Shown: positions 1 through 53,036 of the stretch, piece by piece
How the letters are laid out: the number at the start of each line of letters is the position of its first letter
How positions within the stretch are numbered: the stretch's first letter is position 1
DNA from: Bacteroidota bacterium
GTDB lineage: Bacteria > Bacteroidota > Bacteroidia > UBA7662
Reading direction: 5' to 3'
DNA: 53,036 nucleotides
Assembly (NCBI GenBank): GCA_005799065.1
Contig: SYHW01000025.1
Span: 1-53,036, forward strand
The notes under the pieces: generated by a model
Database searches by the model: none
The model's input: the letters and a program-made list of their open reading frames with translations, nothing else
Told to the model about the DNA's origin: nothing
Program-made: the position numbers and the translations under genes

Positions 1-1742
<1,742 letters not shown>

Positions 1743-1805
1743 TCAATTAAATAAAAAGAAGTTAAAACTCGCGTAAATATACAGATAAAATCGGCCTTTG
1801 TAGCC

Positions 1806-2762
1806 CTAAATTGGACCCGATAACGGGCATTTCAGTTCGATTTCTTGCTGGGTCACTGGATGCTTGAATTTGAGTACATGCGCATGCAAAAAAAGGCGAT
1901 TTCCGCCTGATGGCAGGCCTACTCGATGCTCATTCTCCGATCCTCCATACCGCCGATCGCCCACGATGGGGTGCCCCAACCAGGCCATATGGATTCTGAG
2001 TTGATGGGTGCGCCCTGTTTGGGGCTTCAAGCACATTTGGGTGATCCCCGATCGGTGTTCTAAGCATTGAAAATGAGTGATGGCCGGTTTTCCAAATGTT
2101 CCCTCCGGGTCGGTGGTGATTCGATTGGGTTCTGACGGGCATCTGCCGATGGCCTGATCAATAATCCCTTCATTCATTTCAGGTTTGCCCCATACCCATG
2201 CCTCGTAGGTTTTCTCAACCTGTCCGTTCTCGAATTGAATGCGCAGCTGAGCCTGTGCCTCTAAGTGCAAGCCAAGCAATAACAAACCTGATGTTGCCTT
2301 ATCGAGCCGATGCACCGGCATGCGTCGCAATTCCGGGTCGGCGTATTCTTGGGCCGGGAACAGGTGTCGCAGAAAATGAAGGACGGTGCCCCGATGACAA
2401 CCCAATCCCGGGTGAACGGGCATACCTTCTGGCTTGTTAATGGCCAGGAGGTGCTCGTCGCGGTAACAAATTTCGATCGCGTGATCTTCGGGCAGTAAAT
2501 TTTGCATGTGAACGCGACGTATTTCGATTCGGTCGCCTCTTTTGATGGGGTCGGTTGCCTGAGCCGGAATTTCATTAACCCGAACACGCTGTTGCTGAAA
2601 CAGTGTATGCCATTGTTGGTTGCCGATGCCCTCTGTTCGATCGCGAAGGAATGCACCTAAGGATGGGTGCGAGCGGTCGGCCTCGATCCACATATACTGG
2701 TGGTTGCGTGGGTCAACGCCTTCTTCAAAGACAGCTGGGATCAATGGGGCAGCGCGGGGCAT
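1806..2762 (-). CDS. RluA/RluD-family pseudouridine synthase
   Basis: NKPEGMPVHP, catalytic HRLDKATSG, TGRTHQLRIH, GHPIVGD and LFLHA motifs; S4-like N-terminus. Confidence 0.9.
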   Translation of the reverse strand: MPRAAPLIPAVFEEGVDPRNHQYMWIEADRSHPSLGAFLRDRTEGIGNQQWHTLFQQQRVRVNEIPAQATDPIKRGDRIEIRRVHMQNLLPEDHAIEICYRDEHLLAINKPEGMPVHPGLGCHRGTVLHFLRHLFPAQEYADPELRRMPVHRLDKATSGLLLLGLHLEAQAQLRIQFENGQVEKTYEAWVWGKPEMNEGIIDQAIGRCPSEPNRITTDPEGTFGKPAITHFQCLEHRSGITQMCLKPQTGRTHQLRIHMAWLGHPIVGDRRYGGSENEHRVGLPSGGNRLFLHAHVLKFKHPVTQQEIELKCPLSGPI

Positions 2763-2830
2763 GTCCGAAGCAAAAGATTGAAAGGGGATGAACTACACCG
2801 ATCGAAATGCCAGCCAGCAGAAAAAAACCA

Positions 2831-4246
2831 TTAGAAGCGTACCGTTGTAATTTCACCACTCTTAATGCTGAAGTCTTTCACCAAACTAAATACCATACGT
2901 GAGCTGGTGGCCGAGCGATATAAAATCCGGTAGTTACCGGGCTGCAGCACAACCGTTTCGAGGCTGAGGTTTGGACTCAAATCATAGCATTTTGTGAGGG
3001 AAGGCCCGTTCACTAAAAAAATGGCGCCATAACCGCCTGTATTGCTCACAAAATTAATCATCCCCGGTTGAGGAATCTGTATGCGTTCCGATGCGCCTGC
3101 CTTTAGTTGCAGGGCCCGCACATGAATAACCGGTGTGGTGGGAATTTCAATATCGTATGTTCCTACTAAGTATTTTCTGAGGGTATTGAAATCTTGGGTG
3201 GCTACCAAAGCGCCATCCTGCGGGTTTCTCAGCGTGGCGCGGAGATTTTTGTATCCCGAAACACCCGCCACCACCAATTCTAAGCTGCCTTGTTCGCAGT
3301 TGACCTGAATGGTGTTGTGCTTTCCTGCTTCAATTTGTATGCCTTTTTTAAAAATAGGCGGGGTGGTATGGATGGTGAGGTCGTAGCTGCTCGAGGGGTC
3401 TATGACCACGGTGTCGGAATAGCCTTTACTGTTCTTGGTATGTACATAATGATAGCGATCCATCTGGGCTTCACGGGCGTAGAGCGACATCGAAACATTG
3501 GTTTCAGACGGCTTTCCTTTCGTATCGAGGAGATCGATCTGCAGCGTAGTGGTATTCAAAGCCTGGGCCACAACCGCCGTGAGTGCTTGCTTGAAGGCAG
3601 ACTCTTGTTGGGCATCGTAATAGGTGCCCACACAGTCGAAAGCCTCACGCATTGATAAATCGAGTCCCAGTCCAATAACAAAAGGTTTAAGGAAAACATT
3701 GCTTTTTTGTAGTTGGTAGGAAACCAGGCAGGGATCGCCGCTGCAATTTTCTAATCCGTCGGTAATCAAAATCACCACATTTCTAGAAAGCGGGTCGTCT
3801 GGGAAGTCCATGCCGGCCTGCGAAAGGCTGTAAGCAATAGGCGTATTGCCCATGGGCTTAATGGTCTTGAGTTTGTCTTGGATCAGTTGGTGGCCGCCTT
3901 CGGTGAAAGGCACCTCAAGGCGGGTGTCTTTGCAGTCGCCCTGGTCGCGAAAGGTCTGATGACCGTAGACCCTCAGGGCAACCTCGACCTGTGGGGTTGT
4001 TTTAAGGCTGTCCATGATTTCCGTGAGCAAGCGTGTAGCCACTTGCCAGCGAGAATTGTTCTGCCACCGGGCCTGCATACTACCCGAAGCATCCAAAACA
4101 AAGAGAATTCGGGTCTTAATTCCTGTTGTGTCTTTTGTTTCAAACTGTTTCTTTCGTTGAACCTGACCAAAAACTGTATGGGGTGTCCAAAGTAAGGTCG
4201 AAATGAGGAGGGTAAATACCGTCAGTACGGTTTTGAATCGGGTCAT
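2831..4246 (-). CDS. Secreted von Willebrand factor A (VWA) domain protein
   Basis: Signal peptide; MIDAS motif DASGS...T...TDG. Start moved to ATG 4246 because the track's TTG (4255) lies inside a TAnnTTTG box. Confidence 0.82.
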   Translation of the reverse strand: MTRFKTVLTVFTLLISTLLWTPHTVFGQVQRKKQFETKDTTGIKTRILFVLDASGSMQARWQNNSRWQVATRLLTEIMDSLKTTPQVEVALRVYGHQTFRDQGDCKDTRLEVPFTEGGHQLIQDKLKTIKPMGNTPIAYSLSQAGMDFPDDPLSRNVVILITDGLENCSGDPCLVSYQLQKSNVFLKPFVIGLGLDLSMREAFDCVGTYYDAQQESAFKQALTAVVAQALNTTTLQIDLLDTKGKPSETNVSMSLYAREAQMDRYHYVHTKNSKGYSDTVVIDPSSSYDLTIHTTPPIFKKGIQIEAGKHNTIQVNCEQGSLELVVAGVSGYKNLRATLRNPQDGALVATQDFNTLRKYLVGTYDIEIPTTPVIHVRALQLKAGASERIQIPQPGMINFVSNTGGYGAIFLVNGPSLTKCYDLSPNLSLETVVLQPGNYRILYRSATSSRMVFSLVKDFSIKSGEITTVRF

Positions 4247-4252
4247 TCGGTG

Positions 4253-4260
4253 CAAAAATA
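4253..4260 (-). promoter_or_regulatory. Bacteroidota -7 promoter element (TATTTTTG) for the VWA gene
   Basis: Exact TAnnTTTG match 6 nt upstream of ATG 4246. Confidence 0.6.
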
Positions 4261-4294
4261 GTGATTAATAACGCCAGAATTCAAGTTGGCTAGG

Positions 4295-5323
4295 TTAGGT
4301 AAAGAAACGCAGGCCGTCGGCCGACAAAGGCCATCGCGGTTTGGCCACCAAATCCTGCCCAGCGAATTGGCCTTTTTGATGATAATACAGGGCGGTTTGT
4401 GCAATCATGGCCGCGTTGTCGGTGCAGTAAGCCAGTTTAGGGAGATGCAATCGGCTTCCTAATTCGCTGCACTGCAGGCGCGCCGCCTGTTGTAATCCGC
4501 TGTTGGCAGCCACACCACCTGCCAATGCAATGTCTGTACAAGGATAAAGTTGTGCGGCAGACCTGAGTTTTTGAATCAACATGTCTACAATGGCGTACTG
4601 CAGACTGGCGCATAAATCTGCCCGATGCACTTCAATAAAATCGGGATGATGGGCCGTTCCCTTTTCAAGTGCAAGCCGGAGACTTGTTTTGAGTCCACTA
4701 AACGAAAAATCAAGCCCAGGTACCTTCGCACTGGGCAGGTTCAGGAAATGGGGATCACCCCGCTGCGCCCAGGCATCGATCTGAGGGCCACCCGGGTAGG
4801 TCATGCCCAGCATGCGAGCGCCCTTGTCGAACGCCTCCCCGGCCGCATCGTCGCGTGTTTGACCAATCACCGCCAAATCGAAGGGGTCCTTGAGGTAGAC
4901 CAATTGGGTGTGCCCCCCCGAAACGGTGAGGCACAAAAGCGGAAATTCTGGTTTCGGTGGATCAATAAAGTGGGCCATTATATGGGCATGCATGTGATGC
5001 ACCGCAATGAGTGGTTTTTGGAACACCAGGCTCAGGCTTTTGGCAAATGAAGTGCCCACCATGAGCGCACCAGGGAGTCCGGGCCCAGCCGTGACAGCAA
5101 ATGCATCGATCCGATGGGCGCTAATACCGGCAATTTTAAGGGCCTGTCTGGTGAGTGGAAGCAATTGAGCCAGGTGTTCGCGACTGGCCAATTCGGGAAC
5201 AACCCCTCCAAAATGCTCATGAATGAGCTGACTGCGGCCGACATGAGCCAAAATACCTGAATCGGAAGTTATAGCGACCGAAGTATCGTCGCAACTGCTT
5301 TCTATGGCTAAAATGACAGGCAT
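4295..5323 (-). CDS. tsaD: tRNA threonylcarbamoyltransferase TsaD
   Basis: ILAIESSCDDT, GGVVPELASR, HHMHAH, SGGHT, DDAAGEAFDK, FSFSGLKT and CTDNAAMIA motifs. Confidence 0.96.
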   Translation of the reverse strand: MPVILAIESSCDDTSVAITSDSGILAHVGRSQLIHEHFGGVVPELASREHLAQLLPLTRQALKIAGISAHRIDAFAVTAGPGLPGALMVGTSFAKSLSLVFQKPLIAVHHMHAHIMAHFIDPPKPEFPLLCLTVSGGHTQLVYLKDPFDLAVIGQTRDDAAGEAFDKGARMLGMTYPGGPQIDAWAQRGDPHFLNLPSAKVPGLDFSFSGLKTSLRLALEKGTAHHPDFIEVHRADLCASLQYAIVDMLIQKLRSAAQLYPCTDIALAGGVAANSGLQQAARLQCSELGSRLHLPKLAYCTDNAAMIAQTALYYHQKGQFAGQDLVAKPRWPLSADGLRFFT

Positions 5324-5364
5324 CGGTCGATGTTGGGCACTAATGAACGCTATTTTGCGCTAAT

Positions 5365-8300
5365 TTGCATCAACTTTCTATTTTTTTAGCTGAAGTTGCT
5401 GCGTTTTACATGGGTGTGCTTGTGATCTTCAGGTCGACTGGTCGGTGGTTTTTGCGGATGGTAGCCGTACTGGTTCCGCTTTCATTGGCTTTTTCCATGT
5501 TGCTCATGCACCGTGAGGTTCAGGATGGAATGGGGCGACTGCTCGCCCGCTGGTTGTCGAAGGAATGGGGAACCCGTGTAGAAATCGATGGTTTTTACCT
5601 GGGGCCGACCGGCCGAATGCGGGTGGAACGGATCAGTATTTATGATCAAACCAACCGGATCCTGTTTGAGATGAATCGGTTTTATGCCTACATCGACCCC
5701 ATTCGAACGGGCTTAAATAGGATTACCATTCCTGAAGTTTCAGTGGGTAACTTCACCTTAAACGCCCTTCACGACCCCAAGGCCAGGAATTTCAACTTTC
5801 AGTTTTTGTTGGATGTTTTTCAAACGGAATCCACCCCTTCGGCGGGTATTGCCCTTCCTAATATACGCATTCGAAATTTTCGTTTGCACCAGGCTCACAT
5901 TCGCTACCACGATTTCAGGCGACCAAGTGCCGATACCACCCGATTTGATCCCTACCACATAGAGTTGAAACAATGTCGATGGCATTTGTCTGAGATCAGC
6001 TACAGCGACCGTATTTTGATCGCCTCGCTCAATCAATTTCGCTTCGATGCCACAGGCGGTTGGCGGGTCGATTCGCTCCAAGCCAAGCTGAAAGCAGATT
6101 CGACGGGTATTCAGATTGATTCATGGAAATTGATGGCCCCTGGAACATTTTTGGCCGGACAATTCAGCATCTTTCGAATAGTTCCAGATTCCATATCCGT
6201 TCAAATTCCCTCCGCGGAATCAAATTCGGTGCAAAAACCCTCCGCGGAATCAAATTCGGTGCAAAAACCCTCCACAGCTTATCGATTATCGATACAGGAA
6301 GGCCTAATCGACCCCCGTTTCATGGCTTATTTTTTGGGTGCCTCGGCCCCTTCCCAGCCACTCGTCCTGAGGGGGCGATATGATTATGCAGACGGACGTC
6401 TCCATGGAGATGGAGTTCGGCTGGCATTCGGCTCATCCTTGTTCGCAGAAGGAGAACTCCGTCTGTCTGAGTTGGGAAAAAGTAAGGGGCCTGTTTTTTC
6501 TGTGCGCGTCGATCAAGGGCAATGGAACCGACAGTCTTGGAACAGCGCTTTTCCCAGGATACCCCTTCCAGCAGTACTCGATTCATTACAATACTTGGGG
6601 TTTCAGGCGTCTTTTGAAGGACAAACAGAGCAGTTTCATGTTCGCGGTGCGTTTTCCGATGGCAAGGGAAAGGCCAACGCAGACCTCGCCGTACACTTAG
6701 CCGGACCAAAATCGACTTATGTAGGGCATCTGGGGATGAGTGCTTTTCATTTGGGCCGCTGGCTGGGCGATCAACATGTGGGGCAGTTGGATATGGATGT
6801 GGATCTACAGGCCACAGGCGATCGAGCAGACAACCTCAATGCACGGCTAAAAGGTGCACTACACCGCTTGGATTACCACGGGTATTCACTCGGTCCCATC
6901 GAAATTCATGGCGATTATGCCCTTGGAACTTTCCAGGGCCGAATCGAATCGGATGATCAAAACGCTTGTTTCACCTTCCAAGGTTTGGTCGATGCGCGTC
7001 AAGAGGTGCCCCTCTACGATTTCGTGGCGAACGTCGACCAATTGGACCTCAAAGCCATAGGAATGAGTGATGAGGATTGGATTTGTGCCGGAAAAGTGAA
7101 ACTGTCTGGAAGCGGACAAAAACCAGATGATCTTCAGGGCCAGTTAACAGGTACGGATCTCGTACTGAACCATTCAGGCGATCTATTAAATTTGGATTTT
7201 GTGTCGCTCGACATGAAACAAGAACGCTCGCCGAACGGGCCGCTGTTGATGGCCCAGTGCAACACCCCTTTTGGCACGGCCGTAGTTCGTGGCGATGGAA
7301 ACCTGAGCCTGTTGAGCAGTGCGATTCGTTCGGCCATCGGCTTGAAATTGTCGGAAAATGAGCATCGGCAGCTCGAAGGAGCCGATTCAACTGCCCGTTT
7401 TACCTTGGATGTTGATTTGGACCGGGCTGAGCAATTAACCGATTATTTCATCAGCGGACAGATTAGCTTGGATCGATTGCTGTTTTTTGCGCGCCTCAAC
7501 CCCCGCGATGGAAACTTTGATTTTTCAGCGGACGCCAGCGATGTCCGCAGTGGAGCGGTTCGCTCGGATCGAATAAGTTTGTTGGGAAAGCGACAGGGGA
7601 CACATCTAGAGGCCGACGTATTCGCCGGATCGATCGACATCGGCCAACAAAGATTGGTTCAGAACCTGCGTTGGCTCAATACCCTGGAAGGCGACACCCT
7701 CCGGTATGCACTTGAGGGCTTGGGCACGGAAGAAAATCAAAGGGCTATGGTAAACGGTTGGTCGGTTGCCGATACCAATGGGGTGCACGTCTATATAGAC
7801 AGCAGTAAACTCTTCGTTTTTGAGCAAAATTGGTTTCTGAAACAAAGGGATCCATTCGTTTACCACAACGGTCGTTTCTCTTTAGGAGATTTCACCCTGG
7901 GTTCCGACAGCATGGCCGTCGTCTGTCGGGGCGTCCTGGGACCCCAAGAGCAGGATGAGGCCGTGCTTTCAGTTGTGGGCGTACCTTTAGCGCCTTTGGT
8001 GCCGTTCCTTTTGCCCAGCGAATACAATATGGAGGGAAAGATGCAGTTGAACGTCCGAGCGCATTCTGTTTTGCAGCGGCCAGAACTGACCGGCACATTG
8101 ATTATTCCGGAATTGCGCTATAACGGACAGCTTTTGGGTGACCTAAGAGCACAGTCGGTGGTAGATCCCGATAGTCGGGTTATGCAACTCAAAGCTGATG
8201 TACAAAGACCCATAGGCCTAGACACATCTTTATCGACCGAAATGCAAAAGCCTCGGCAGTTGCTGACGGTCGATGGCAGCTTCAGCCGAAGAGCGGGACA

Positions 8301-9960
8301 GGATAGTCTCGAGCTGGATCTGATCTTATCGGATCTTCCTGCCTGGGTATTGAATCCACTCCTGCAGCCCGTTTTTGATTCTTTGGATGGAGGCCTCTCG
8401 GGTGATTTACGCTTGTTCATCAATGGCCCCAAAACGGAGTTAACCGGTTGGGCAGATCTCTCCCAAAACCGCATTCACGTTGACTTTTTGGATCAGTCGT
8501 TCCGCCTTGGTAGGCGCATTACGCTATTGCCCGACCGCATACGCTTTGATTCGGTGACGGTCTCTGATGGTCTGAATGGATCGGGATGGGTGACGGGAAG
8601 CCTGATGCACAAAAACTTGGATCGGTTTACGATCGATTTAAAGGTCGATGCCCGAAATATGCAGGTCATCAACACCCCACCCAGCTACCGGGAGGCATTT
8701 TTTGGGACGGGTAGGGCAACGGGAAGCGCCCGCATCACCGGAGATTTCAATCTGGTGGACATTGATGTCGTGGCCACTACTGAGCGCGGTACGCGAATCG
8801 AATTGCCTTTGGATGGCGAAGGCTCACGTTCAGCCAATGAGTTTATTGATTTCGTTTCTGCCACCCGCGATGAGGCCGGAGAAGTTGAAGAGATGGCGTT
8901 CCACCCTGAGGGTGTGGCTTTCCGCATGAATTTGAATATGAACCGCGACGCGGAGTTTAGCGTTTTGTTTGACCGGGCCGCCGGCGATATACTCAAAGGG
9001 AATGGTGAAGGTCAAATGGTTATATCTTATCGTCCGGACGGTGAGTTACTGATGGACGGCAGCTATACGGTGCATTCTGGCGATTATATGTTTACCCTGG
9101 CCAATTTGCCTGGTAAGAAATTTAAACTGGAGCAGGGTGGAACCATAACCTGGTCTGGCGACCCCTATGATGCCCAATTGGACTTGAGCGCCGTGTATCG
9201 GCAGCGTTGTGATGTAGATCGTCTTCTCGACCCGTCGCAATTGCAGAATGAGGCACGGAAACAAATTACAGTCGACACCTACCTCAAGTTAAAGGGCTCC
9301 TTGCTCAAACCCGACGTAGGCTTTCAATTGAAGCTGCCTGGCAACATCGAAGACAATGCCACGGATCCTGTAGCCGCTCGAATAAGAAGCATCAACCAAA
9401 ACGAACAAGAGTTGAACAACCAAGTATTGGCCTTATTAATTGCTGGGCAGTTTTTCCCTGCCGATAATGCAGCCCTCACCGGACTCCTCGGCAGCACGGG
9501 TGCCAATTCACTCACTGAAGTATTGAGCAACCAGCTCAACAATATGCTCTCCCAACTCATCGACAATGTGAGCTTGGGGATATCCTACCGCAACCGATCC
9601 AATTTAATCAATACTTCAGCATCAGGACGTCAAGGAGATTTGGCCGTGGCAGGAAATGTTTCTTTGTTCAATGACCGCCTCCTGATCGACGGAAAATTGG
9701 GCAGCAACACCGTGCAAACATCAAATTCTACAACCTTGGCCGGTGAGATCATGATGGAATATTTACTCACGCGCGACGGGGCCGTTCGAATGAAAGCATT
9801 CAATCGCCTCGATGACCGTATATTGAACAATGCCGATTCCAACTACCGATATGGGGTTGGCATGAGTATTACGGAGAATTATGATACACTTCCCGATCTG
9901 TGGGTGAAAGTTAAAAATCGGTTTAGAAAGGCAAAGCAAGGAAACAAAACAACCGAATAG
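5365..9960 (+). CDS. tamB: Translocation and assembly module TamB (AsmA/DUF490-like)
   Basis: About 1530 aa; N-terminal TM anchor; beta-rich body; C-terminal GTITWSGDPYDAQL, LFNDRL and YLLTRDG motifs. Divergent from tsaD. True start may be ATG 5410 or 5458. Confidence 0.85.
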   Translation: MHQLSIFLAEVAAFYMGVLVIFRSTGRWFLRMVAVLVPLSLAFSMLLMHREVQDGMGRLLARWLSKEWGTRVEIDGFYLGPTGRMRVERISIYDQTNRILFEMNRFYAYIDPIRTGLNRITIPEVSVGNFTLNALHDPKARNFNFQFLLDVFQTESTPSAGIALPNIRIRNFRLHQAHIRYHDFRRPSADTTRFDPYHIELKQCRWHLSEISYSDRILIASLNQFRFDATGGWRVDSLQAKLKADSTGIQIDSWKLMAPGTFLAGQFSIFRIVPDSISVQIPSAESNSVQKPSAESNSVQKPSTAYRLSIQEGLIDPRFMAYFLGASAPSQPLVLRGRYDYADGRLHGDGVRLAFGSSLFAEGELRLSELGKSKGPVFSVRVDQGQWNRQSWNSAFPRIPLPAVLDSLQYLGFQASFEGQTEQFHVRGAFSDGKGKANADLAVHLAGPKSTYVGHLGMSAFHLGRWLGDQHVGQLDMDVDLQATGDRADNLNARLKGALHRLDYHGYSLGPIEIHGDYALGTFQGRIESDDQNACFTFQGLVDARQEVPLYDFVANVDQLDLKAIGMSDEDWICAGKVKLSGSGQKPDDLQGQLTGTDLVLNHSGDLLNLDFVSLDMKQERSPNGPLLMAQCNTPFGTAVVRGDGNLSLLSSAIRSAIGLKLSENEHRQLEGADSTARFTLDVDLDRAEQLTDYFISGQISLDRLLFFARLNPRDGNFDFSADASDVRSGAVRSDRISLLGKRQGTHLEADVFAGSIDIGQQRLVQNLRWLNTLEGDTLRYALEGLGTEENQRAMVNGWSVADTNGVHVYIDSSKLFVFEQNWFLKQRDPFVYHNGRFSLGDFTLGSDSMAVVCRGVLGPQEQDEAVLSVVGVPLAPLVPFLLPSEYNMEGKMQLNVRAHSVLQRPELTGTLIIPELRYNGQLLGDLRAQSVVDPDSRVMQLKADVQRPIGLDTSLSTEMQKPRQLLTVDGSFSRRAGQDSLELDLILSDLPAWVLNPLLQPVFDSLDGGLSGDLRLFINGPKTELTGWADLSQNRIHVDFLDQSFRLGRRITLLPDRIRFDSVTVSDGLNGSGWVTGSLMHKNLDRFTIDLKVDARNMQVINTPPSYREAFFGTGRATGSARITGDFNLVDIDVVATTERGTRIELPLDGEGSRSANEFIDFVSATRDEAGEVEEMAFHPEGVAFRMNLNMNRDAEFSVLFDRAAGDILKGNGEGQMVISYRPDGELLMDGSYTVHSGDYMFTLANLPGKKFKLEQGGTITWSGDPYDAQLDLSAVYRQRCDVDRLLDPSQLQNEARKQITVDTYLKLKGSLLKPDVGFQLKLPGNIEDNATDPVAARIRSINQNEQELNNQVLALLIAGQFFPADNAALTGLLGSTGANSLTEVLSNQLNNMLSQLIDNVSLGISYRNRSNLINTSASGRQGDLAVAGNVSLFNDRLLIDGKLGSNTVQTSNSTTLAGEIMMEYLLTRDGAVRMKAFNRLDDRILNNADSNYRYGVGMSITENYDTLPDLWVKVKNRFRKAKQGNKTTE
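6208..6273 (+). repeat. Perfect 30-bp tandem repeat (2.2 copies) inside tamB
   Basis: CCCTCCGCGGAATCAAATTCGGTGCAAAAA twice plus CCCTCC; encodes PSAESNSVQK twice. Confidence 0.97.
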
Positions 9961-9967
9961 CGCACAA

Positions 9968-12136
9968 TTATGGGCAAGAAGTTGCAATAGACAAAGATTC
10001 TGGTGCCTCGAAATAGCGTTCCGGCATGTTGATTTTGGGGTCTGCCCAAACCCGAGTGAGAAACTCTCCCACTATAGGCAAAGCCGAGTTCGCGCCCCCG
10101 CCTAGATTGGTGCTTCTGAAATGCACGGCACGGTCATCTGCGCCAACCCAAGCCCCCATGGCAAGTCCAGGAGTAATTCCTATAAACCAGCCATCCGAAT
10201 TGTTCTGGGTTGTGCCCGTTTTCCCGCCCAGTGGCATCTTCAAAGCATATTTGCCCCTGAGTCGGGCTGCTGTACCCCGGTTCACCACACCCTCCAGCAT
10301 TTTAGTCATGACATAAGCCGTTTCTTCGCTAAACACCTCGCGCGACTCAGCATCGAATCGGGCCAGTTCATTGCCGTCTTTATCCACAATTCGTGTAACA
10401 AAAATGGGCTTCGTCCACACTCCCTTATTGGCAAAAGTGGCATAGGCGCCCACCATTTCATACACACTCATATCGAAAGCGCCGAGGCAAAGGCTGGGGT
10501 AAGGTTCCATCGGGCTTTCAATGCCCATGTTTCTACTGAGCTCGATGACGGCATCGGGTCCGATTTGTTTCATGAGATATGCCACGATGCTGTTGATGGA
10601 TTTGGCTAGTCCTTCAAACATATTGAGCGTGCCCCCATAAGAATCGTCGTAGTTATCGGGCGTCCAATTCTCGAAATCTTCAAAGGTCACGGGTTGGTTG
10701 GGGATGCGCATGCAGGGGTCGAAGCCGTTGTCGACCGCGAGGGTATACACAAATGGCTTGAATGAGGAACCGGCCTGTCTTCGTGCGTTTTTGTTGACGT
10801 GGTCGTATTGTGTAAATTGCATGTCGATGCCGCCAACCCATGCTTTGATGTGGCCAGATTCGGGTTCCATGGCCATAAAACCAGTGTGGAGGAACTTTTT
10901 GGCATAGCGGATGGAGTCCATCGGACTGATCGTTGTGTCGCGCCACCCCTCCCAACCGAACAAACGGGTTTTCAACGGTTCTTCCATTTTCCGTCGAATT
11001 TGACTTTCGCTGAGTCCCTCGTCTTTCCAATCGCGGTAGCGGTCGCAGCGTTTCATGGCCAGCTCAAGTATCTCAGTGTTGTCGCCCCAGGGTTCACCCT
11101 TTCCTTTCCAATGTCCGAAAAAGGTATTTTGAAGCGATTTCATATGGGTCGCGACAGCATCTTCGGCATGGGTCTGCATTCGTGCATCTAAGGTGGTATA
11201 AACCCGTAAACCATCACGATAAATATCCCATTTCTTTCCATCGGCGCGCGGGTTCTCTTTCACCCATTGGCTCAGCCAAGCCCGAAGATATTCGCGAAAA
11301 TAGGTTGCCGTGCCCGCGGCATGGTCGGATGGCCGAAGGTTCAATTTTAGAGGCAATTCTTGTAGACTGTCTGACTCTTCATCATTGAGGTATCCATATT
11401 TGGCCATTTGCGACAAAACGGTATTCCTTCGGTTCAGCGAACGTTCTGGATTTCGGACGGGCGAATAAAGGGTGATCCCCTTGAGTAGGCCTACCAGGAC
11501 GGCCGATTCTTGAATGTTTAAATCGCGGGCATCTTTGTTGAAATAGGTGCGTGCAGCTGATTTAATGCCAAAACTGTTGTACCCAAAGTCGACTGTATTG
11601 AGGTACATGGCCAGAATTTCCTGCTTGGTGTAGCGACGCTCAAGTTGTACACTGATGACCCATTCTTTGCATTTTTGCAATATGCGAGCAGGTTTTGAGC
11701 GGGCACGTTCGCCACTAAACAAGTTCAGCGCCAATTGCTGTGTAATGGTACTCGCGCCTCCCTTCGATCCCAAAAATACGACGGCGCGCATCAGGCTCCG
11801 CACATCAATCCCCGAATGTCGCTCGAATCGGACATCCTCGGTGGCCACAAGGGCTTGGATCAAATGCGGGGAAAGTTCAGAATAGGGGGTAAACGAACGA
11901 TTTTGAACGAAGTACTTCCCTAAAACAACACCGTCTGAAGCAATAACCTCAGTTGCCAGTAAATTTTTCGGATTTTCTAGATCAGCAAAGCCTGGAAGTT
12001 CTCCAAAAAGACCATAGGCGACCCCAGTAAAAAACAAAACAATTCCGAGCCAAAAAATGAAAAATCCAATCCACATCCGCCGAATCCAGGGGCTACCGGG
12101 CATCGATTTTGAGTAGTTTGTGTTTACGTTCGACAT
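9968..12136 (-). CDS. Class A penicillin-binding protein (PBP1A)
   Basis: Transglycosylase motifs EDVRF..H.G.D and GASTITQQL; transpeptidase motifs SSFK, SIN and KTG; N-terminal TM. Confidence 0.93.
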   Translation of the reverse strand: MSNVNTNYSKSMPGSPWIRRMWIGFFIFWLGIVLFFTGVAYGLFGELPGFADLENPKNLLATEVIASDGVVLGKYFVQNRSFTPYSELSPHLIQALVATEDVRFERHSGIDVRSLMRAVVFLGSKGGASTITQQLALNLFSGERARSKPARILQKCKEWVISVQLERRYTKQEILAMYLNTVDFGYNSFGIKSAARTYFNKDARDLNIQESAVLVGLLKGITLYSPVRNPERSLNRRNTVLSQMAKYGYLNDEESDSLQELPLKLNLRPSDHAAGTATYFREYLRAWLSQWVKENPRADGKKWDIYRDGLRVYTTLDARMQTHAEDAVATHMKSLQNTFFGHWKGKGEPWGDNTEILELAMKRCDRYRDWKDEGLSESQIRRKMEEPLKTRLFGWEGWRDTTISPMDSIRYAKKFLHTGFMAMEPESGHIKAWVGGIDMQFTQYDHVNKNARRQAGSSFKPFVYTLAVDNGFDPCMRIPNQPVTFEDFENWTPDNYDDSYGGTLNMFEGLAKSINSIVAYLMKQIGPDAVIELSRNMGIESPMEPYPSLCLGAFDMSVYEMVGAYATFANKGVWTKPIFVTRIVDKDGNELARFDAESREVFSEETAYVMTKMLEGVVNRGTAARLRGKYALKMPLGGKTGTTQNNSDGWFIGITPGLAMGAWVGADDRAVHFRSTNLGGGANSALPIVGEFLTRVWADPKINMPERYFEAPESLSIATSCP

Positions 12137-12154
12137 CTTTGTGGTTCGGGTTTT

Positions 12155-14884
12155 TTAGGGCTTTCCTTTTGGTTTCATCTGTTCGCTAAAAAAAGCCAGA
12201 TACTCCGTCAGTAGTTTCTTGCTGTATATTTCATTGAATGTGTTTTTCGCTACGATAAAACTATGGTATTTGCCATCAGGCAGGCCCTTCAATAATGGGG
12301 CATACAGTTGGGTCGACTCAAAGTAAAGCAGGCCCCGCTGTTCGTTGGGCATCTCCCGCACCACCAACAATTGATATTCTTCGCCATAGAGCATAGTGCT
12401 CACCTTGAGTCGACTTGCGCTGAACTGCTCTTGGTTAAAATTAGACAATTTAACCTGCATTTCTTTGTGTCTATTCCAGACATCTAATGCGATGGCCAAG
12501 ACATAAAAGTGGGGCTCTTCGGGTTTGCGGTTAAACAGAGGCTCGAGGACACGGTCTTTCGTTTTAACCACTCCGGCGGGCTCAGTCCCCGCCTTAAGCC
12601 AATCATTGGCCAGTTCTGCCACAGGGTGGTTGGGGTATTTGCCCACAAGGCTGGTGAGGGCATCGCGGGTGGCCGTTGAATCACGCAGTTTGAGCAGGCA
12701 AATGGCAGACAAGAATTCGAAGTTGGGGATTAGCGGGTGTTGACGAAAACGAGCGCGCGCAGAGTCAGCCAATGCTACAGGCGTGGATGCATCTCCGTTG
12801 ATAAACGCTTGGTATGCACGCCGATACCAATTTTCGATGCGGACTTCATCTTCAGCACCCGGGGGCTTAAAGCTTTCCGGATTTAATAATAACTGGGCGA
12901 AATCCGATTCAGGAAACTCCCGGGTGAGGCGATCGTGTTTGATTTTCTGAGCGGCTTCCTGCTTGTTGAGTCCGTGCACCAATCCTGCCCTGTATAAGGC
13001 TTCTGGCTCGTATTTGCACCCCCTGTGGCCCGAGAGCAGCTGCTCATAATACTGGAGCGACAATGGATAATCGTTGAGTTTTTCATTGTAGATCTCTCCC
13101 AACTTCATCAGCGCCTTGCGGATCATTTCTACCGATTTGTCTTTTGCTTCTTCGGTCAGGGGGACTTTCGAAAGATAGTATGCTTTTGGGTCGGCCCGCA
13201 GCAGAGAATCTTCAGCGGCTAAGGCTGAGCTGTCTACCACTTCCTGATCACCTTCTTCAGCTTCACCTGATTTCTCCCGATTGGACCGCCTCCAAAAATC
13301 GGTCAACTCTCGGTTGCCCCAAAGCTGGCGGAATTCATTGTAGCCGCGACTAATATTCTGCTGATCATAGAAGTACCAGCCCCCCGAACCCGCTTGGCCT
13401 GGCATTCCGGGGTTGTTCATGCCAGGACGGCCACCAAAGGGGCTATTCATACCCATGCCCATTTGATTCATCATCGGGTTAAAAGGCTGGTTTTGGCTTT
13501 GTTGCGCTAATTTTTTAGCATTTTTAGCCTCTTCCTCGCGGCGTTTGTCGTCGCTGATCTTTTGGTCGATCCGCGCCAAGATCTGCTTCTCTGGCAACTC
13601 GGCCAAATCCAGCAGACTGTCTTGAATCTGAACGGTCGTTAGAGAGCGGGACAAATCGCCAAGAAACTGGCTTCTCCCCTTGATTTCGCGGTATCGGGGG
13701 TGGTCTTTTTTCAACAATTGATAACAACTATCGTAGTACAACTGCGCTTGGTTGTACGACCGCTCATCGAAATAGCGATCCGCGATGGCAGCAAAGCCCT
13801 TTGCTTTCTGAACCGTGTTTTTTCCTCCACAGTTCACCGAGGTCAGCAGAAGTTCCATGCCCTCCTGGGGTTGCCGCAATTGAAAGCTCAACATGGCGAG
13901 TTCGTAGTAGATCTCATCGAAGTAGTCTTGGTTGCGCACATCTTTGAGCATTTTCCTCAGGAGGGCCTGCATTTCGCGGTTGCTCATCGACTGACCATCA
14001 AACATGCGGGCCAGTTGAAGCCGGGCCTGGAATTGCATCTGATAGGGTGGACGAAGTTTGAGGCAGGCCTCAAAAGAGCGGGATGCCTTGCTTTTGGCTT
14101 CTACACCATAGAGTTGACCAAGAACGAAATGCATGCGGGCTCTTTCGATGCGTTTCCAGTCGTAGCGCAGCGCCTTTTCTAAGGGCTCGATGGCCTGTTC
14201 ATAGCGCTTTTGATTGATGTGAAACTCAGCACAAACAGCAAAAAATTCTCCCTTCAGCGATTTGGGAAATTTCTTATTGGCATTGATCAGCTCGATGGTG
14301 GCCTGGGCCTTCGAATACTGTTTGTTGGCGGCATAAGAGCGAATCAACCAGATCAATGCTTCTTGACCAATTGGATCTTTTTTCCATTTGGAGTGCACAT
14401 ATTGGAAGCTTTCTATGGCCTCGAAATAATCGCGCTTCATGAAATAGGCCTTCCCTATGAGGAGAAAACACTCGTCGACCCAACGGCTTACCTCATGCAA
14501 GGAGATGGCTTTTGAGCATTTTTTAACGGTTTCTTCAAATTGAGCCGCATATCCAGTGGCTGCTTCGGGCGTTCCATATACAAAAACCGGAAGAACACTG
14601 TTGTAGTCGTCGACATGCGCCTTGCGGATGTCGATGAGGGCCTCTTCGTACTTGATGAGCCCATTGAAATAAATGTTGTAATGAGCGGTGGTGTCGTGGT
14701 AGAGCTTGCGTGGACTTAGATCACGATGGCAAGAAAGCAGTTGAGTGAAGCACACGAGGATTGCTAAAGTCCTGAGATGTGGAACACGACGACGGCTCAG
14801 TTGGCAGGCTACAACGAACCGCTGAACTTGATGTTTTAAAACTGTGCGAATGGGCATCGAGAAAATGCAACCTTTAGATGGCAA
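12155..14884 (-). CDS. TPR lipoprotein, T9SS/gliding SprE/PorW-like
   Basis: Lipobox-like LLSC; YHDTTAHYNIYFNG; many TPRs; WYFY...WGNRELTDFWRR motif. True start is probably downstream, since TTG 14884 overlaps a -7 box at 14882-14889. Confidence 0.75.
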   Translation of the reverse strand: MPSKGCIFSMPIRTVLKHQVQRFVVACQLSRRRVPHLRTLAILVCFTQLLSCHRDLSPRKLYHDTTAHYNIYFNGLIKYEEALIDIRKAHVDDYNSVLPVFVYGTPEAATGYAAQFEETVKKCSKAISLHEVSRWVDECFLLIGKAYFMKRDYFEAIESFQYVHSKWKKDPIGQEALIWLIRSYAANKQYSKAQATIELINANKKFPKSLKGEFFAVCAEFHINQKRYEQAIEPLEKALRYDWKRIERARMHFVLGQLYGVEAKSKASRSFEACLKLRPPYQMQFQARLQLARMFDGQSMSNREMQALLRKMLKDVRNQDYFDEIYYELAMLSFQLRQPQEGMELLLTSVNCGGKNTVQKAKGFAAIADRYFDERSYNQAQLYYDSCYQLLKKDHPRYREIKGRSQFLGDLSRSLTTVQIQDSLLDLAELPEKQILARIDQKISDDKRREEEAKNAKKLAQQSQNQPFNPMMNQMGMGMNSPFGGRPGMNNPGMPGQAGSGGWYFYDQQNISRGYNEFRQLWGNRELTDFWRRSNREKSGEAEEGDQEVVDSSALAAEDSLLRADPKAYYLSKVPLTEEAKDKSVEMIRKALMKLGEIYNEKLNDYPLSLQYYEQLLSGHRGCKYEPEALYRAGLVHGLNKQEAAQKIKHDRLTREFPESDFAQLLLNPESFKPPGAEDEVRIENWYRRAYQAFINGDASTPVALADSARARFRQHPLIPNFEFLSAICLLKLRDSTATRDALTSLVGKYPNHPVAELANDWLKAGTEPAGVVKTKDRVLEPLFNRKPEEPHFYVLAIALDVWNRHKEMQVKLSNFNQEQFSASRLKVSTMLYGEEYQLLVVREMPNEQRGLLYFESTQLYAPLLKGLPDGKYHSFIVAKNTFNEIYSKKLLTEYLAFFSEQMKPKGKP

Positions 14885-14908
14885 AAATATTGTATTTCAA
14901 CTCAGAAA

Positions 14909-15556
14909 TTGTGCTTATTTTCGTGTTTTGTGCCGAGCGTGCCGCAACCCCCAAACATTGCACCACTCTTTTTGTACTATTATTATGTTGTTTATAAGCC
15001 CTTTGGGGTCCTGAGTCAGTTTACGACCTCCGTGGCCGGAAAAATTGGTTTGGGTAGTTTGTTTGATTTCCCAAAGGATGTTTATCCGGTGGGTCGACTC
15101 GATGAGGACAGCGAGGGATTACTTTTTCTTACTAATGACCCGCGGCAAAACGCTTATTGGTTGGGTCAGGGGGTCGAAAAGTGTTATTGGGTTCAGGTCG
15201 AGGGGAGGCCGACCCTTCACGATTTGGGTCCACTGACCAGAGGGATCAGCATCTCGATTAAAGGCCAGAAGCATCAGTGTTTACCTGTGGGGGTTGAGTT
15301 GTTTCATGAGGCGCCACTGTTGCCGTCAAGGAACCCGCCGGTACGGTTTCGGTTGTCGGTGCCGGACACTTGGTTGAAGCTCACGCTGCGTGAGGGAAAA
15401 AACCGACAAGTTCGCCGGATGACCGCTGCACTGGGCTTCCCAACCCTTCGCCTGGTTCGGTGGTCATTTGGGCCGTTCACCTTAGCGGGAATGGAGCCCG
15501 GTGAGGTTCGAGCGCTGAGCCCTGATTTGCTCAGTTCATCAAACTTTATGATTTAG
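14909..15556 (+). CDS. RsuA/RluE-family pseudouridine synthase
   Basis: [27 protein letters not shown] and [23 protein letters not shown] motifs. Start uncertain. Confidence 0.88.
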
Positions 15557-16767
15557 CCTTGCAGGATTTCGTGCCCCATCTTGTCGCGTTTGGTTTGGAG
15601 ATAGGTATGATTATGCGGATTAGGAGGGACTTCAAGGGCAACATGATCCACTACGGTTAATCCGTAGCCGATCAGGCCAGCCCGTTTTGTGGGGTTGTTG
15701 GTCATTAAACGCATATGTCCTATGCCGAGGTTGCGCAGAATTTGGGCACCAATTCCGTAGTCGCGTTCGTCCATCCCAAAGCCCAGCGCCAGGTTGGCTT
15801 GAACGGTATCCATGCCATTTTCCTGAAGTTTATAGGCTTTGAGTTTGTTGAGCAAGCCAATGCCGCGCCCTTCTTGGTTCATGTAGAGCACTACGCCCCG
15901 TCCATCTGCTTCGATGAGTTCCATAGCGCGTTGTAGTTGTTGACCGCAGTCGCACCGACAAGAACCGAAGATGTCGCCCGTCATACAACTGGAATGCACC
16001 CGAACCAAAACTGGGTCCTGGGGCGACCACTCTCCTTTCACCAAGGCCAGGTGCTCACGATCGTCTTGCAGTTGACGGAATGCCACCAAACGAAAATGAC
16101 CCCATCGGGTGGGCATGTCCACTTCAATTTCGCGGGTGATGAGGCTTTCGGTCTTCAAACGGTAGGTGATCAGGTCTTGAATGCTCACCAATTTCATATG
16201 AAATCGATCAGCTACCTGGCGCAGCTCCGGGAGGCGCGCCATATTTCCGTCGGGGCTCATGATCTCGCAGATCACGCCAACCGGGGGTAATCCGGCAAGG
16301 CGCGCAAAATCGGTGGCTGCTTCTGTGTGCCCTGCTCTGCGCAGCACACCTTCTTTTTTCGCTTTCAGCGGGAAAATATGTCCGGGGCGGGCAAAATCAG
16401 CAGTCTGGGCATGGGGCCAGGTGAGTGCTTGGATGGTAAGCGCCCTGTCTGAGGCCGAAATTCCTGTGGTCACCCCATGGCCAACCAAATCGATCGAAAC
16501 GGTAAAGGGTGTTTCATGGGGTGTTGTGTTGGCATTCACCATCAGATCGAGTCCCAACTGTTCGCAACGTTCCTCAGTGAGGGGGGCGCAGATTAGTCCG
16601 CGTCCATGTGTGGCCATAAAATTAATCATCTCTGGCGTCACACAAGACGCCGCCGCCAGAAAATCTCCCTCGTTTTCGCGGTCCTCATCATCAACCACAA
16701 TAATCATTTCACCTAATCGAATGGCTTCAATGGCCGATTCTATAGTATCCAAAGGAATGTTTTTCAT
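15553..16767 (-). CDS. ribBA: Bifunctional DHBP synthase / GTP cyclohydrolase II
   Basis: [49 protein letters not shown] and TNNP motifs. Confidence 0.96.
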
Positions 16768-16780
16768 AGGAATAGATCAA

Positions 16781-16815
16781 CAAAGATACGCAAAGAGGTA
16801 GATTGTGTAATTTTG
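16781..16815. promoter_or_regulatory. Back-to-back -7 promoter elements for ribBA (minus, TATCTTTG, 16781-16788) and the O-antigen ligase gene (plus, TAATTTTG, 16808-16815)
   Basis: Two exact TAnnTTTG matches pointing outward in a 67-bp divergent gap. Confidence 0.65.
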
Positions 16816-16834
16816 ATAGATTTTCAACGTTTGG

Positions 16835-18205
16835 TTGGATTTATTGTTCAAAATGTCCTATAGCTCCTCTAGCGCATCAATTTCTCCGACCACTTTACCG
16901 CTGGCCTTTCGGTCCGAACAAATTTCTTTTGGTCTCCTGGTATTGATGATGGTTTTTTTGCCGCTATCCAAAGCGGTAGTGAGTGTGGCCGAGGTCTTGC
17001 TGTTGCTGACTTGGCTCATAGGTTTTTCGGATTCGGGCATTCGATTGAGAAGGATCGCCATCTGGCGGTCGTCGCACTTCTTGTTTTTTTTTCCAGGTTT
17101 TTATTTGTTGATGCTGTTGGGCATGGGATATTCCGCGGACTGGGAGGAAGGACTTCAGATGCTCAACCGATATCATTACTTGCTGACCCTACCCCCAGTG
17201 GTGGCCACATTATCGTTGAGCGGCAGGCGCATGAGAACCCTGTTTCTCGCTTTTGCTTTGGCACAGATTCCGGTTGCGCTTGGGGTGCTTTATATCGTAG
17301 CCACTGGCCAAGAACTACACCATGGCACACTTCACATCCCCAGTCCTTTTCATCAGCGACCTCGTGCCAGTTTGTTTTTGTGTTTTAGCTTATTTATCCT
17401 GGCGGAGTATTTGGTGACTCACTATAAATCGCTCAATGCCGAATCACGAACAGCCATGGGACTCGTTGTATTGTTGAATTTGGCCGCTTTGATTCTCATG
17501 CAAGGGAGAATAGGTCAGTTGGGGTTGGTTGTTTTAACTCCGTTGTTTTTACTGATGTATGTGTACCGCAAGGGACCAGGTCTGAAGAAATTTGTATTTG
17601 CCGTTTTGTTGATTGCGGGCCTCGGAGGAGCCCTCTATACTTTATTTGACGGGGTACGCAGGCCGTTTAATGAAGCGGCCGCAGAGGTGCAAGAAAGCCG
17701 AAGTGGATATCCGAATAGTGAGCCCAATTATTCATCGATGGGCCGTAGGATGGCGTTCTATGAAGTCTATTGGCCTCTTTTCATTCAAAATCTGGGATTT
17801 GGCGTAGGAACTGGAGATTTGACGCGCGAAGGCAAGCCGTTGTTTGCTCAACAACCGCACGGAATTACCTACGATCGACCCCACAACCAATTTCTGGAGA
17901 TTGGGATCTTATTGGGTTTATTTGGTCTTTTGGGGTTTGTTTTGGCCTGGTGGGGCAGTGTTCGCGCTTTCGACCCTGCTTTTCGTTTATTGGGTTACCT
18001 CTTTGTGGCACTGATCTTCATGAGTATGTGGAGCGATTCAACCCTAGCCACTCAGGGCGGTGTTTCATTTTTTATGATGTTCATGGCGTTATTTATGTGC
18101 CGCCCCGCCGATGATGCGGGTCGGACTCCTTGGAATCTCAGTCGTGTTGGCCGAACTACCGTAGCCAAAAAGCTATTGGAGTTGCCTGAAACGGCCAAAA
18201 GCTGA
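16835..18205 (+). CDS. O-antigen ligase / Wzy_C-family membrane protein
   Basis: Many TM segments; QGRIG, SMGRR, GVGTGD and PHNQFL..G...GLFG motifs. Probable start at ATG 16853. Confidence 0.8.
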   Translation: MDLLFKMSYSSSSASISPTTLPLAFRSEQISFGLLVLMMVFLPLSKAVVSVAEVLLLLTWLIGFSDSGIRLRRIAIWRSSHFLFFFPGFYLLMLLGMGYSADWEEGLQMLNRYHYLLTLPPVVATLSLSGRRMRTLFLAFALAQIPVALGVLYIVATGQELHHGTLHIPSPFHQRPRASLFLCFSLFILAEYLVTHYKSLNAESRTAMGLVVLLNLAALILMQGRIGQLGLVVLTPLFLLMYVYRKGPGLKKFVFAVLLIAGLGGALYTLFDGVRRPFNEAAAEVQESRSGYPNSEPNYSSMGRRMAFYEVYWPLFIQNLGFGVGTGDLTREGKPLFAQQPHGITYDRPHNQFLEIGILLGLFGLLGFVLAWWGSVRAFDPAFRLLGYLFVALIFMSMWSDSTLATQGGVSFFMMFMALFMCRPADDAGRTPWNLSRVGRTTVAKKLLELPETAKS

Positions 18206-18234
18206 GCCGTCTCATTCTTGTTTACCTAGGTCCT

Positions 18235-19770
18235 ATGCGCCACCTCTCATACACCATTTTGTTCATCGGGTGTGGGTTGTGGCTGATTTTGACACCACTC
18301 AAACCGCTTTGTGCAAGGCCCCATATCATGGATGCGCGAGGAGACCCCAGGATGCAGTTTATCGCTATTGAATCAGAGTTAAAAGGGGTTATTCAGCAAC
18401 GCGTTTTTGGTGGCGATGGCGCTGGGTTTTATGTCTATCAGTCGAACGGTCGCGATCGCCTCATCGAAAAATACAACTATGAAGGTCGCCGAATCTTCTC
18501 GCATACCCTTCCTTTTCAAGACCGCAGTGTGGAGGTGGTGGAATTGTTGGTGCGAAAACAAGATGTTTTGGCTTTTTTCTCCATTTACAACCCAACCTAC
18601 CGCAGGCATGGTTTGTTTGTTCAGCGATTTCCCATTTCGGGTGAGGGGGTAGGAGAACCTGAGTTGCTGCTGGATCGCTTGGAGGTGGGCAACCCATCTC
18701 GCTCAGAATTCCATATTTCGCCAGATCCACTCAATCAAGGCTTTATGGTGATTCATATGCATCATAACGAAGCTTTGGAAAGTCAACTTTTCGCAGCAGA
18801 ATACAGCGGAGGTCGACAAAAACTAAGGGAATCGCTGTTCAGGATCCCTGTAGAGGCCGAGAGACCGAACATCGAAGACCTGCAACGCGATACCGCTTCG
18901 AATGTCATCCTTTTGGTGCGACAAGAAGCCAAGTCTCGCCGCCGCTCAGCATCCGCCGAAGGTTCTGCTGCCGAGGACACTCTGTGGAGATTATGGTGCA
19001 TAGAGTCGGGGCGCCTCGATTTCACGGAGCAGGCCATAACATTTACGGGGTATAACCTACCCGAATTGGCGATGGGCATCGACCGCTCCAATGGCCTCAT
19101 TCATTTAACCGGATTTTTGTTGCGGCCTGGTGAAACCACACCAGCGGCCGTAGGGTGGATCAGTTGTTTAACGAAGGACATGGAGATCACGAATCGAAGA
19201 GTAGTGGTCCTCGAGTCCACGTTTCTTCAGAGTATGACGCAGATTCGTGGTTCCCTTCGCGAAAAACAGCAAACCCCATATAGAATGCATCCGCCCATTC
19301 TCCGCAGCGACGGAGGTTGTGTCCTTTTGGGAGAGGCGTCCTACCAGACTGTACAGACTTTTGTGCAATACAGCCAGGGTTTTCCAGTCTATCGAGAGGT
19401 TTCCCGCTTTCACAACGATGAGATCATTCTGATTTCCATCAATGCGCAGGGGAACTTGAGTTGGCGACAGATTATTCCCAAAAAACAGGTGGCGAGCCAA
19501 CCCACACCCATGCATTCCGCGGCGCGAATTGCGGCAAGCTCCAGCATCCACTTGCTCTACAACGATGAGAGCAGCCAACGGAGCCGAATGGTTATGCAGA
19601 CCATAAAACACCAAGGCGATGTTGATAACAGCATCCTGAGAGACCCAATCCTGGATGAGTTGATGCTTATTCCGGCCGATGCATGCCAAATCAGCCCCTT
19701 AACCCTGTTGATACCGGCCCAAAGACGGAAAAAAACCGGGGTATTGCGTTTGACCTTAGAAAACCGTTGA
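18235..19770 (+). CDS. Hypothetical secreted beta-rich protein
   Basis: 511-aa ORF with signal peptide, in operon position; no catalytic motif recognised. Confidence 0.7.
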   Translation: MRHLSYTILFIGCGLWLILTPLKPLCARPHIMDARGDPRMQFIAIESELKGVIQQRVFGGDGAGFYVYQSNGRDRLIEKYNYEGRRIFSHTLPFQDRSVEVVELLVRKQDVLAFFSIYNPTYRRHGLFVQRFPISGEGVGEPELLLDRLEVGNPSRSEFHISPDPLNQGFMVIHMHHNEALESQLFAAEYSGGRQKLRESLFRIPVEAERPNIEDLQRDTASNVILLVRQEAKSRRRSASAEGSAAEDTLWRLWCIESGRLDFTEQAITFTGYNLPELAMGIDRSNGLIHLTGFLLRPGETTPAAVGWISCLTKDMEITNRRVVVLESTFLQSMTQIRGSLREKQQTPYRMHPPILRSDGGCVLLGEASYQTVQTFVQYSQGFPVYREVSRFHNDEIILISINAQGNLSWRQIIPKKQVASQPTPMHSAARIAASSSIHLLYNDESSQRSRMVMQTIKHQGDVDNSILRDPILDELMLIPADACQISPLTLLIPAQRRKKTGVLRLTLENR

Positions 19771-19812
19771 AATTTTTGACTTTTCATGTCTTTTTTCTGC
19801 AAAAGCACTTTT

Positions 19813-19820
19813 TATATTTG
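19813..19820 (+). promoter_or_regulatory. -7 promoter element (TATATTTG)
   Basis: Exact TAnnTTTG match 14 nt upstream of GTG 19835. Confidence 0.55.
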
Positions 19821-19834
19821 ACTCGTCTGAACTT

Positions 19835-20839
19835 GTGAAGCATTTCATCAGCATACTGACCGGAAGGAAAGGGGAGCTTCAATCCATCTGTGCGCTCATT
19901 CTTACTGTTTTATTGAGCCAAGTTAGTCCGTTCGAATACAAGACGTATCAAGTGGGTGTAATCAAATTCACCACCCTTGAAGGGGTTGGGTTTTCTCTCA
20001 GTTGGTTTTTTTTAGCAGCAGCTGGATGGATGCTCAACCAAACATTTCAGTCGCAGCGCCCAGATGGCACCCGAAACGCATTGTATTTCCTTTCTTATAC
20101 GCTTTTGTGTTTGTCGATTACCGATGCGGAACAGCTGTTTTCAACCTCCGCCGTCGGATTGTTGTTTGCTGTATGCGTTTCCTGTTTGCATCAGGCCACA
20201 TTCCAAAAGCGGCCTGAGGGGCTGGTTGCCCTATCGGGATTTCTTATGTCCTTGCTCATTTTGATTTTCCCGGCTTCCTATCCCTGGCTGCTCATATTGT
20301 TTCTGTTGCTCATTTTGGCCGAAGAATTTTCTTTTAGAATGCTTGCGGTGTTTTTAGTTGGGGTGCTTTTGGTCCCCTATTTATGGTTTTCACTCTCCTA
20401 CTTGTTTCAACAACCCCTTATTTTTTGGGGTTGGGTGGGATATAGGCCATGGGCAGAGCCTGTGTCGATGGGGTCCTCTGTCTTCTTGCCATGGGTCAGT
20501 GGGTTAGGGGTATTTCCAGTGATTGCGGGGATGACATCAACGCTTATGAATCGGCAATCCCGGACCCGGATTTCTAGGACAACACAGCGTCATATGGGAA
20601 TCTTGCTCGTCTCAGGCATCTGCTTACTTATTTTGGCATCTACCCAGATCATTCCCCTTAATCCGTTGTCGCAGGTCCTTTTTTTATTGCCTGCATTGTC
20701 TTACATATCGGCGCGTGGAATAGAACGCATGGCGCAGAATCCTTACAGTGAGCTGTTCCTCTGGCTGTGGATGGCTTTGGTTTGTGGTGGTGCTGAGGGG
20801 CTGAATCGTTGGGTATTTTCATCATTTTTGCCTCTATGA
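19835..20839 (+). CDS. Hypothetical polytopic membrane protein (possibly DUF6427-like)
   Basis: About 9-10 hydrophobic segments; stop overlaps the purQ start (ATGA). Family label is tentative. Confidence 0.65.
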   Translation: MKHFISILTGRKGELQSICALILTVLLSQVSPFEYKTYQVGVIKFTTLEGVGFSLSWFFLAAAGWMLNQTFQSQRPDGTRNALYFLSYTLLCLSITDAEQLFSTSAVGLLFAVCVSCLHQATFQKRPEGLVALSGFLMSLLILIFPASYPWLLILFLLLILAEEFSFRMLAVFLVGVLLVPYLWFSLSYLFQQPLIFWGWVGYRPWAEPVSMGSSVFLPWVSGLGVFPVIAGMTSTLMNRQSRTRISRTTQRHMGILLVSGICLLILASTQIIPLNPLSQVLFLLPALSYISARGIERMAQNPYSELFLWLWMALVCGGAEGLNRWVFSSFLPL

Positions 20840-21534
20840 AAATAGGCGTTGTCGTATTCCCAGGATCTAATTGCGATGAAGATACCCTCTATGCATTCGA
20901 ACAATTAACGGGTAAAAGGCCAAAAATCATTTGGCACAAGGAAACAGACCTGGGCGGTGTGGATTTAGTGGTGCTTCCGGGCGGTTTTTCCTATGGCGAC
21001 TATCTTCGGTCGGGGGCCATTGCTCGGTTTTCTCCGGTTATGGAAGCCGTGATGCGGCATGTGCAACGGGGCGGATTCCTCCTGGGTATTTGCAATGGTT
21101 TTCAGGTACTCACTGAAGCCCGATTGGTGCCCGGTGCGCTCCGCCACAATACCAGCCGACGTTTTGAATGTAGACCCGTTTACATCAAACCGTCCACCAC
21201 CCGGAGTCTGATGACCCGGCACCTCGACCCCAATCAACCCCTGCTCATCCCGATCGCCCATGGCGAAGGCAATTATTTCATCGACAGCGACGGCTATCAA
21301 TCCCTCTTGGACGGTGATCAGGTGTTGTTTCGTTATTGTGGCCCCAATGGCGAACTCGCGGATGAATGGAACCCCAACGGATCGATGGGGCATATCGCTG
21401 GGGTATGCAACAAGGAGCGTACGGTTTTTGGGATGATGCCTCATCCAGAGCGGGCCTCGAGTGCTTTGCTCGGCATGACCGACGGAACATTAATATTGTC
21501 GTCACTGCTTGGCCTATCGGTCATTGAGGCCTAG
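20836..21534 (+). CDS. purQ: Phosphoribosylformylglycinamidine synthase glutaminase subunit PurQ
   Basis: MKIGVVVFPGSNCD, PGGFSYGDYLRSG, GICNGFQ, IAHGEGNY, NPNGS and MMPHPER motifs. Confidence 0.96.
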   Translation: MKIGVVVFPGSNCDEDTLYAFEQLTGKRPKIIWHKETDLGGVDLVVLPGGFSYGDYLRSGAIARFSPVMEAVMRHVQRGGFLLGICNGFQVLTEARLVPGALRHNTSRRFECRPVYIKPSTTRSLMTRHLDPNQPLLIPIAHGEGNYFIDSDGYQSLLDGDQVLFRYCGPNGELADEWNPNGSMGHIAGVCNKERTVFGMMPHPERASSALLGMTDGTLILSSLLGLSVIEA

Positions 21535-21590
21535 ATTACATAATATTTTTCATTAAGCGCTTGTTTTTTGGCCTAGTAAAAGAGTGGGGT

Positions 21591-22607
21591 TTACCCCCCA
21601 GACAGTTGGTTGACCCATGCTCGAGCTGCCCGAAACGACGACATTCGACCTTCCGACACCTCCCTTTCCATTTGTTCCATGACCCGTCGCAGCGGGATGT
21701 CTTGTTTTATCCGAACAAGCCACTGTTCATAAACGCTTCGTTTAAAAGCTTCCACTTCTTGCCGACTGCGGTTTTGTTTGAGCCTACCCGAGGCGAATTC
21801 ATGGTCAAAAAAGTGATCAATGGCCTCAATAATTTCTATATGCCCCGTTTCGGGTGGTGTCGACGAACACAACAATATCGGCTCCATACTTGAATCCGAA
21901 GCTTGGGGCATCATACGAGCCACATGCAAAAGACGTGCGGCAGCCTCCCGGGCTGCGGGCAATGAAGACCCGTCGGCCTTGTGCACGATCAGGAGGTCGG
22001 CATGTTCCATGATACCCCTTTTGATGCCCTGTAATTCATCGCCCGTTCCAGGCATCAACAGCAGCATAAAGCAATCCACCAGATCCGCGATCAAGGTCTC
22101 GCCCTGACCGACACCGACCGTTTCTACCAACACCCAGTCAAATCCAGCAGCCTCACAGAGCAGGATGCTCTCTTTGGTAGCGCGGGCAACACCGCCAGGG
22201 ATGTTGCCCGACGGACTCGGACGAACATAAGCGTGCGGATGGGCAACCAAACGATCCATCCTTGTTTTGTCGCCCAAAATACTTCCGCCACTGAGGCTAC
22301 TGCTTGGATCGATGGCAAGTACGGCCACCCTATGCTCCCGTTCAATGAGCTTTATCCCCAAGTAATCGATGAAGGTGCTTTTTCCAACGCCCGGAATGCC
22401 CGTAATCCCAATTCTTCGGCTGTTTCCTGTAAATGGTTGTAAGAGGGATAAAAGAACATCGGCACGCTCCTGGTCGGATGCCAGGCTGCTTTCTACCAAG
22501 GTAATGGCTTGCGCCAGCGAACTTCGATCCCCTCCACGGATGCGGTCTGCCCATGACTGCATGTTGTTGTCTTTTGGAAAGGAAGTCGGCGCGGACAGAC
22601 TCATCAT
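21591..22607 (-). CDS. meaB: Methylmalonyl-CoA mutase-associated GTPase MeaB
   Basis: [42 protein letters not shown] and HKAD motifs. Confidence 0.95.
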
Positions 22608-22620
22608 GAAAGACCTATAT

Positions 22621-24693
22621 TTAACGTAAGGCCTCCAAGCGGTTCAGGATATCGTTGGCAGCGTCAGTTACCCGTGTGCCCGGACCAAATACCGCGCAAA
22701 CACCGGCCTCCAGAAGCAGCGGAATGTCATTAGGTGGGATCACGCCCCCTGCAACCACCAATATATCGGGACGTCCCAATTCGGCCAATGCAGCAATGAG
22801 CTCAGGGAGTAGGGTGAGGTGACCGGCCGCCAAGGTAGAAGCGCCCACTACGTGCACATCGTTGTCTACCGCTTGTCGAGCCGTTTCCATCGGCGTCTGA
22901 AACAAAGGGCCAACGTCGACATCAAATCCAAGATCGGCAAAAGAAGTGGCGATGACATGGGCCCCACGGTCGTGACCATCTTGTCCCATTTTCGCCACCA
23001 TGATGCGGGGGCGTCGGCCGGTCGACTCGGCGAACCCGGCAGCGCGCTGTCGGGCCGCCTCAAAATCTTGATCCTGTTTCATTTCTCTCGCATATACGCC
23101 GCCAATCGATTTGATCTCGGCCTTGTATCGACCAAATACCTGTTCCAGGGCAGCGGATATTTCCCCCAATGTGGCCCGAGCCTTTGCGGCTTCCACCGTT
23201 AATTCGAGGAGATTGCCTGGTCGCTCGCCCGAAGCACATGCCGCGAGTGCAGACAGGTTGTCGGCCACATGTTGGGCATCGCGTACGTTCTTCACCGCCT
23301 CAAGGCGCTCTACCTGCTGACGACGCACACGGGTGTTGTCGACCTGTAAAACATCGAGTTGCGTGGGTCTGCCCGATGAAAATCGGTTAACGCCCACAAT
23401 AATATCTGCACCCCGATCGATTCGGGCTTGTTTGGCTGCGGCCGCTTCCTCAATTCTCATTTTGGGAATGCCTGTAGCAATCGCCGCCGCCATTCCACCG
23501 AGCTCTTCAATTTCTGCTATGTGCTTACGCGCCTGATCGATGAGCTGCGTTGTAATTTGTTCGATTACCGCTGATCCACCCCAGGGATCCACCACATCGC
23601 AAATGCCCGTTTCGTGCTGGAGGTACAGCTGGGTGTTCCGGGCAATGCGTGCCGAGAAATCCGTTGGTAGTGCTATGGCTTCATCCAGGGCATTGGTATG
23701 CAAACTCTGTGTATGGCCTAAGGCAGCTGCCAAGGCTTCTACGCAGGTTCGGGCTACATTATTGTAGGGGTCCTGTGCAGTAAGGCTCCAGCCCGATGTT
23801 TGGCAATGCGTGCGCAACATGCCCGAGCGCGGATTTTGGGGCTGGAAGGCAGAGACTAAATCCCACCATAACCAGCGGCCTGCCCTCAATTTCGCTATTT
23901 CGGTGAGGTGATCCATTCCGATGGCCCAGAAAAATGATAGCCGCGGCGCAAACGCATCGATATCCAATCCGGCCGCGATGCCGGTTCGAATATACTCTAG
24001 TCCATCGCATAAGGTATAAGCCAACTCCAAATCGGCGGGCGCACCGGCCTCGTGCATATGATAGCCACTAATGCTGATGCTGTTGAAGCGGGGCATATGG
24101 CGGGCGGTGTAGGCGAAAATATCGCCAATGATGCGCATTGATGGCCCAGGCGGGTAGATATACGTATTGCGCACCATGAATTCCTTGAGAATGTCGTTTT
24201 GTATGGTGCCACTCAGTTGTTCGGGTCGTACCCCTTGTTCGAGACCAGCCACGATATAAAAGGCCATGATAGGCAATACGGCTCCATTCATGGTCATGCT
24301 CACCGACATCTCCTCCAGGGGGATGCGGTCAAACAGGCGTTTCATATCTTCCACCGTGTCTATGGCCACCCCAGCCTTGCCGACATCGCCCCGCACACGT
24401 TCGTGATCCGAATCGTAGCCCCTGTGGGTAGCCAAATCAAAAGCCACCGACAGGCCTTTTTGTCCGGCAGCCAGGTTGCGCAAATAGAAGGCATTCGACT
24501 CTTCAGCCGTTGAAAACCCAGCATATTGCCTAATCGTCCACGGATTTTTGAGGTACATACTGGCATAGGGCCCTCGAAGATAAGGGGGTGCTCCAGCTAT
24601 TGCCTGGCTGAAAACATCCGGATTTTTTTTCGTTTCCGAATTCGATGGTTCCTGAAACGTAAAATGCTTTGGATTAGGGAAGAACGGATTCAT
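22621..24693 (-). CDS. scpA: Methylmalonyl-CoA mutase, catalytic B12-binding subunit
   Basis: [39 protein letters not shown] and B12 motif GQDGHDRG. Confidence 0.96.
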
Positions 24694-26063
24694 GATGCAG
24701 ATGGGTTCATTGGGTTGAAGCCATCGATTCTGTAGCGGTCAACCCCTACCCGAATGCGCCTACCGGAGTTGCGCATTTCCTGTTCGAGCGCCTTTCCTTG
24801 CAGACACCATTCGTTAAGAACACTTCGCAAGGCTGTTGCATTCCACGTATTGTCTGGTGTACACAGCGCAACTAATTCACCAAAAATAGACCAAGCGCGT
24901 TCACCGAACGACCGACTCAAATGTTCTATGTAGCCGCTACCTGCACCGGCATCTAAGGGCAGGCGTGGAAACGCCTCGTGCCGAAGGATCATCTGCATTT
25001 GAAGCGACAATTCATCCGCAAAATAATCACCATTGTCCTGATTTTGGGGGTCAAAAGGGGGAAGGGACAGTGCTGTGCATCCCCCAAGCACCGAAGAAAC
25101 ACCCATGGTGGTGAGTCTCAGCAAATTGGTATGAGGATCTTCTGACGGTAAACATTCTTTAGGGATGCGCACAAGAATTTGGGGTTCAAATCTAAAGTTG
25201 CTCCCCGCATCATTCGGTTCGCTAAAAAGCGACGCCACACGATCGATGCCCGCTCTCAGGGCCCTGAGACGAGCCAGCTCATTAAAAAATTCCGTGGTAC
25301 ATCCCACAGAAAGGTAAAGAGGAAGTCCTGGTTTGGAATACCCGCTGTCCTTCGATGTTTGATGGGCATGAATCGAAAGTCTGCGATACACGCACAGCCA
25401 ACTGAGTGCCAGTTCCTGAGGGGCCGAAAGACCCCACGCACGCCAATCGGCTGTATCTACACCAAGCGGATTGAAATTCGGTACATCAAAGGCAAACTGA
25501 TCTTCAATCTTCGTCCATTGCCGCTCATCCATGACCAATAAATCAACTGCATCGCAGAGAAGGGCACCTTGAATATGTTGGGGGTCGATGTGTCCCTGAC
25601 GCATCCAGTATGCAAATCCATCAAAAAGAACCCCGGCATTCACTCCCCGGAAGAACAAAGGCGCGAATTGGGGTAAAATTCCATGTAATGACTCTGCTAA
25701 GTGCTCAGGCGATAGCCCAGACCCATCCAATAATAGGGCCTCGCCACCGTGTTGCAACGCATGAAGAGCGCGGGTATTGATATCCGAGGGCGAATGACCG
25801 CCAACCGGGGCAACCGCAAGCCAAGCTGGAGCCCAGGCTGAAGGGTCGGAATCTTCCCCAAACGGCAAGAGGGGTTTTGCGTAGGCAAACGGTCCATCGC
25901 TGGTATAATGGGGTGCGCGCGCAATACCATCCGAATCCGTTTTGATCAACGATTCGGGATGATCGAGCTTCAGTTCCTTTGACGCCCTTTGCAGCCATTC
26001 GAACCAAAGATTCGGTTGATCAGTGGTCTGTTTCGTATGGGGATGTGGTGCGGATGCCGACAT
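24690..26063 (-). CDS. mutA: Methylmalonyl-CoA mutase small (non-catalytic) subunit, divergent
   Basis: [23 protein letters not shown]...[15 protein letters not shown] and VGVDRY motifs; 4-bp overlap with the large subunit; no C-terminal B12 domain. Confidence 0.8.
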
Positions 26064-26066
26064 AGC

Positions 26067-26867
26067 TTAGAACATTTTTTCAAGCCAATCGCCCACCCAA
26101 TAGCTCACCGCCGCGGCAGCACCGCCCAAAAACAAAGTTTCGGTCATGCCTTTGAACGCACTGCTTCTCGTAACAAAGGTCTTTAACCAGCCAATCAGCA
26201 AAAAGGCAATGGCGGTCATGCTCGAAGAGATGACGAAAAGAGGGGCCGATGAAGGGTTGAGGTAGTCGAAAACATAAACGGTAATCGGCACCAAGCCGAT
26301 CAACAGAAAGCTGAAGAAGGTAACGGTACCCATGGCCAAAGGGGATCGGGTTTCTTGCATCATCTCGAGCTCCTCTTTCATCATCACATCCACCCAACGA
26401 TCCTTGTCTGCCGTAATAGTGGTCACAATTTGCTCCAATAATTCGCCTTCAAAGCCTTTATTGCGGTAGATCTCACGGATTTCATCCCGTTCCTTTTCGG
26501 GTAGGTTGTCGACCTCCCAATATTCGATCTGCTTGTGTTTCTCGTAGTTCTGTTGCTCGCTTTTGTGACTGAGGTAGGAACCCACGCCCATTGCGAAACC
26601 ATCGGCCAGTAAATTGGCAAAGCCCAGGATGATAATAACCTGCGAACTCAATCCGGCACCCGTTGCACCGGCCACTACTGCAAAAGTGGTGACGCTTCCG
26701 TCGATCCCGCCATACACGAACTCGCCCAAATAGCGGTTTAGTCCACCCAGCCAAAACTGACCTTCTTTGTGCATTTGGTCTTCTTGGTGGCTGTTCATAG
26801 GGTTATTGGTTGAAGCATTGGTTGTTGGATCAACGAGCTTGCGCAAGCATTTAACGGTCTCGTGCAA
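26067..26867 (-). CDS. VIT1/CCC1-family metal (Fe/Mn) transporter
   Basis: [32 protein letters not shown] and acidic E...ERDEIREIY...MMKEEL motifs. Probable start at ATG 26798; -7 box at 26882-26889. Confidence 0.92.
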
Positions 26868-26922
26868 AAAGTGTCAAACCACAAAAATACGGATGACGCG
26901 CAAGAATTCGGTTAGATATCGA

Positions 26923-28134
26923 TTAATGAGCGTCGGCATGTTCACTTTCAGCCGAAGCATGGGCGTCGAGCCGACCAGCACCTTTTGTTACCCAAATAGT
27001 TCCTGCTTCGATCCCTTCACCCAATGCATCAAACGGACCCGACATAAAGGCACCCTTTAACGCAACCCTTCGGTATCGACCGGGGGCTAATTTTTGAAAG
27101 GCAACCCAACCTGTCTCGGTTTGTAGGAGTGCGCCCGAAGACACCGATAGTCGGTTGTTTGTTCTGAGCGGTATTCGAGCCAAAACCGACATACCGGGAC
27201 GCAAAATGGGGTCTTGTTCGCGATCGATATGACCGTGCACCCGAACGGTTCTGCGTTCCGGGTTCAGTTCTCGACCAATGCTAAAGATTTCAGCATCAAA
27301 AACCTGGGTGGGCACTCGGGTCAAACTAAAGGTGAAGGTCATTTTGGGCTGAACCTGCGGTAGGTGTGCCTCAGGTAAATCAAGCTCAACATGCATATGG
27401 CTCAAGTCCAAAACCCCGACCAATTCCCCCGTACGTTCTGTAAATTGGCCAGGAAATGCGTTCACAGTGGTCACATACCCAGAAAAGGGTGACTTAACCG
27501 GAAATTCTCCCGAAATCTGTTTGGCATCAATGCGCGTGGGGTCGATATGGAGTCGCTGCAATTGGGCCGCCAAAGATGCCCTTTGGGCCAGGCTAGACCG
27601 ATAATCGGCACGCGTTTGCTCCAAAGTGCGTCGATCGGTTGCCTGCTTTTGTGCGAGGATCTCCTGCCGCTCTGTCTCGGCTTCGAGAAAGGAGATGCGG
27701 GCAGAATTTTCAAGGTATGAACGCTGCAACTCCACCGCATCTGGATGCTCGAGCACCATAAGAACCTGTCCCTGGCTCACTTTTTCCCCTTCTTTTACCC
27801 GTACACTTTTCACAAAGGCAGGAATCGGGGCATGCAATCGGGCATAATGCTGGGGCGGCACTTCCAATAAGCCGTTGAGCACAAGTTCATCGCCCACTGC
27901 GTTGAGACGTGCTGTATCTGTCGATAAATCAGCCAGCCGTTCCTGCTCAGATGTCAGCCAAATTTCGCCGGCGGGCTGAGCGCCATCTTGTGTAGTGCCT
28001 ATTTTTTTAGGGTCATTGGCTTGATCTGCTTCTCCATCTTGTTGGCTGCTACAAGCCGTAAACGAGAGCAAAAGGTACAATAGAAAAAATTCGGCGCGTG
28101 GTCGAAAGGAAGGAATAGGATAATTGTGAATCAT
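26923..28134 (-). CDS. RND heavy-metal efflux periplasmic adaptor (CzcB/CusB type)
   Basis: Lipobox FTAC; lipoyl halves V+EGEKV..GQVL and SPFSGYV; LRPGM; His/acidic C-terminal tail. Confidence 0.9.
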   Translation of the reverse strand: MIHNYPIPSFRPRAEFFLLYLLLSFTACSSQQDGEADQANDPKKIGTTQDGAQPAGEIWLTSEQERLADLSTDTARLNAVGDELVLNGLLEVPPQHYARLHAPIPAFVKSVRVKEGEKVSQGQVLMVLEHPDAVELQRSYLENSARISFLEAETERQEILAQKQATDRRTLEQTRADYRSSLAQRASLAAQLQRLHIDPTRIDAKQISGEFPVKSPFSGYVTTVNAFPGQFTERTGELVGVLDLSHMHVELDLPEAHLPQVQPKMTFTFSLTRVPTQVFDAEIFSIGRELNPERRTVRVHGHIDREQDPILRPGMSVLARIPLRTNNRLSVSSGALLQTETGWVAFQKLAPGRYRRVALKGAFMSGPFDALGEGIEAGTIWVTKGAGRLDAHASAESEHADAH

Positions 28135-28158
28135 ACTGATGGTCGTTGATCAAGATTA

Positions 28159-29208
28159 TTAATCGGCATAGGTTAGGGCAGCCAGGCGATGAACAGAAAG
28201 ATGAAGCTGGTATTCGTTGTAGAGGTTGTCGAGGCGCGATTGATGAATGTTTTCCATAGTCTGGGCATACTCGTAGTAGGTTAAACGTCCCTGAGCCAGC
28301 ATAAAATTGGCTTGTTCAAGTAGTTCGTTTAAGCGCGGATCAATCTCATTGATTTGTTTACGAACCCGCTCCGCATACATGCCACTCTCTTGTCGGGCCT
28401 GATGTTCCTCATGACTCATATAGAGGGCCTCGCGGCTCAATTTGAGGTCGTTTCGCATACGCATCAAACGAACGGCCTCTACAGAGGAAGCAGCCCGCAA
28501 GGGCACAAGAGGCAAGCTCAGTTGCACCATAATACCACGGAATCCGGCCACCTGTTCGAGCGACTGGTTAAAGGCCCCCAGGCTAATTTCTGGTCCAAAC
28601 GATGCTTTTTGGACGTTTTCGGCCTGAAGGTCGAGCGCACGTTGTGCAGCCCATATCCTCCTCATGGGGTGGGAACGGGCAGCACCCGGCTTGCTTATTT
28701 CTCCCACCGGCCACCCGGGTGATTCAGACAAAGTATCTAGGGCACACAACTTGCATAATGTTCGGATAGCCTGTTCGTGCTCCAGTCGAGCCCTGGGCAG
28801 CTGCCAGTTGAGGGCATCGAGCTGCTGTTGCGATAACAGAGCCGACAAGCGGTCGGCGGTTCCTACATCCGTTCGCATTTGCACAACACGATCGGCTTGC
28901 TGCCACACCTGTGCATGCCGGCCCAATAAACGGAGACGTTCTCCAAAATAGGCCACTGCGCTATAGGCATCCCGTATCTCATGGGTCAATTGAAGGCGGA
29001 TCTCCTCCCTCCGTGCCTTTGCCAATTCCACCTCGAGTCGACCATACTTCAAGCCGGCACCGAGAGCGAACGGAGCGCCTAGCGGTTGCAGAAATGATAC
29101 ATTTCGGTCTACCAGCGCATAGTTGATTTGCCCGCGGTCGAAGTTGAATTGGGTTTTACCCGGAAACCACAGTTGTGCCATTTGTGCTTCAGCTTCCTGA
29201 ATGGCCAA
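28159..29208 (-). CDS. TolC/CzcC outer-membrane factor domain; in-frame continuation of czcA past one TAG
   Basis: Coiled-coil OEP-like repeats. The same frame is open back to 29283 (DVWRQKRDQWIEQAVRAHPRLQEANL) and is the czcA frame. No signal peptide of its own. Confidence 0.8.
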   Translation of the reverse strand: MAIQEAEAQMAQLWFPGKTQFNFDRGQINYALVDRNVSFLQPLGAPFALGAGLKYGRLEVELAKARREEIRLQLTHEIRDAYSAVAYFGERLRLLGRHAQVWQQADRVVQMRTDVGTADRLSALLSQQQLDALNWQLPRARLEHEQAIRTLCKLCALDTLSESPGWPVGEISKPGAARSHPMRRIWAAQRALDLQAENVQKASFGPEISLGAFNQSLEQVAGFRGIMVQLSLPLVPLRAASSVEAVRLMRMRNDLKLSREALYMSHEEHQARQESGMYAERVRKQINEIDPRLNELLEQANFMLAQGRLTYYEYAQTMENIHQSRLDNLYNEYQLHLSVHRLAALTYAD

Positions 29209-29283
29209 ATTGGCCTCTTGAAGCCGGGGGTGTGCACGAACCGCTTGTTCGATCCATTGGTCTCTTTTTTGCCGCCAAACGTC

Positions 29284-32200
29284 CTAATCGGGTCGCCCTG
29301 TATCAACGATTTGATCGTTGGATGCTTGTTGTGCCACGGCAGAAGGGGATCCAACGAGTCCACACCCAAAAATGAACAAACACAATACAAACACTGGAGC
29401 ATGCCCCGTAGAAACCTGATTCGAAGCATCCATGCTGGGGGTTGATTTTCTGCGTTCAAACAAAATATACAAGGCGGGGAGTACCAGCAGGGTCAGCAGG
29501 GTTGACGTTATCAATCCACCCACCACTACGGTAGCCAGGGGTTGTTGCACTTCAGCCCCTGCTGAGGTACTCAGTGCCATAGGCACGAAACCCAATGCGG
29601 CTACCAGGGCAGTCATGAGAACAGGTCTCAAGCGGTCCAAACATCCCTCCACCACCCGGCCAGTGAGATTACCCACCTGATCCGTGTTGCCCTTTTCTTC
29701 ATCACGCATTTGGTTGAGGTGCCCCACCAAAACAAGTCCGTTGAGCACGGCCACACCAAACAGTGCAATAAAACCAATGGCAGCGGAAATGCTAAAGGGA
29801 AGATCGCGAAAATAGAGCGCTAAAATGCCTCCCAGCGCGCTGAGGGGCACAGCGGTTAGGATCATGAGCGCGTGTCGCCACGTCCGTATACTCACGCGCA
29901 GCAACAAAGCAATCAACAATAGCGTCACCGGTACAGCCCACGACAACCGCAGCCGTGCGTCGTTCAGCTGTTTATACTGACCTTCGTATTGTACTGAATA
30001 GCCAGGAGGAAGTTTAAGCTGCTCTTTAATCTTTTGCTGTATATCGTTCACCAATCCCTCTAAATCACGTCCCCGAACATTGATCAGTACGTTCAGGTAG
30101 CGTTGGGTATTGTCGCGACTCACCAAACTCGGTCCTTGTTCCAGCGTAAATTGGCCTACAGAACTCAGGGGAATCAGTTGCCCTGCAGAATTTTTCACCA
30201 TCAAAGCCGATACACGTTCCGGTTGATGGCGGATCGAGTCGTTGAGTCGTACCACCACTTCATGCCGAGCATCGCCCTCAAAAACCACGCCGGCCGAACC
30301 ACCGGCAAAAGCCAGCTCCAATTCGCGGTTAACCGTGGCGACATCCAAGCCATGCCATGCCAATTGGGTTCGGTCCCAACGCACCATAAGCTGCGGAAGC
30401 CCTTCGGTGGCCTGAACCAACACATCACCCGCACCAGGAACATTCCTGCACAATTCCGCTGCTTGTTCGCCCAGTGATGCCAAAACCCCCAGCTCTGAAC
30501 CGTATATACGCACCGCCAAGTCACTTTTCACACCCGTGAGCAATTCGTTGAAGCGCAACTGAATGGGCTGGGTGAATTCAAATCCAACACCCGGAATTTC
30601 TTCGAGTTTTTCCTTCATGCGTTCCACCAGTTCTTCCCGACTGTTCGCGCTGGTCCAATCCTCCCGCGGTTTGAGGAGGATCATCACATCCGAATCCTCT
30701 ATAGCCATTGGATCGGTTGGTATTTCGGCTGTACCGATTTTGCTTACTACACCCCGAACCTCAGGAAAATGCGTCAACAAAATCCGCTCCGCAACCGTAC
30801 TGGCCCGGATGCTCTCGCCCAAATTACTGCCAGGTCGCACCGTCATCTGCATGGCTAAATCACCCTCCTCCAGGGTAGGCACAAAAACACTCCCAAGACG
30901 AGAAAAGAGCCAGAATCCGAACAAAAGGGCGACAAAAGACATTGCCAGAGTCGTTTTGGGGTTGCGCAAAGCACTGAAAAGGGCAGGGCGATAGATGCGC
31001 CGGGCTCCTGACATCAGAGAATCACTCCACCGGGCCGTTCGGTCACTGCTTTTTGTTGCCAGAGCAAAGGAGGCCATCACGGGTACATAGGTCAACGACA
31101 GCAGCAAAGCCCCAAATAATGCCATTCCAACCGTTATGGCCATGGGTTGAAACATTTTGCCCTCAACACCACCTAAGGCCAAAATGGGAAGATAGACCGA
31201 CATGATGATGATTTCACCGAATGCGGCCGACTTCCGAATGCTGCGTGCAGCACCCAAAGCGAGTGTGTCGGCTTGTGCCGAAGGAATAGCTCCTCCGCTG
31301 CCATTCTTCTGAAACACATGAACAATGCGTTCAACAATGATCACAGCGCCATCCACGACCAAGCCAAAATCGATGGCGCCCAAACTCATGAGATTGGCGG
31401 AAATGCCCAGCACACGCATAATCCCCAACGCAAACAGCAATGAAAGGGGGATGACCGAGGCCACCACCAATCCAGCACGTAGGCTGCCCATGAACAGCAC
31501 CAAAACAAACACCACAATCAGTCCGCCTTCGAGTAGGTTGTTGCGCACCGTCCGCAAAACCCGCCCGAGCAGGTCCGAGCGATCCAAATACGGTACAATC
31601 CGAACACCTTTCGGCAACATCGTCTGCACTTCTTCCATTCGCTTGTGCACGGTCTCCAAGGTTTGATATGCATTCGACCCCTTCAGCATCAACACAATGC
31701 CCCCAACCGCCTCACCACGCCCATCACGCGTCATCGCCCCAAAGCGCACTGCTTGTCCATCCACAATCTTGGCCACCTGTCCCAGGAGCACAGGTCTTTC
31801 ATCGCGATAGGCCACCACCGATTGCTCCAACGCGCGCGGTGTCGTGGCAAGGCCTTCCGCCCGAATATACACCGCATCAGACCCACGTTCGAGGTAACTG
31901 CCACCCGCGTTGCCATGATTGCGCACAACCGCTTCCCAAACCTCACCCACCGTCAGGTTGAGGCCCCTCAGCGCAGCGTCGTCGATGGCAACCACATGCT
32001 GTTTTACACCCCCCCCAAAGCTACTCACTTCCACTACACCCTCCATCCCTGCGAGTCGTCTTTTCACCAGCCAATCTTGTATGCTTCGCAACTTCCGGAC
32101 GTCATATGCTTGCTCAAAGCCAGGTTCTAACTCCAAAGTATATTGGTATATCTCACCCAATCCGGTGGTCATGGGCATCATTGTGGGTTTGCCATGCCAT

Positions 32201-32568
32201 GTGCCCCCCTCTTGCTGCAAGCTGTTCAGCTGTTCCGAAACCAATTGCCGGGCCTGTAGGTGGGGTACATCCTCCCTAAAAATGAGGGTCACCACACTGA
32301 GGCCGAAGCGCGACAAACTGCGAATATTCTCCACGCCGGGTAAATTGGCCATAGCCTGTTCTACAGGAATGGTCAGGTAGCGTTCAACCTCCTGAGGGGC
32401 CAAGGCCGGACTGTGGGTAATGACCTGAATCTGGTTGTTGGTGATGTCGGGAACAGCATCAAAAGGCAGCTGCCAGGCCGAATACAGGCCCCACACAATC
32501 AGGGCTGCAATCCCTGCAGCCACTGCCATTTTATTGCGCATGCTTTGGTTAATGAGCCAATCAAACAT
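29284..32568 (-). CDS. czcA: CzcA/CusA-family heavy-metal RND transporter (Czc-type, divalent cations)
   Basis: DAVPDITNNQ, ANLMSLGAIDFGLVVDGAVIIVE, AEIPTDPM, QPIQLRFNEL, RLRPVLMT and GAEVQQPLATVVVGG motifs; start at ATG 32568 (MFDWLI). The CusA Met-triad context is not seen. Confidence 0.93.
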   Translation of the reverse strand: MFDWLINQSMRNKMAVAAGIAALIVWGLYSAWQLPFDAVPDITNNQIQVITHSPALAPQEVERYLTIPVEQAMANLPGVENIRSLSRFGLSVVTLIFREDVPHLQARQLVSEQLNSLQQEGGTWHGKPTMMPMTTGLGEIYQYTLELEPGFEQAYDVRKLRSIQDWLVKRRLAGMEGVVEVSSFGGGVKQHVVAIDDAALRGLNLTVGEVWEAVVRNHGNAGGSYLERGSDAVYIRAEGLATTPRALEQSVVAYRDERPVLLGQVAKIVDGQAVRFGAMTRDGRGEAVGGIVLMLKGSNAYQTLETVHKRMEEVQTMLPKGVRIVPYLDRSDLLGRVLRTVRNNLLEGGLIVVFVLVLFMGSLRAGLVVASVIPLSLLFALGIMRVLGISANLMSLGAIDFGLVVDGAVIIVERIVHVFQKNGSGGAIPSAQADTLALGAARSIRKSAAFGEIIIMSVYLPILALGGVEGKMFQPMAITVGMALFGALLLSLTYVPVMASFALATKSSDRTARWSDSLMSGARRIYRPALFSALRNPKTTLAMSFVALLFGFWLFSRLGSVFVPTLEEGDLAMQMTVRPGSNLGESIRASTVAERILLTHFPEVRGVVSKIGTAEIPTDPMAIEDSDVMILLKPREDWTSANSREELVERMKEKLEEIPGVGFEFTQPIQLRFNELLTGVKSDLAVRIYGSELGVLASLGEQAAELCRNVPGAGDVLVQATEGLPQLMVRWDRTQLAWHGLDVATVNRELELAFAGGSAGVVFEGDARHEVVVRLNDSIRHQPERVSALMVKNSAGQLIPLSSVGQFTLEQGPSLVSRDNTQRYLNVLINVRGRDLEGLVNDIQQKIKEQLKLPPGYSVQYEGQYKQLNDARLRLSWAVPVTLLLIALLLRVSIRTWRHALMILTAVPLSALGGILALYFRDLPFSISAAIGFIALFGVAVLNGLVLVGHLNQMRDEEKGNTDQVGNLTGRVVEGCLDRLRPVLMTALVAALGFVPMALSTSAGAEVQQPLATVVVGGLITSTLLTLLVLPALYILFERRKSTPSMDASNQVSTGHAPVFVLCLFIFGCGLVGSPSAVAQQASNDQIVDTGRPD

Positions 32569-32699
32569 AAAGATCAGATTAGGGTAAAGGGTGATGCAAT
32601 TCAAGCAAGAGCGGACTCCTTAAATGGCGATTCATGAACCCGAAGCTCATAGCACCTACACGAAAAGCGGAGACTTCTCACCAAAAAAAGAGTCGATCG

Positions 32700-32739
32700 G
32701 TGGTCAATCAGGCCACCAGGAAGTGGTCAATCAGGCCAC
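32700..32739. repeat. 17-bp direct repeat (period 23) spanning the uORF stop codon
   Basis: GTGGTCAATCAGGCCAC at 32700-32716 and 32723-32739; each copy is also self-complementary at its ends (GTGG...CCAC). Confidence 0.95.
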
Positions 32740-33156
32740 TGGCGGCGCTCGGCCGGCCCATGAATTTACTGAAGCACCGCAAAGAACAAAGATGGGCTCA
32801 GGCAAGCCAATTCGCCGATTCGGTGGAGGAACCCAGCGGAGTTGCGGCAAGTATTCGACCGACCACATGCCAAGCCACAGGTCCACACCATGGTTGTTGC
32901 GGTTTACCTTACAATTTACCTTACAAGGTATTACGGATTCAGCAAAATGCACCGCTTCCGGTGTGTGATACCATTCCAGGTGATGCACGCCGAGATCCAG
33001 AGACAGTCCACCCACGAGCTTCGCCCATGCTTCAGTTGTTTCCTGATCACAAAAATGTTCCGCATTCGAATGCTGTTCATGGTGGTGGGGCACCATCTGA
33101 TGCACCATCAAGAACAGAAGAGCTGCAGTCAACCAAAAGGAACGAACAAGGCGCAT
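32731..33156 (-). CDS. His-rich membrane-targeted upstream ORF with C-terminal RAPP motif (candidate metal-sensing arrest peptide)
   Basis: Hydrophobic N-terminus, VPHHHEQH, DLGVHHLEWYH, CKVNC and terminal GRAPPVA*. Has its own promoter and directly precedes czcA. Confidence 0.78.
   Translation of the reverse strand: MRLVRSFWLTAALLFLMVHQMVPHHHEQHSNAEHFCDQETTEAWAKLVGGLSLDLGVHHLEWYHTPEAVHFAESVIPCKVNCKVNRNNHGVDLWLGMWSVEYLPQLRWVPPPNRRIGLPEPIFVLCGASVNSWAGRAPPVA
32903..32926. repeat. 12-bp tandem duplication in the uORF
   Basis: TTTACCTTACAA twice; encodes CKVN-CKVN on the minus strand. Confidence 0.9.
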
Positions 33157-33176
33157 GTCAGGGTAAAAGCAAGTTT

Positions 33177-33208
33177 CAAAAATACTTGATTAATTTCAAG
33201 AGACCAAA
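33177..33208 (-). promoter_or_regulatory. Complete Bacteroidota promoter TTTG-N20-TATTTTTG upstream of uORF-czc
   Basis: -33 TTTG at 33205-33208 and -7 at 33177-33184, 20 nt upstream of ATG 33156. The spacer contains CTTGA-N6-TCAAG. Confidence 0.72.
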
Positions 33209-33217
33209 ACACCCCAT

Positions 33218-34354
33218 TCAAGGTACACGCACCGCTTGAAGTGCACAGTGGTAGGCTTCCTCATAAAGCGGGAGGATTCGGTGGATATCGAAACGTTCCG
33301 CCTGCTTCCGTGCAGCCAGGCGGAATGCTTGCAGTAGTGCATCATCATGAAGCAAGCGCATGGCGGCTTGAGCCATGCCCTGAACATCATCAGCATCGGT
33401 CAGGAAGCCCGTCACGCCATCCACATTCACTTCGGGTAGCCCCCCAGACCGGCTACTCACCACCGGCACGCCACAGGCTAGCGCCTCCAAAGCGGCTAGT
33501 CCGAAACTTTCAGTCTCAGAAGGCAGGAGGAATAAGTCACCCGCAGATAGGATCTCCTCAACGGCCTCCTGCTTGCCTAAAAAGCGGACATCGGAAGCAA
33601 TTCCGAGCTCGCGACACAATTGCTCGCACCGCGGCCGTTCCGGACCGTCGCCCACCAAGAGCAGGCATGCCGATATTTTTTCCCTGATCAAAGCAAAGAC
33701 ACGAATAACCGAGTCAACCCTTTTCACCTTACGAAAATTCGAGATGTGAATAAGCCGTTTCTGATTTTCACCCGCCAAGGCTAAGGTAAAACGGCATGGA
33801 TTTCGTTGCTTGAACCGCTCCAAATCAATAAAATTGGGGATCACCTGTATGGGCTTTTCCACGTGAAAATGTTCCAGGGTATCGCGACGCAGAGACTCCG
33901 AAACAGCCGTCACCCCATCACTCAGGTTTATAGCGTGACTCACCACCGGTTCATAGCCCGGGTCTTTACCCACAAGCGTCACATCGGTGCCGTGGAGGGT
34001 GGTAACCACCGCCAATCGGATTCCCTCGCGTTGGAGGATGTCGCGCGCTAGAAGGGCCGCGGTGGCATGGGGAATGGCATAATGCACATGCACCAATTCA
34101 ATGCCTTCGTGCCGCACCACATCCACCAATTTACCAGTCAAAGCCAATAAATACGGACTATGTTCGAAGACAGGGTAGTGCAGCATGGCGACCTCATGGT
34201 AATGAACACGCTCATTCAATAAATCGAGGCGTGCGGGTTGTGACGAACTCACAAAATGTACTTCATGACCCTTTTGGGCCAAGCCCAAGCCCAATTCGGT
34301 GGCCACCACGCCACTGCCTCCATAGGTCGGGTAACAAACCACAGCGATTTTCAT
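33218..34354 (-). CDS. bshA: N-acetyl-alpha-D-glucosaminyl L-malate synthase (bacillithiol biosynthesis)
   Basis: CYPTYGGSGVVATELG, HVHYAIPHA, TTLHGTD, HISNFRKVKR and ESFGLAALEA motifs. Confidence 0.95.
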   Translation of the reverse strand: MKIAVVCYPTYGGSGVVATELGLGLAQKGHEVHFVSSSQPARLDLLNERVHYHEVAMLHYPVFEHSPYLLALTGKLVDVVRHEGIELVHVHYAIPHATAALLARDILQREGIRLAVVTTLHGTDVTLVGKDPGYEPVVSHAINLSDGVTAVSESLRRDTLEHFHVEKPIQVIPNFIDLERFKQRNPCRFTLALAGENQKRLIHISNFRKVKRVDSVIRVFALIREKISACLLLVGDGPERPRCEQLCRELGIASDVRFLGKQEAVEEILSAGDLFLLPSETESFGLAALEALACGVPVVSSRSGGLPEVNVDGVTGFLTDADDVQGMAQAAMRLLHDDALLQAFRLAARKQAERFDIHRILPLYEEAYHCALQAVRVP

Positions 34355-34388
34355 GCAGGTGTCGGTTGATGCGAGCAGATGGGTTTAT

Positions 34389-34787
34389 TCAATCTCGTGT
34401 TTTCACGGCCCGCTGTGCTCCATCGGGCGCCCAAGCCGTAATAGGGCAGCTCCAGGCTTGTGCTGGCTCTGAAAGCCAACTCTTGGTTTGTTTCCATACG
34501 TCCCTAAACAACGAAGAGGTGCGGTAAGTTTCGAGGTCCTCCGGCCGATCCCATCCACTGATGGTAAAAAATGTGTCGCCGCAACGCAACAAATAAACAA
34601 AACGGCATCCCATATGACCGGCAATGCGCCCTTTATTTTCTTCGAAGAGCAACACAAAACGATCGATGCAGTCCGTACGAAAGGTCATGCGCACTACGCG
34701 CACAAAAGCCTGATCTGTGCCAGAGCAAGACGGTGCCATTTGCCCGAGAGCCTGCTTCAGAGAATTCAAGGGGATCAACGGCTCCAT
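34389..34787 (-). CDS. ABM-family (putative quinol monooxygenase) protein
   Basis: FVRVVRMTF...GC...FFTISGW...LETYRTSSLF..VW...K..AWS pattern. Start uncertain. Confidence 0.8.
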   Translation of the reverse strand: MEPLIPLNSLKQALGQMAPSCSGTDQAFVRVVRMTFRTDCIDRFVLLFEENKGRIAGHMGCRFVYLLRCGDTFFTISGWDRPEDLETYRTSSLFRDVWKQTKSWLSEPAQAWSCPITAWAPDGAQRAVKTRD

Positions 34788-35581
34788 TTTTCAATAAATA
34801 ACGCATCATCAACCTTCATTCCCAAGAGTGAAGCAGCCTTTCCGCAACGAATACCCAAATGCAGTAGATTGTCGAAGCCGAAATAGCAGGCCACTGCTCC
34901 AGGCTCTACCTCATCTACACTACTCGACAGGGAGCGCACGGTCTCCGCATCGCTGTAGGTTTTTTTAAGCAAAATTTGCCATGCATCCCCCGGTTCTAAA
35001 AACCGCTTAAACAAAGCTTGGTCAACATTGGTGATGAGGTTCTCGTAGCTGTCTACATGCACCACCTGAGCCTGAAGAATATGATCGCGTACAAAAGGGG
35101 TGGGCACCAAATGCATGAACACATCGCTGCTGGGTTTGCCCAAACCTTCCTGCACATCCGAAGCATCACGAAGCCCCGCTAAACAAGGCAGAACCTCAGT
35201 TAACATTTTAAAAGAACTACCACTCACGCTACCGCCCTCCGGCATCCTGTAGAAGGTGCTGGGCACCCCTAGGGTAATGAGGCTTGCAACGCCGTTGTCG
35301 GGAACCACAAAATAATGCCCTTCAAAAATAAAAAACAGATGGTCTGATGCTGTAAAACGCGATGAAGAAACATCCAATAGGTGAAGCGACCCGGGCGGAA
35401 AAAAGCGAAACGAAGAACGCAAAACATAGGCGGCCTGTCGTATGTCATATTTTCGGATATTGTGGCTCACCTCGGCGATCGTCAACTGTGGGAACACATA
35501 CTTCAATTGTGCATTCAATACCGATGCAAAGGCATCTGAGTTGCCGTAGTCGGTCGTGAGGGTGATACATGAAAACTCCAT
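34775..35581 (-). CDS. DUF62 / SAM hydrolase-halogenase family protein
   Basis: ITLTTDYG, FPPGSLHL, VVPDNG, VDSYENLITN and AASLLG motifs. Start moved to ATG 35581 because a -7 box (TAGTTTTG) sits at 35602-35609. Confidence 0.87.
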   Translation of the reverse strand: MEFSCITLTTDYGNSDAFASVLNAQLKYVFPQLTIAEVSHNIRKYDIRQAAYVLRSSFRFFPPGSLHLLDVSSSRFTASDHLFFIFEGHYFVVPDNGVASLITLGVPSTFYRMPEGGSVSGSSFKMLTEVLPCLAGLRDASDVQEGLGKPSSDVFMHLVPTPFVRDHILQAQVVHVDSYENLITNVDQALFKRFLEPGDAWQILLKKTYSDAETVRSLSSSVDEVEPGAVACYFGFDNLLHLGIRCGKAASLLGMKVDDALFIEKWSR

Positions 35582-35625
35582 GGATGATTCTTCCTGCGCC
35601 ACAAAACTATCAATAATCGCGGTCG

Positions 35626-36624
35626 TTGACTGATCATATTTTTCAATTGGGCGAAATTTCGCCCTTGTCCTTTTTTGGGACCGATAACCTGCGGCTCAAC
35701 AGCTTGCGCTCTGCCTTTCCGCGATTGCGCATTACAGCACGTGGGGATGCGTTGGTGGTAGCCGGCGATGATGAGGAAATCGATCGTTTTCAGGAGCAAT
35801 TTGAACGCGTCCTGTCCGCATTGTCGCGCCGGGGTGAGCTCAGTCAACGCGAGTTCGCCCAATTGTTGTTGTCTGCCGACCCCATTCCCGCCATACAGAC
35901 CCATTCAGATTCCGTGTTGTTGCACGGCCCCAATGGCTTGGTGGTGCGGGCCCGTACCCCCAACCAATTGCGCATGGTGCAGTTGTCGTCGCGCAATGAC
36001 ATCCTCTTCGCTGTCGGACCGGCGGGTTCAGGCAAGACCTACACGGCTGTCGCGCTGGCAGTACGGGCGCTCAAAGACAAAGAGGTTCGAAAGATCATCC
36101 TCACCCGCCCGGCCGTTGAGGCCGGTGAGAGTTTGGGATTTTTACCCGGCGATTTGCGCGAAAAAATCGATCCCTACTTGCGGCCGCTCTATGATGCACT
36201 GGGCGATATGATACCGGCGCACCGTCTCGAGAAATACCTGGAAGAACAAATCATCGAAGTGGCCCCTTTGGCCTTTATGCGGGGTCGAACCCTCGATAAA
36301 GCATTTGTGATCCTCGATGAGGCCCAGAACTGCACGGAGATGCAGATCAAAATGTTTCTCACACGGATGGGTCCATCGGCCAAATTCATCATCACCGGTG
36401 ATCTCACCCAGATTGACCTGCCCCCCAGGCAACGGTCGGGTTTGCCCCAGGCCTTGCACTTATTGGAGGGTGTAAAGGGTATAGCCCAAGTGTTCTTAAG
36501 TGCCGATGATGTCGTCAGGCATCCGTTGGTTCGTACCATTGTTGAGGCATATGGACGGCATGATGAAGCACGGCAAAGGCGAGCGGCAGATCGGGAACAG
36601 GGTATGGATCGTGCTGAAACCTAA
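35626..36624 (+). CDS. phoH: PhoH-family ATPase
   Basis: GPAGSGKT, TRPAVEAGE.LGFLPG, PLAFMRGRT, LDEAQN, TGDLTQIDLP and DVVRHPLV motifs. Confidence 0.94.
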   Translation: MTDHIFQLGEISPLSFFGTDNLRLNSLRSAFPRLRITARGDALVVAGDDEEIDRFQEQFERVLSALSRRGELSQREFAQLLLSADPIPAIQTHSDSVLLHGPNGLVVRARTPNQLRMVQLSSRNDILFAVGPAGSGKTYTAVALAVRALKDKEVRKIILTRPAVEAGESLGFLPGDLREKIDPYLRPLYDALGDMIPAHRLEKYLEEQIIEVAPLAFMRGRTLDKAFVILDEAQNCTEMQIKMFLTRMGPSAKFIITGDLTQIDLPPRQRSGLPQALHLLEGVKGIAQVFLSADDVVRHPLVRTIVEAYGRHDEARQRRAADREQGMDRAET

Positions 36625-36664
36625 ATGCCTCATATAACTAAACCCTAATGATTTAAATAGGAGT

Positions 36665-37609
36665 ATGGACGAAACCCCCATTCAATTGCCCGGACAAACA
36701 GGATTTTACAGGGGAAAGGTGCGCGACGTTTATTATATCGGTGATCGGCACCTCGTGATGGTGGCCTCCAACCGAATTTCGGCATTCGATGTGGTGCTGC
36801 CCCGTCCCATTCCATACAAAGGTCAAGTGCTGAACCAGATTGCGGCCCATTTCTTGCAGTCGACCGCTTCCATAGTGCCCAATTGGCTCGTTGAAACACC
36901 TGCGCCTATGGTATCGGTCGGGCTGAAAGCAGCGCCAGTGCCGGTAGAAATGGTGGTACGCGGCTATTTATCCGGCCATGCCTGGCGTCAATACGATGCG
37001 GGTGAACGCCAAATTTGTGGGGTGGCCTTGCCCAACGGATTAAGGGCTTCCGATCCCCTTCCCGAGCCCATCATCACGCCAACCACCAAAGCCAAGGAAG
37101 GTCACGATCAAGACATATCCCGCGAAGAGATTATAGGGGGTGGGCTCGTTCCTGTGGAGATTTATCAACAAATGGAGCGATACAGCCTCAGTCTTTATGC
37201 GGCTGGAACGCGCATGGCAGCCGAAAGGGGGCTTATTTTAGTGGACACGAAGTATGAATTTGGCCTGGTCGATGGGCGTGTATTACTGATGGACGAGGTA
37301 CATACACCCGATTCATCGCGCTTTTTTGTAGCCTCTGGATATGCAGACCGTCAAGCGCAAGGAATCCCCCAGGAACAGCTTTCTAAAGAATTTGTGCGTC
37401 AATGGTTGATTGCCCATGGATTTCAAGGGAGACCCGGTGAAGTGGTTCCTGAAATGTCCGATGAGTGGGTTCAGGAGATTGGCGAACGGTATATATCACT
37501 CTATGAAAGCATCACCGGCCAGCGCTTTATGCGGGCTGAGCATGGGGGCTTTACTGGCGAGAACCGGGCGCAAACGATCAAATGCCTGAACGCATTGGGG
37601 TATCATTGA
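36665..37609 (+). CDS. purC: SAICAR synthetase
   Basis: YRGKVRDVY, RISAFDV, VEMVVRGY, TPTTKA, LVDTKYEFG, DEVHTPDSSRF and LSKEFVRQW motifs. Confidence 0.96.
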   Translation: MDETPIQLPGQTGFYRGKVRDVYYIGDRHLVMVASNRISAFDVVLPRPIPYKGQVLNQIAAHFLQSTASIVPNWLVETPAPMVSVGLKAAPVPVEMVVRGYLSGHAWRQYDAGERQICGVALPNGLRASDPLPEPIITPTTKAKEGHDQDISREEIIGGGLVPVEIYQQMERYSLSLYAAGTRMAAERGLILVDTKYEFGLVDGRVLLMDEVHTPDSSRFFVASGYADRQAQGIPQEQLSKEFVRQWLIAHGFQGRPGEVVPEMSDEWVQEIGERYISLYESITGQRFMRAEHGGFTGENRAQTIKCLNALGYH

Positions 37610-37683
37610 TGCCGAATAGTGCTGTAATTCAGGAGGTTATTCGTTTGCTTAAATGGGTTGATTTGGCTATTTTCGCCTGATGA

Positions 37684-38067
37684 GTGCTTCCCAGCCTGGT
37701 AAACAAAAAAATGAGTAATCCTATGAAAATTCGGGTCGATAAATATGATGCTTTTGTGGAAATTAAGTTGGAGGAGGAGCGATTAGACTCTTCTGTCTCA
37801 CCCCGTTTTAAATCGGATCTGGTGATGTTGCATTCCGAGGGATGTGTGAATATGTTGTTGGATCTGTCGGCCGTTTCTTACATTGACTCTTCAGGCTTAA
37901 GCGCCTTGCTCGTGGCCAATCGATTGTGTGCGGGTTCGGGGGGTAAGGTGGTCCTCACAGGACTCACACCCTTTGTAACTGGATTGCTTCAGATATCTCG
38001 CTTAGATACCCTGTTACAGGTGGCTCCTGAATTGGCATTGGGGCGACTCGGATTTCAAAGTGCCTAG
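37684..38067 (+). CDS. STAS-domain anti-sigma factor antagonist
   Basis: LDLSAVSYIDSSGLSALL motif. True start is probably ATG 37711 or 37723. Confidence 0.88.
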   Translation: MLPSLVNKKMSNPMKIRVDKYDAFVEIKLEEERLDSSVSPRFKSDLVMLHSEGCVNMLLDLSAVSYIDSSGLSALLVANRLCAGSGGKVVLTGLTPFVTGLLQISRLDTLLQVAPELALGRLGFQSA

Positions 38068-38183
38068 CAAAATTGATTTAACCCATCCCCCCTGTCGTTC
38101 CTTTTTTTTCGTTATATTCGCATTCCTAACTCGATTTTCTCACGCTAAACATCCGTATTTCATTTTCACTAACTTTTTTTCTT

Positions 38184-41100
38184 ATGTTCAAAAAAATAAA
38201 TGTACTTCTTATCCTGTCTATTGGTCTTTTGGGTTTTAGCGGTACACTTCGTGCTCAGGCTCCTGTTTTGGCTCTAGGCTCAGTCTCTGGTTGTATTGGC
38301 GATACGGTAAACATTCCGATAAATGTCACCAATTTCACGAACATCAGTGCGGTTTCTCTTGAAATGAATTTCGATTCCTCTGCACTGCGTTATGTGGGAT
38401 TTAACAATTCCGCACTAACAGGAAACCTGATTGTGAACAACCCGAGCACAGGAGGTGTCTCACAGGGTAGGTTATTAGTTTCGTGGTTCAGTCTTACACC
38501 TGCTGTCATTGGCAGCGGTAGTGGTCTAATGATGAATCTTCGATTTGTTGTTCAGTCGGCGCCACCTCGGTCAATTAACTTTAATCTTGCCATTGCAGGA
38601 CAATGTGAACTAGCTGATGTGAATGGAGATGTAATAGCTGGCGTTTTATTTACCAATGGTGGCGTAACGGCTCCTACATCCGTGGCCAGTATCACATCTC
38701 AACCCCAAAGCACTCAGTCTATTGCTTCGGGTTCAAATGCAACATTCAGTGTAGTAGCCAATAATGCCGTCGCATATCAATGGCAGCAATGGACATCAGG
38801 ACAGTGGAATAACATGACATCGTCCTCTACATTTTCAGGAGTGACTTCTAGCGTACTTCAGATTAGTTCGGCCACTCCCGCCCTCAATGGCGCTGTTTTT
38901 AGGGTGGGTGTTCAAGGAGGTTGCCCTGCATTCGTCTTTTCAAATCCTTGTACACTTACTGTTACCCAAGCGGGCAATGTTAATTTGTCTATAGGTACGG
39001 TGGTGGGTTGCCCAGCTGATACTGTGGATGTACCAGTCTCAATTTCTGCTTCTGTTTCTAATGTTGGTGGCCTAAATCTTGGTATAGTATATCCAGCTGG
39101 TCTAACTTTTGTGGGTGTTTCTAATAGGGCATCTGCTCTATCGAGTTTGACCGCAACTTCTGCCTCTCCAGGTTTGGTTAATGCAGCATGGAGTAACGCC
39201 AGCGGCGCTACATTAACGGGCACCTTGTTTAACTTACGTTTCTTTGTCAATAGTTCTTCAAATGCATCGATTAGTTGGGATTTCAACGGAAGTTCTGTAA
39301 CTCAGGTGGGGGGTTCACCGATTACTGCTGCTTTTCTGCCTGGGCAAATCAATAACAATGGTGCGGTCATTACGCAACAGCCTAGTGGCAATAACTTGCT
39401 TCAGCCAGGCGGTAGTACGAGCTTTTCGGCAGCGGCCACAGCCGCTCCAAGCGCTGGTGCTGTATCGTACCTATGGCAAACTAACCTAGGGGGTATTTGG
39501 ACTAACTTAGCCAATGGAGCTCTTTATTCTGGGGTTCAAACAGCCACGTTAAACATATCGAATGCAACGGTGGCACTCAACGCTTCAGAATATCGTGTTG
39601 TCATACGCACAGCAACATGCACATCAGGGGTCAATAGCCAGAGTATAACTTTATCGGTTCAAGCGCCCGCTTTGAGTATATTGAATGCCTCTGGATGCGC
39701 AGGAGATACGATATCTGTGAATTTTAACAACTCGGTTTTGGTGGGAATCAATGACATAGATATTCATGCTCGATATAACACCCAACAACTAAGATTCGTT
39801 GGATTTGCTGGACTGAATAGTCAGTTGGCCAGTGCTACGAGTACAGGAACTAATGGGGTGATTATCCTTTCATGGAGTGGTTTTTCCTCTATTAATCTTT
39901 CACCCGGGGTTTTGTTTCAAGCTCGGTTCATTGCCATTTCATCCGGAACGGTTTCATTCACCGATTCACTAACCTCCGTAACGGGTTCCGCTGGCAGTTT
40001 CCTTCCAGCGCTGACCAATGGTTCAGTTACAGTTTCGGGTGTACAGGCACAATTATCCCAGGGTGATACTGCCTACGTTTGTTCAGGAGCTGCCATTTTG
40101 TTGCAGGCCAACACGGTTAGTGGGATTTCGTATGAGTGGTTTAAAGATGGAATAGCCCAGTCTAACAATACATCTTCTTTATCCGTTGTATTGCCCGGTT
40201 TGTATGTAGTGCGCGTAACGGCGATAGGAAGTACTTGTTCTCCTACTACTGATACGGTACGGGTGCTATCCTCTTCAGCGCCAGTGGCAGGCTTAACAGC
40301 GGGTGGACCAACAACTTTCTGCGCGGGTGGATCCGTTACTTTGTCTGCTAATCCAACGGGTGCCGGTTTTACCTTTCAATGGTTGTTGAACGGCAATGTC
40401 GTGGCTGGAGCAACATCTGCTAACTATGCGGCATCGGCTGCAGGCGCCTATCGTGTGGTGGTCACCAACCTCGGTGGTTGCCGCGATACGTCCTCCATTG
40501 TTTCCTTAAGCGTTCAAGCCCTCCCGGGTGCAGCCATTACTGTGGGTGGACCTACATCATTCTGTGATGGAGGTAGTGTTACGCTTACCGCTACAAGTGG
40601 TGCTAATTTCCAGTATCGTTGGTTGCGTAATGGTGCATACTTTGGAGTAGTAACCCCAACATATGCTGCGAACCAGAGCGGTGTTTATCGTGTTCGGATT
40701 GAGAACACGGCGACAGGTTGTTTCGATACATCAACAGCCATTACTGTTAATGTTAACGCTTTGCCCAATGTAGTGTACGCATCTTCGGGTGCGCTGACGT
40801 TTTGTTCGGGTGATTCGGTTGTGTTTACTACGCAGCCTGGTCCACAAGGCACTCAACGCCAGTGGTTGCGCAACAATCTGCCTGTGGCGGGTGCAACAGG
40901 TCTCACTTTTGTGGCGCGTACGGCCGGTGATTATTCATTGCGCGTGTTCTTCGTGCCAACGGGTTGTGTAGATACGAGTAATGTGTCCACAGTTGTCGTA
41001 AATTCAGCACCACCACGCCCAACCATCACGGTGTCAAATACCCGCGATACATTGTTCTCTTCTGCGGCCACGAATAATCAGTGGTATAAGAATGGAGCAC

Positions 41101-41498
41101 TCATTCCTGGTGCAACGAACCCGACACTGGTACTAACCGGTGCTGGCCTGGGCAATGGTGTATATGCAGTTCGCGTGATTGAAAGCGGATGCAGTTCAGA
41201 TTCATCCAACAACCTCAACATCACCAATGTTTCAGCGTCTGCGTTGAGTGTAGGATCATTAAAGGTGTATCCTAATCCCACAAATGCTCAGGTGCGGATT
41301 TCAGTAGAAGGATTAAACCAAAACGGTGTTTATGTATCCATTCGCAATGCGGTTGGTCAGGTAGTTTGGAATGAGTTCTTTACAAACGGGCAAACTGAGG
41401 CAGCGCTTGATCTTGGTCATCTTCCATCGGGCGTTTATCTCGTAGAAGCGGGCAACGAATCGAATATGTTGATTGAGCGATTGATGATTAAGCGTTAG
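38184..41498 (+). CDS. T9SS type-A cargo surface protein with three cohesin-like domains and multiple Ig-like repeats
   Basis: Signal peptide (LRA-Q); three GC.GDTV/I...L.FVG...W....LF..RF units; ITxQP...YQWQ Ig units; TFC.G.SV...W..NG repeats; C-terminal domain VYPNPT...GVYLV...LMIKR. Confidence 0.85.
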   Translation: MFKKINVLLILSIGLLGFSGTLRAQAPVLALGSVSGCIGDTVNIPINVTNFTNISAVSLEMNFDSSALRYVGFNNSALTGNLIVNNPSTGGVSQGRLLVSWFSLTPAVIGSGSGLMMNLRFVVQSAPPRSINFNLAIAGQCELADVNGDVIAGVLFTNGGVTAPTSVASITSQPQSTQSIASGSNATFSVVANNAVAYQWQQWTSGQWNNMTSSSTFSGVTSSVLQISSATPALNGAVFRVGVQGGCPAFVFSNPCTLTVTQAGNVNLSIGTVVGCPADTVDVPVSISASVSNVGGLNLGIVYPAGLTFVGVSNRASALSSLTATSASPGLVNAAWSNASGATLTGTLFNLRFFVNSSSNASISWDFNGSSVTQVGGSPITAAFLPGQINNNGAVITQQPSGNNLLQPGGSTSFSAAATAAPSAGAVSYLWQTNLGGIWTNLANGALYSGVQTATLNISNATVALNASEYRVVIRTATCTSGVNSQSITLSVQAPALSILNASGCAGDTISVNFNNSVLVGINDIDIHARYNTQQLRFVGFAGLNSQLASATSTGTNGVIILSWSGFSSINLSPGVLFQARFIAISSGTVSFTDSLTSVTGSAGSFLPALTNGSVTVSGVQAQLSQGDTAYVCSGAAILLQANTVSGISYEWFKDGIAQSNNTSSLSVVLPGLYVVRVTAIGSTCSPTTDTVRVLSSSAPVAGLTAGGPTTFCAGGSVTLSANPTGAGFTFQWLLNGNVVAGATSANYAASAAGAYRVVVTNLGGCRDTSSIVSLSVQALPGAAITVGGPTSFCDGGSVTLTATSGANFQYRWLRNGAYFGVVTPTYAANQSGVYRVRIENTATGCFDTSTAITVNVNALPNVVYASSGALTFCSGDSVVFTTQPGPQGTQRQWLRNNLPVAGATGLTFVARTAGDYSLRVFFVPTGCVDTSNVSTVVVNSAPPRPTITVSNTRDTLFSSAATNNQWYKNGALIPGATNPTLVLTGAGLGNGVYAVRVIESGCSSDSSNNLNITNVSASALSVGSLKVYPNPTNAQVRISVEGLNQNGVYVSIRNAVGQVVWNEFFTNGQTEAALDLGHLPSGVYLVEAGNESNMLIERLMIKR

Positions 41499-41517
41499 TC
41501 CTGAGGATTAAGCGTTA
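41486..41517. repeat. 12-bp direct repeat (period 20) overlapping the T9SS cargo stop codon
   Basis: GATTAAGCGTTA at 41486-41497 and 41506-41517, followed by a degenerate partial copy. Confidence 0.8.
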
Positions 41518-41562
41518 ATTAAGCAGTAATTTTTCTAGGATAATTCTTACTAAAATTTCCTT

Positions 41563-41601
41563 AAAACAAAGAGGCGCACCCGGGTGCGCCTCTTTTGTTT
41601 T
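41563..41601. terminator. Bidirectional intrinsic terminator
   Basis: Perfect 28-bp palindrome AAAGAGGCGCACCC|GGGTGCGCCTCTTT (41568-41595) with A- and T-rich flanks, between convergent genes. Confidence 0.9.
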
Positions 41602-41698
41602 GAAGTATTTGTTTTTATTCAATCTTCTGAGTTTGACTTATAATTTTCTTCGTTTGCTTAACAATAAAAGAGGATTACATTCATCGATTGAAAACAGA

Positions 41699-42526
41699 TC
41701 AAACCTCGGATGGGCCCATGACAGAGTTCATGATTTCTGTACTTACTCCCGTATTTGAGAATCCACCGTCGTGGAAAATATTCTGCATGGTAATCATTCG
41801 GGTTAAATCTGAAAACATGGCCACGCAGAAGTCGGCACATGAGTCAGCAGATGCATTTCCCAGGGGCGAGATTAAATCGGCATATCGGAAGAATTGATCA
41901 AAGCCCTTTACCCCAGATCCTGCTGTAGTGAAAGTGGGGCTTTGGGAAATGGTATTGATTCTGATTCCATGTGATTTACCGAGGTGATAGCCAAAACTTC
42001 GTCCAATTGACTCCAACAATGCTTTAGCATCTGCCATATCATTATAATCTGGAAAAACTCTCTGAGCTGCGATGTAGGACAACGCCAAAACCGATGCTCC
42101 CTTGGCCAGGGCATGGCAATCCATAGCGGCACGAAGGATCCGGTGAAAAGAAATTGCTGAGATATCGAGGCCCTTGTGGTAATAGTCGTAGTCGATTTCC
42201 GTGTAGTGCTTGCCCTTGCGTACATTGAGCGACATGCCGATAGAATGTAAAACAAAGTCGATCTGTCCGCCCAATATTTCTTGTGAGCGGGTAAACAGTA
42301 CCGATAAATCCTCCATGGAGGTCGCGTCAGCGCCGATGACCTCTGTTTCACACTTTTGTGCCAGTTCTTGGATTTTACCCATTCGAAGTGCCACAGGTGC
42401 ATTGGTGAGTGTAAACCGTGCTCCGGAAGCAAACGCTTTTTCGGCCACGTGCCAGGCAATTGAATCAGGATCCAATGCTCCAAAAATGATTCCTCTTTTA
42501 CCTTTAAGAAGTTGATGTGTGTTCAT
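41699..42526 (-). CDS. fabI: Enoyl-ACP reductase FabI
   Basis: LKGKRGIIFGA...SIAW, DFVLHSIG, YNDMADAK and HDGGF motifs. Confidence 0.92.
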   Translation of the reverse strand: MNTHQLLKGKRGIIFGALDPDSIAWHVAEKAFASGARFTLTNAPVALRMGKIQELAQKCETEVIGADATSMEDLSVLFTRSQEILGGQIDFVLHSIGMSLNVRKGKHYTEIDYDYYHKGLDISAISFHRILRAAMDCHALAKGASVLALSYIAAQRVFPDYNDMADAKALLESIGRSFGYHLGKSHGIRINTISQSPTFTTAGSGVKGFDQFFRYADLISPLGNASADSCADFCVAMFSDLTRMITMQNIFHDGGFSNTGVSTEIMNSVMGPSEV

Positions 42527-42531
42527 ATCAT

Positions 42532-44208
42532 TTAGTTTAAATAGAGTTTGATTAACGCTTCTGCTTGTTGGCGCGCAGGTTCGCCCGCTTCAGTACCTGC
42601 CATCATACCAGCCAGAACATGAATACGCGCCTCGGTATCCAGGTCTTCGATTACGGAGATCGTTTGATTGCTTGTACTGGATTTTGAGACTTTAAAATGC
42701 CGGTTGGCGGCTGCAGCAATTTGTGGCAAGTGTGTGATGAGAACAATCTGCTGCCGACTGTCTGCCATCTGCTTTAAAAGCCGGCCAATGCCTAATGCTG
42801 TTTGACCGGAAATACCGGTGTCTATTTCGTCGAATACCACGGCAGATGAATCGTTTTGCGGCCTGCAAGCGGTGCGCAGGCACAGGGTGAGCCGCGATAG
42901 TTCTCCACCACTTGCTACCTTTTGTAGCGAAGCCGGTATTTGACCAGGGTTGGCAGTGAACTTAAATTCGACCTGATTGTAGCCAGACGTATCGCCCAAT
43001 AAATCATCCGAACGCTGCATCACCACTTCGAAACGGGCGTTTGTGAAGCCAGAAGAAGGCATAAGATGCTGCATGGCCTGTTCGAGTAGAGGCAGGGCCT
43101 CCGCCCTTTGTTGGTCTAGACTTTGGGCCAATTTCGTGGCCGCCTCCGAGTGCTGATTCGATTTTTCTTTCAACTCCTCCAATGCCTCTAGGTCTTGATT
43201 TGCTAAAACAGAGCTTTGCTCCATCTCCTTAGATTTTTCGATTAATTCAGCTAAGTCTCTGGCTTGATGCTTCAGCAGCAGTTGGTTGATTTTATCGATT
43301 CGGTCCAAAATCGGCTGAGGATCTTCACCTTCAGATGAGAATGAATCCGACCACCTGCCGGCGAGCAAGACCGCTTCTTTCAATGCAGCCACTGCCTGTT
43401 CGTAGTACTCATAGATTTCCTTGCCCTCTTCGCTGAGTTCATAAAAAGGACGAATTTGCCTCTGGAGCAGATTTGTTCGATTAATCAGTCCTTGTTCATG
43501 TCCATCCAGCTCCCATATGGCTTGTTGAAGCGCTTCTTGGATGTTTTTTGATTGTTCAAATAAGCGATGCTGCAATTCAAGTTCAGCCAATTCGCCAGGG
43601 CCTTTTATGCCTATCGACTGAATTTCATCGAGATAGAAATGGTTCAACGCATGATCTCGATGCATTTTGGAAATTTTTTCTTCCAGATCCTTGAGTCTCC
43701 GCTCAGTCCTTTGCCAATCAGCATAGGCGCGCTTATATTGGAGCGCTAATTCGCGACATTGAGCAAATTCATCCAGGTATTCCAGGTGAATGCGGGCAGA
43801 TTTTAATTCGCGGGCATCGTGCTGACCGCAAATATCGATGAGCCAATAACTGATGTCGCGGAGTTGCGTTAATGAGGCCGGCGTGTCCTGGATGAAACAT
43901 CTGCTGCGTGCAGGTGCACTCAATTCGCGCCTCAGTATGATTAAATCAGCGCGCTCAAACCCCTGTTCGTGGAGCCATTCACCGAGATCGGGATCATCAT
44001 TCACAAATTCAGCCTCAATCACACATTTATGATCCGGATCTAGAACAGGTTGGCCATCGTAGCGTTCACCCATCAACAAACCCAATGCCCCCAAAACCAG
44101 TGACTTACCGGCACCGGTTTCGCCAGTAATCACATGCAAACCCGAGCTGAAGTGAATGTCATGGGCGCGAATGATGCCAAAGTTGCGTATGCTGAGGGTT
44201 TTGATCAT
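42532..44208 (-). CDS. recN: DNA repair protein RecN
   Basis: Walker A GETGAGKS, coiled coil, ASGGELSR, FDEIDTG and ITHLPQIAA motifs. Confidence 0.95.
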   Translation of the reverse strand: MIKTLSIRNFGIIRAHDIHFSSGLHVITGETGAGKSLVLGALGLLMGERYDGQPVLDPDHKCVIEAEFVNDDPDLGEWLHEQGFERADLIILRRELSAPARSRCFIQDTPASLTQLRDISYWLIDICGQHDARELKSARIHLEYLDEFAQCRELALQYKRAYADWQRTERRLKDLEEKISKMHRDHALNHFYLDEIQSIGIKGPGELAELELQHRLFEQSKNIQEALQQAIWELDGHEQGLINRTNLLQRQIRPFYELSEEGKEIYEYYEQAVAALKEAVLLAGRWSDSFSSEGEDPQPILDRIDKINQLLLKHQARDLAELIEKSKEMEQSSVLANQDLEALEELKEKSNQHSEAATKLAQSLDQQRAEALPLLEQAMQHLMPSSGFTNARFEVVMQRSDDLLGDTSGYNQVEFKFTANPGQIPASLQKVASGGELSRLTLCLRTACRPQNDSSAVVFDEIDTGISGQTALGIGRLLKQMADSRQQIVLITHLPQIAAAANRHFKVSKSSTSNQTISVIEDLDTEARIHVLAGMMAGTEAGEPARQQAEALIKLYLN

Positions 44209-44259
44209 GCCTAATGAGGGCGCATTTGCCAGCGCAACAATACGAATGAGAATTGTAAC

Positions 44260-45180
44260 TTATTGATTGATTTTTTGATACTCTTGAGCGTTGAGGGGAT
44301 CCATTTCGGTTAAGAAGTTCAAAACCTTGGCCTTTTCAGCAGGCGTTGCAGGCTGGTAGATTCCTACAATTTCATTCACTTTTCCTTTCAAGAAAAGAGG
44401 CAAGATCACAGAGCCCGGTTTTGACTTGTAGAGTTGGTGAAGTTTTTCAATCGCTTCCGTTGTTTTCATGCGGGCTTGGAACATATTGTCTGGCTTACTC
44501 ATCACATCGAGACCTTGCCGGTGGTAGGTGTATAAAAACTCACGGAAGTTTCGATAACTGCTGTTGGTGAGGTTCTCGTTGAGCCAATACCGATTGCGGA
44601 GGCTTTGGCTTTGCCTCCAACCCATTTCCTGCGCATTCTGGGCATTGTTCACAATTTGCTTCGCTTTTTGATGAAATTCTTGTCCGCCCATCAGCCCAAA
44701 AGTGTCATAATCAAGGCCAAGAACCGTATAGACATAAAAGGCAAGCATGCTTGTGAGGTTGCTTTGGTGCATATTGATGTCGAATTCCAGGGGCTGAAAT
44801 TCGGTGTACTCAAAAATCCAGTCGGGATCTGTATAATTGAGCATTACCGTCGTATATCCCGAGTTAAAAACAGGTCGGTTGCTCTGAATTTGAACGGTAG
44901 CCTTAAACTGATTAACGCTCAGCCGTTCATCGAGTACAATATTCATGCTGAATGAAATCCTTTCCTGGAATTGATAGGTGTCACTAGTCCACTTCCGGTT
45001 GTTCACAAATTCATTGATGGCTGCCTGCATCGACTGATACAACTGCTGATCGGCACCGCCCAGTTTGTTGGCATTCACCATAATTTGGCAGAAAACTTCC
45101 TGGGCTTGTGAAACCCGGGGAAGCCCGGCTAAAACAAACATCAGGCAGAGGAAAAAGGGCCTTATGAGTGGAGATAACAT
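44260..45180 (-). CDS. DUF4835 family protein (T9SS-associated PorD-like)
   Basis: Signal peptide AQE; EFVNNRKW, RPVFNS.Y, NLTSMLAFY, GLDYDTF, NRYWL and YHRQGLD motifs; lies between coaBC and recN. Confidence 0.85.
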   Translation of the reverse strand: MLSPLIRPFFLCLMFVLAGLPRVSQAQEVFCQIMVNANKLGGADQQLYQSMQAAINEFVNNRKWTSDTYQFQERISFSMNIVLDERLSVNQFKATVQIQSNRPVFNSGYTTVMLNYTDPDWIFEYTEFQPLEFDINMHQSNLTSMLAFYVYTVLGLDYDTFGLMGGQEFHQKAKQIVNNAQNAQEMGWRQSQSLRNRYWLNENLTNSSYRNFREFLYTYHRQGLDVMSKPDNMFQARMKTTEAIEKLHQLYKSKPGSVILPLFLKGKVNEIVGIYQPATPAEKAKVLNFLTEMDPLNAQEYQKINQ

Positions 45181-46397
45181 CTTGTAATGTGTTGAATAAT
45201 TTGGCGGGCAATCTCTATTTTCGGGGCCAACGGAAGCTCGGTATTTCCCTGGTCTGAGAGTAGGGTAACTTGATTGGTGTCCAAACCAAAGCCAGCACCT
45301 GGGTCATTTAAATGGTTTAAAATCAACAGATCACATTGCTTGGTTGATTTTTTACGCGCTGCTTCCGCTAATCCGTCTTCCGTTTCCAGGGCAAATCCAA
45401 CCAAAAATTGATCGGCACGTTTATTCCGTCCGATTTCGGCGAGGATATCCGGATTGGCGACCAAGGCAATCGGGGAAACCCCATCTTGCTTTTTGATCTT
45501 CCCATCTGCTTTATAGGCCGGCCTAAAATCGGCAACAGCAGCACAGAAAATCCCCACATTAAATTGGTCCTGATATTTTTCGACGGCGTGATGCATCTCT
45601 AAGGCGCTTTCGACCGCAACAAACGACTGCAGTCCTTGTGGTGGGCTTAATGAAACAGGACCAGAGATGAGAATGACCTCTGCGCCTTGTTCGAGGAAAG
45701 CCTGGGCCAGCGCATAACCCATTTTGCCTGAGCTGTGGTTGCTGATGTAGCGAACATCATCGATCGCTTCTCGGGTGGGTCCGGCCGTTATGAGAACCTT
45801 CTTACCACGCCAAGTGTCCGAAACTGGGGGTCTAGCCTGATCATTGGTGGACAACCACCATTGCTCTATGGCGTCTACGATTTCTTTGGGTTCACTCATT
45901 CGCCCAACGCCCGATAGTCCGCTCGCAAGGGCACCGCTGGCCGGGCCGAGCATCCTGTGGTTTGGCCTCGACATGAGTTCATTTACATTTCGCGACGTCG
46001 CAGGATGTTTCCACATATCCAAATCCATGGCCGGAGCAAACCAAACCGGACAACGTGCCGATAAATAAACAGCCATGAGCAAATTGTCGCATAAGCCCCC
46101 GGCCATCTTCGCCAAGGTGTGGGCACTGCATGGAGCGATCAGCATGAGATCGGCCCACAAGCCCAGCGCTACATGGTTCACCCATTCGCCTTGGACTGAT
46201 CGAACAAACTCGGTGTATACAGGCCGTTCAGAAAGCGTAGCTAAAGTAAGGGGGGTCACAAAGCCCAATGCATCGGTCGAACACACCACTTGAACCTCAG
46301 CGCCCTTACTTTTAAGCTGCCGAATAATCCAAGTCGCTTTGTAGGCAGCAATACTGCCCGTTATGCCCAACAGTATTTTCCGCCCTGCCCAATCCAT
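45162..46397 (-). CDS. coaBC: Bifunctional PPC decarboxylase / PPC synthetase
   Basis: GITGSIAAYK, NHVAL, APAMD, TAGPTREAIDDVRYISNHSSGKMG, AAVADF and VGFALET motifs. Confidence 0.95.
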   Translation of the reverse strand: MDWAGRKILLGITGSIAAYKATWIIRQLKSKGAEVQVVCSTDALGFVTPLTLATLSERPVYTEFVRSVQGEWVNHVALGLWADLMLIAPCSAHTLAKMAGGLCDNLLMAVYLSARCPVWFAPAMDLDMWKHPATSRNVNELMSRPNHRMLGPASGALASGLSGVGRMSEPKEIVDAIEQWWLSTNDQARPPVSDTWRGKKVLITAGPTREAIDDVRYISNHSSGKMGYALAQAFLEQGAEVILISGPVSLSPPQGLQSFVAVESALEMHHAVEKYQDQFNVGIFCAAVADFRPAYKADGKIKKQDGVSPIALVANPDILAEIGRNKRADQFLVGFALETEDGLAEAARKKSTKQCDLLILNHLNDPGAGFGLDTNQVTLLSDQGNTELPLAPKIEIARQIIQHITRCYLHS

Positions 46398-46400
46398 ACT

Positions 46401-46724
46401 TTAATAGCCTCTTTTCTCGCGCTCAGGATTTCGGTGGAAGAGCTTTCCCTGTTCAAACTCATCGAGTGCTTGAAGGGTAGGCTTGGGCATGCGCTCGTAT
46501 TGGCGCGATAATTCGATCTGCTCCTTGTTTTCATACACTTCCTCCAGACTGTCTACAGGGGGTGTGAACTCGGCTAGCTTTTCGGTTAACTCCTCTTTGA
46601 TTTTGGAGGCAACCTGGTTGCTGCGCTTGCTCAAAATTGCGACCGATTCATAGATGTTGCCGGTTGGTTCATTGAGCGCTTTGATGTCGCGGGTTTCGGT
46701 GGTGTTACTGGCCATGATATACAT
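46401..46724 (-). CDS. rpoZ: RNA polymerase omega subunit (Bacteroidota type)
   Basis: TGNIYESVAILSKRSNQ, EVYENKEQIELSRQYERMPKPT; lies between bamD and coaBC. Alternative start at 46715. Confidence 0.9.
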   Translation of the reverse strand: MYIMASNTTETRDIKALNEPTGNIYESVAILSKRSNQVASKIKEELTEKLAEFTPPVDSLEEVYENKEQIELSRQYERMPKPTLQALDEFEQGKLFHRNPEREKRGY

Positions 46725-46744
46725 ATTAAAGTTGAAGGTATGAT

Positions 46745-47590
46745 TTAATTAGAGGCTGTGGTATTGAGTCTCGATTGCAGGGCAACAATCTCTCGGGTCA
46801 TTTTTTCGACGGATTTGATGTATTTGCTTTCGGGAAACTCCTCTTTCAATTGATCGGCCGCTTGGAGCGTGGCCGTACAACGCTCAGCTTGTTTGGTCTG
46901 AATGCTGTTTACAGAAAGTTTGTGATATGAATCGGCCAGCAAGTAAAGCAAATACTCTCGCTGAGCAATGTCAGGAAAATCCGTTAAAGTTCGTTTCAAC
47001 AAGGCAGTGGCCGCCCTGTGGTCTTCCATCTGATAAAAAAGCATAGCGCGATCCAGTGCCTTTTTTTCCAGTTTATCGCGCAGCAGGTCCATGAACCGAT
47101 GGCAATCCGCAATATGGGCGCTTTTGGGGTATTTGTTGATGTATAGTTGTAGGCCTTCAATAGCCGATTCCGTGTTTTTTTGATCGAGTCCATACTCCGG
47201 AGAATTCAGGTATAAGCAGTAGGCATGCATGAACGCAGCTTCTTCACCCCGCGAACTTCCCGCGTAACTCGTTGCCAGCTGTTGAAATTGAAATGAGGCG
47301 AGTTCATAGCCTCTTTCGTGGTAGGAGGTATAAGCACTCATGAATTGAAGTTCACCCGCCACTTCCGATCCTCTGAATAGGGTGTTCAGTTCCTCCAGCA
47401 GGGGTTGTGCCCGATAATAATCGCCCCGGTGGTAGTATTCGCGTGCTTTACTCAACTTTAGCGGTATGTCGTTGCTCTTCAACAAACGCGAGTAGGAATC
47501 ACAAGAAGTCGATAACATTACAATACACCCTGATGCACAGAACATTATCATGCGCAAATGGGAGGGCTTTAATGTCAGTTTGGATCGCAT
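46745..47590 (-). CDS. bamD: Outer membrane assembly lipoprotein BamD
   Basis: Lipobox STSC; YSRLLKS; TPRs; SPEYGLDQ..T..AI..LQ.YINKYP; KLEKK. Confidence 0.9.
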   Translation of the reverse strand: MRSKLTLKPSHLRMIMFCASGCIVMLSTSCDSYSRLLKSNDIPLKLSKAREYYHRGDYYRAQPLLEELNTLFRGSEVAGELQFMSAYTSYHERGYELASFQFQQLATSYAGSSRGEEAAFMHAYCLYLNSPEYGLDQKNTESAIEGLQLYINKYPKSAHIADCHRFMDLLRDKLEKKALDRAMLFYQMEDHRAATALLKRTLTDFPDIAQREYLLYLLADSYHKLSVNSIQTKQAERCTATLQAADQLKEEFPESKYIKSVEKMTREIVALQSRLNTTASN

Positions 47591-47628
47591 CGATAAGATT
47601 GGGCTTGGCCTTTAAGGCGCATAACCTG

Positions 47629-47716
47629 CAAAAATACGGAAAAAAGGGCACATTATTATGAGAAAGAGCGTGCATCAATGAAGCACTTGTTTTGATGCAC
47701 AGATGTTCTAATTTTG
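47629..47716. promoter_or_regulatory. Divergent promoter region: -7 boxes at 47629-47636 (minus) and 47709-47716 (plus), with inverted repeat GTGCATCAA-N13-TTGATGCAC (47670-47700)
   Basis: Two exact TAnnTTTG matches and a perfect 9-bp-arm inverted repeat between them. Confidence 0.65.
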
Positions 47717-47735
47717 TGCCGTTAAAACACATACC

Positions 47736-48989
47736 GTGGATCTTCTTGAAAAACTAAAAAACAGGCGTGGACCTTTGGGCATGCACGCAAAGGAGGCAGA
47801 GGGATATTATATGTTCCCCAAATTAGAGGGTGAGATCGCGGCCACCATGAGATTCCGTGGCCAAGACCGCTTGGTTTGGAGCTTGAATAATTACCTTGGT
47901 TTGGCCAATCACCCCGAGGTGCGTGCCGTTGATGCCGAAGCAGCAGCGCAGTTTGGAATGGCCTATCCGATGGGTGCCCGAATGATGTCAGGCAATTCAA
48001 ACGCCCACGAGCAACTCGAACAGGAATTGGCTGAGTTTGTGGGCAAGCCCGCCGGATTATTGGTCAATTATGGCTATCAGGGCATAGTTTCAGCCATCGA
48101 TGCCCTGCTCGATCGCCACGATATTGTGATCTATGATGCAGAGTCACACGCTTGTATTGTAGATGGCGTTCGACTCCATCAGGGTCAGCGCTATATGTTT
48201 CGGCACAACGATATGGGTAGTTTGGAAACCCAATTGAAGCGGGCCGTTAAGCGCATCGAGGAACAGGGTAATTTGGGGGGAATTTTGGTGATTACCGAAG
48301 GAGTTTTTGGGATGACCGGCGTACAGGGCGACCTCAAAGGCGTTGTGGCATTGAAGTCGCGCTATTCATTCAGGTTGTTGGTCGACGATGCGCACGGTTT
48401 CGGAACAATGGGAGCCCATGGGGGAGGAACTGCCCAGGAACAGAACGTAACAGAGGGGGTAGATCTATACTTCAGCACTTTTGCTAAGTCTATGGCCAGT
48501 ATCGGTGCGTTTTTTGCCTCAGATGCTGACACGCTGGCTTTTCTGAAGTACAATATGCGTTCACAGATTTTCGCCAAATCGTTGCCTATGCCTCTGGTAT
48601 TGGGAGCGCTTAAGCGGCTGGATCTGATTCGCAAGCACCCAGAGTACAAAGAGAAATTATGGACCATCGTTCATGCTTTGCAGGATGGATTAAAAGCGAG
48701 AGGATTCTCCATCGGCATCACCAGCAGCCCAGTGACCCCAGTTATGTTGAATGGAAGCCTGGGCGAAGCCACTTCCTTGGTGGTTGACTTGCGTGAGCAT
48801 TATGGAATATTTTGCTCAGTGGTGGTTTATCCAGTTGTGCCTAAAGGGGTTATACTTCTTCGTTTGATTCCAACGGCTGCCCACAGCCTCAGTGATGTAG
48901 AACGCACACTGAATGCATTTAGTGAAGTCGCCCAGAAGCTAAAGGAAGGCCAGTATGCAGCCGAAGGCGTTGTGGATATGAAATCTTGA
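47736..48989 (+). CDS. PLP-dependent alpha-oxoamine synthase; probable cysteate acyltransferase for sulfonolipid (capnine) synthesis, SulA/CapB type
   Basis: GYYMFPKLEG, WSLNNYLGL, PMGARMMSG, HACIVDG, EGVFGM, DDAHG, STFAKS (PLP lysine) and RSQIFAKSLP. Family is certain; substrate is inferred. Confidence 0.75.
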   Translation: MDLLEKLKNRRGPLGMHAKEAEGYYMFPKLEGEIAATMRFRGQDRLVWSLNNYLGLANHPEVRAVDAEAAAQFGMAYPMGARMMSGNSNAHEQLEQELAEFVGKPAGLLVNYGYQGIVSAIDALLDRHDIVIYDAESHACIVDGVRLHQGQRYMFRHNDMGSLETQLKRAVKRIEEQGNLGGILVITEGVFGMTGVQGDLKGVVALKSRYSFRLLVDDAHGFGTMGAHGGGTAQEQNVTEGVDLYFSTFAKSMASIGAFFASDADTLAFLKYNMRSQIFAKSLPMPLVLGALKRLDLIRKHPEYKEKLWTIVHALQDGLKARGFSIGITSSPVTPVMLNGSLGEATSLVVDLREHYGIFCSVVVYPVVPKGVILLRLIPTAAHSLSDVERTLNAFSEVAQKLKEGQYAAEGVVDMKS

Positions 48990-49029
48990 AAAAAAATCCG
49001 CAAAAGTTTTTGAAATCTCAATAATCTCC

Positions 49030-49037
49030 TATTTTTG
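49030..49037 (+). promoter_or_regulatory. -7 promoter element (TATTTTTG) for the histone-like gene
   Basis: Exact TAnnTTTG match 40 nt upstream of ATG 49078; TTTG at 49009-49012. Confidence 0.6.
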
Positions 49038-49077
49038 ACCAGTCATTCAATCCATTTTTCACTTTAAAACCCCATTT

Positions 49078-49254
49078 ATGAATCAATTTGAAACCGTTAA
49101 AAACATGCTTATGTCGATGGAAGCAGACTTCGTGAAGTTCTACGACAAAGGAAACAGTGCAGCCGGAACACGTGTACGCAAAGGTCTTCAAGACCTCAAA
49201 GTGAAATGTCAGGAACTTCGTTTGGAAATCCAAAACATGAAGAATAACGACTAA
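49078..49254 (+). CDS. Small histone H1-like / Hc1-family protein (58 aa)
   Basis: Manual translation: MNQFETVKNMLMSMEADFVKFYDKGNSAAGTRVRKGLQDLKVKCQELRLEIQNMKNND*. GN.AAGTR.RK signature; has its own promoter and terminator; below the track's length cutoff. Confidence 0.9.
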   Translation: MNQFETVKNMLMSMEADFVKFYDKGNSAAGTRVRKGLQDLKVKCQELRLEIQNMKNND

Positions 49255-49273
49255 TCACCGTCAAAACCATAAG

Positions 49274-49301
49274 AAGCCCCGCCCGTCGGGGCTTTTTTTT
49301 T
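49274..49301 (+). terminator. Intrinsic terminator
   Basis: AAGCCCCG-cccgt-CGGGGCTT followed by a run of T. Confidence 0.9.
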
Positions 49302-49326
49302 GCATCCAAGACCCCCACCTATTGAG

Positions 49327-49334
49327 TATATTTG
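49327..49334 (+). promoter_or_regulatory. -7 promoter element (TATATTTG) for tatC-rpiB-M28-LUD
   Basis: Exact TAnnTTTG match directly after the terminator; overlaps the track's TTG start. Confidence 0.6.
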
Positions 49335-49352
49335 TGGATATTTCCCTGTCCA

Positions 49353-50192
49353 GTGGCGTATTCCGATCAGTTTGAGGCGCAAGAAAAGCGCATGTCTTTT
49401 TTCGACCACTTAGAGGAGCTCAGAAAACACCTGATCCGATCGGTGGTTGCGGTGTTGGCCCTCTCTATCTGGGCATTTGTGCGACGAGACATCATTTTTG
49501 ATCAAATTCTTTTGGCCCCTAAATCATCCGATTTTATAACATATCGAACGATGTGTGCCTTGTCGCGCCGCTTTGAGTGGTTAAAAGGACTTTGTGTGGA
49601 ACAAGTCGATTTCACGCTCACCAATATTCACATCACAGGACAATTTATGCAGCACATGACCATTTCGTTCGTAGCAGGAATTGTTTTGGCATTTCCTTAT
49701 TTGGTATACGAATTGTGGCGCTTTGTGAAGCCTGCACTGTATCCGGGTGAACGAAGTTCGATGAGCGGACTCGTTGTGGCCATGGCCGGCCTTTTCATTC
49801 TGGGCATCTCCTTCGGTTATTTTTTGTTGGCACCCATCAGCATTCTTTTCTTGGGCAGTTACCAGGTCAGTGCGGAGGTGGCCAATACCATTACCCTACA
49901 GTCCTATGCCGGAATGCTCAGCACTCTTGTTCTCGCATCGGGCCTCATTTTCGAGTTACCCGTACTGGCATGGTTTCTGGCTAAGGCTGGAATTTTAACT
50001 TCCGATTGGCTGCGAAGCAACCGCAGAATAGCTGTGGTCGTGAATATGATCGTCGCGGCGGTCATCACCCCTTCCGATGTCGGTAGTATGATCTTAATGA
50101 GTTTTCCTCTTCTTTTGCTTTATGAAGTGAGTATTGCTGTTGTTTCAAGGGCTGAACGCCGGAGAAAAGACAGTTCATTAACAGAATATTGA
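49353..50192 (+). CDS. tatC: Twin-arginine translocase subunit TatC
   Basis: MSFFDHLEELRKHL, YELWRFVKPALY, FELP, AAVITP.D and PLLLLYE motifs. Start is GTG 49353 or ATG 49392. Confidence 0.94.
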   Translation: MAYSDQFEAQEKRMSFFDHLEELRKHLIRSVVAVLALSIWAFVRRDIIFDQILLAPKSSDFITYRTMCALSRRFEWLKGLCVEQVDFTLTNIHITGQFMQHMTISFVAGIVLAFPYLVYELWRFVKPALYPGERSSMSGLVVAMAGLFILGISFGYFLLAPISILFLGSYQVSAEVANTITLQSYAGMLSTLVLASGLIFELPVLAWFLAKAGILTSDWLRSNRRIAVVVNMIVAAVITPSDVGSMILMSFPLLLLYEVSIAVVSRAERRRKDSSLTEY

Positions 50193-50656
50193 ACCCAGTC
50201 ATGGAACATAAAGCTATGTTGACCAAGCCACGCGTGCTGTTGGGAAGTGATCACGCGGGATATGGCATGCGTATGAGTTTGTATGCTTCGTTGAAATCAG
50301 AAGGATATGAATTAAGCATGTTTGGCGGCCCTGCTGCTGATCCGGTAGATTATCCTGATGTTGTGCATGAATTATTGGATCAGTTTAAACCCGAAACGGA
50401 TCGTGCCATTTTGTTGTGCGGAAGTGGAAATGGTGTGTGTATAACAGCGAATCACCGGCAGGGCATCCGTGCGGCCTTATGTTGGACACCTGAACTGGCT
50501 TCATTGGCCCGAAGCCACAATGACGCACAAGTTCTTTGTTTGCCTGCTCGGTTCATAACGATCGAAACGGCTGTGGAAATGGTTCGAACTTTTCTGACCA
50601 CCGACTTTGAAGGCGGGCGGCATGAAAATCGGATTCATAAAATTGAACGCCCATGA
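50189..50656 (+). CDS. rpiB: Ribose-5-phosphate isomerase B
   Basis: GSDHAG, DYPD, LCGSGNG, ARSHNDAQVL and FEGGRH motifs. Confidence 0.93.
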   Translation: MNPVMEHKAMLTKPRVLLGSDHAGYGMRMSLYASLKSEGYELSMFGGPAADPVDYPDVVHELLDQFKPETDRAILLCGSGNGVCITANHRQGIRAALCWTPELASLARSHNDAQVLCLPARFITIETAVEMVRTFLTTDFEGGRHENRIHKIERP

Positions 50657-52233
50657 TCAAATTTTTTGGATCAACGAATTTCTTTTTAAGGTACCGGGCA
50701 GTGGTCATCCTATGTTGCGTGCACTTAGGATTCGATTCCTATGCACAGCAGTCCATCCTCCCTTGTTTTCATGGCATGATACAAATCGATAGTGTACGGG
50801 CAGACTTAGCTGCCTTGACTGCACCACAGATGGAAGGTCGTGGAACCGGACAACCTGGCTACCAGAGGGCAGCAGATTTTGTGGCGGCTCGATTGCGGGC
50901 ATTTAATTTGGTGGCCGTTAACCGAAACCAGGATGAAGCCCACTCTTTTTTTCATCCCGTGCCCTACACCCGGGTGGTGCCGACGGGAGGTGAATTGGTT
51001 TTAGGAAATCGAATTTGGAAACTTGGAGCGGATTTTGTGCCTGTTTCCCGTAGACGACAAGACACAATAACCCTTGCCCCAATCTACCGGATTCAATGCC
51101 CAAAGGAGTCAAGCCAGAATAACCCACTCACGTCAATCAAACCGGCTTCGCTTGGTTTTTCTTTATTGTTAGAAGATCGACCTTCATTGAATTCCATCAC
51201 TGATCCAGATGCATGTTATCAGGACCTGCGTAAAAAAGCCATCGCTACCGGTGTTAAACAGATGTTTTACAGCCCATCACGATTCAATGAACTGAAGGAT
51301 CGATGGGCAGAAGAAGAGCGCCACCGTCCTCGGATCCGGCTTGTGGAGCTGCCACCTGCTTCGGGGACTTCTGACCCGCGTGTTGGTACGAAAACCGCTT
51401 CGAGCCTGCAGGAATATGCTGTTTCAAGGGCTTTGTTTCGCTCTATTAAAAAACATGCAGCGACCGTCGATCAAATAGCGAAACCGAATATGGGATCGGT
51501 TATCATACAGAATGAGCGTAATTCTTTTTTCGCACCTAATGTTGTCGGCATGATTCCTGGAAAGTCGCGTCCTGATGAATATATCTTCCTATCCGCCCAC
51601 CTTGATCATTTGGGTTTGGTGGACGGACAAGTTCATCCAGGGGCCGATGACAATGGATCGGGCTCGACCGTTTTGCTTTCCGTGGCCCGTGCCTTGGCGC
51701 TGTTGGGCAGTCAAAACATAAAGCCCGACAGGAGTATCGTGCTGGTTTGGTTCAGCGGAGAAGAAAATGGCTTATTGGGAAGTCGCTGGATGGCCAGTAC
51801 CCTCGCGGATTCATTAGGGATTAGGAGTGATCAGGTATTCGCCAACATCAATATGGATATGCTGGGTCGAAATGATGGTGCACATGGGCCTGATGAACCT
51901 TATTTATATGTGGTGCATCATCACAAAAATCAATCGATTCGGCCATTTACAGAACGCGTGAATACGTTGTGTCATGATTTAAAGCTCGACTACAGTTATT
52001 CTCGTGCCGACGACCCTGAACGCTTATTTGCGCGCAGCGATCATTACGCTTTTCACCAACTGGGCATACCTGCATTTTTCTTGTTTAGTGGACTTCATGA
52101 AGACTACCACAAACCAAGCGATACAGCAGATAAAATTTCAATAACCCGCCTGGCGCGCAATGCGGGATTCGTTTTAAATCTGGCCTGGCAACTCGCGCAA
52201 CGCTCCGAACGTTTAGATCCTGTAGAACCTTAA
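50653..52233 (+). CDS. M28-family metallopeptidase, secreted
   Basis: MEGRGTG, SAHLDH, GADDNGSG, GEENGL, NMDM, RSDH and DYHKPSD motifs. Confidence 0.9.
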   Translation: MIKFFGSTNFFLRYRAVVILCCVHLGFDSYAQQSILPCFHGMIQIDSVRADLAALTAPQMEGRGTGQPGYQRAADFVAARLRAFNLVAVNRNQDEAHSFFHPVPYTRVVPTGGELVLGNRIWKLGADFVPVSRRRQDTITLAPIYRIQCPKESSQNNPLTSIKPASLGFSLLLEDRPSLNSITDPDACYQDLRKKAIATGVKQMFYSPSRFNELKDRWAEEERHRPRIRLVELPPASGTSDPRVGTKTASSLQEYAVSRALFRSIKKHAATVDQIAKPNMGSVIIQNERNSFFAPNVVGMIPGKSRPDEYIFLSAHLDHLGLVDGQVHPGADDNGSGSTVLLSVARALALLGSQNIKPDRSIVLVWFSGEENGLLGSRWMASTLADSLGIRSDQVFANINMDMLGRNDGAHGPDEPYLYVVHHHKNQSIRPFTERVNTLCHDLKLDYSYSRADDPERLFARSDHYAFHQLGIPAFFLFSGLHEDYHKPSDTADKISITRLARNAGFVLNLAWQLAQRSERLDPVEP

Positions 52234-52248
52234 CCCCAAAACATCAAA

Positions 52249-53036
52249 ATGAGTGTAGACAAACAGGATTTGTCGGCCGAGTGGGTACAAAGAGCCAGAA
52301 CCCTACGTGTGCAGGCCATCGACCAACTTGAGGCTCTATTACTTCGATTTGATCGCAACGCTACTGCCGCCGGAATACAGGTTCGGTGGGTATTGGATGT
52401 ATCTGAAGCCGTAAAGGATTTGTTGATGTTGTGCAAAGAGCATGATATCACTCAATTGGTGTCGGTTTCGGGTGGTGCATTGTCTGAGTTGGGCTTTGCC
52501 GATATACTTCGCGCCAACGGATTGATGTACCATGAAATGAACAGCGTCAATAGACCGAACGGTGAAGATGCCGGATTCCATCCAAGAGGCGTACCGGGCG
52601 ATCGGGATGGACAGACCGCGTGGATGGGAAGCGCTGACTTATTGGTGGCCGGAACGGGAACCGTGGTAGTGAGAGAATCAACGTCTGGTCAATACCATAC
52701 AGGAGGCCCTCATCGGGTACGAATTTTCTGGGCAGGATTAGAGCAAGTCACCCAGTCGATCGCTGATTTGTCCTATTGGTGGCCGGCATGGGAGGGAAGC
52801 AAAGTGGAATCGACGCCTTTCGATGCCCAAAATGGTGGAAGTGGACTTAGCTTGGTGCAGGGTCCCATGACGCGCTTGGAGGATGGGCAACCCGAACACA
52901 CCTACGTTTTCATTGTAGATCAGGGCAGAACAACCATGCTCGAAGATCTGCGCATGCGTGAGATGCTGTATTGTATTTCCTGTGGTCGATGCAATGGGGT
53001 ATGTCCGACCCGTCAGGCAGATCCCGGACCCCGCGA
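52249..53036 (+). CDS. Divergent LutB/LldF-like LUD + 4Fe-4S protein (runs off the right edge)
   Basis: Manual translation MSVDKQDLSAEW...LVAGTGTVV...AGLEQV...GP..LEDGQPEHTYVFIVDQGRTTML...MLYCISCGRCNGVCP; open to the window end. Confidence 0.72.
   Translation, partial: MSVDKQDLSAEWVQRARTLRVQAIDQLEALLLRFDRNATAAGIQVRWVLDVSEAVKDLLMLCKEHDITQLVSVSGGALSELGFADILRANGLMYHEMNSVNRPNGEDAGFHPRGVPGDRDGQTAWMGSADLLVAGTGTVVVRESTSGQYHTGGPHRVRIFWAGLEQVTQSIADLSYWWPAWEGSKVESTPFDAQNGGSGLSLVQGPMTRLEDGQPEHTYVFIVDQGRTTMLEDLRMREMLYCISCGRCNGVCPTRQADPGPR

Follow-up and report, generated by a model that had tools for sequence, protein, structure and literature searches.

A candidate metal-sensing arrest leader peptide upstream of a heavy-metal RND efflux operon in Bacteroidota

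We propose, with a probability of roughly 0.62, that a 141-codon open reading frame (the uORF) preceding a czcA gene of a Bacteroidota genome encodes an arrest leader peptide that senses metal and acts in cis on a heavy-metal RND efflux operon. Arrest peptides that respond to metals have been discovered only recently, and the two experimental cases, CruR and CutF, both rely on Cys, sense copper and come from Proteobacteria. If the proposal is true, metal-sensing arrest arose more than once and reaches other metals, here by way of a His family, CzcA-type exporters and the Bacteroidota. Moreover, several hundred clusters of 'hypothetical protein', and probably DUF6769 too, would acquire a function, and there would be a natural system for stalled-ribosome control of initiation in a phylum without Shine-Dalgarno pairing. 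The uORF also points to a regulatory element that is overlooked today in genome annotation and in the prediction of metal resistance.

Results

The uORF and its upstream region

The window, i.e. the whole stretch of 53,036 nucleotides that was analysed, contains the uORF and a candidate promoter element before it:

32731..33156, minus strand: uORF or leader-peptide gene (P0001), 141 aa plus stop; ATG start, family conservation
33177..33184, minus strand: candidate Bacteroidota-type -7 promoter element, TATTTTTG, 28 nt before the uORF ATG

A sequence-only reading had described a 141-residue ORF with 11 His, four Cys, a PPP run and a RAPP motif, 162 nt before czcA, and this description was confirmed. 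By scripted count, His occurs at positions 19, 24, 25, 26, 29, 34, 58, 59, 64, 70 and 89 (n = 11) and Cys at positions 36, 78, 82 and 126 (n = 4); PPP occupies residues 110-112, and RAPP residues 136-139 (nt 32740-32751), followed by V-A-stop. Both VPHHHEQH and DLGVHHLEWYH are found in the protein, and the open frame contains no start codon upstream of the ATG. The same reading had given the uORF a promoter of its own. The element TATTTTTG speaks for this, as it matches TAnnTTTG, which we take to be the Bacteroidota -7 consensus; in seven of 14 loci this motif is found no more than 30 nt from the start of the uORF. A sigma-70 scan of the locus, using a model that is uninformative for Bacteroidota, returned 0 promoters.

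Searches of Pfam and NCBIfam with the uORF protein matched no family, and database copies of its family are all annotated 'hypothetical protein'. Moreover, the uORF differs from a 93%-identical relative by 10 non-synonymous and 5 synonymous changes. These three observations would fit an ORF that is there by chance, or a remnant in decay, within a GC-rich spacer. Seven of the non-synonymous differences fall in the linker, three between the His motifs and none in the conserved modules described below, and we read the ratio as weak constraint outside the uORF motifs. ORFs on the opposite strand over the uORF have no Pfam match, and their frames are closed in a same-genus relative; the uORF frame is open at every homologous locus, with its modules and context kept. 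Finally, 681 representatives (50% identity clusters) match the uORF family at E<=0.001. Family conservation thus effectively refutes a non-functional ORF, the probability of which we regard as negligible, and on this conservation we conclude that the uORF is a genuine gene and belongs to a large, so far uncharacterised Bacteroidota family.

Three conserved modules

The features of the uORF product are, from the N terminus to the C terminus:

33103..33156, minus strand: N-terminal export signal or signal-anchor, residues 1-18; positive n-region and ~13 uncharged residues, by composition
33076..33102, minus strand: His motif 1, H-x3-P-H-x-H-E, residues 19-27 (HQMVPHHHE)
32974..32997, minus strand: His motif 2, D-L-G-x-x-H-L-E, residues 54-61
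32752..32973, minus strand: linker, residues 62-135
32740..32751, minus strand: RAPP codons, residues 136-139, the presumed arrest point
32731..32739, minus strand: last two codons (V, A) and TGA stop, from translation; family tail mostly 2-3 residues

Conservation was determined from an alignment of 83 diverse representatives that are 15-50% identical to the window protein. Only H19, H24, H26, R136 and P139 (window numbering) are invariant in 83/83 representatives, while P23, G56, H59, L60 and P138 are conserved in at least 90%. The family has three conserved modules only, i.e. a charged/hydrophobic N terminus, the pair of His motifs and the terminal R-(A/G)-P-P. A check suggested by the sequence-only reading, namely whether ORFs upstream of Bacteroidota czcA genes keep HxH, DLGxxHLE and, at the end, R(A/G)PP, was therefore positive, with residues invariant or at least 90% conserved. 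That reading had also listed the four Cys and the PPP run. Both proved to be lineage-specific: Cys is absent in 40 of 166 relatives and forms no conserved column among the 83 representatives, and PPP (110-112) is replaced by HPP in the 93%-identical relative. Because neither is conserved, we place them outside the family signature.

In a word-based protein search, the single-protein query returned two relatives and the alignment query 19, all of them unnamed or 'hypothetical'; an NCBIfam search with the 83 members gave scattered chance matches only. A pattern search returned five loci from genome contigs and six from metagenome contigs, mostly duplicates, the pattern being too narrow for the wider family.

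The window protein begins with MRLVRS followed by ~13 uncharged residues. Among 142 family members, the uncharged N-terminal run has a median length of 13 (q10-q90 12-15, by composition only), and 98% have an n-region with a net charge of at least +1. We considered signal-peptidase cleavage before the invariant H19, which would leave an N-terminal His ligand; because the residue at -1 is small (G/A/S/T) in just 77/142 members and Leu in 50/142, this cleavage is uncertain and was rejected as a general feature.

The gap between the two His motifs is 28-32 residues (q10-q90). The linker is conserved in length across the family but not in sequence (median 57, q10-q90 53-62, range 47-74), and the window protein has the longest, with 74 residues. 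R[AG]PP stands 1-8 residues from the end in 154 of 165 relatives and is followed by two residues in 61 and by three in 58 of these 154; nine of the other 11 have RPPP, RSPP, RGSP or WAPP. Two-residue tails after PP vary among loci (VA, RA, SC, RS, VG, QG, AV, KS). One RAPP-ending ORF alone would be unremarkable, because R[AG]PP occurs within eight residues of the end in two of the 6458 mechanical ORFs of 60-300 aa in the genome of the window; it is the family-wide conservation of RAPP that marks the terminal motif as non-random.

The conserved His and acidic ligands together with an export signal would also suit a structural or accessory efflux protein, i.e. a trans-acting metal chaperone or buffer similar to CusF, CzcE or CzcI, in which R(A/G)PP serves turnover or docking. 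Several features of the family argue against such a protein. About half of the polypeptide, the linker of 47-74 residues, is conserved in length only, while the top-conserved feature is a four-residue motif fixed 2-3 residues before the stop codon, and the variable tail after PP speaks against a docking or degradation tag. Moreover, the accessible text of the RAPP survey discussed below describes R(A/G)PP as avoided elsewhere in proteomes because it arrests translation, and CruR and CutF, whose architecture is the same, cannot be detected as mature proteins.

The downstream efflux operon

Downstream of the uORF, the window contains a same-strand cluster:

29284..32568, minus strand: czcA, CusA/CzcA-family heavy-metal efflux RND permease; ACR_tran E=1.5e-255, ends at an in-frame TAG
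28159..29208, minus strand: outer-membrane efflux protein (OEP/TolC-like); PF02321, same frame as czcA
26923..28134, minus strand: periplasmic adaptor (membrane fusion protein); HlyD_D23, TIGR01730
26067..26867, minus strand: VIT1-family metal transporter, last gene of the cluster; PF01988 E=6.5e-65

The czcA product scored 1052 bits against TIGR00914 (cut-off 701). An alternative in-frame TTG lies earlier, at 32604; the ATG at 32568 was taken as the czcA start because homologues align from the residue 1 that it encodes. The OEP is fused to czcA in many relatives, in which the open frame is 1436-1486 aa long. TM4 of CzcA has the pattern DFG..DGA..VE, which we take to be that of the divalent-metal class, and for this reason a divalent metal (Zn, Co, Cd or Ni) is the probable signal.

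Components of a heavy-metal RND efflux operon lie downstream of the uORF in all 21 distinct loci examined. The gene after the uORF is czcA in 14/14 loci and also in L026-L030; the order is uORF, adaptor, RND in L025 and uORF, OEP in L031. A Pfam scan found no transcription factor among the nine ORFs between 24690 and 36624. Within the order, 11 of 34 genomes have a czcA-like gene (E<=1e-150) without a uORF match, from which we conclude that the leader is dispensable for CzcA-like pumps.

The invariable linkage of the uORF to pump genes, and the existence in the order of czcA-like genes that lack it, would again be consistent with an accessory efflux protein. So would CzcI, a small protein encoded upstream of czcCBA that, in the accessible text of the CutF-like catalogue of Ozturk et al. 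(PMC9973294), is described as CutF-like while lacking the C-terminal proline motif. Weighing these points against the length-only linker and the terminal motif, we consider an accessory protein unlikely and favour an arrest leader peptide.

An arrest leader could also function without sensing metal, as a Sec/YidC monitor or as a device for translational coupling where Shine-Dalgarno pairing is lacking, with His motifs that are incidental or interact with the membrane. Indeed, most characterised RAPP-type peptides monitor the protein-localisation machinery. By contrast, the genes downstream of the uORF encode heavy-metal pumps and not sec or yidC in 21/21 loci, and the only conserved exported sequence consists of two motifs at fixed spacing, with four His that are invariant or nearly so and Glu residues beside them.

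The spacer between the uORF and czcA

Two features describe the region between the two genes:

32569..32730, minus strand: uORF-czcA intergenic region, 162 nt, predicted to be structured; no conserved switch found
32700..32739, minus strand: tandem direct repeat, two copies of 17 nt spaced 23 nt; the first copy holds the last two codons and the stop

In G001, a genome of the same genus, the 17-nt repeat occurs three times (L002). An Rfam scan of 32400-33300 found no family above threshold; Gut-1, on the opposite strand with 22 bits against a cut-off of 50, was rejected. A scan for intrinsic terminators found none inside the 162-nt spacer, and two terminator-like sites inside the uORF were discarded as no more than are found in shuffles. 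The C/G ratio of the window spacer, 1.17, is not distinctive, and a Rho site was not retained as a candidate. Likewise, a 23-codon ORF noticed by eye in the spacer was dropped, being conserved only in a near-identical relative.

Complementarity between the uORF end and the segment preceding the czcA start was higher than in dinucleotide shuffles at p<=0.05 in 9 of 23 loci; a narrower 5' segment gave 8 of 23. The union of the two tests is 12/23 loci, a generous figure given that the segments differ; the remaining 11/23 are significant in neither test. No such pairing is detectable at the window locus (duplex z-scores 2.09 and 0.68 for the two segment choices) or in its genus. In another genus, positions -2..+1 of the czcA start match the uORF stop codon in reverse complement in all four loci, with the stop/start pairs TGA/TCA, TAA/TTA, TAG/CTA and TAA/TTA. 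RNAalifold on these four loci recovered two internal hairpins only and missed the closing stop/start helix because the alignment does not bring its two arms into register; the evidence for this helix thus consists of per-sequence folds and duplex statistics only.

With a stalled ribosome modelled on the RNA, the predicted accessibility of the start site increased by at least 0.1 in 6 of 15 loci, and at the window locus it dropped from 0.61 to 0.47. Similarly, folding of the spacers of the window genus with and without a stalled ribosome revealed no common RNA switch.

Contigs from RNA libraries (four runs from three studies) span the uORF stop and the czcA start; these contigs are no proof of one transcript, and some may derive from DNA. 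Depth over the uORF was 2-8x that over czcA in all four runs, with strain contigs summed, so that attenuation cannot be read from it.

The stop/start complementarity seen in some lineages would also suit termination-reinitiation coupling, as expected of an arrest leader that does not sense metal. This is set against the conserved His motifs, the heavy-metal pumps downstream and the DUF6769 relatives, which have additional Cys/His-rich inserts and lie upstream of a His-rich adaptor. We therefore judge a leader without metal sensing to be quite improbable and retain the metal-sensing arrest leader.

Proposed mechanism

We suggest that the uORF and czcA are co-transcribed from the promoter before the uORF, because there is a promoter motif at this position, no second motif, and RNA-library contigs that tile both genes. 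The positive, hydrophobic N terminus would direct the nascent chain to the Sec translocon, and the ribosome would stall when Pro-Pro of R-A-P-P occupies the P and A sites, as is known from ApdA, ApdP and CruR; the predicted stall follows from the identity of the motif and its invariance in the family. In the stalled state, most of the linker (74 residues in the window protein, ~57 in the family) would lie within the tunnel and the translocon. The His motifs (H19, H24, H26 and H59 with E27/E61) would then be just out on the periplasmic face, as suggested by the conserved linker length, and could bind a divalent metal there. Metal occupancy would alter the duration of the stall and in this way set czcA expression.

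In many relatives with spacers of 38-84 nt, the stalled ribosome is predicted to cover the 5' arm of a helix whose 3' arm coincides with the czcA start or immediately precedes it. Covering the 5' arm would open the czcA initiation region, as CutF does for cutO, and the complementarity statistics in 12/23 loci support this step. In the genus of the window, spacers are 162-232 nt long and a masking helix is not predicted; by a loose analogy with CruR, which likewise has a spacer of 162 bp, coupling via transcript elongation or termination seems the more probable route there. As to direction, our guess, guided by physiology and by CutF, is that metal prolongs the stall and the pump is induced.

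We also put forward, as a tentative and rather doubtful extension, that the His-ligand R(A/G)PP family is the first arrest peptide for a divalent, non-copper periplasmic metal and could be the main local regulator of CzcA pumps in a sizeable part of the Bacteroidota, replacing the two-component/ECF systems of Proteobacteria. In this extension, direct pairing of the uORF stop region with the czcA start codon would fit the stall-and-unmask principle to a phylum without Shine-Dalgarno initiation, and DUF6769 would be a sister arrest-peptide family.

Comparison with known systems

CruR (Bp2923 of Bordetella pertussis; 145 aa; Pfam DUF2946/PF11162) is found mainly in Proteobacteria and controls an importer, a TonB-dependent transporter; copper relieves its arrest and permits Rho termination. 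What the sequence-only reading cited on CruR and on RAPP arrest agrees with the published accounts. The window protein is of similar length (141 aa), both proteins are predicted to be exported, RAPP stands three residues from the end in CruR and two in the window protein, and both genes are first in a metal-homeostasis operon, in which the next gene follows after 162 nt in both cases. Moreover, the distance from the ligand motif to RAPP is conserved in both families, although the values differ: 45, constant to within 1-2 residues, from CXXC in the CruR family and a median of 57 in the uORF family. The two also differ in their ligands (CruR has CXXC, for copper; the uORF family has His and lacks a conserved Cys) and in their targets, an importer in CruR and an exporter at the window locus. 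PF11162 gave no match to the window protein at E<=10 and none to the 83 members at E<=1; among 151 Bacteroidia genomes, only one contains a frame, of 341 aa, that scores above the cut-off of the model. A relationship between the uORF family and CruR/DUF2946 is not detectable by these sequence comparisons.

CutF of Rhodobacter capsulatus is DUF2946-like and, according to the accessible text of the reports, its copper-induced stalling opens a stem-loop over the cutO ribosome-binding site (bioRxiv 10.1101/2022.11.11.516240, PMC9973294; bioRxiv 10.1101/2025.02.05.636593). The sequence-only reading had argued that control of an exporter would require inverted logic, with metal inducing expression. 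This is also the direction that we favour; it is not novel, given the precedent of CutF and cutO for a detoxification gene. CutF and the uORF family have in common a Sec-targeted nascent chain (predicted for the uORF family) and a C-terminal proline stalling motif, and the CutF stem-loop over the start resembles the helices predicted in short-spacer relatives of the uORF. The two differ in that CutF has CxxxC and a PPP rescuable by EF-P, whereas the uORF family has His ligands and R(A/G)PP. In the accessible part of the Ozturk et al. catalogue (PMC9973294), CutF-like proteins are 19% Bacteroidota, with OEP, ACR_tran and HlyD_D23 among their neighbours; its His-only clusters 14 and 17 adjoin HupE/UreJ and not RND pumps. 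The uORF family may thus be listed there already, though uncharacterised.

Closer relatives are found in DUF6769 (PF20558), an uncharacterised Bacteroidota family that has in common with the uORF family the N-terminal hydrophobic segment and H-x3-P-H-H-H. The two nearest clusters in an ESM Atlas feature search are DUF6769, with scores of 0.97 and 0.96, and hhalign aligned the uORF family with a true DUF6769 member at 88% probability over 31 columns. PF20558 did not match the window protein; 14 of the 83 members matched it at E<=1 (best 1.3e-4), and P0028 reached 18 bits (cut-off 27) over residues 6-29 only. DUF6769 has a Cys/His-rich middle without the G-x-x-H-L-E of the uORF family. RAPP ends occur among DUF6769-type sequences (GLRAPPVA in L069, RAPPTIV in L032); the true member adjoins, and lies upstream of, a His-rich RND adaptor, and one member lies upstream of a TonB-dependent receptor. 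From these sequence features, the kinship is at the superfamily level, through the N-terminal module and the RAPP end. In the accessible literature, DUF6769 has no published function, and its name occurs in one paper, in an unrelated context.

A recent survey reports, in its accessible text, that RAPP/RGPP arrest ribosomes and are depleted from proteomes, including those of Bacteroidota, that they are enriched at the C termini of small exported proteins whose genes precede metal genes, and that the P and A sites hold the two Pro codons when CruR arrests (EMBO J 2025, PMC12992588). As far as that text goes, its small ORFs and the uORF are alike in encoding a small exported protein with a near-C-terminal RAPP/RGPP upstream of a metal-related gene. 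They differ in what lies downstream, which is sec genes, TonB receptors, YcnI, PCuAC, PepSY, DsbA and thioredoxin in the survey and RND efflux in the uORF family; 'efflux', 'RND' and 'czc' have 0 occurrences in its main text. The accessible RAPP-arrest literature contained no demonstration of RAPP arrest on Bacteroidota ribosomes. In total, when set beside the RAPP-type arrest peptides of the class of SecM, ApdA, ApdP and CruR, the uORF has the terminal motif, the N-terminal signal and the same-strand upstream position, the latter in 21/21 loci.

A His-rich uORF ending in RAPP precedes czcA

The uORF and its neighbours lie in the following order of transcription.

33218-34354, minus strand: bshA, bacillithiol synthesis, upstream of the uORF (TIGR03999, 533 bits)
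32731-33156, minus strand: uORF, 141 codons with an ATG start (open frame read from the sequence)
Residues 110-112 of the window protein, minus strand: PPP run (scripted count)
32740-32751, minus strand: RAPP, residues 136-139 (scripted count)
From 32568, minus strand: czcA, CusA/CzcA-family heavy-metal RND permease (ACR_tran, E=1.5e-255; TIGR00914, 1052 bits against a cut-off of 701)
29284-29286, minus strand: in-frame TAG of czcA; an OEP/TolC-like ORF continues in the same frame at 28159-29283 (sequence)
26067-26867, minus strand: VIT1-family Fe/Mn transporter gene, operon end (Pfam)

The window protein, i.e. the translated uORF, begins with MRLVRS, 13 uncharged residues and HQMVPHHHEQH; DLGVHHLEWYH lies about 30 residues further on and, after a featureless stretch of 74 residues, the protein ends in GRAPPVA directly before the stop codon. 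The ORF, the 11 His, the 4 Cys, the PPP run and the RAPP at 32740-32751 described in the sequence-only reading were all reproduced exactly by scripted counts and translation. Three opposite-strand ORFs overlapping the uORF had no Pfam match, and a same-genus relative does not keep their frames open.

The next gene on the same strand, czcA, starts 162 nt past the uORF and is followed by the OEP/TolC-like ORF, an HlyD_D23 adaptor and the VIT1-family transporter, as identified by Pfam, while the bshA stop codon lies 62 nt ahead of the uORF start. Beside the pump there are thus genes for a thiol buffer and for a further metal exporter. A Pfam scan of the nine neighbouring ORFs (24690-36624) detected no transcription factor. 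The open frame containing the czcA match is 1436-1486 aa long in many relatives (1486 aa in the 95%-identical same-genus genome G001), which indicates a fused RND-permease/outer-membrane-factor gene; in the window genome, the TAG breaks this fusion, through either a true nonsense codon or a sequencing error, with readthrough as a further possibility.

At the uORF end, a 17-nt tandem direct repeat is present (32723-32739 and 32700-32716; 23 nt apart), the first copy of which holds the last two codons and the stop codon. G001 carries three copies and G003 a dispersed pair. Loose ends of RNA and DNA contigs at 32739 and 32683 suggest that the copy number varies between strains. A T-run at 32682, in the spacer between the uORF stop and czcA, varies in length, with one extra base in contigs of two of four RNA-library runs.

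In four metatranscriptome libraries from three studies, contigs span the uORF, the spacer and the 5' part of czcA, and individual contigs run from the uORF stop across the czcA start; DNA may be present in libraries of this kind. The bridging contigs are compatible with one uORF-czcA transcript and fall short of proof.

Relatives share two His motifs and a terminal RxPP

R[AG]PP occurs at most 8 residues from the end in 2 of the 6458 mechanical ORFs of 60-300 aa in the window's genome; therefore, a single ORF with such an end is no more than chance would give. Among 61 related genomes searched, homologous open frames of 127-152 aa were found in 13 further genomes. A family profile of 14 sequences, compared using HMMER with 1.84 billion representatives at 50% identity, matched 681 proteins at E<=0.001, of which 67 reached E<=1e-10. 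The database copies are all labelled hypothetical protein and belong to Bacteroidota metagenome-assembled genomes.

R[AG]PP was located 1-8 residues before the end in 154 of 165 relatives (distance 2 in 61, distance 3 in 58). Nine of the remaining 11 have RPPP, RSPP, RGSP or WAPP in its place, and any RxPP-like end is absent in two of the 165. Aligning 83 representatives with 15-50% identity to the window protein gave a mean column identity of 24%, with H19, H24, H26, R136 and P139 invariant and P23, G56, H59, L60 and P138 kept at >=90%. These columns fall in motif 1 (H-x3-P-H-x-H, residues 19-26), motif 2 (D-L-G-x-x-H-L-E, residues 54-61) and RxPP. Across the family, 28-32 residues separate motif 1 from motif 2, and the median distance between motif 2 and RxPP is 57 residues (q10-q90 53-62; range 47-74), the 74 residues of the window protein being the longest. 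The N terminus is net positive in 98% of 142 members and continues with 12-15 uncharged residues. Relatives do not conserve the Cys residues or the PPP run seen in the window protein. The sequence-only reading had proposed conservation of the HxH motif, DLGxxHLE and terminal R(A/G)PP upstream of czcA as a comparative test, and the family passes it. We regard this comparative evidence, and not the single ORF, as decisive for a non-random RAPP end.

The family is patchily distributed and precedes RND pump genes

A czcA homologue starts right past the uORF in all 14 loci of the related-genome search, and is also the next gene in five more distant loci (L026-L030). At two other loci, the order is uORF, His-rich adaptor and RND (L025) or uORF and OEP (L031). 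The spacer measures 162-232 nt inside the window's genus versus 38-84 nt outside it.

The distribution is patchy: the family was detected in 7 of 401 genomes evenly sampled from the phylum and, in the window's order, in 15 of 34 genomes and 4 of 10 genera. A czcA-like gene (E<=1e-150) is present in 26 of these 34 genomes and, thus, the leader is not obligatory for such pumps. In four loci (L006, L010, L012, L015), a TAnnTTTG motif ends 4-6 nt ahead of the uORF start codon (GTG at three of these loci); such uORF mRNAs could be fully or almost leaderless, unless translation actually begins at another position. The public record of L023, a homologue from the same-genus genome G002, is titled Sphingomonadales MAG while neighbouring same-genus records are titled Bacteroidetes, which probably reflects wrong binning or labelling.

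DUF6769 is the nearest named family

The window protein had no match in Pfam or NCBIfam. DUF2946, the family of CruR and CutF, was not matched at E<=1 by any of the 83 family members, and was above cut-off in one of 151 Bacteroidia genomes, in a 341-aa frame; it is essentially missing from Bacteroidia. DUF6769, by contrast, was matched at E<=1 by 14 of the 83 (best 1.3e-4); the one match inspected closely reached 18 bits (cut-off 27) and was confined to residues 6-29. Moreover, hhalign against a true DUF6769 member gave 88% probability over 31 N-terminal columns, and an ESM Atlas feature search ranked DUF6769 clusters first (0.97). By these sequence comparisons, the window protein is not a DUF2946 member and is only a distant relative of DUF6769, the nearest named family.

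Both true DUF6769 genes found end in RAPP: the one in L069 (1483-1917, plus strand) has GLRAPPVA and is followed by a His-rich RND adaptor, and the one in L032 (minus-strand ORF, 146 aa) has RAPPTIV and is followed by a TonB-dependent receptor. DUF6769 is therefore probably also an arrest-type leader-peptide family. In both families, H-x3-P-H-x-H accompanies a hydrophobic segment, the ligand region varies, and R-A/G-P-P precedes the stop. Because DUF6769 is nearest by profile, hhalign and ESM Atlas and its true genes end in RAPP, the two look like branches of one uncharacterised Bacteroidota superfamily.

A putative co-translational sensor

We consider it fairly probable (about 0.62) that the uORF encodes a regulatory leader peptide that belongs to the RAPP arrest class and senses through His residues. 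Its architecture matches that expected for a co-translational sensor acting across the membrane: conserved ligands would lie directly past the export signal, followed by a spacer free in sequence and conserved in length, and the arrest motif at the very end. The ribosome tunnel holds about 30-40 residues and the translocon path about 20; with a linker of 53-62 residues, motif 2 would thus be just outside the membrane as the ribosome reaches RxPP. The ribosome footprint extends about 15 nt downstream of the P site and two residues follow PP, so that a ribosome stalled with Pro138/Pro139 in the P and A sites would cover the mRNA to about the stop codon. The control direction and the metal identity are guesses.

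Predicted coupling of the uORF end to the czcA start

We asked whether the mRNA under a stalled ribosome pairs with the czcA initiation region. Duplex energies between the segment from the RxPP codons to stop +6 and the segment from -30 to +6 of the czcA start were compared with 500 dinucleotide shuffles, and p<=0.05 was obtained in 9 of 23 loci, which include close relatives and represent about ten lineages. With the last two codons, stop and +12 versus -25 to +6 of czcA, 8 of 23 loci passed; the union is 12 of 23, inflated by the use of two segment definitions. Neither test was passed by the window genus (L001-L004, L045) or by L005, L006, L007, L012, L027 and L049. In all four loci of one genus in the window's family (L006, L010, L015, L061), czcA positions -2 to +1 are the reverse complement of the uORF stop, with three different stops (TGA/TCA, TAA/TTA, TAG/CTA and TAA/TTA); this is a compensatory pattern that would tie uORF termination to czcA initiation. 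When the stalled-ribosome footprint was forced to be unpaired, the predicted accessibility of the start region rose by about 0.1 or more in 6 of 15 loci (L008, L010, L011, L015, L026 and, at 0.09, L014). Together, the duplex, stop/start and accessibility results make a CutF-like unmasking plausible in many relatives.

At the window locus, the outcome was negative: duplex z-scores were positive in both tests and the predicted accessibility dropped from 0.61 to 0.47 with a stalled ribosome. The window spacer contained no terminator-like site and no Rfam element, and no common alternative fold was found among four members of the window genus. By analogy with CruR, coupling in this genus, if present, would more likely act on transcript elongation.

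Comparison with known arrest peptides

The comparison draws on PMC9426467, 10.1101/2022.11.11.516240, 10.1101/2025.02.05.636593, PMC12992588 and Fujiwara et al. 2024 (PMC10987492). In CutF, periplasmic copper prolongs stalling at a C-terminal PPP and the stalled ribosome melts a stem-loop over the cutO ribosome-binding site (10.1101/2022.11.11.516240, 10.1101/2025.02.05.636593). Thus, the logic of metal inducing detoxification, put forward as new in the sequence-only reading, had already been described for CutF-cutO. A catalogue of 5,334 CutF-like proteins (<150 aa, a PP motif within 15 residues of the end, a signal peptide) is 19% from Bacteroidota, with OEP, ACR_tran and HlyD_D23 among the neighbours; its His-only clusters neighbour HupE/UreJ (10.1101/2022.11.11.516240).

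Proteomes, Bacteroidota ones among them, are depleted of RAPP and RGPP, and the two motifs are enriched at the C termini of small exported proteins encoded ahead of sec, TonB-receptor, YcnI, PCuAC, PepSY, DsbA and thioredoxin genes (EMBO J 2025, PMC12992588); the main text of that paper does not mention efflux, RND or czc. Literature searches covering DUF6769, CzcI/DUF2946 and CutF/CruR with Bacteroidota and RND yielded no paper describing or testing the leader family, which the CutF-like catalogue may already list.

CruR has 145 aa, with a CXXC-to-RAPP spacing of 45 that is kept within 1-2 residues; copper relieves arrest, upon which Rho terminates transcription ahead of the importer gene (PMC9426467). 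The CruR arrest places two Pro codons in the P and A sites (PMC12992588). The spacer is 162 bp at the CruR locus (PMC9426467) and 162 nt at the window locus; RAPP lies three residues from the end in CruR (PMC9426467) and two from the end in the window protein. In total, we conclude that the leader, itself uncharacterised, is a variant of the type of peptide that CruR, CutF and two bioinformatic surveys have made known.
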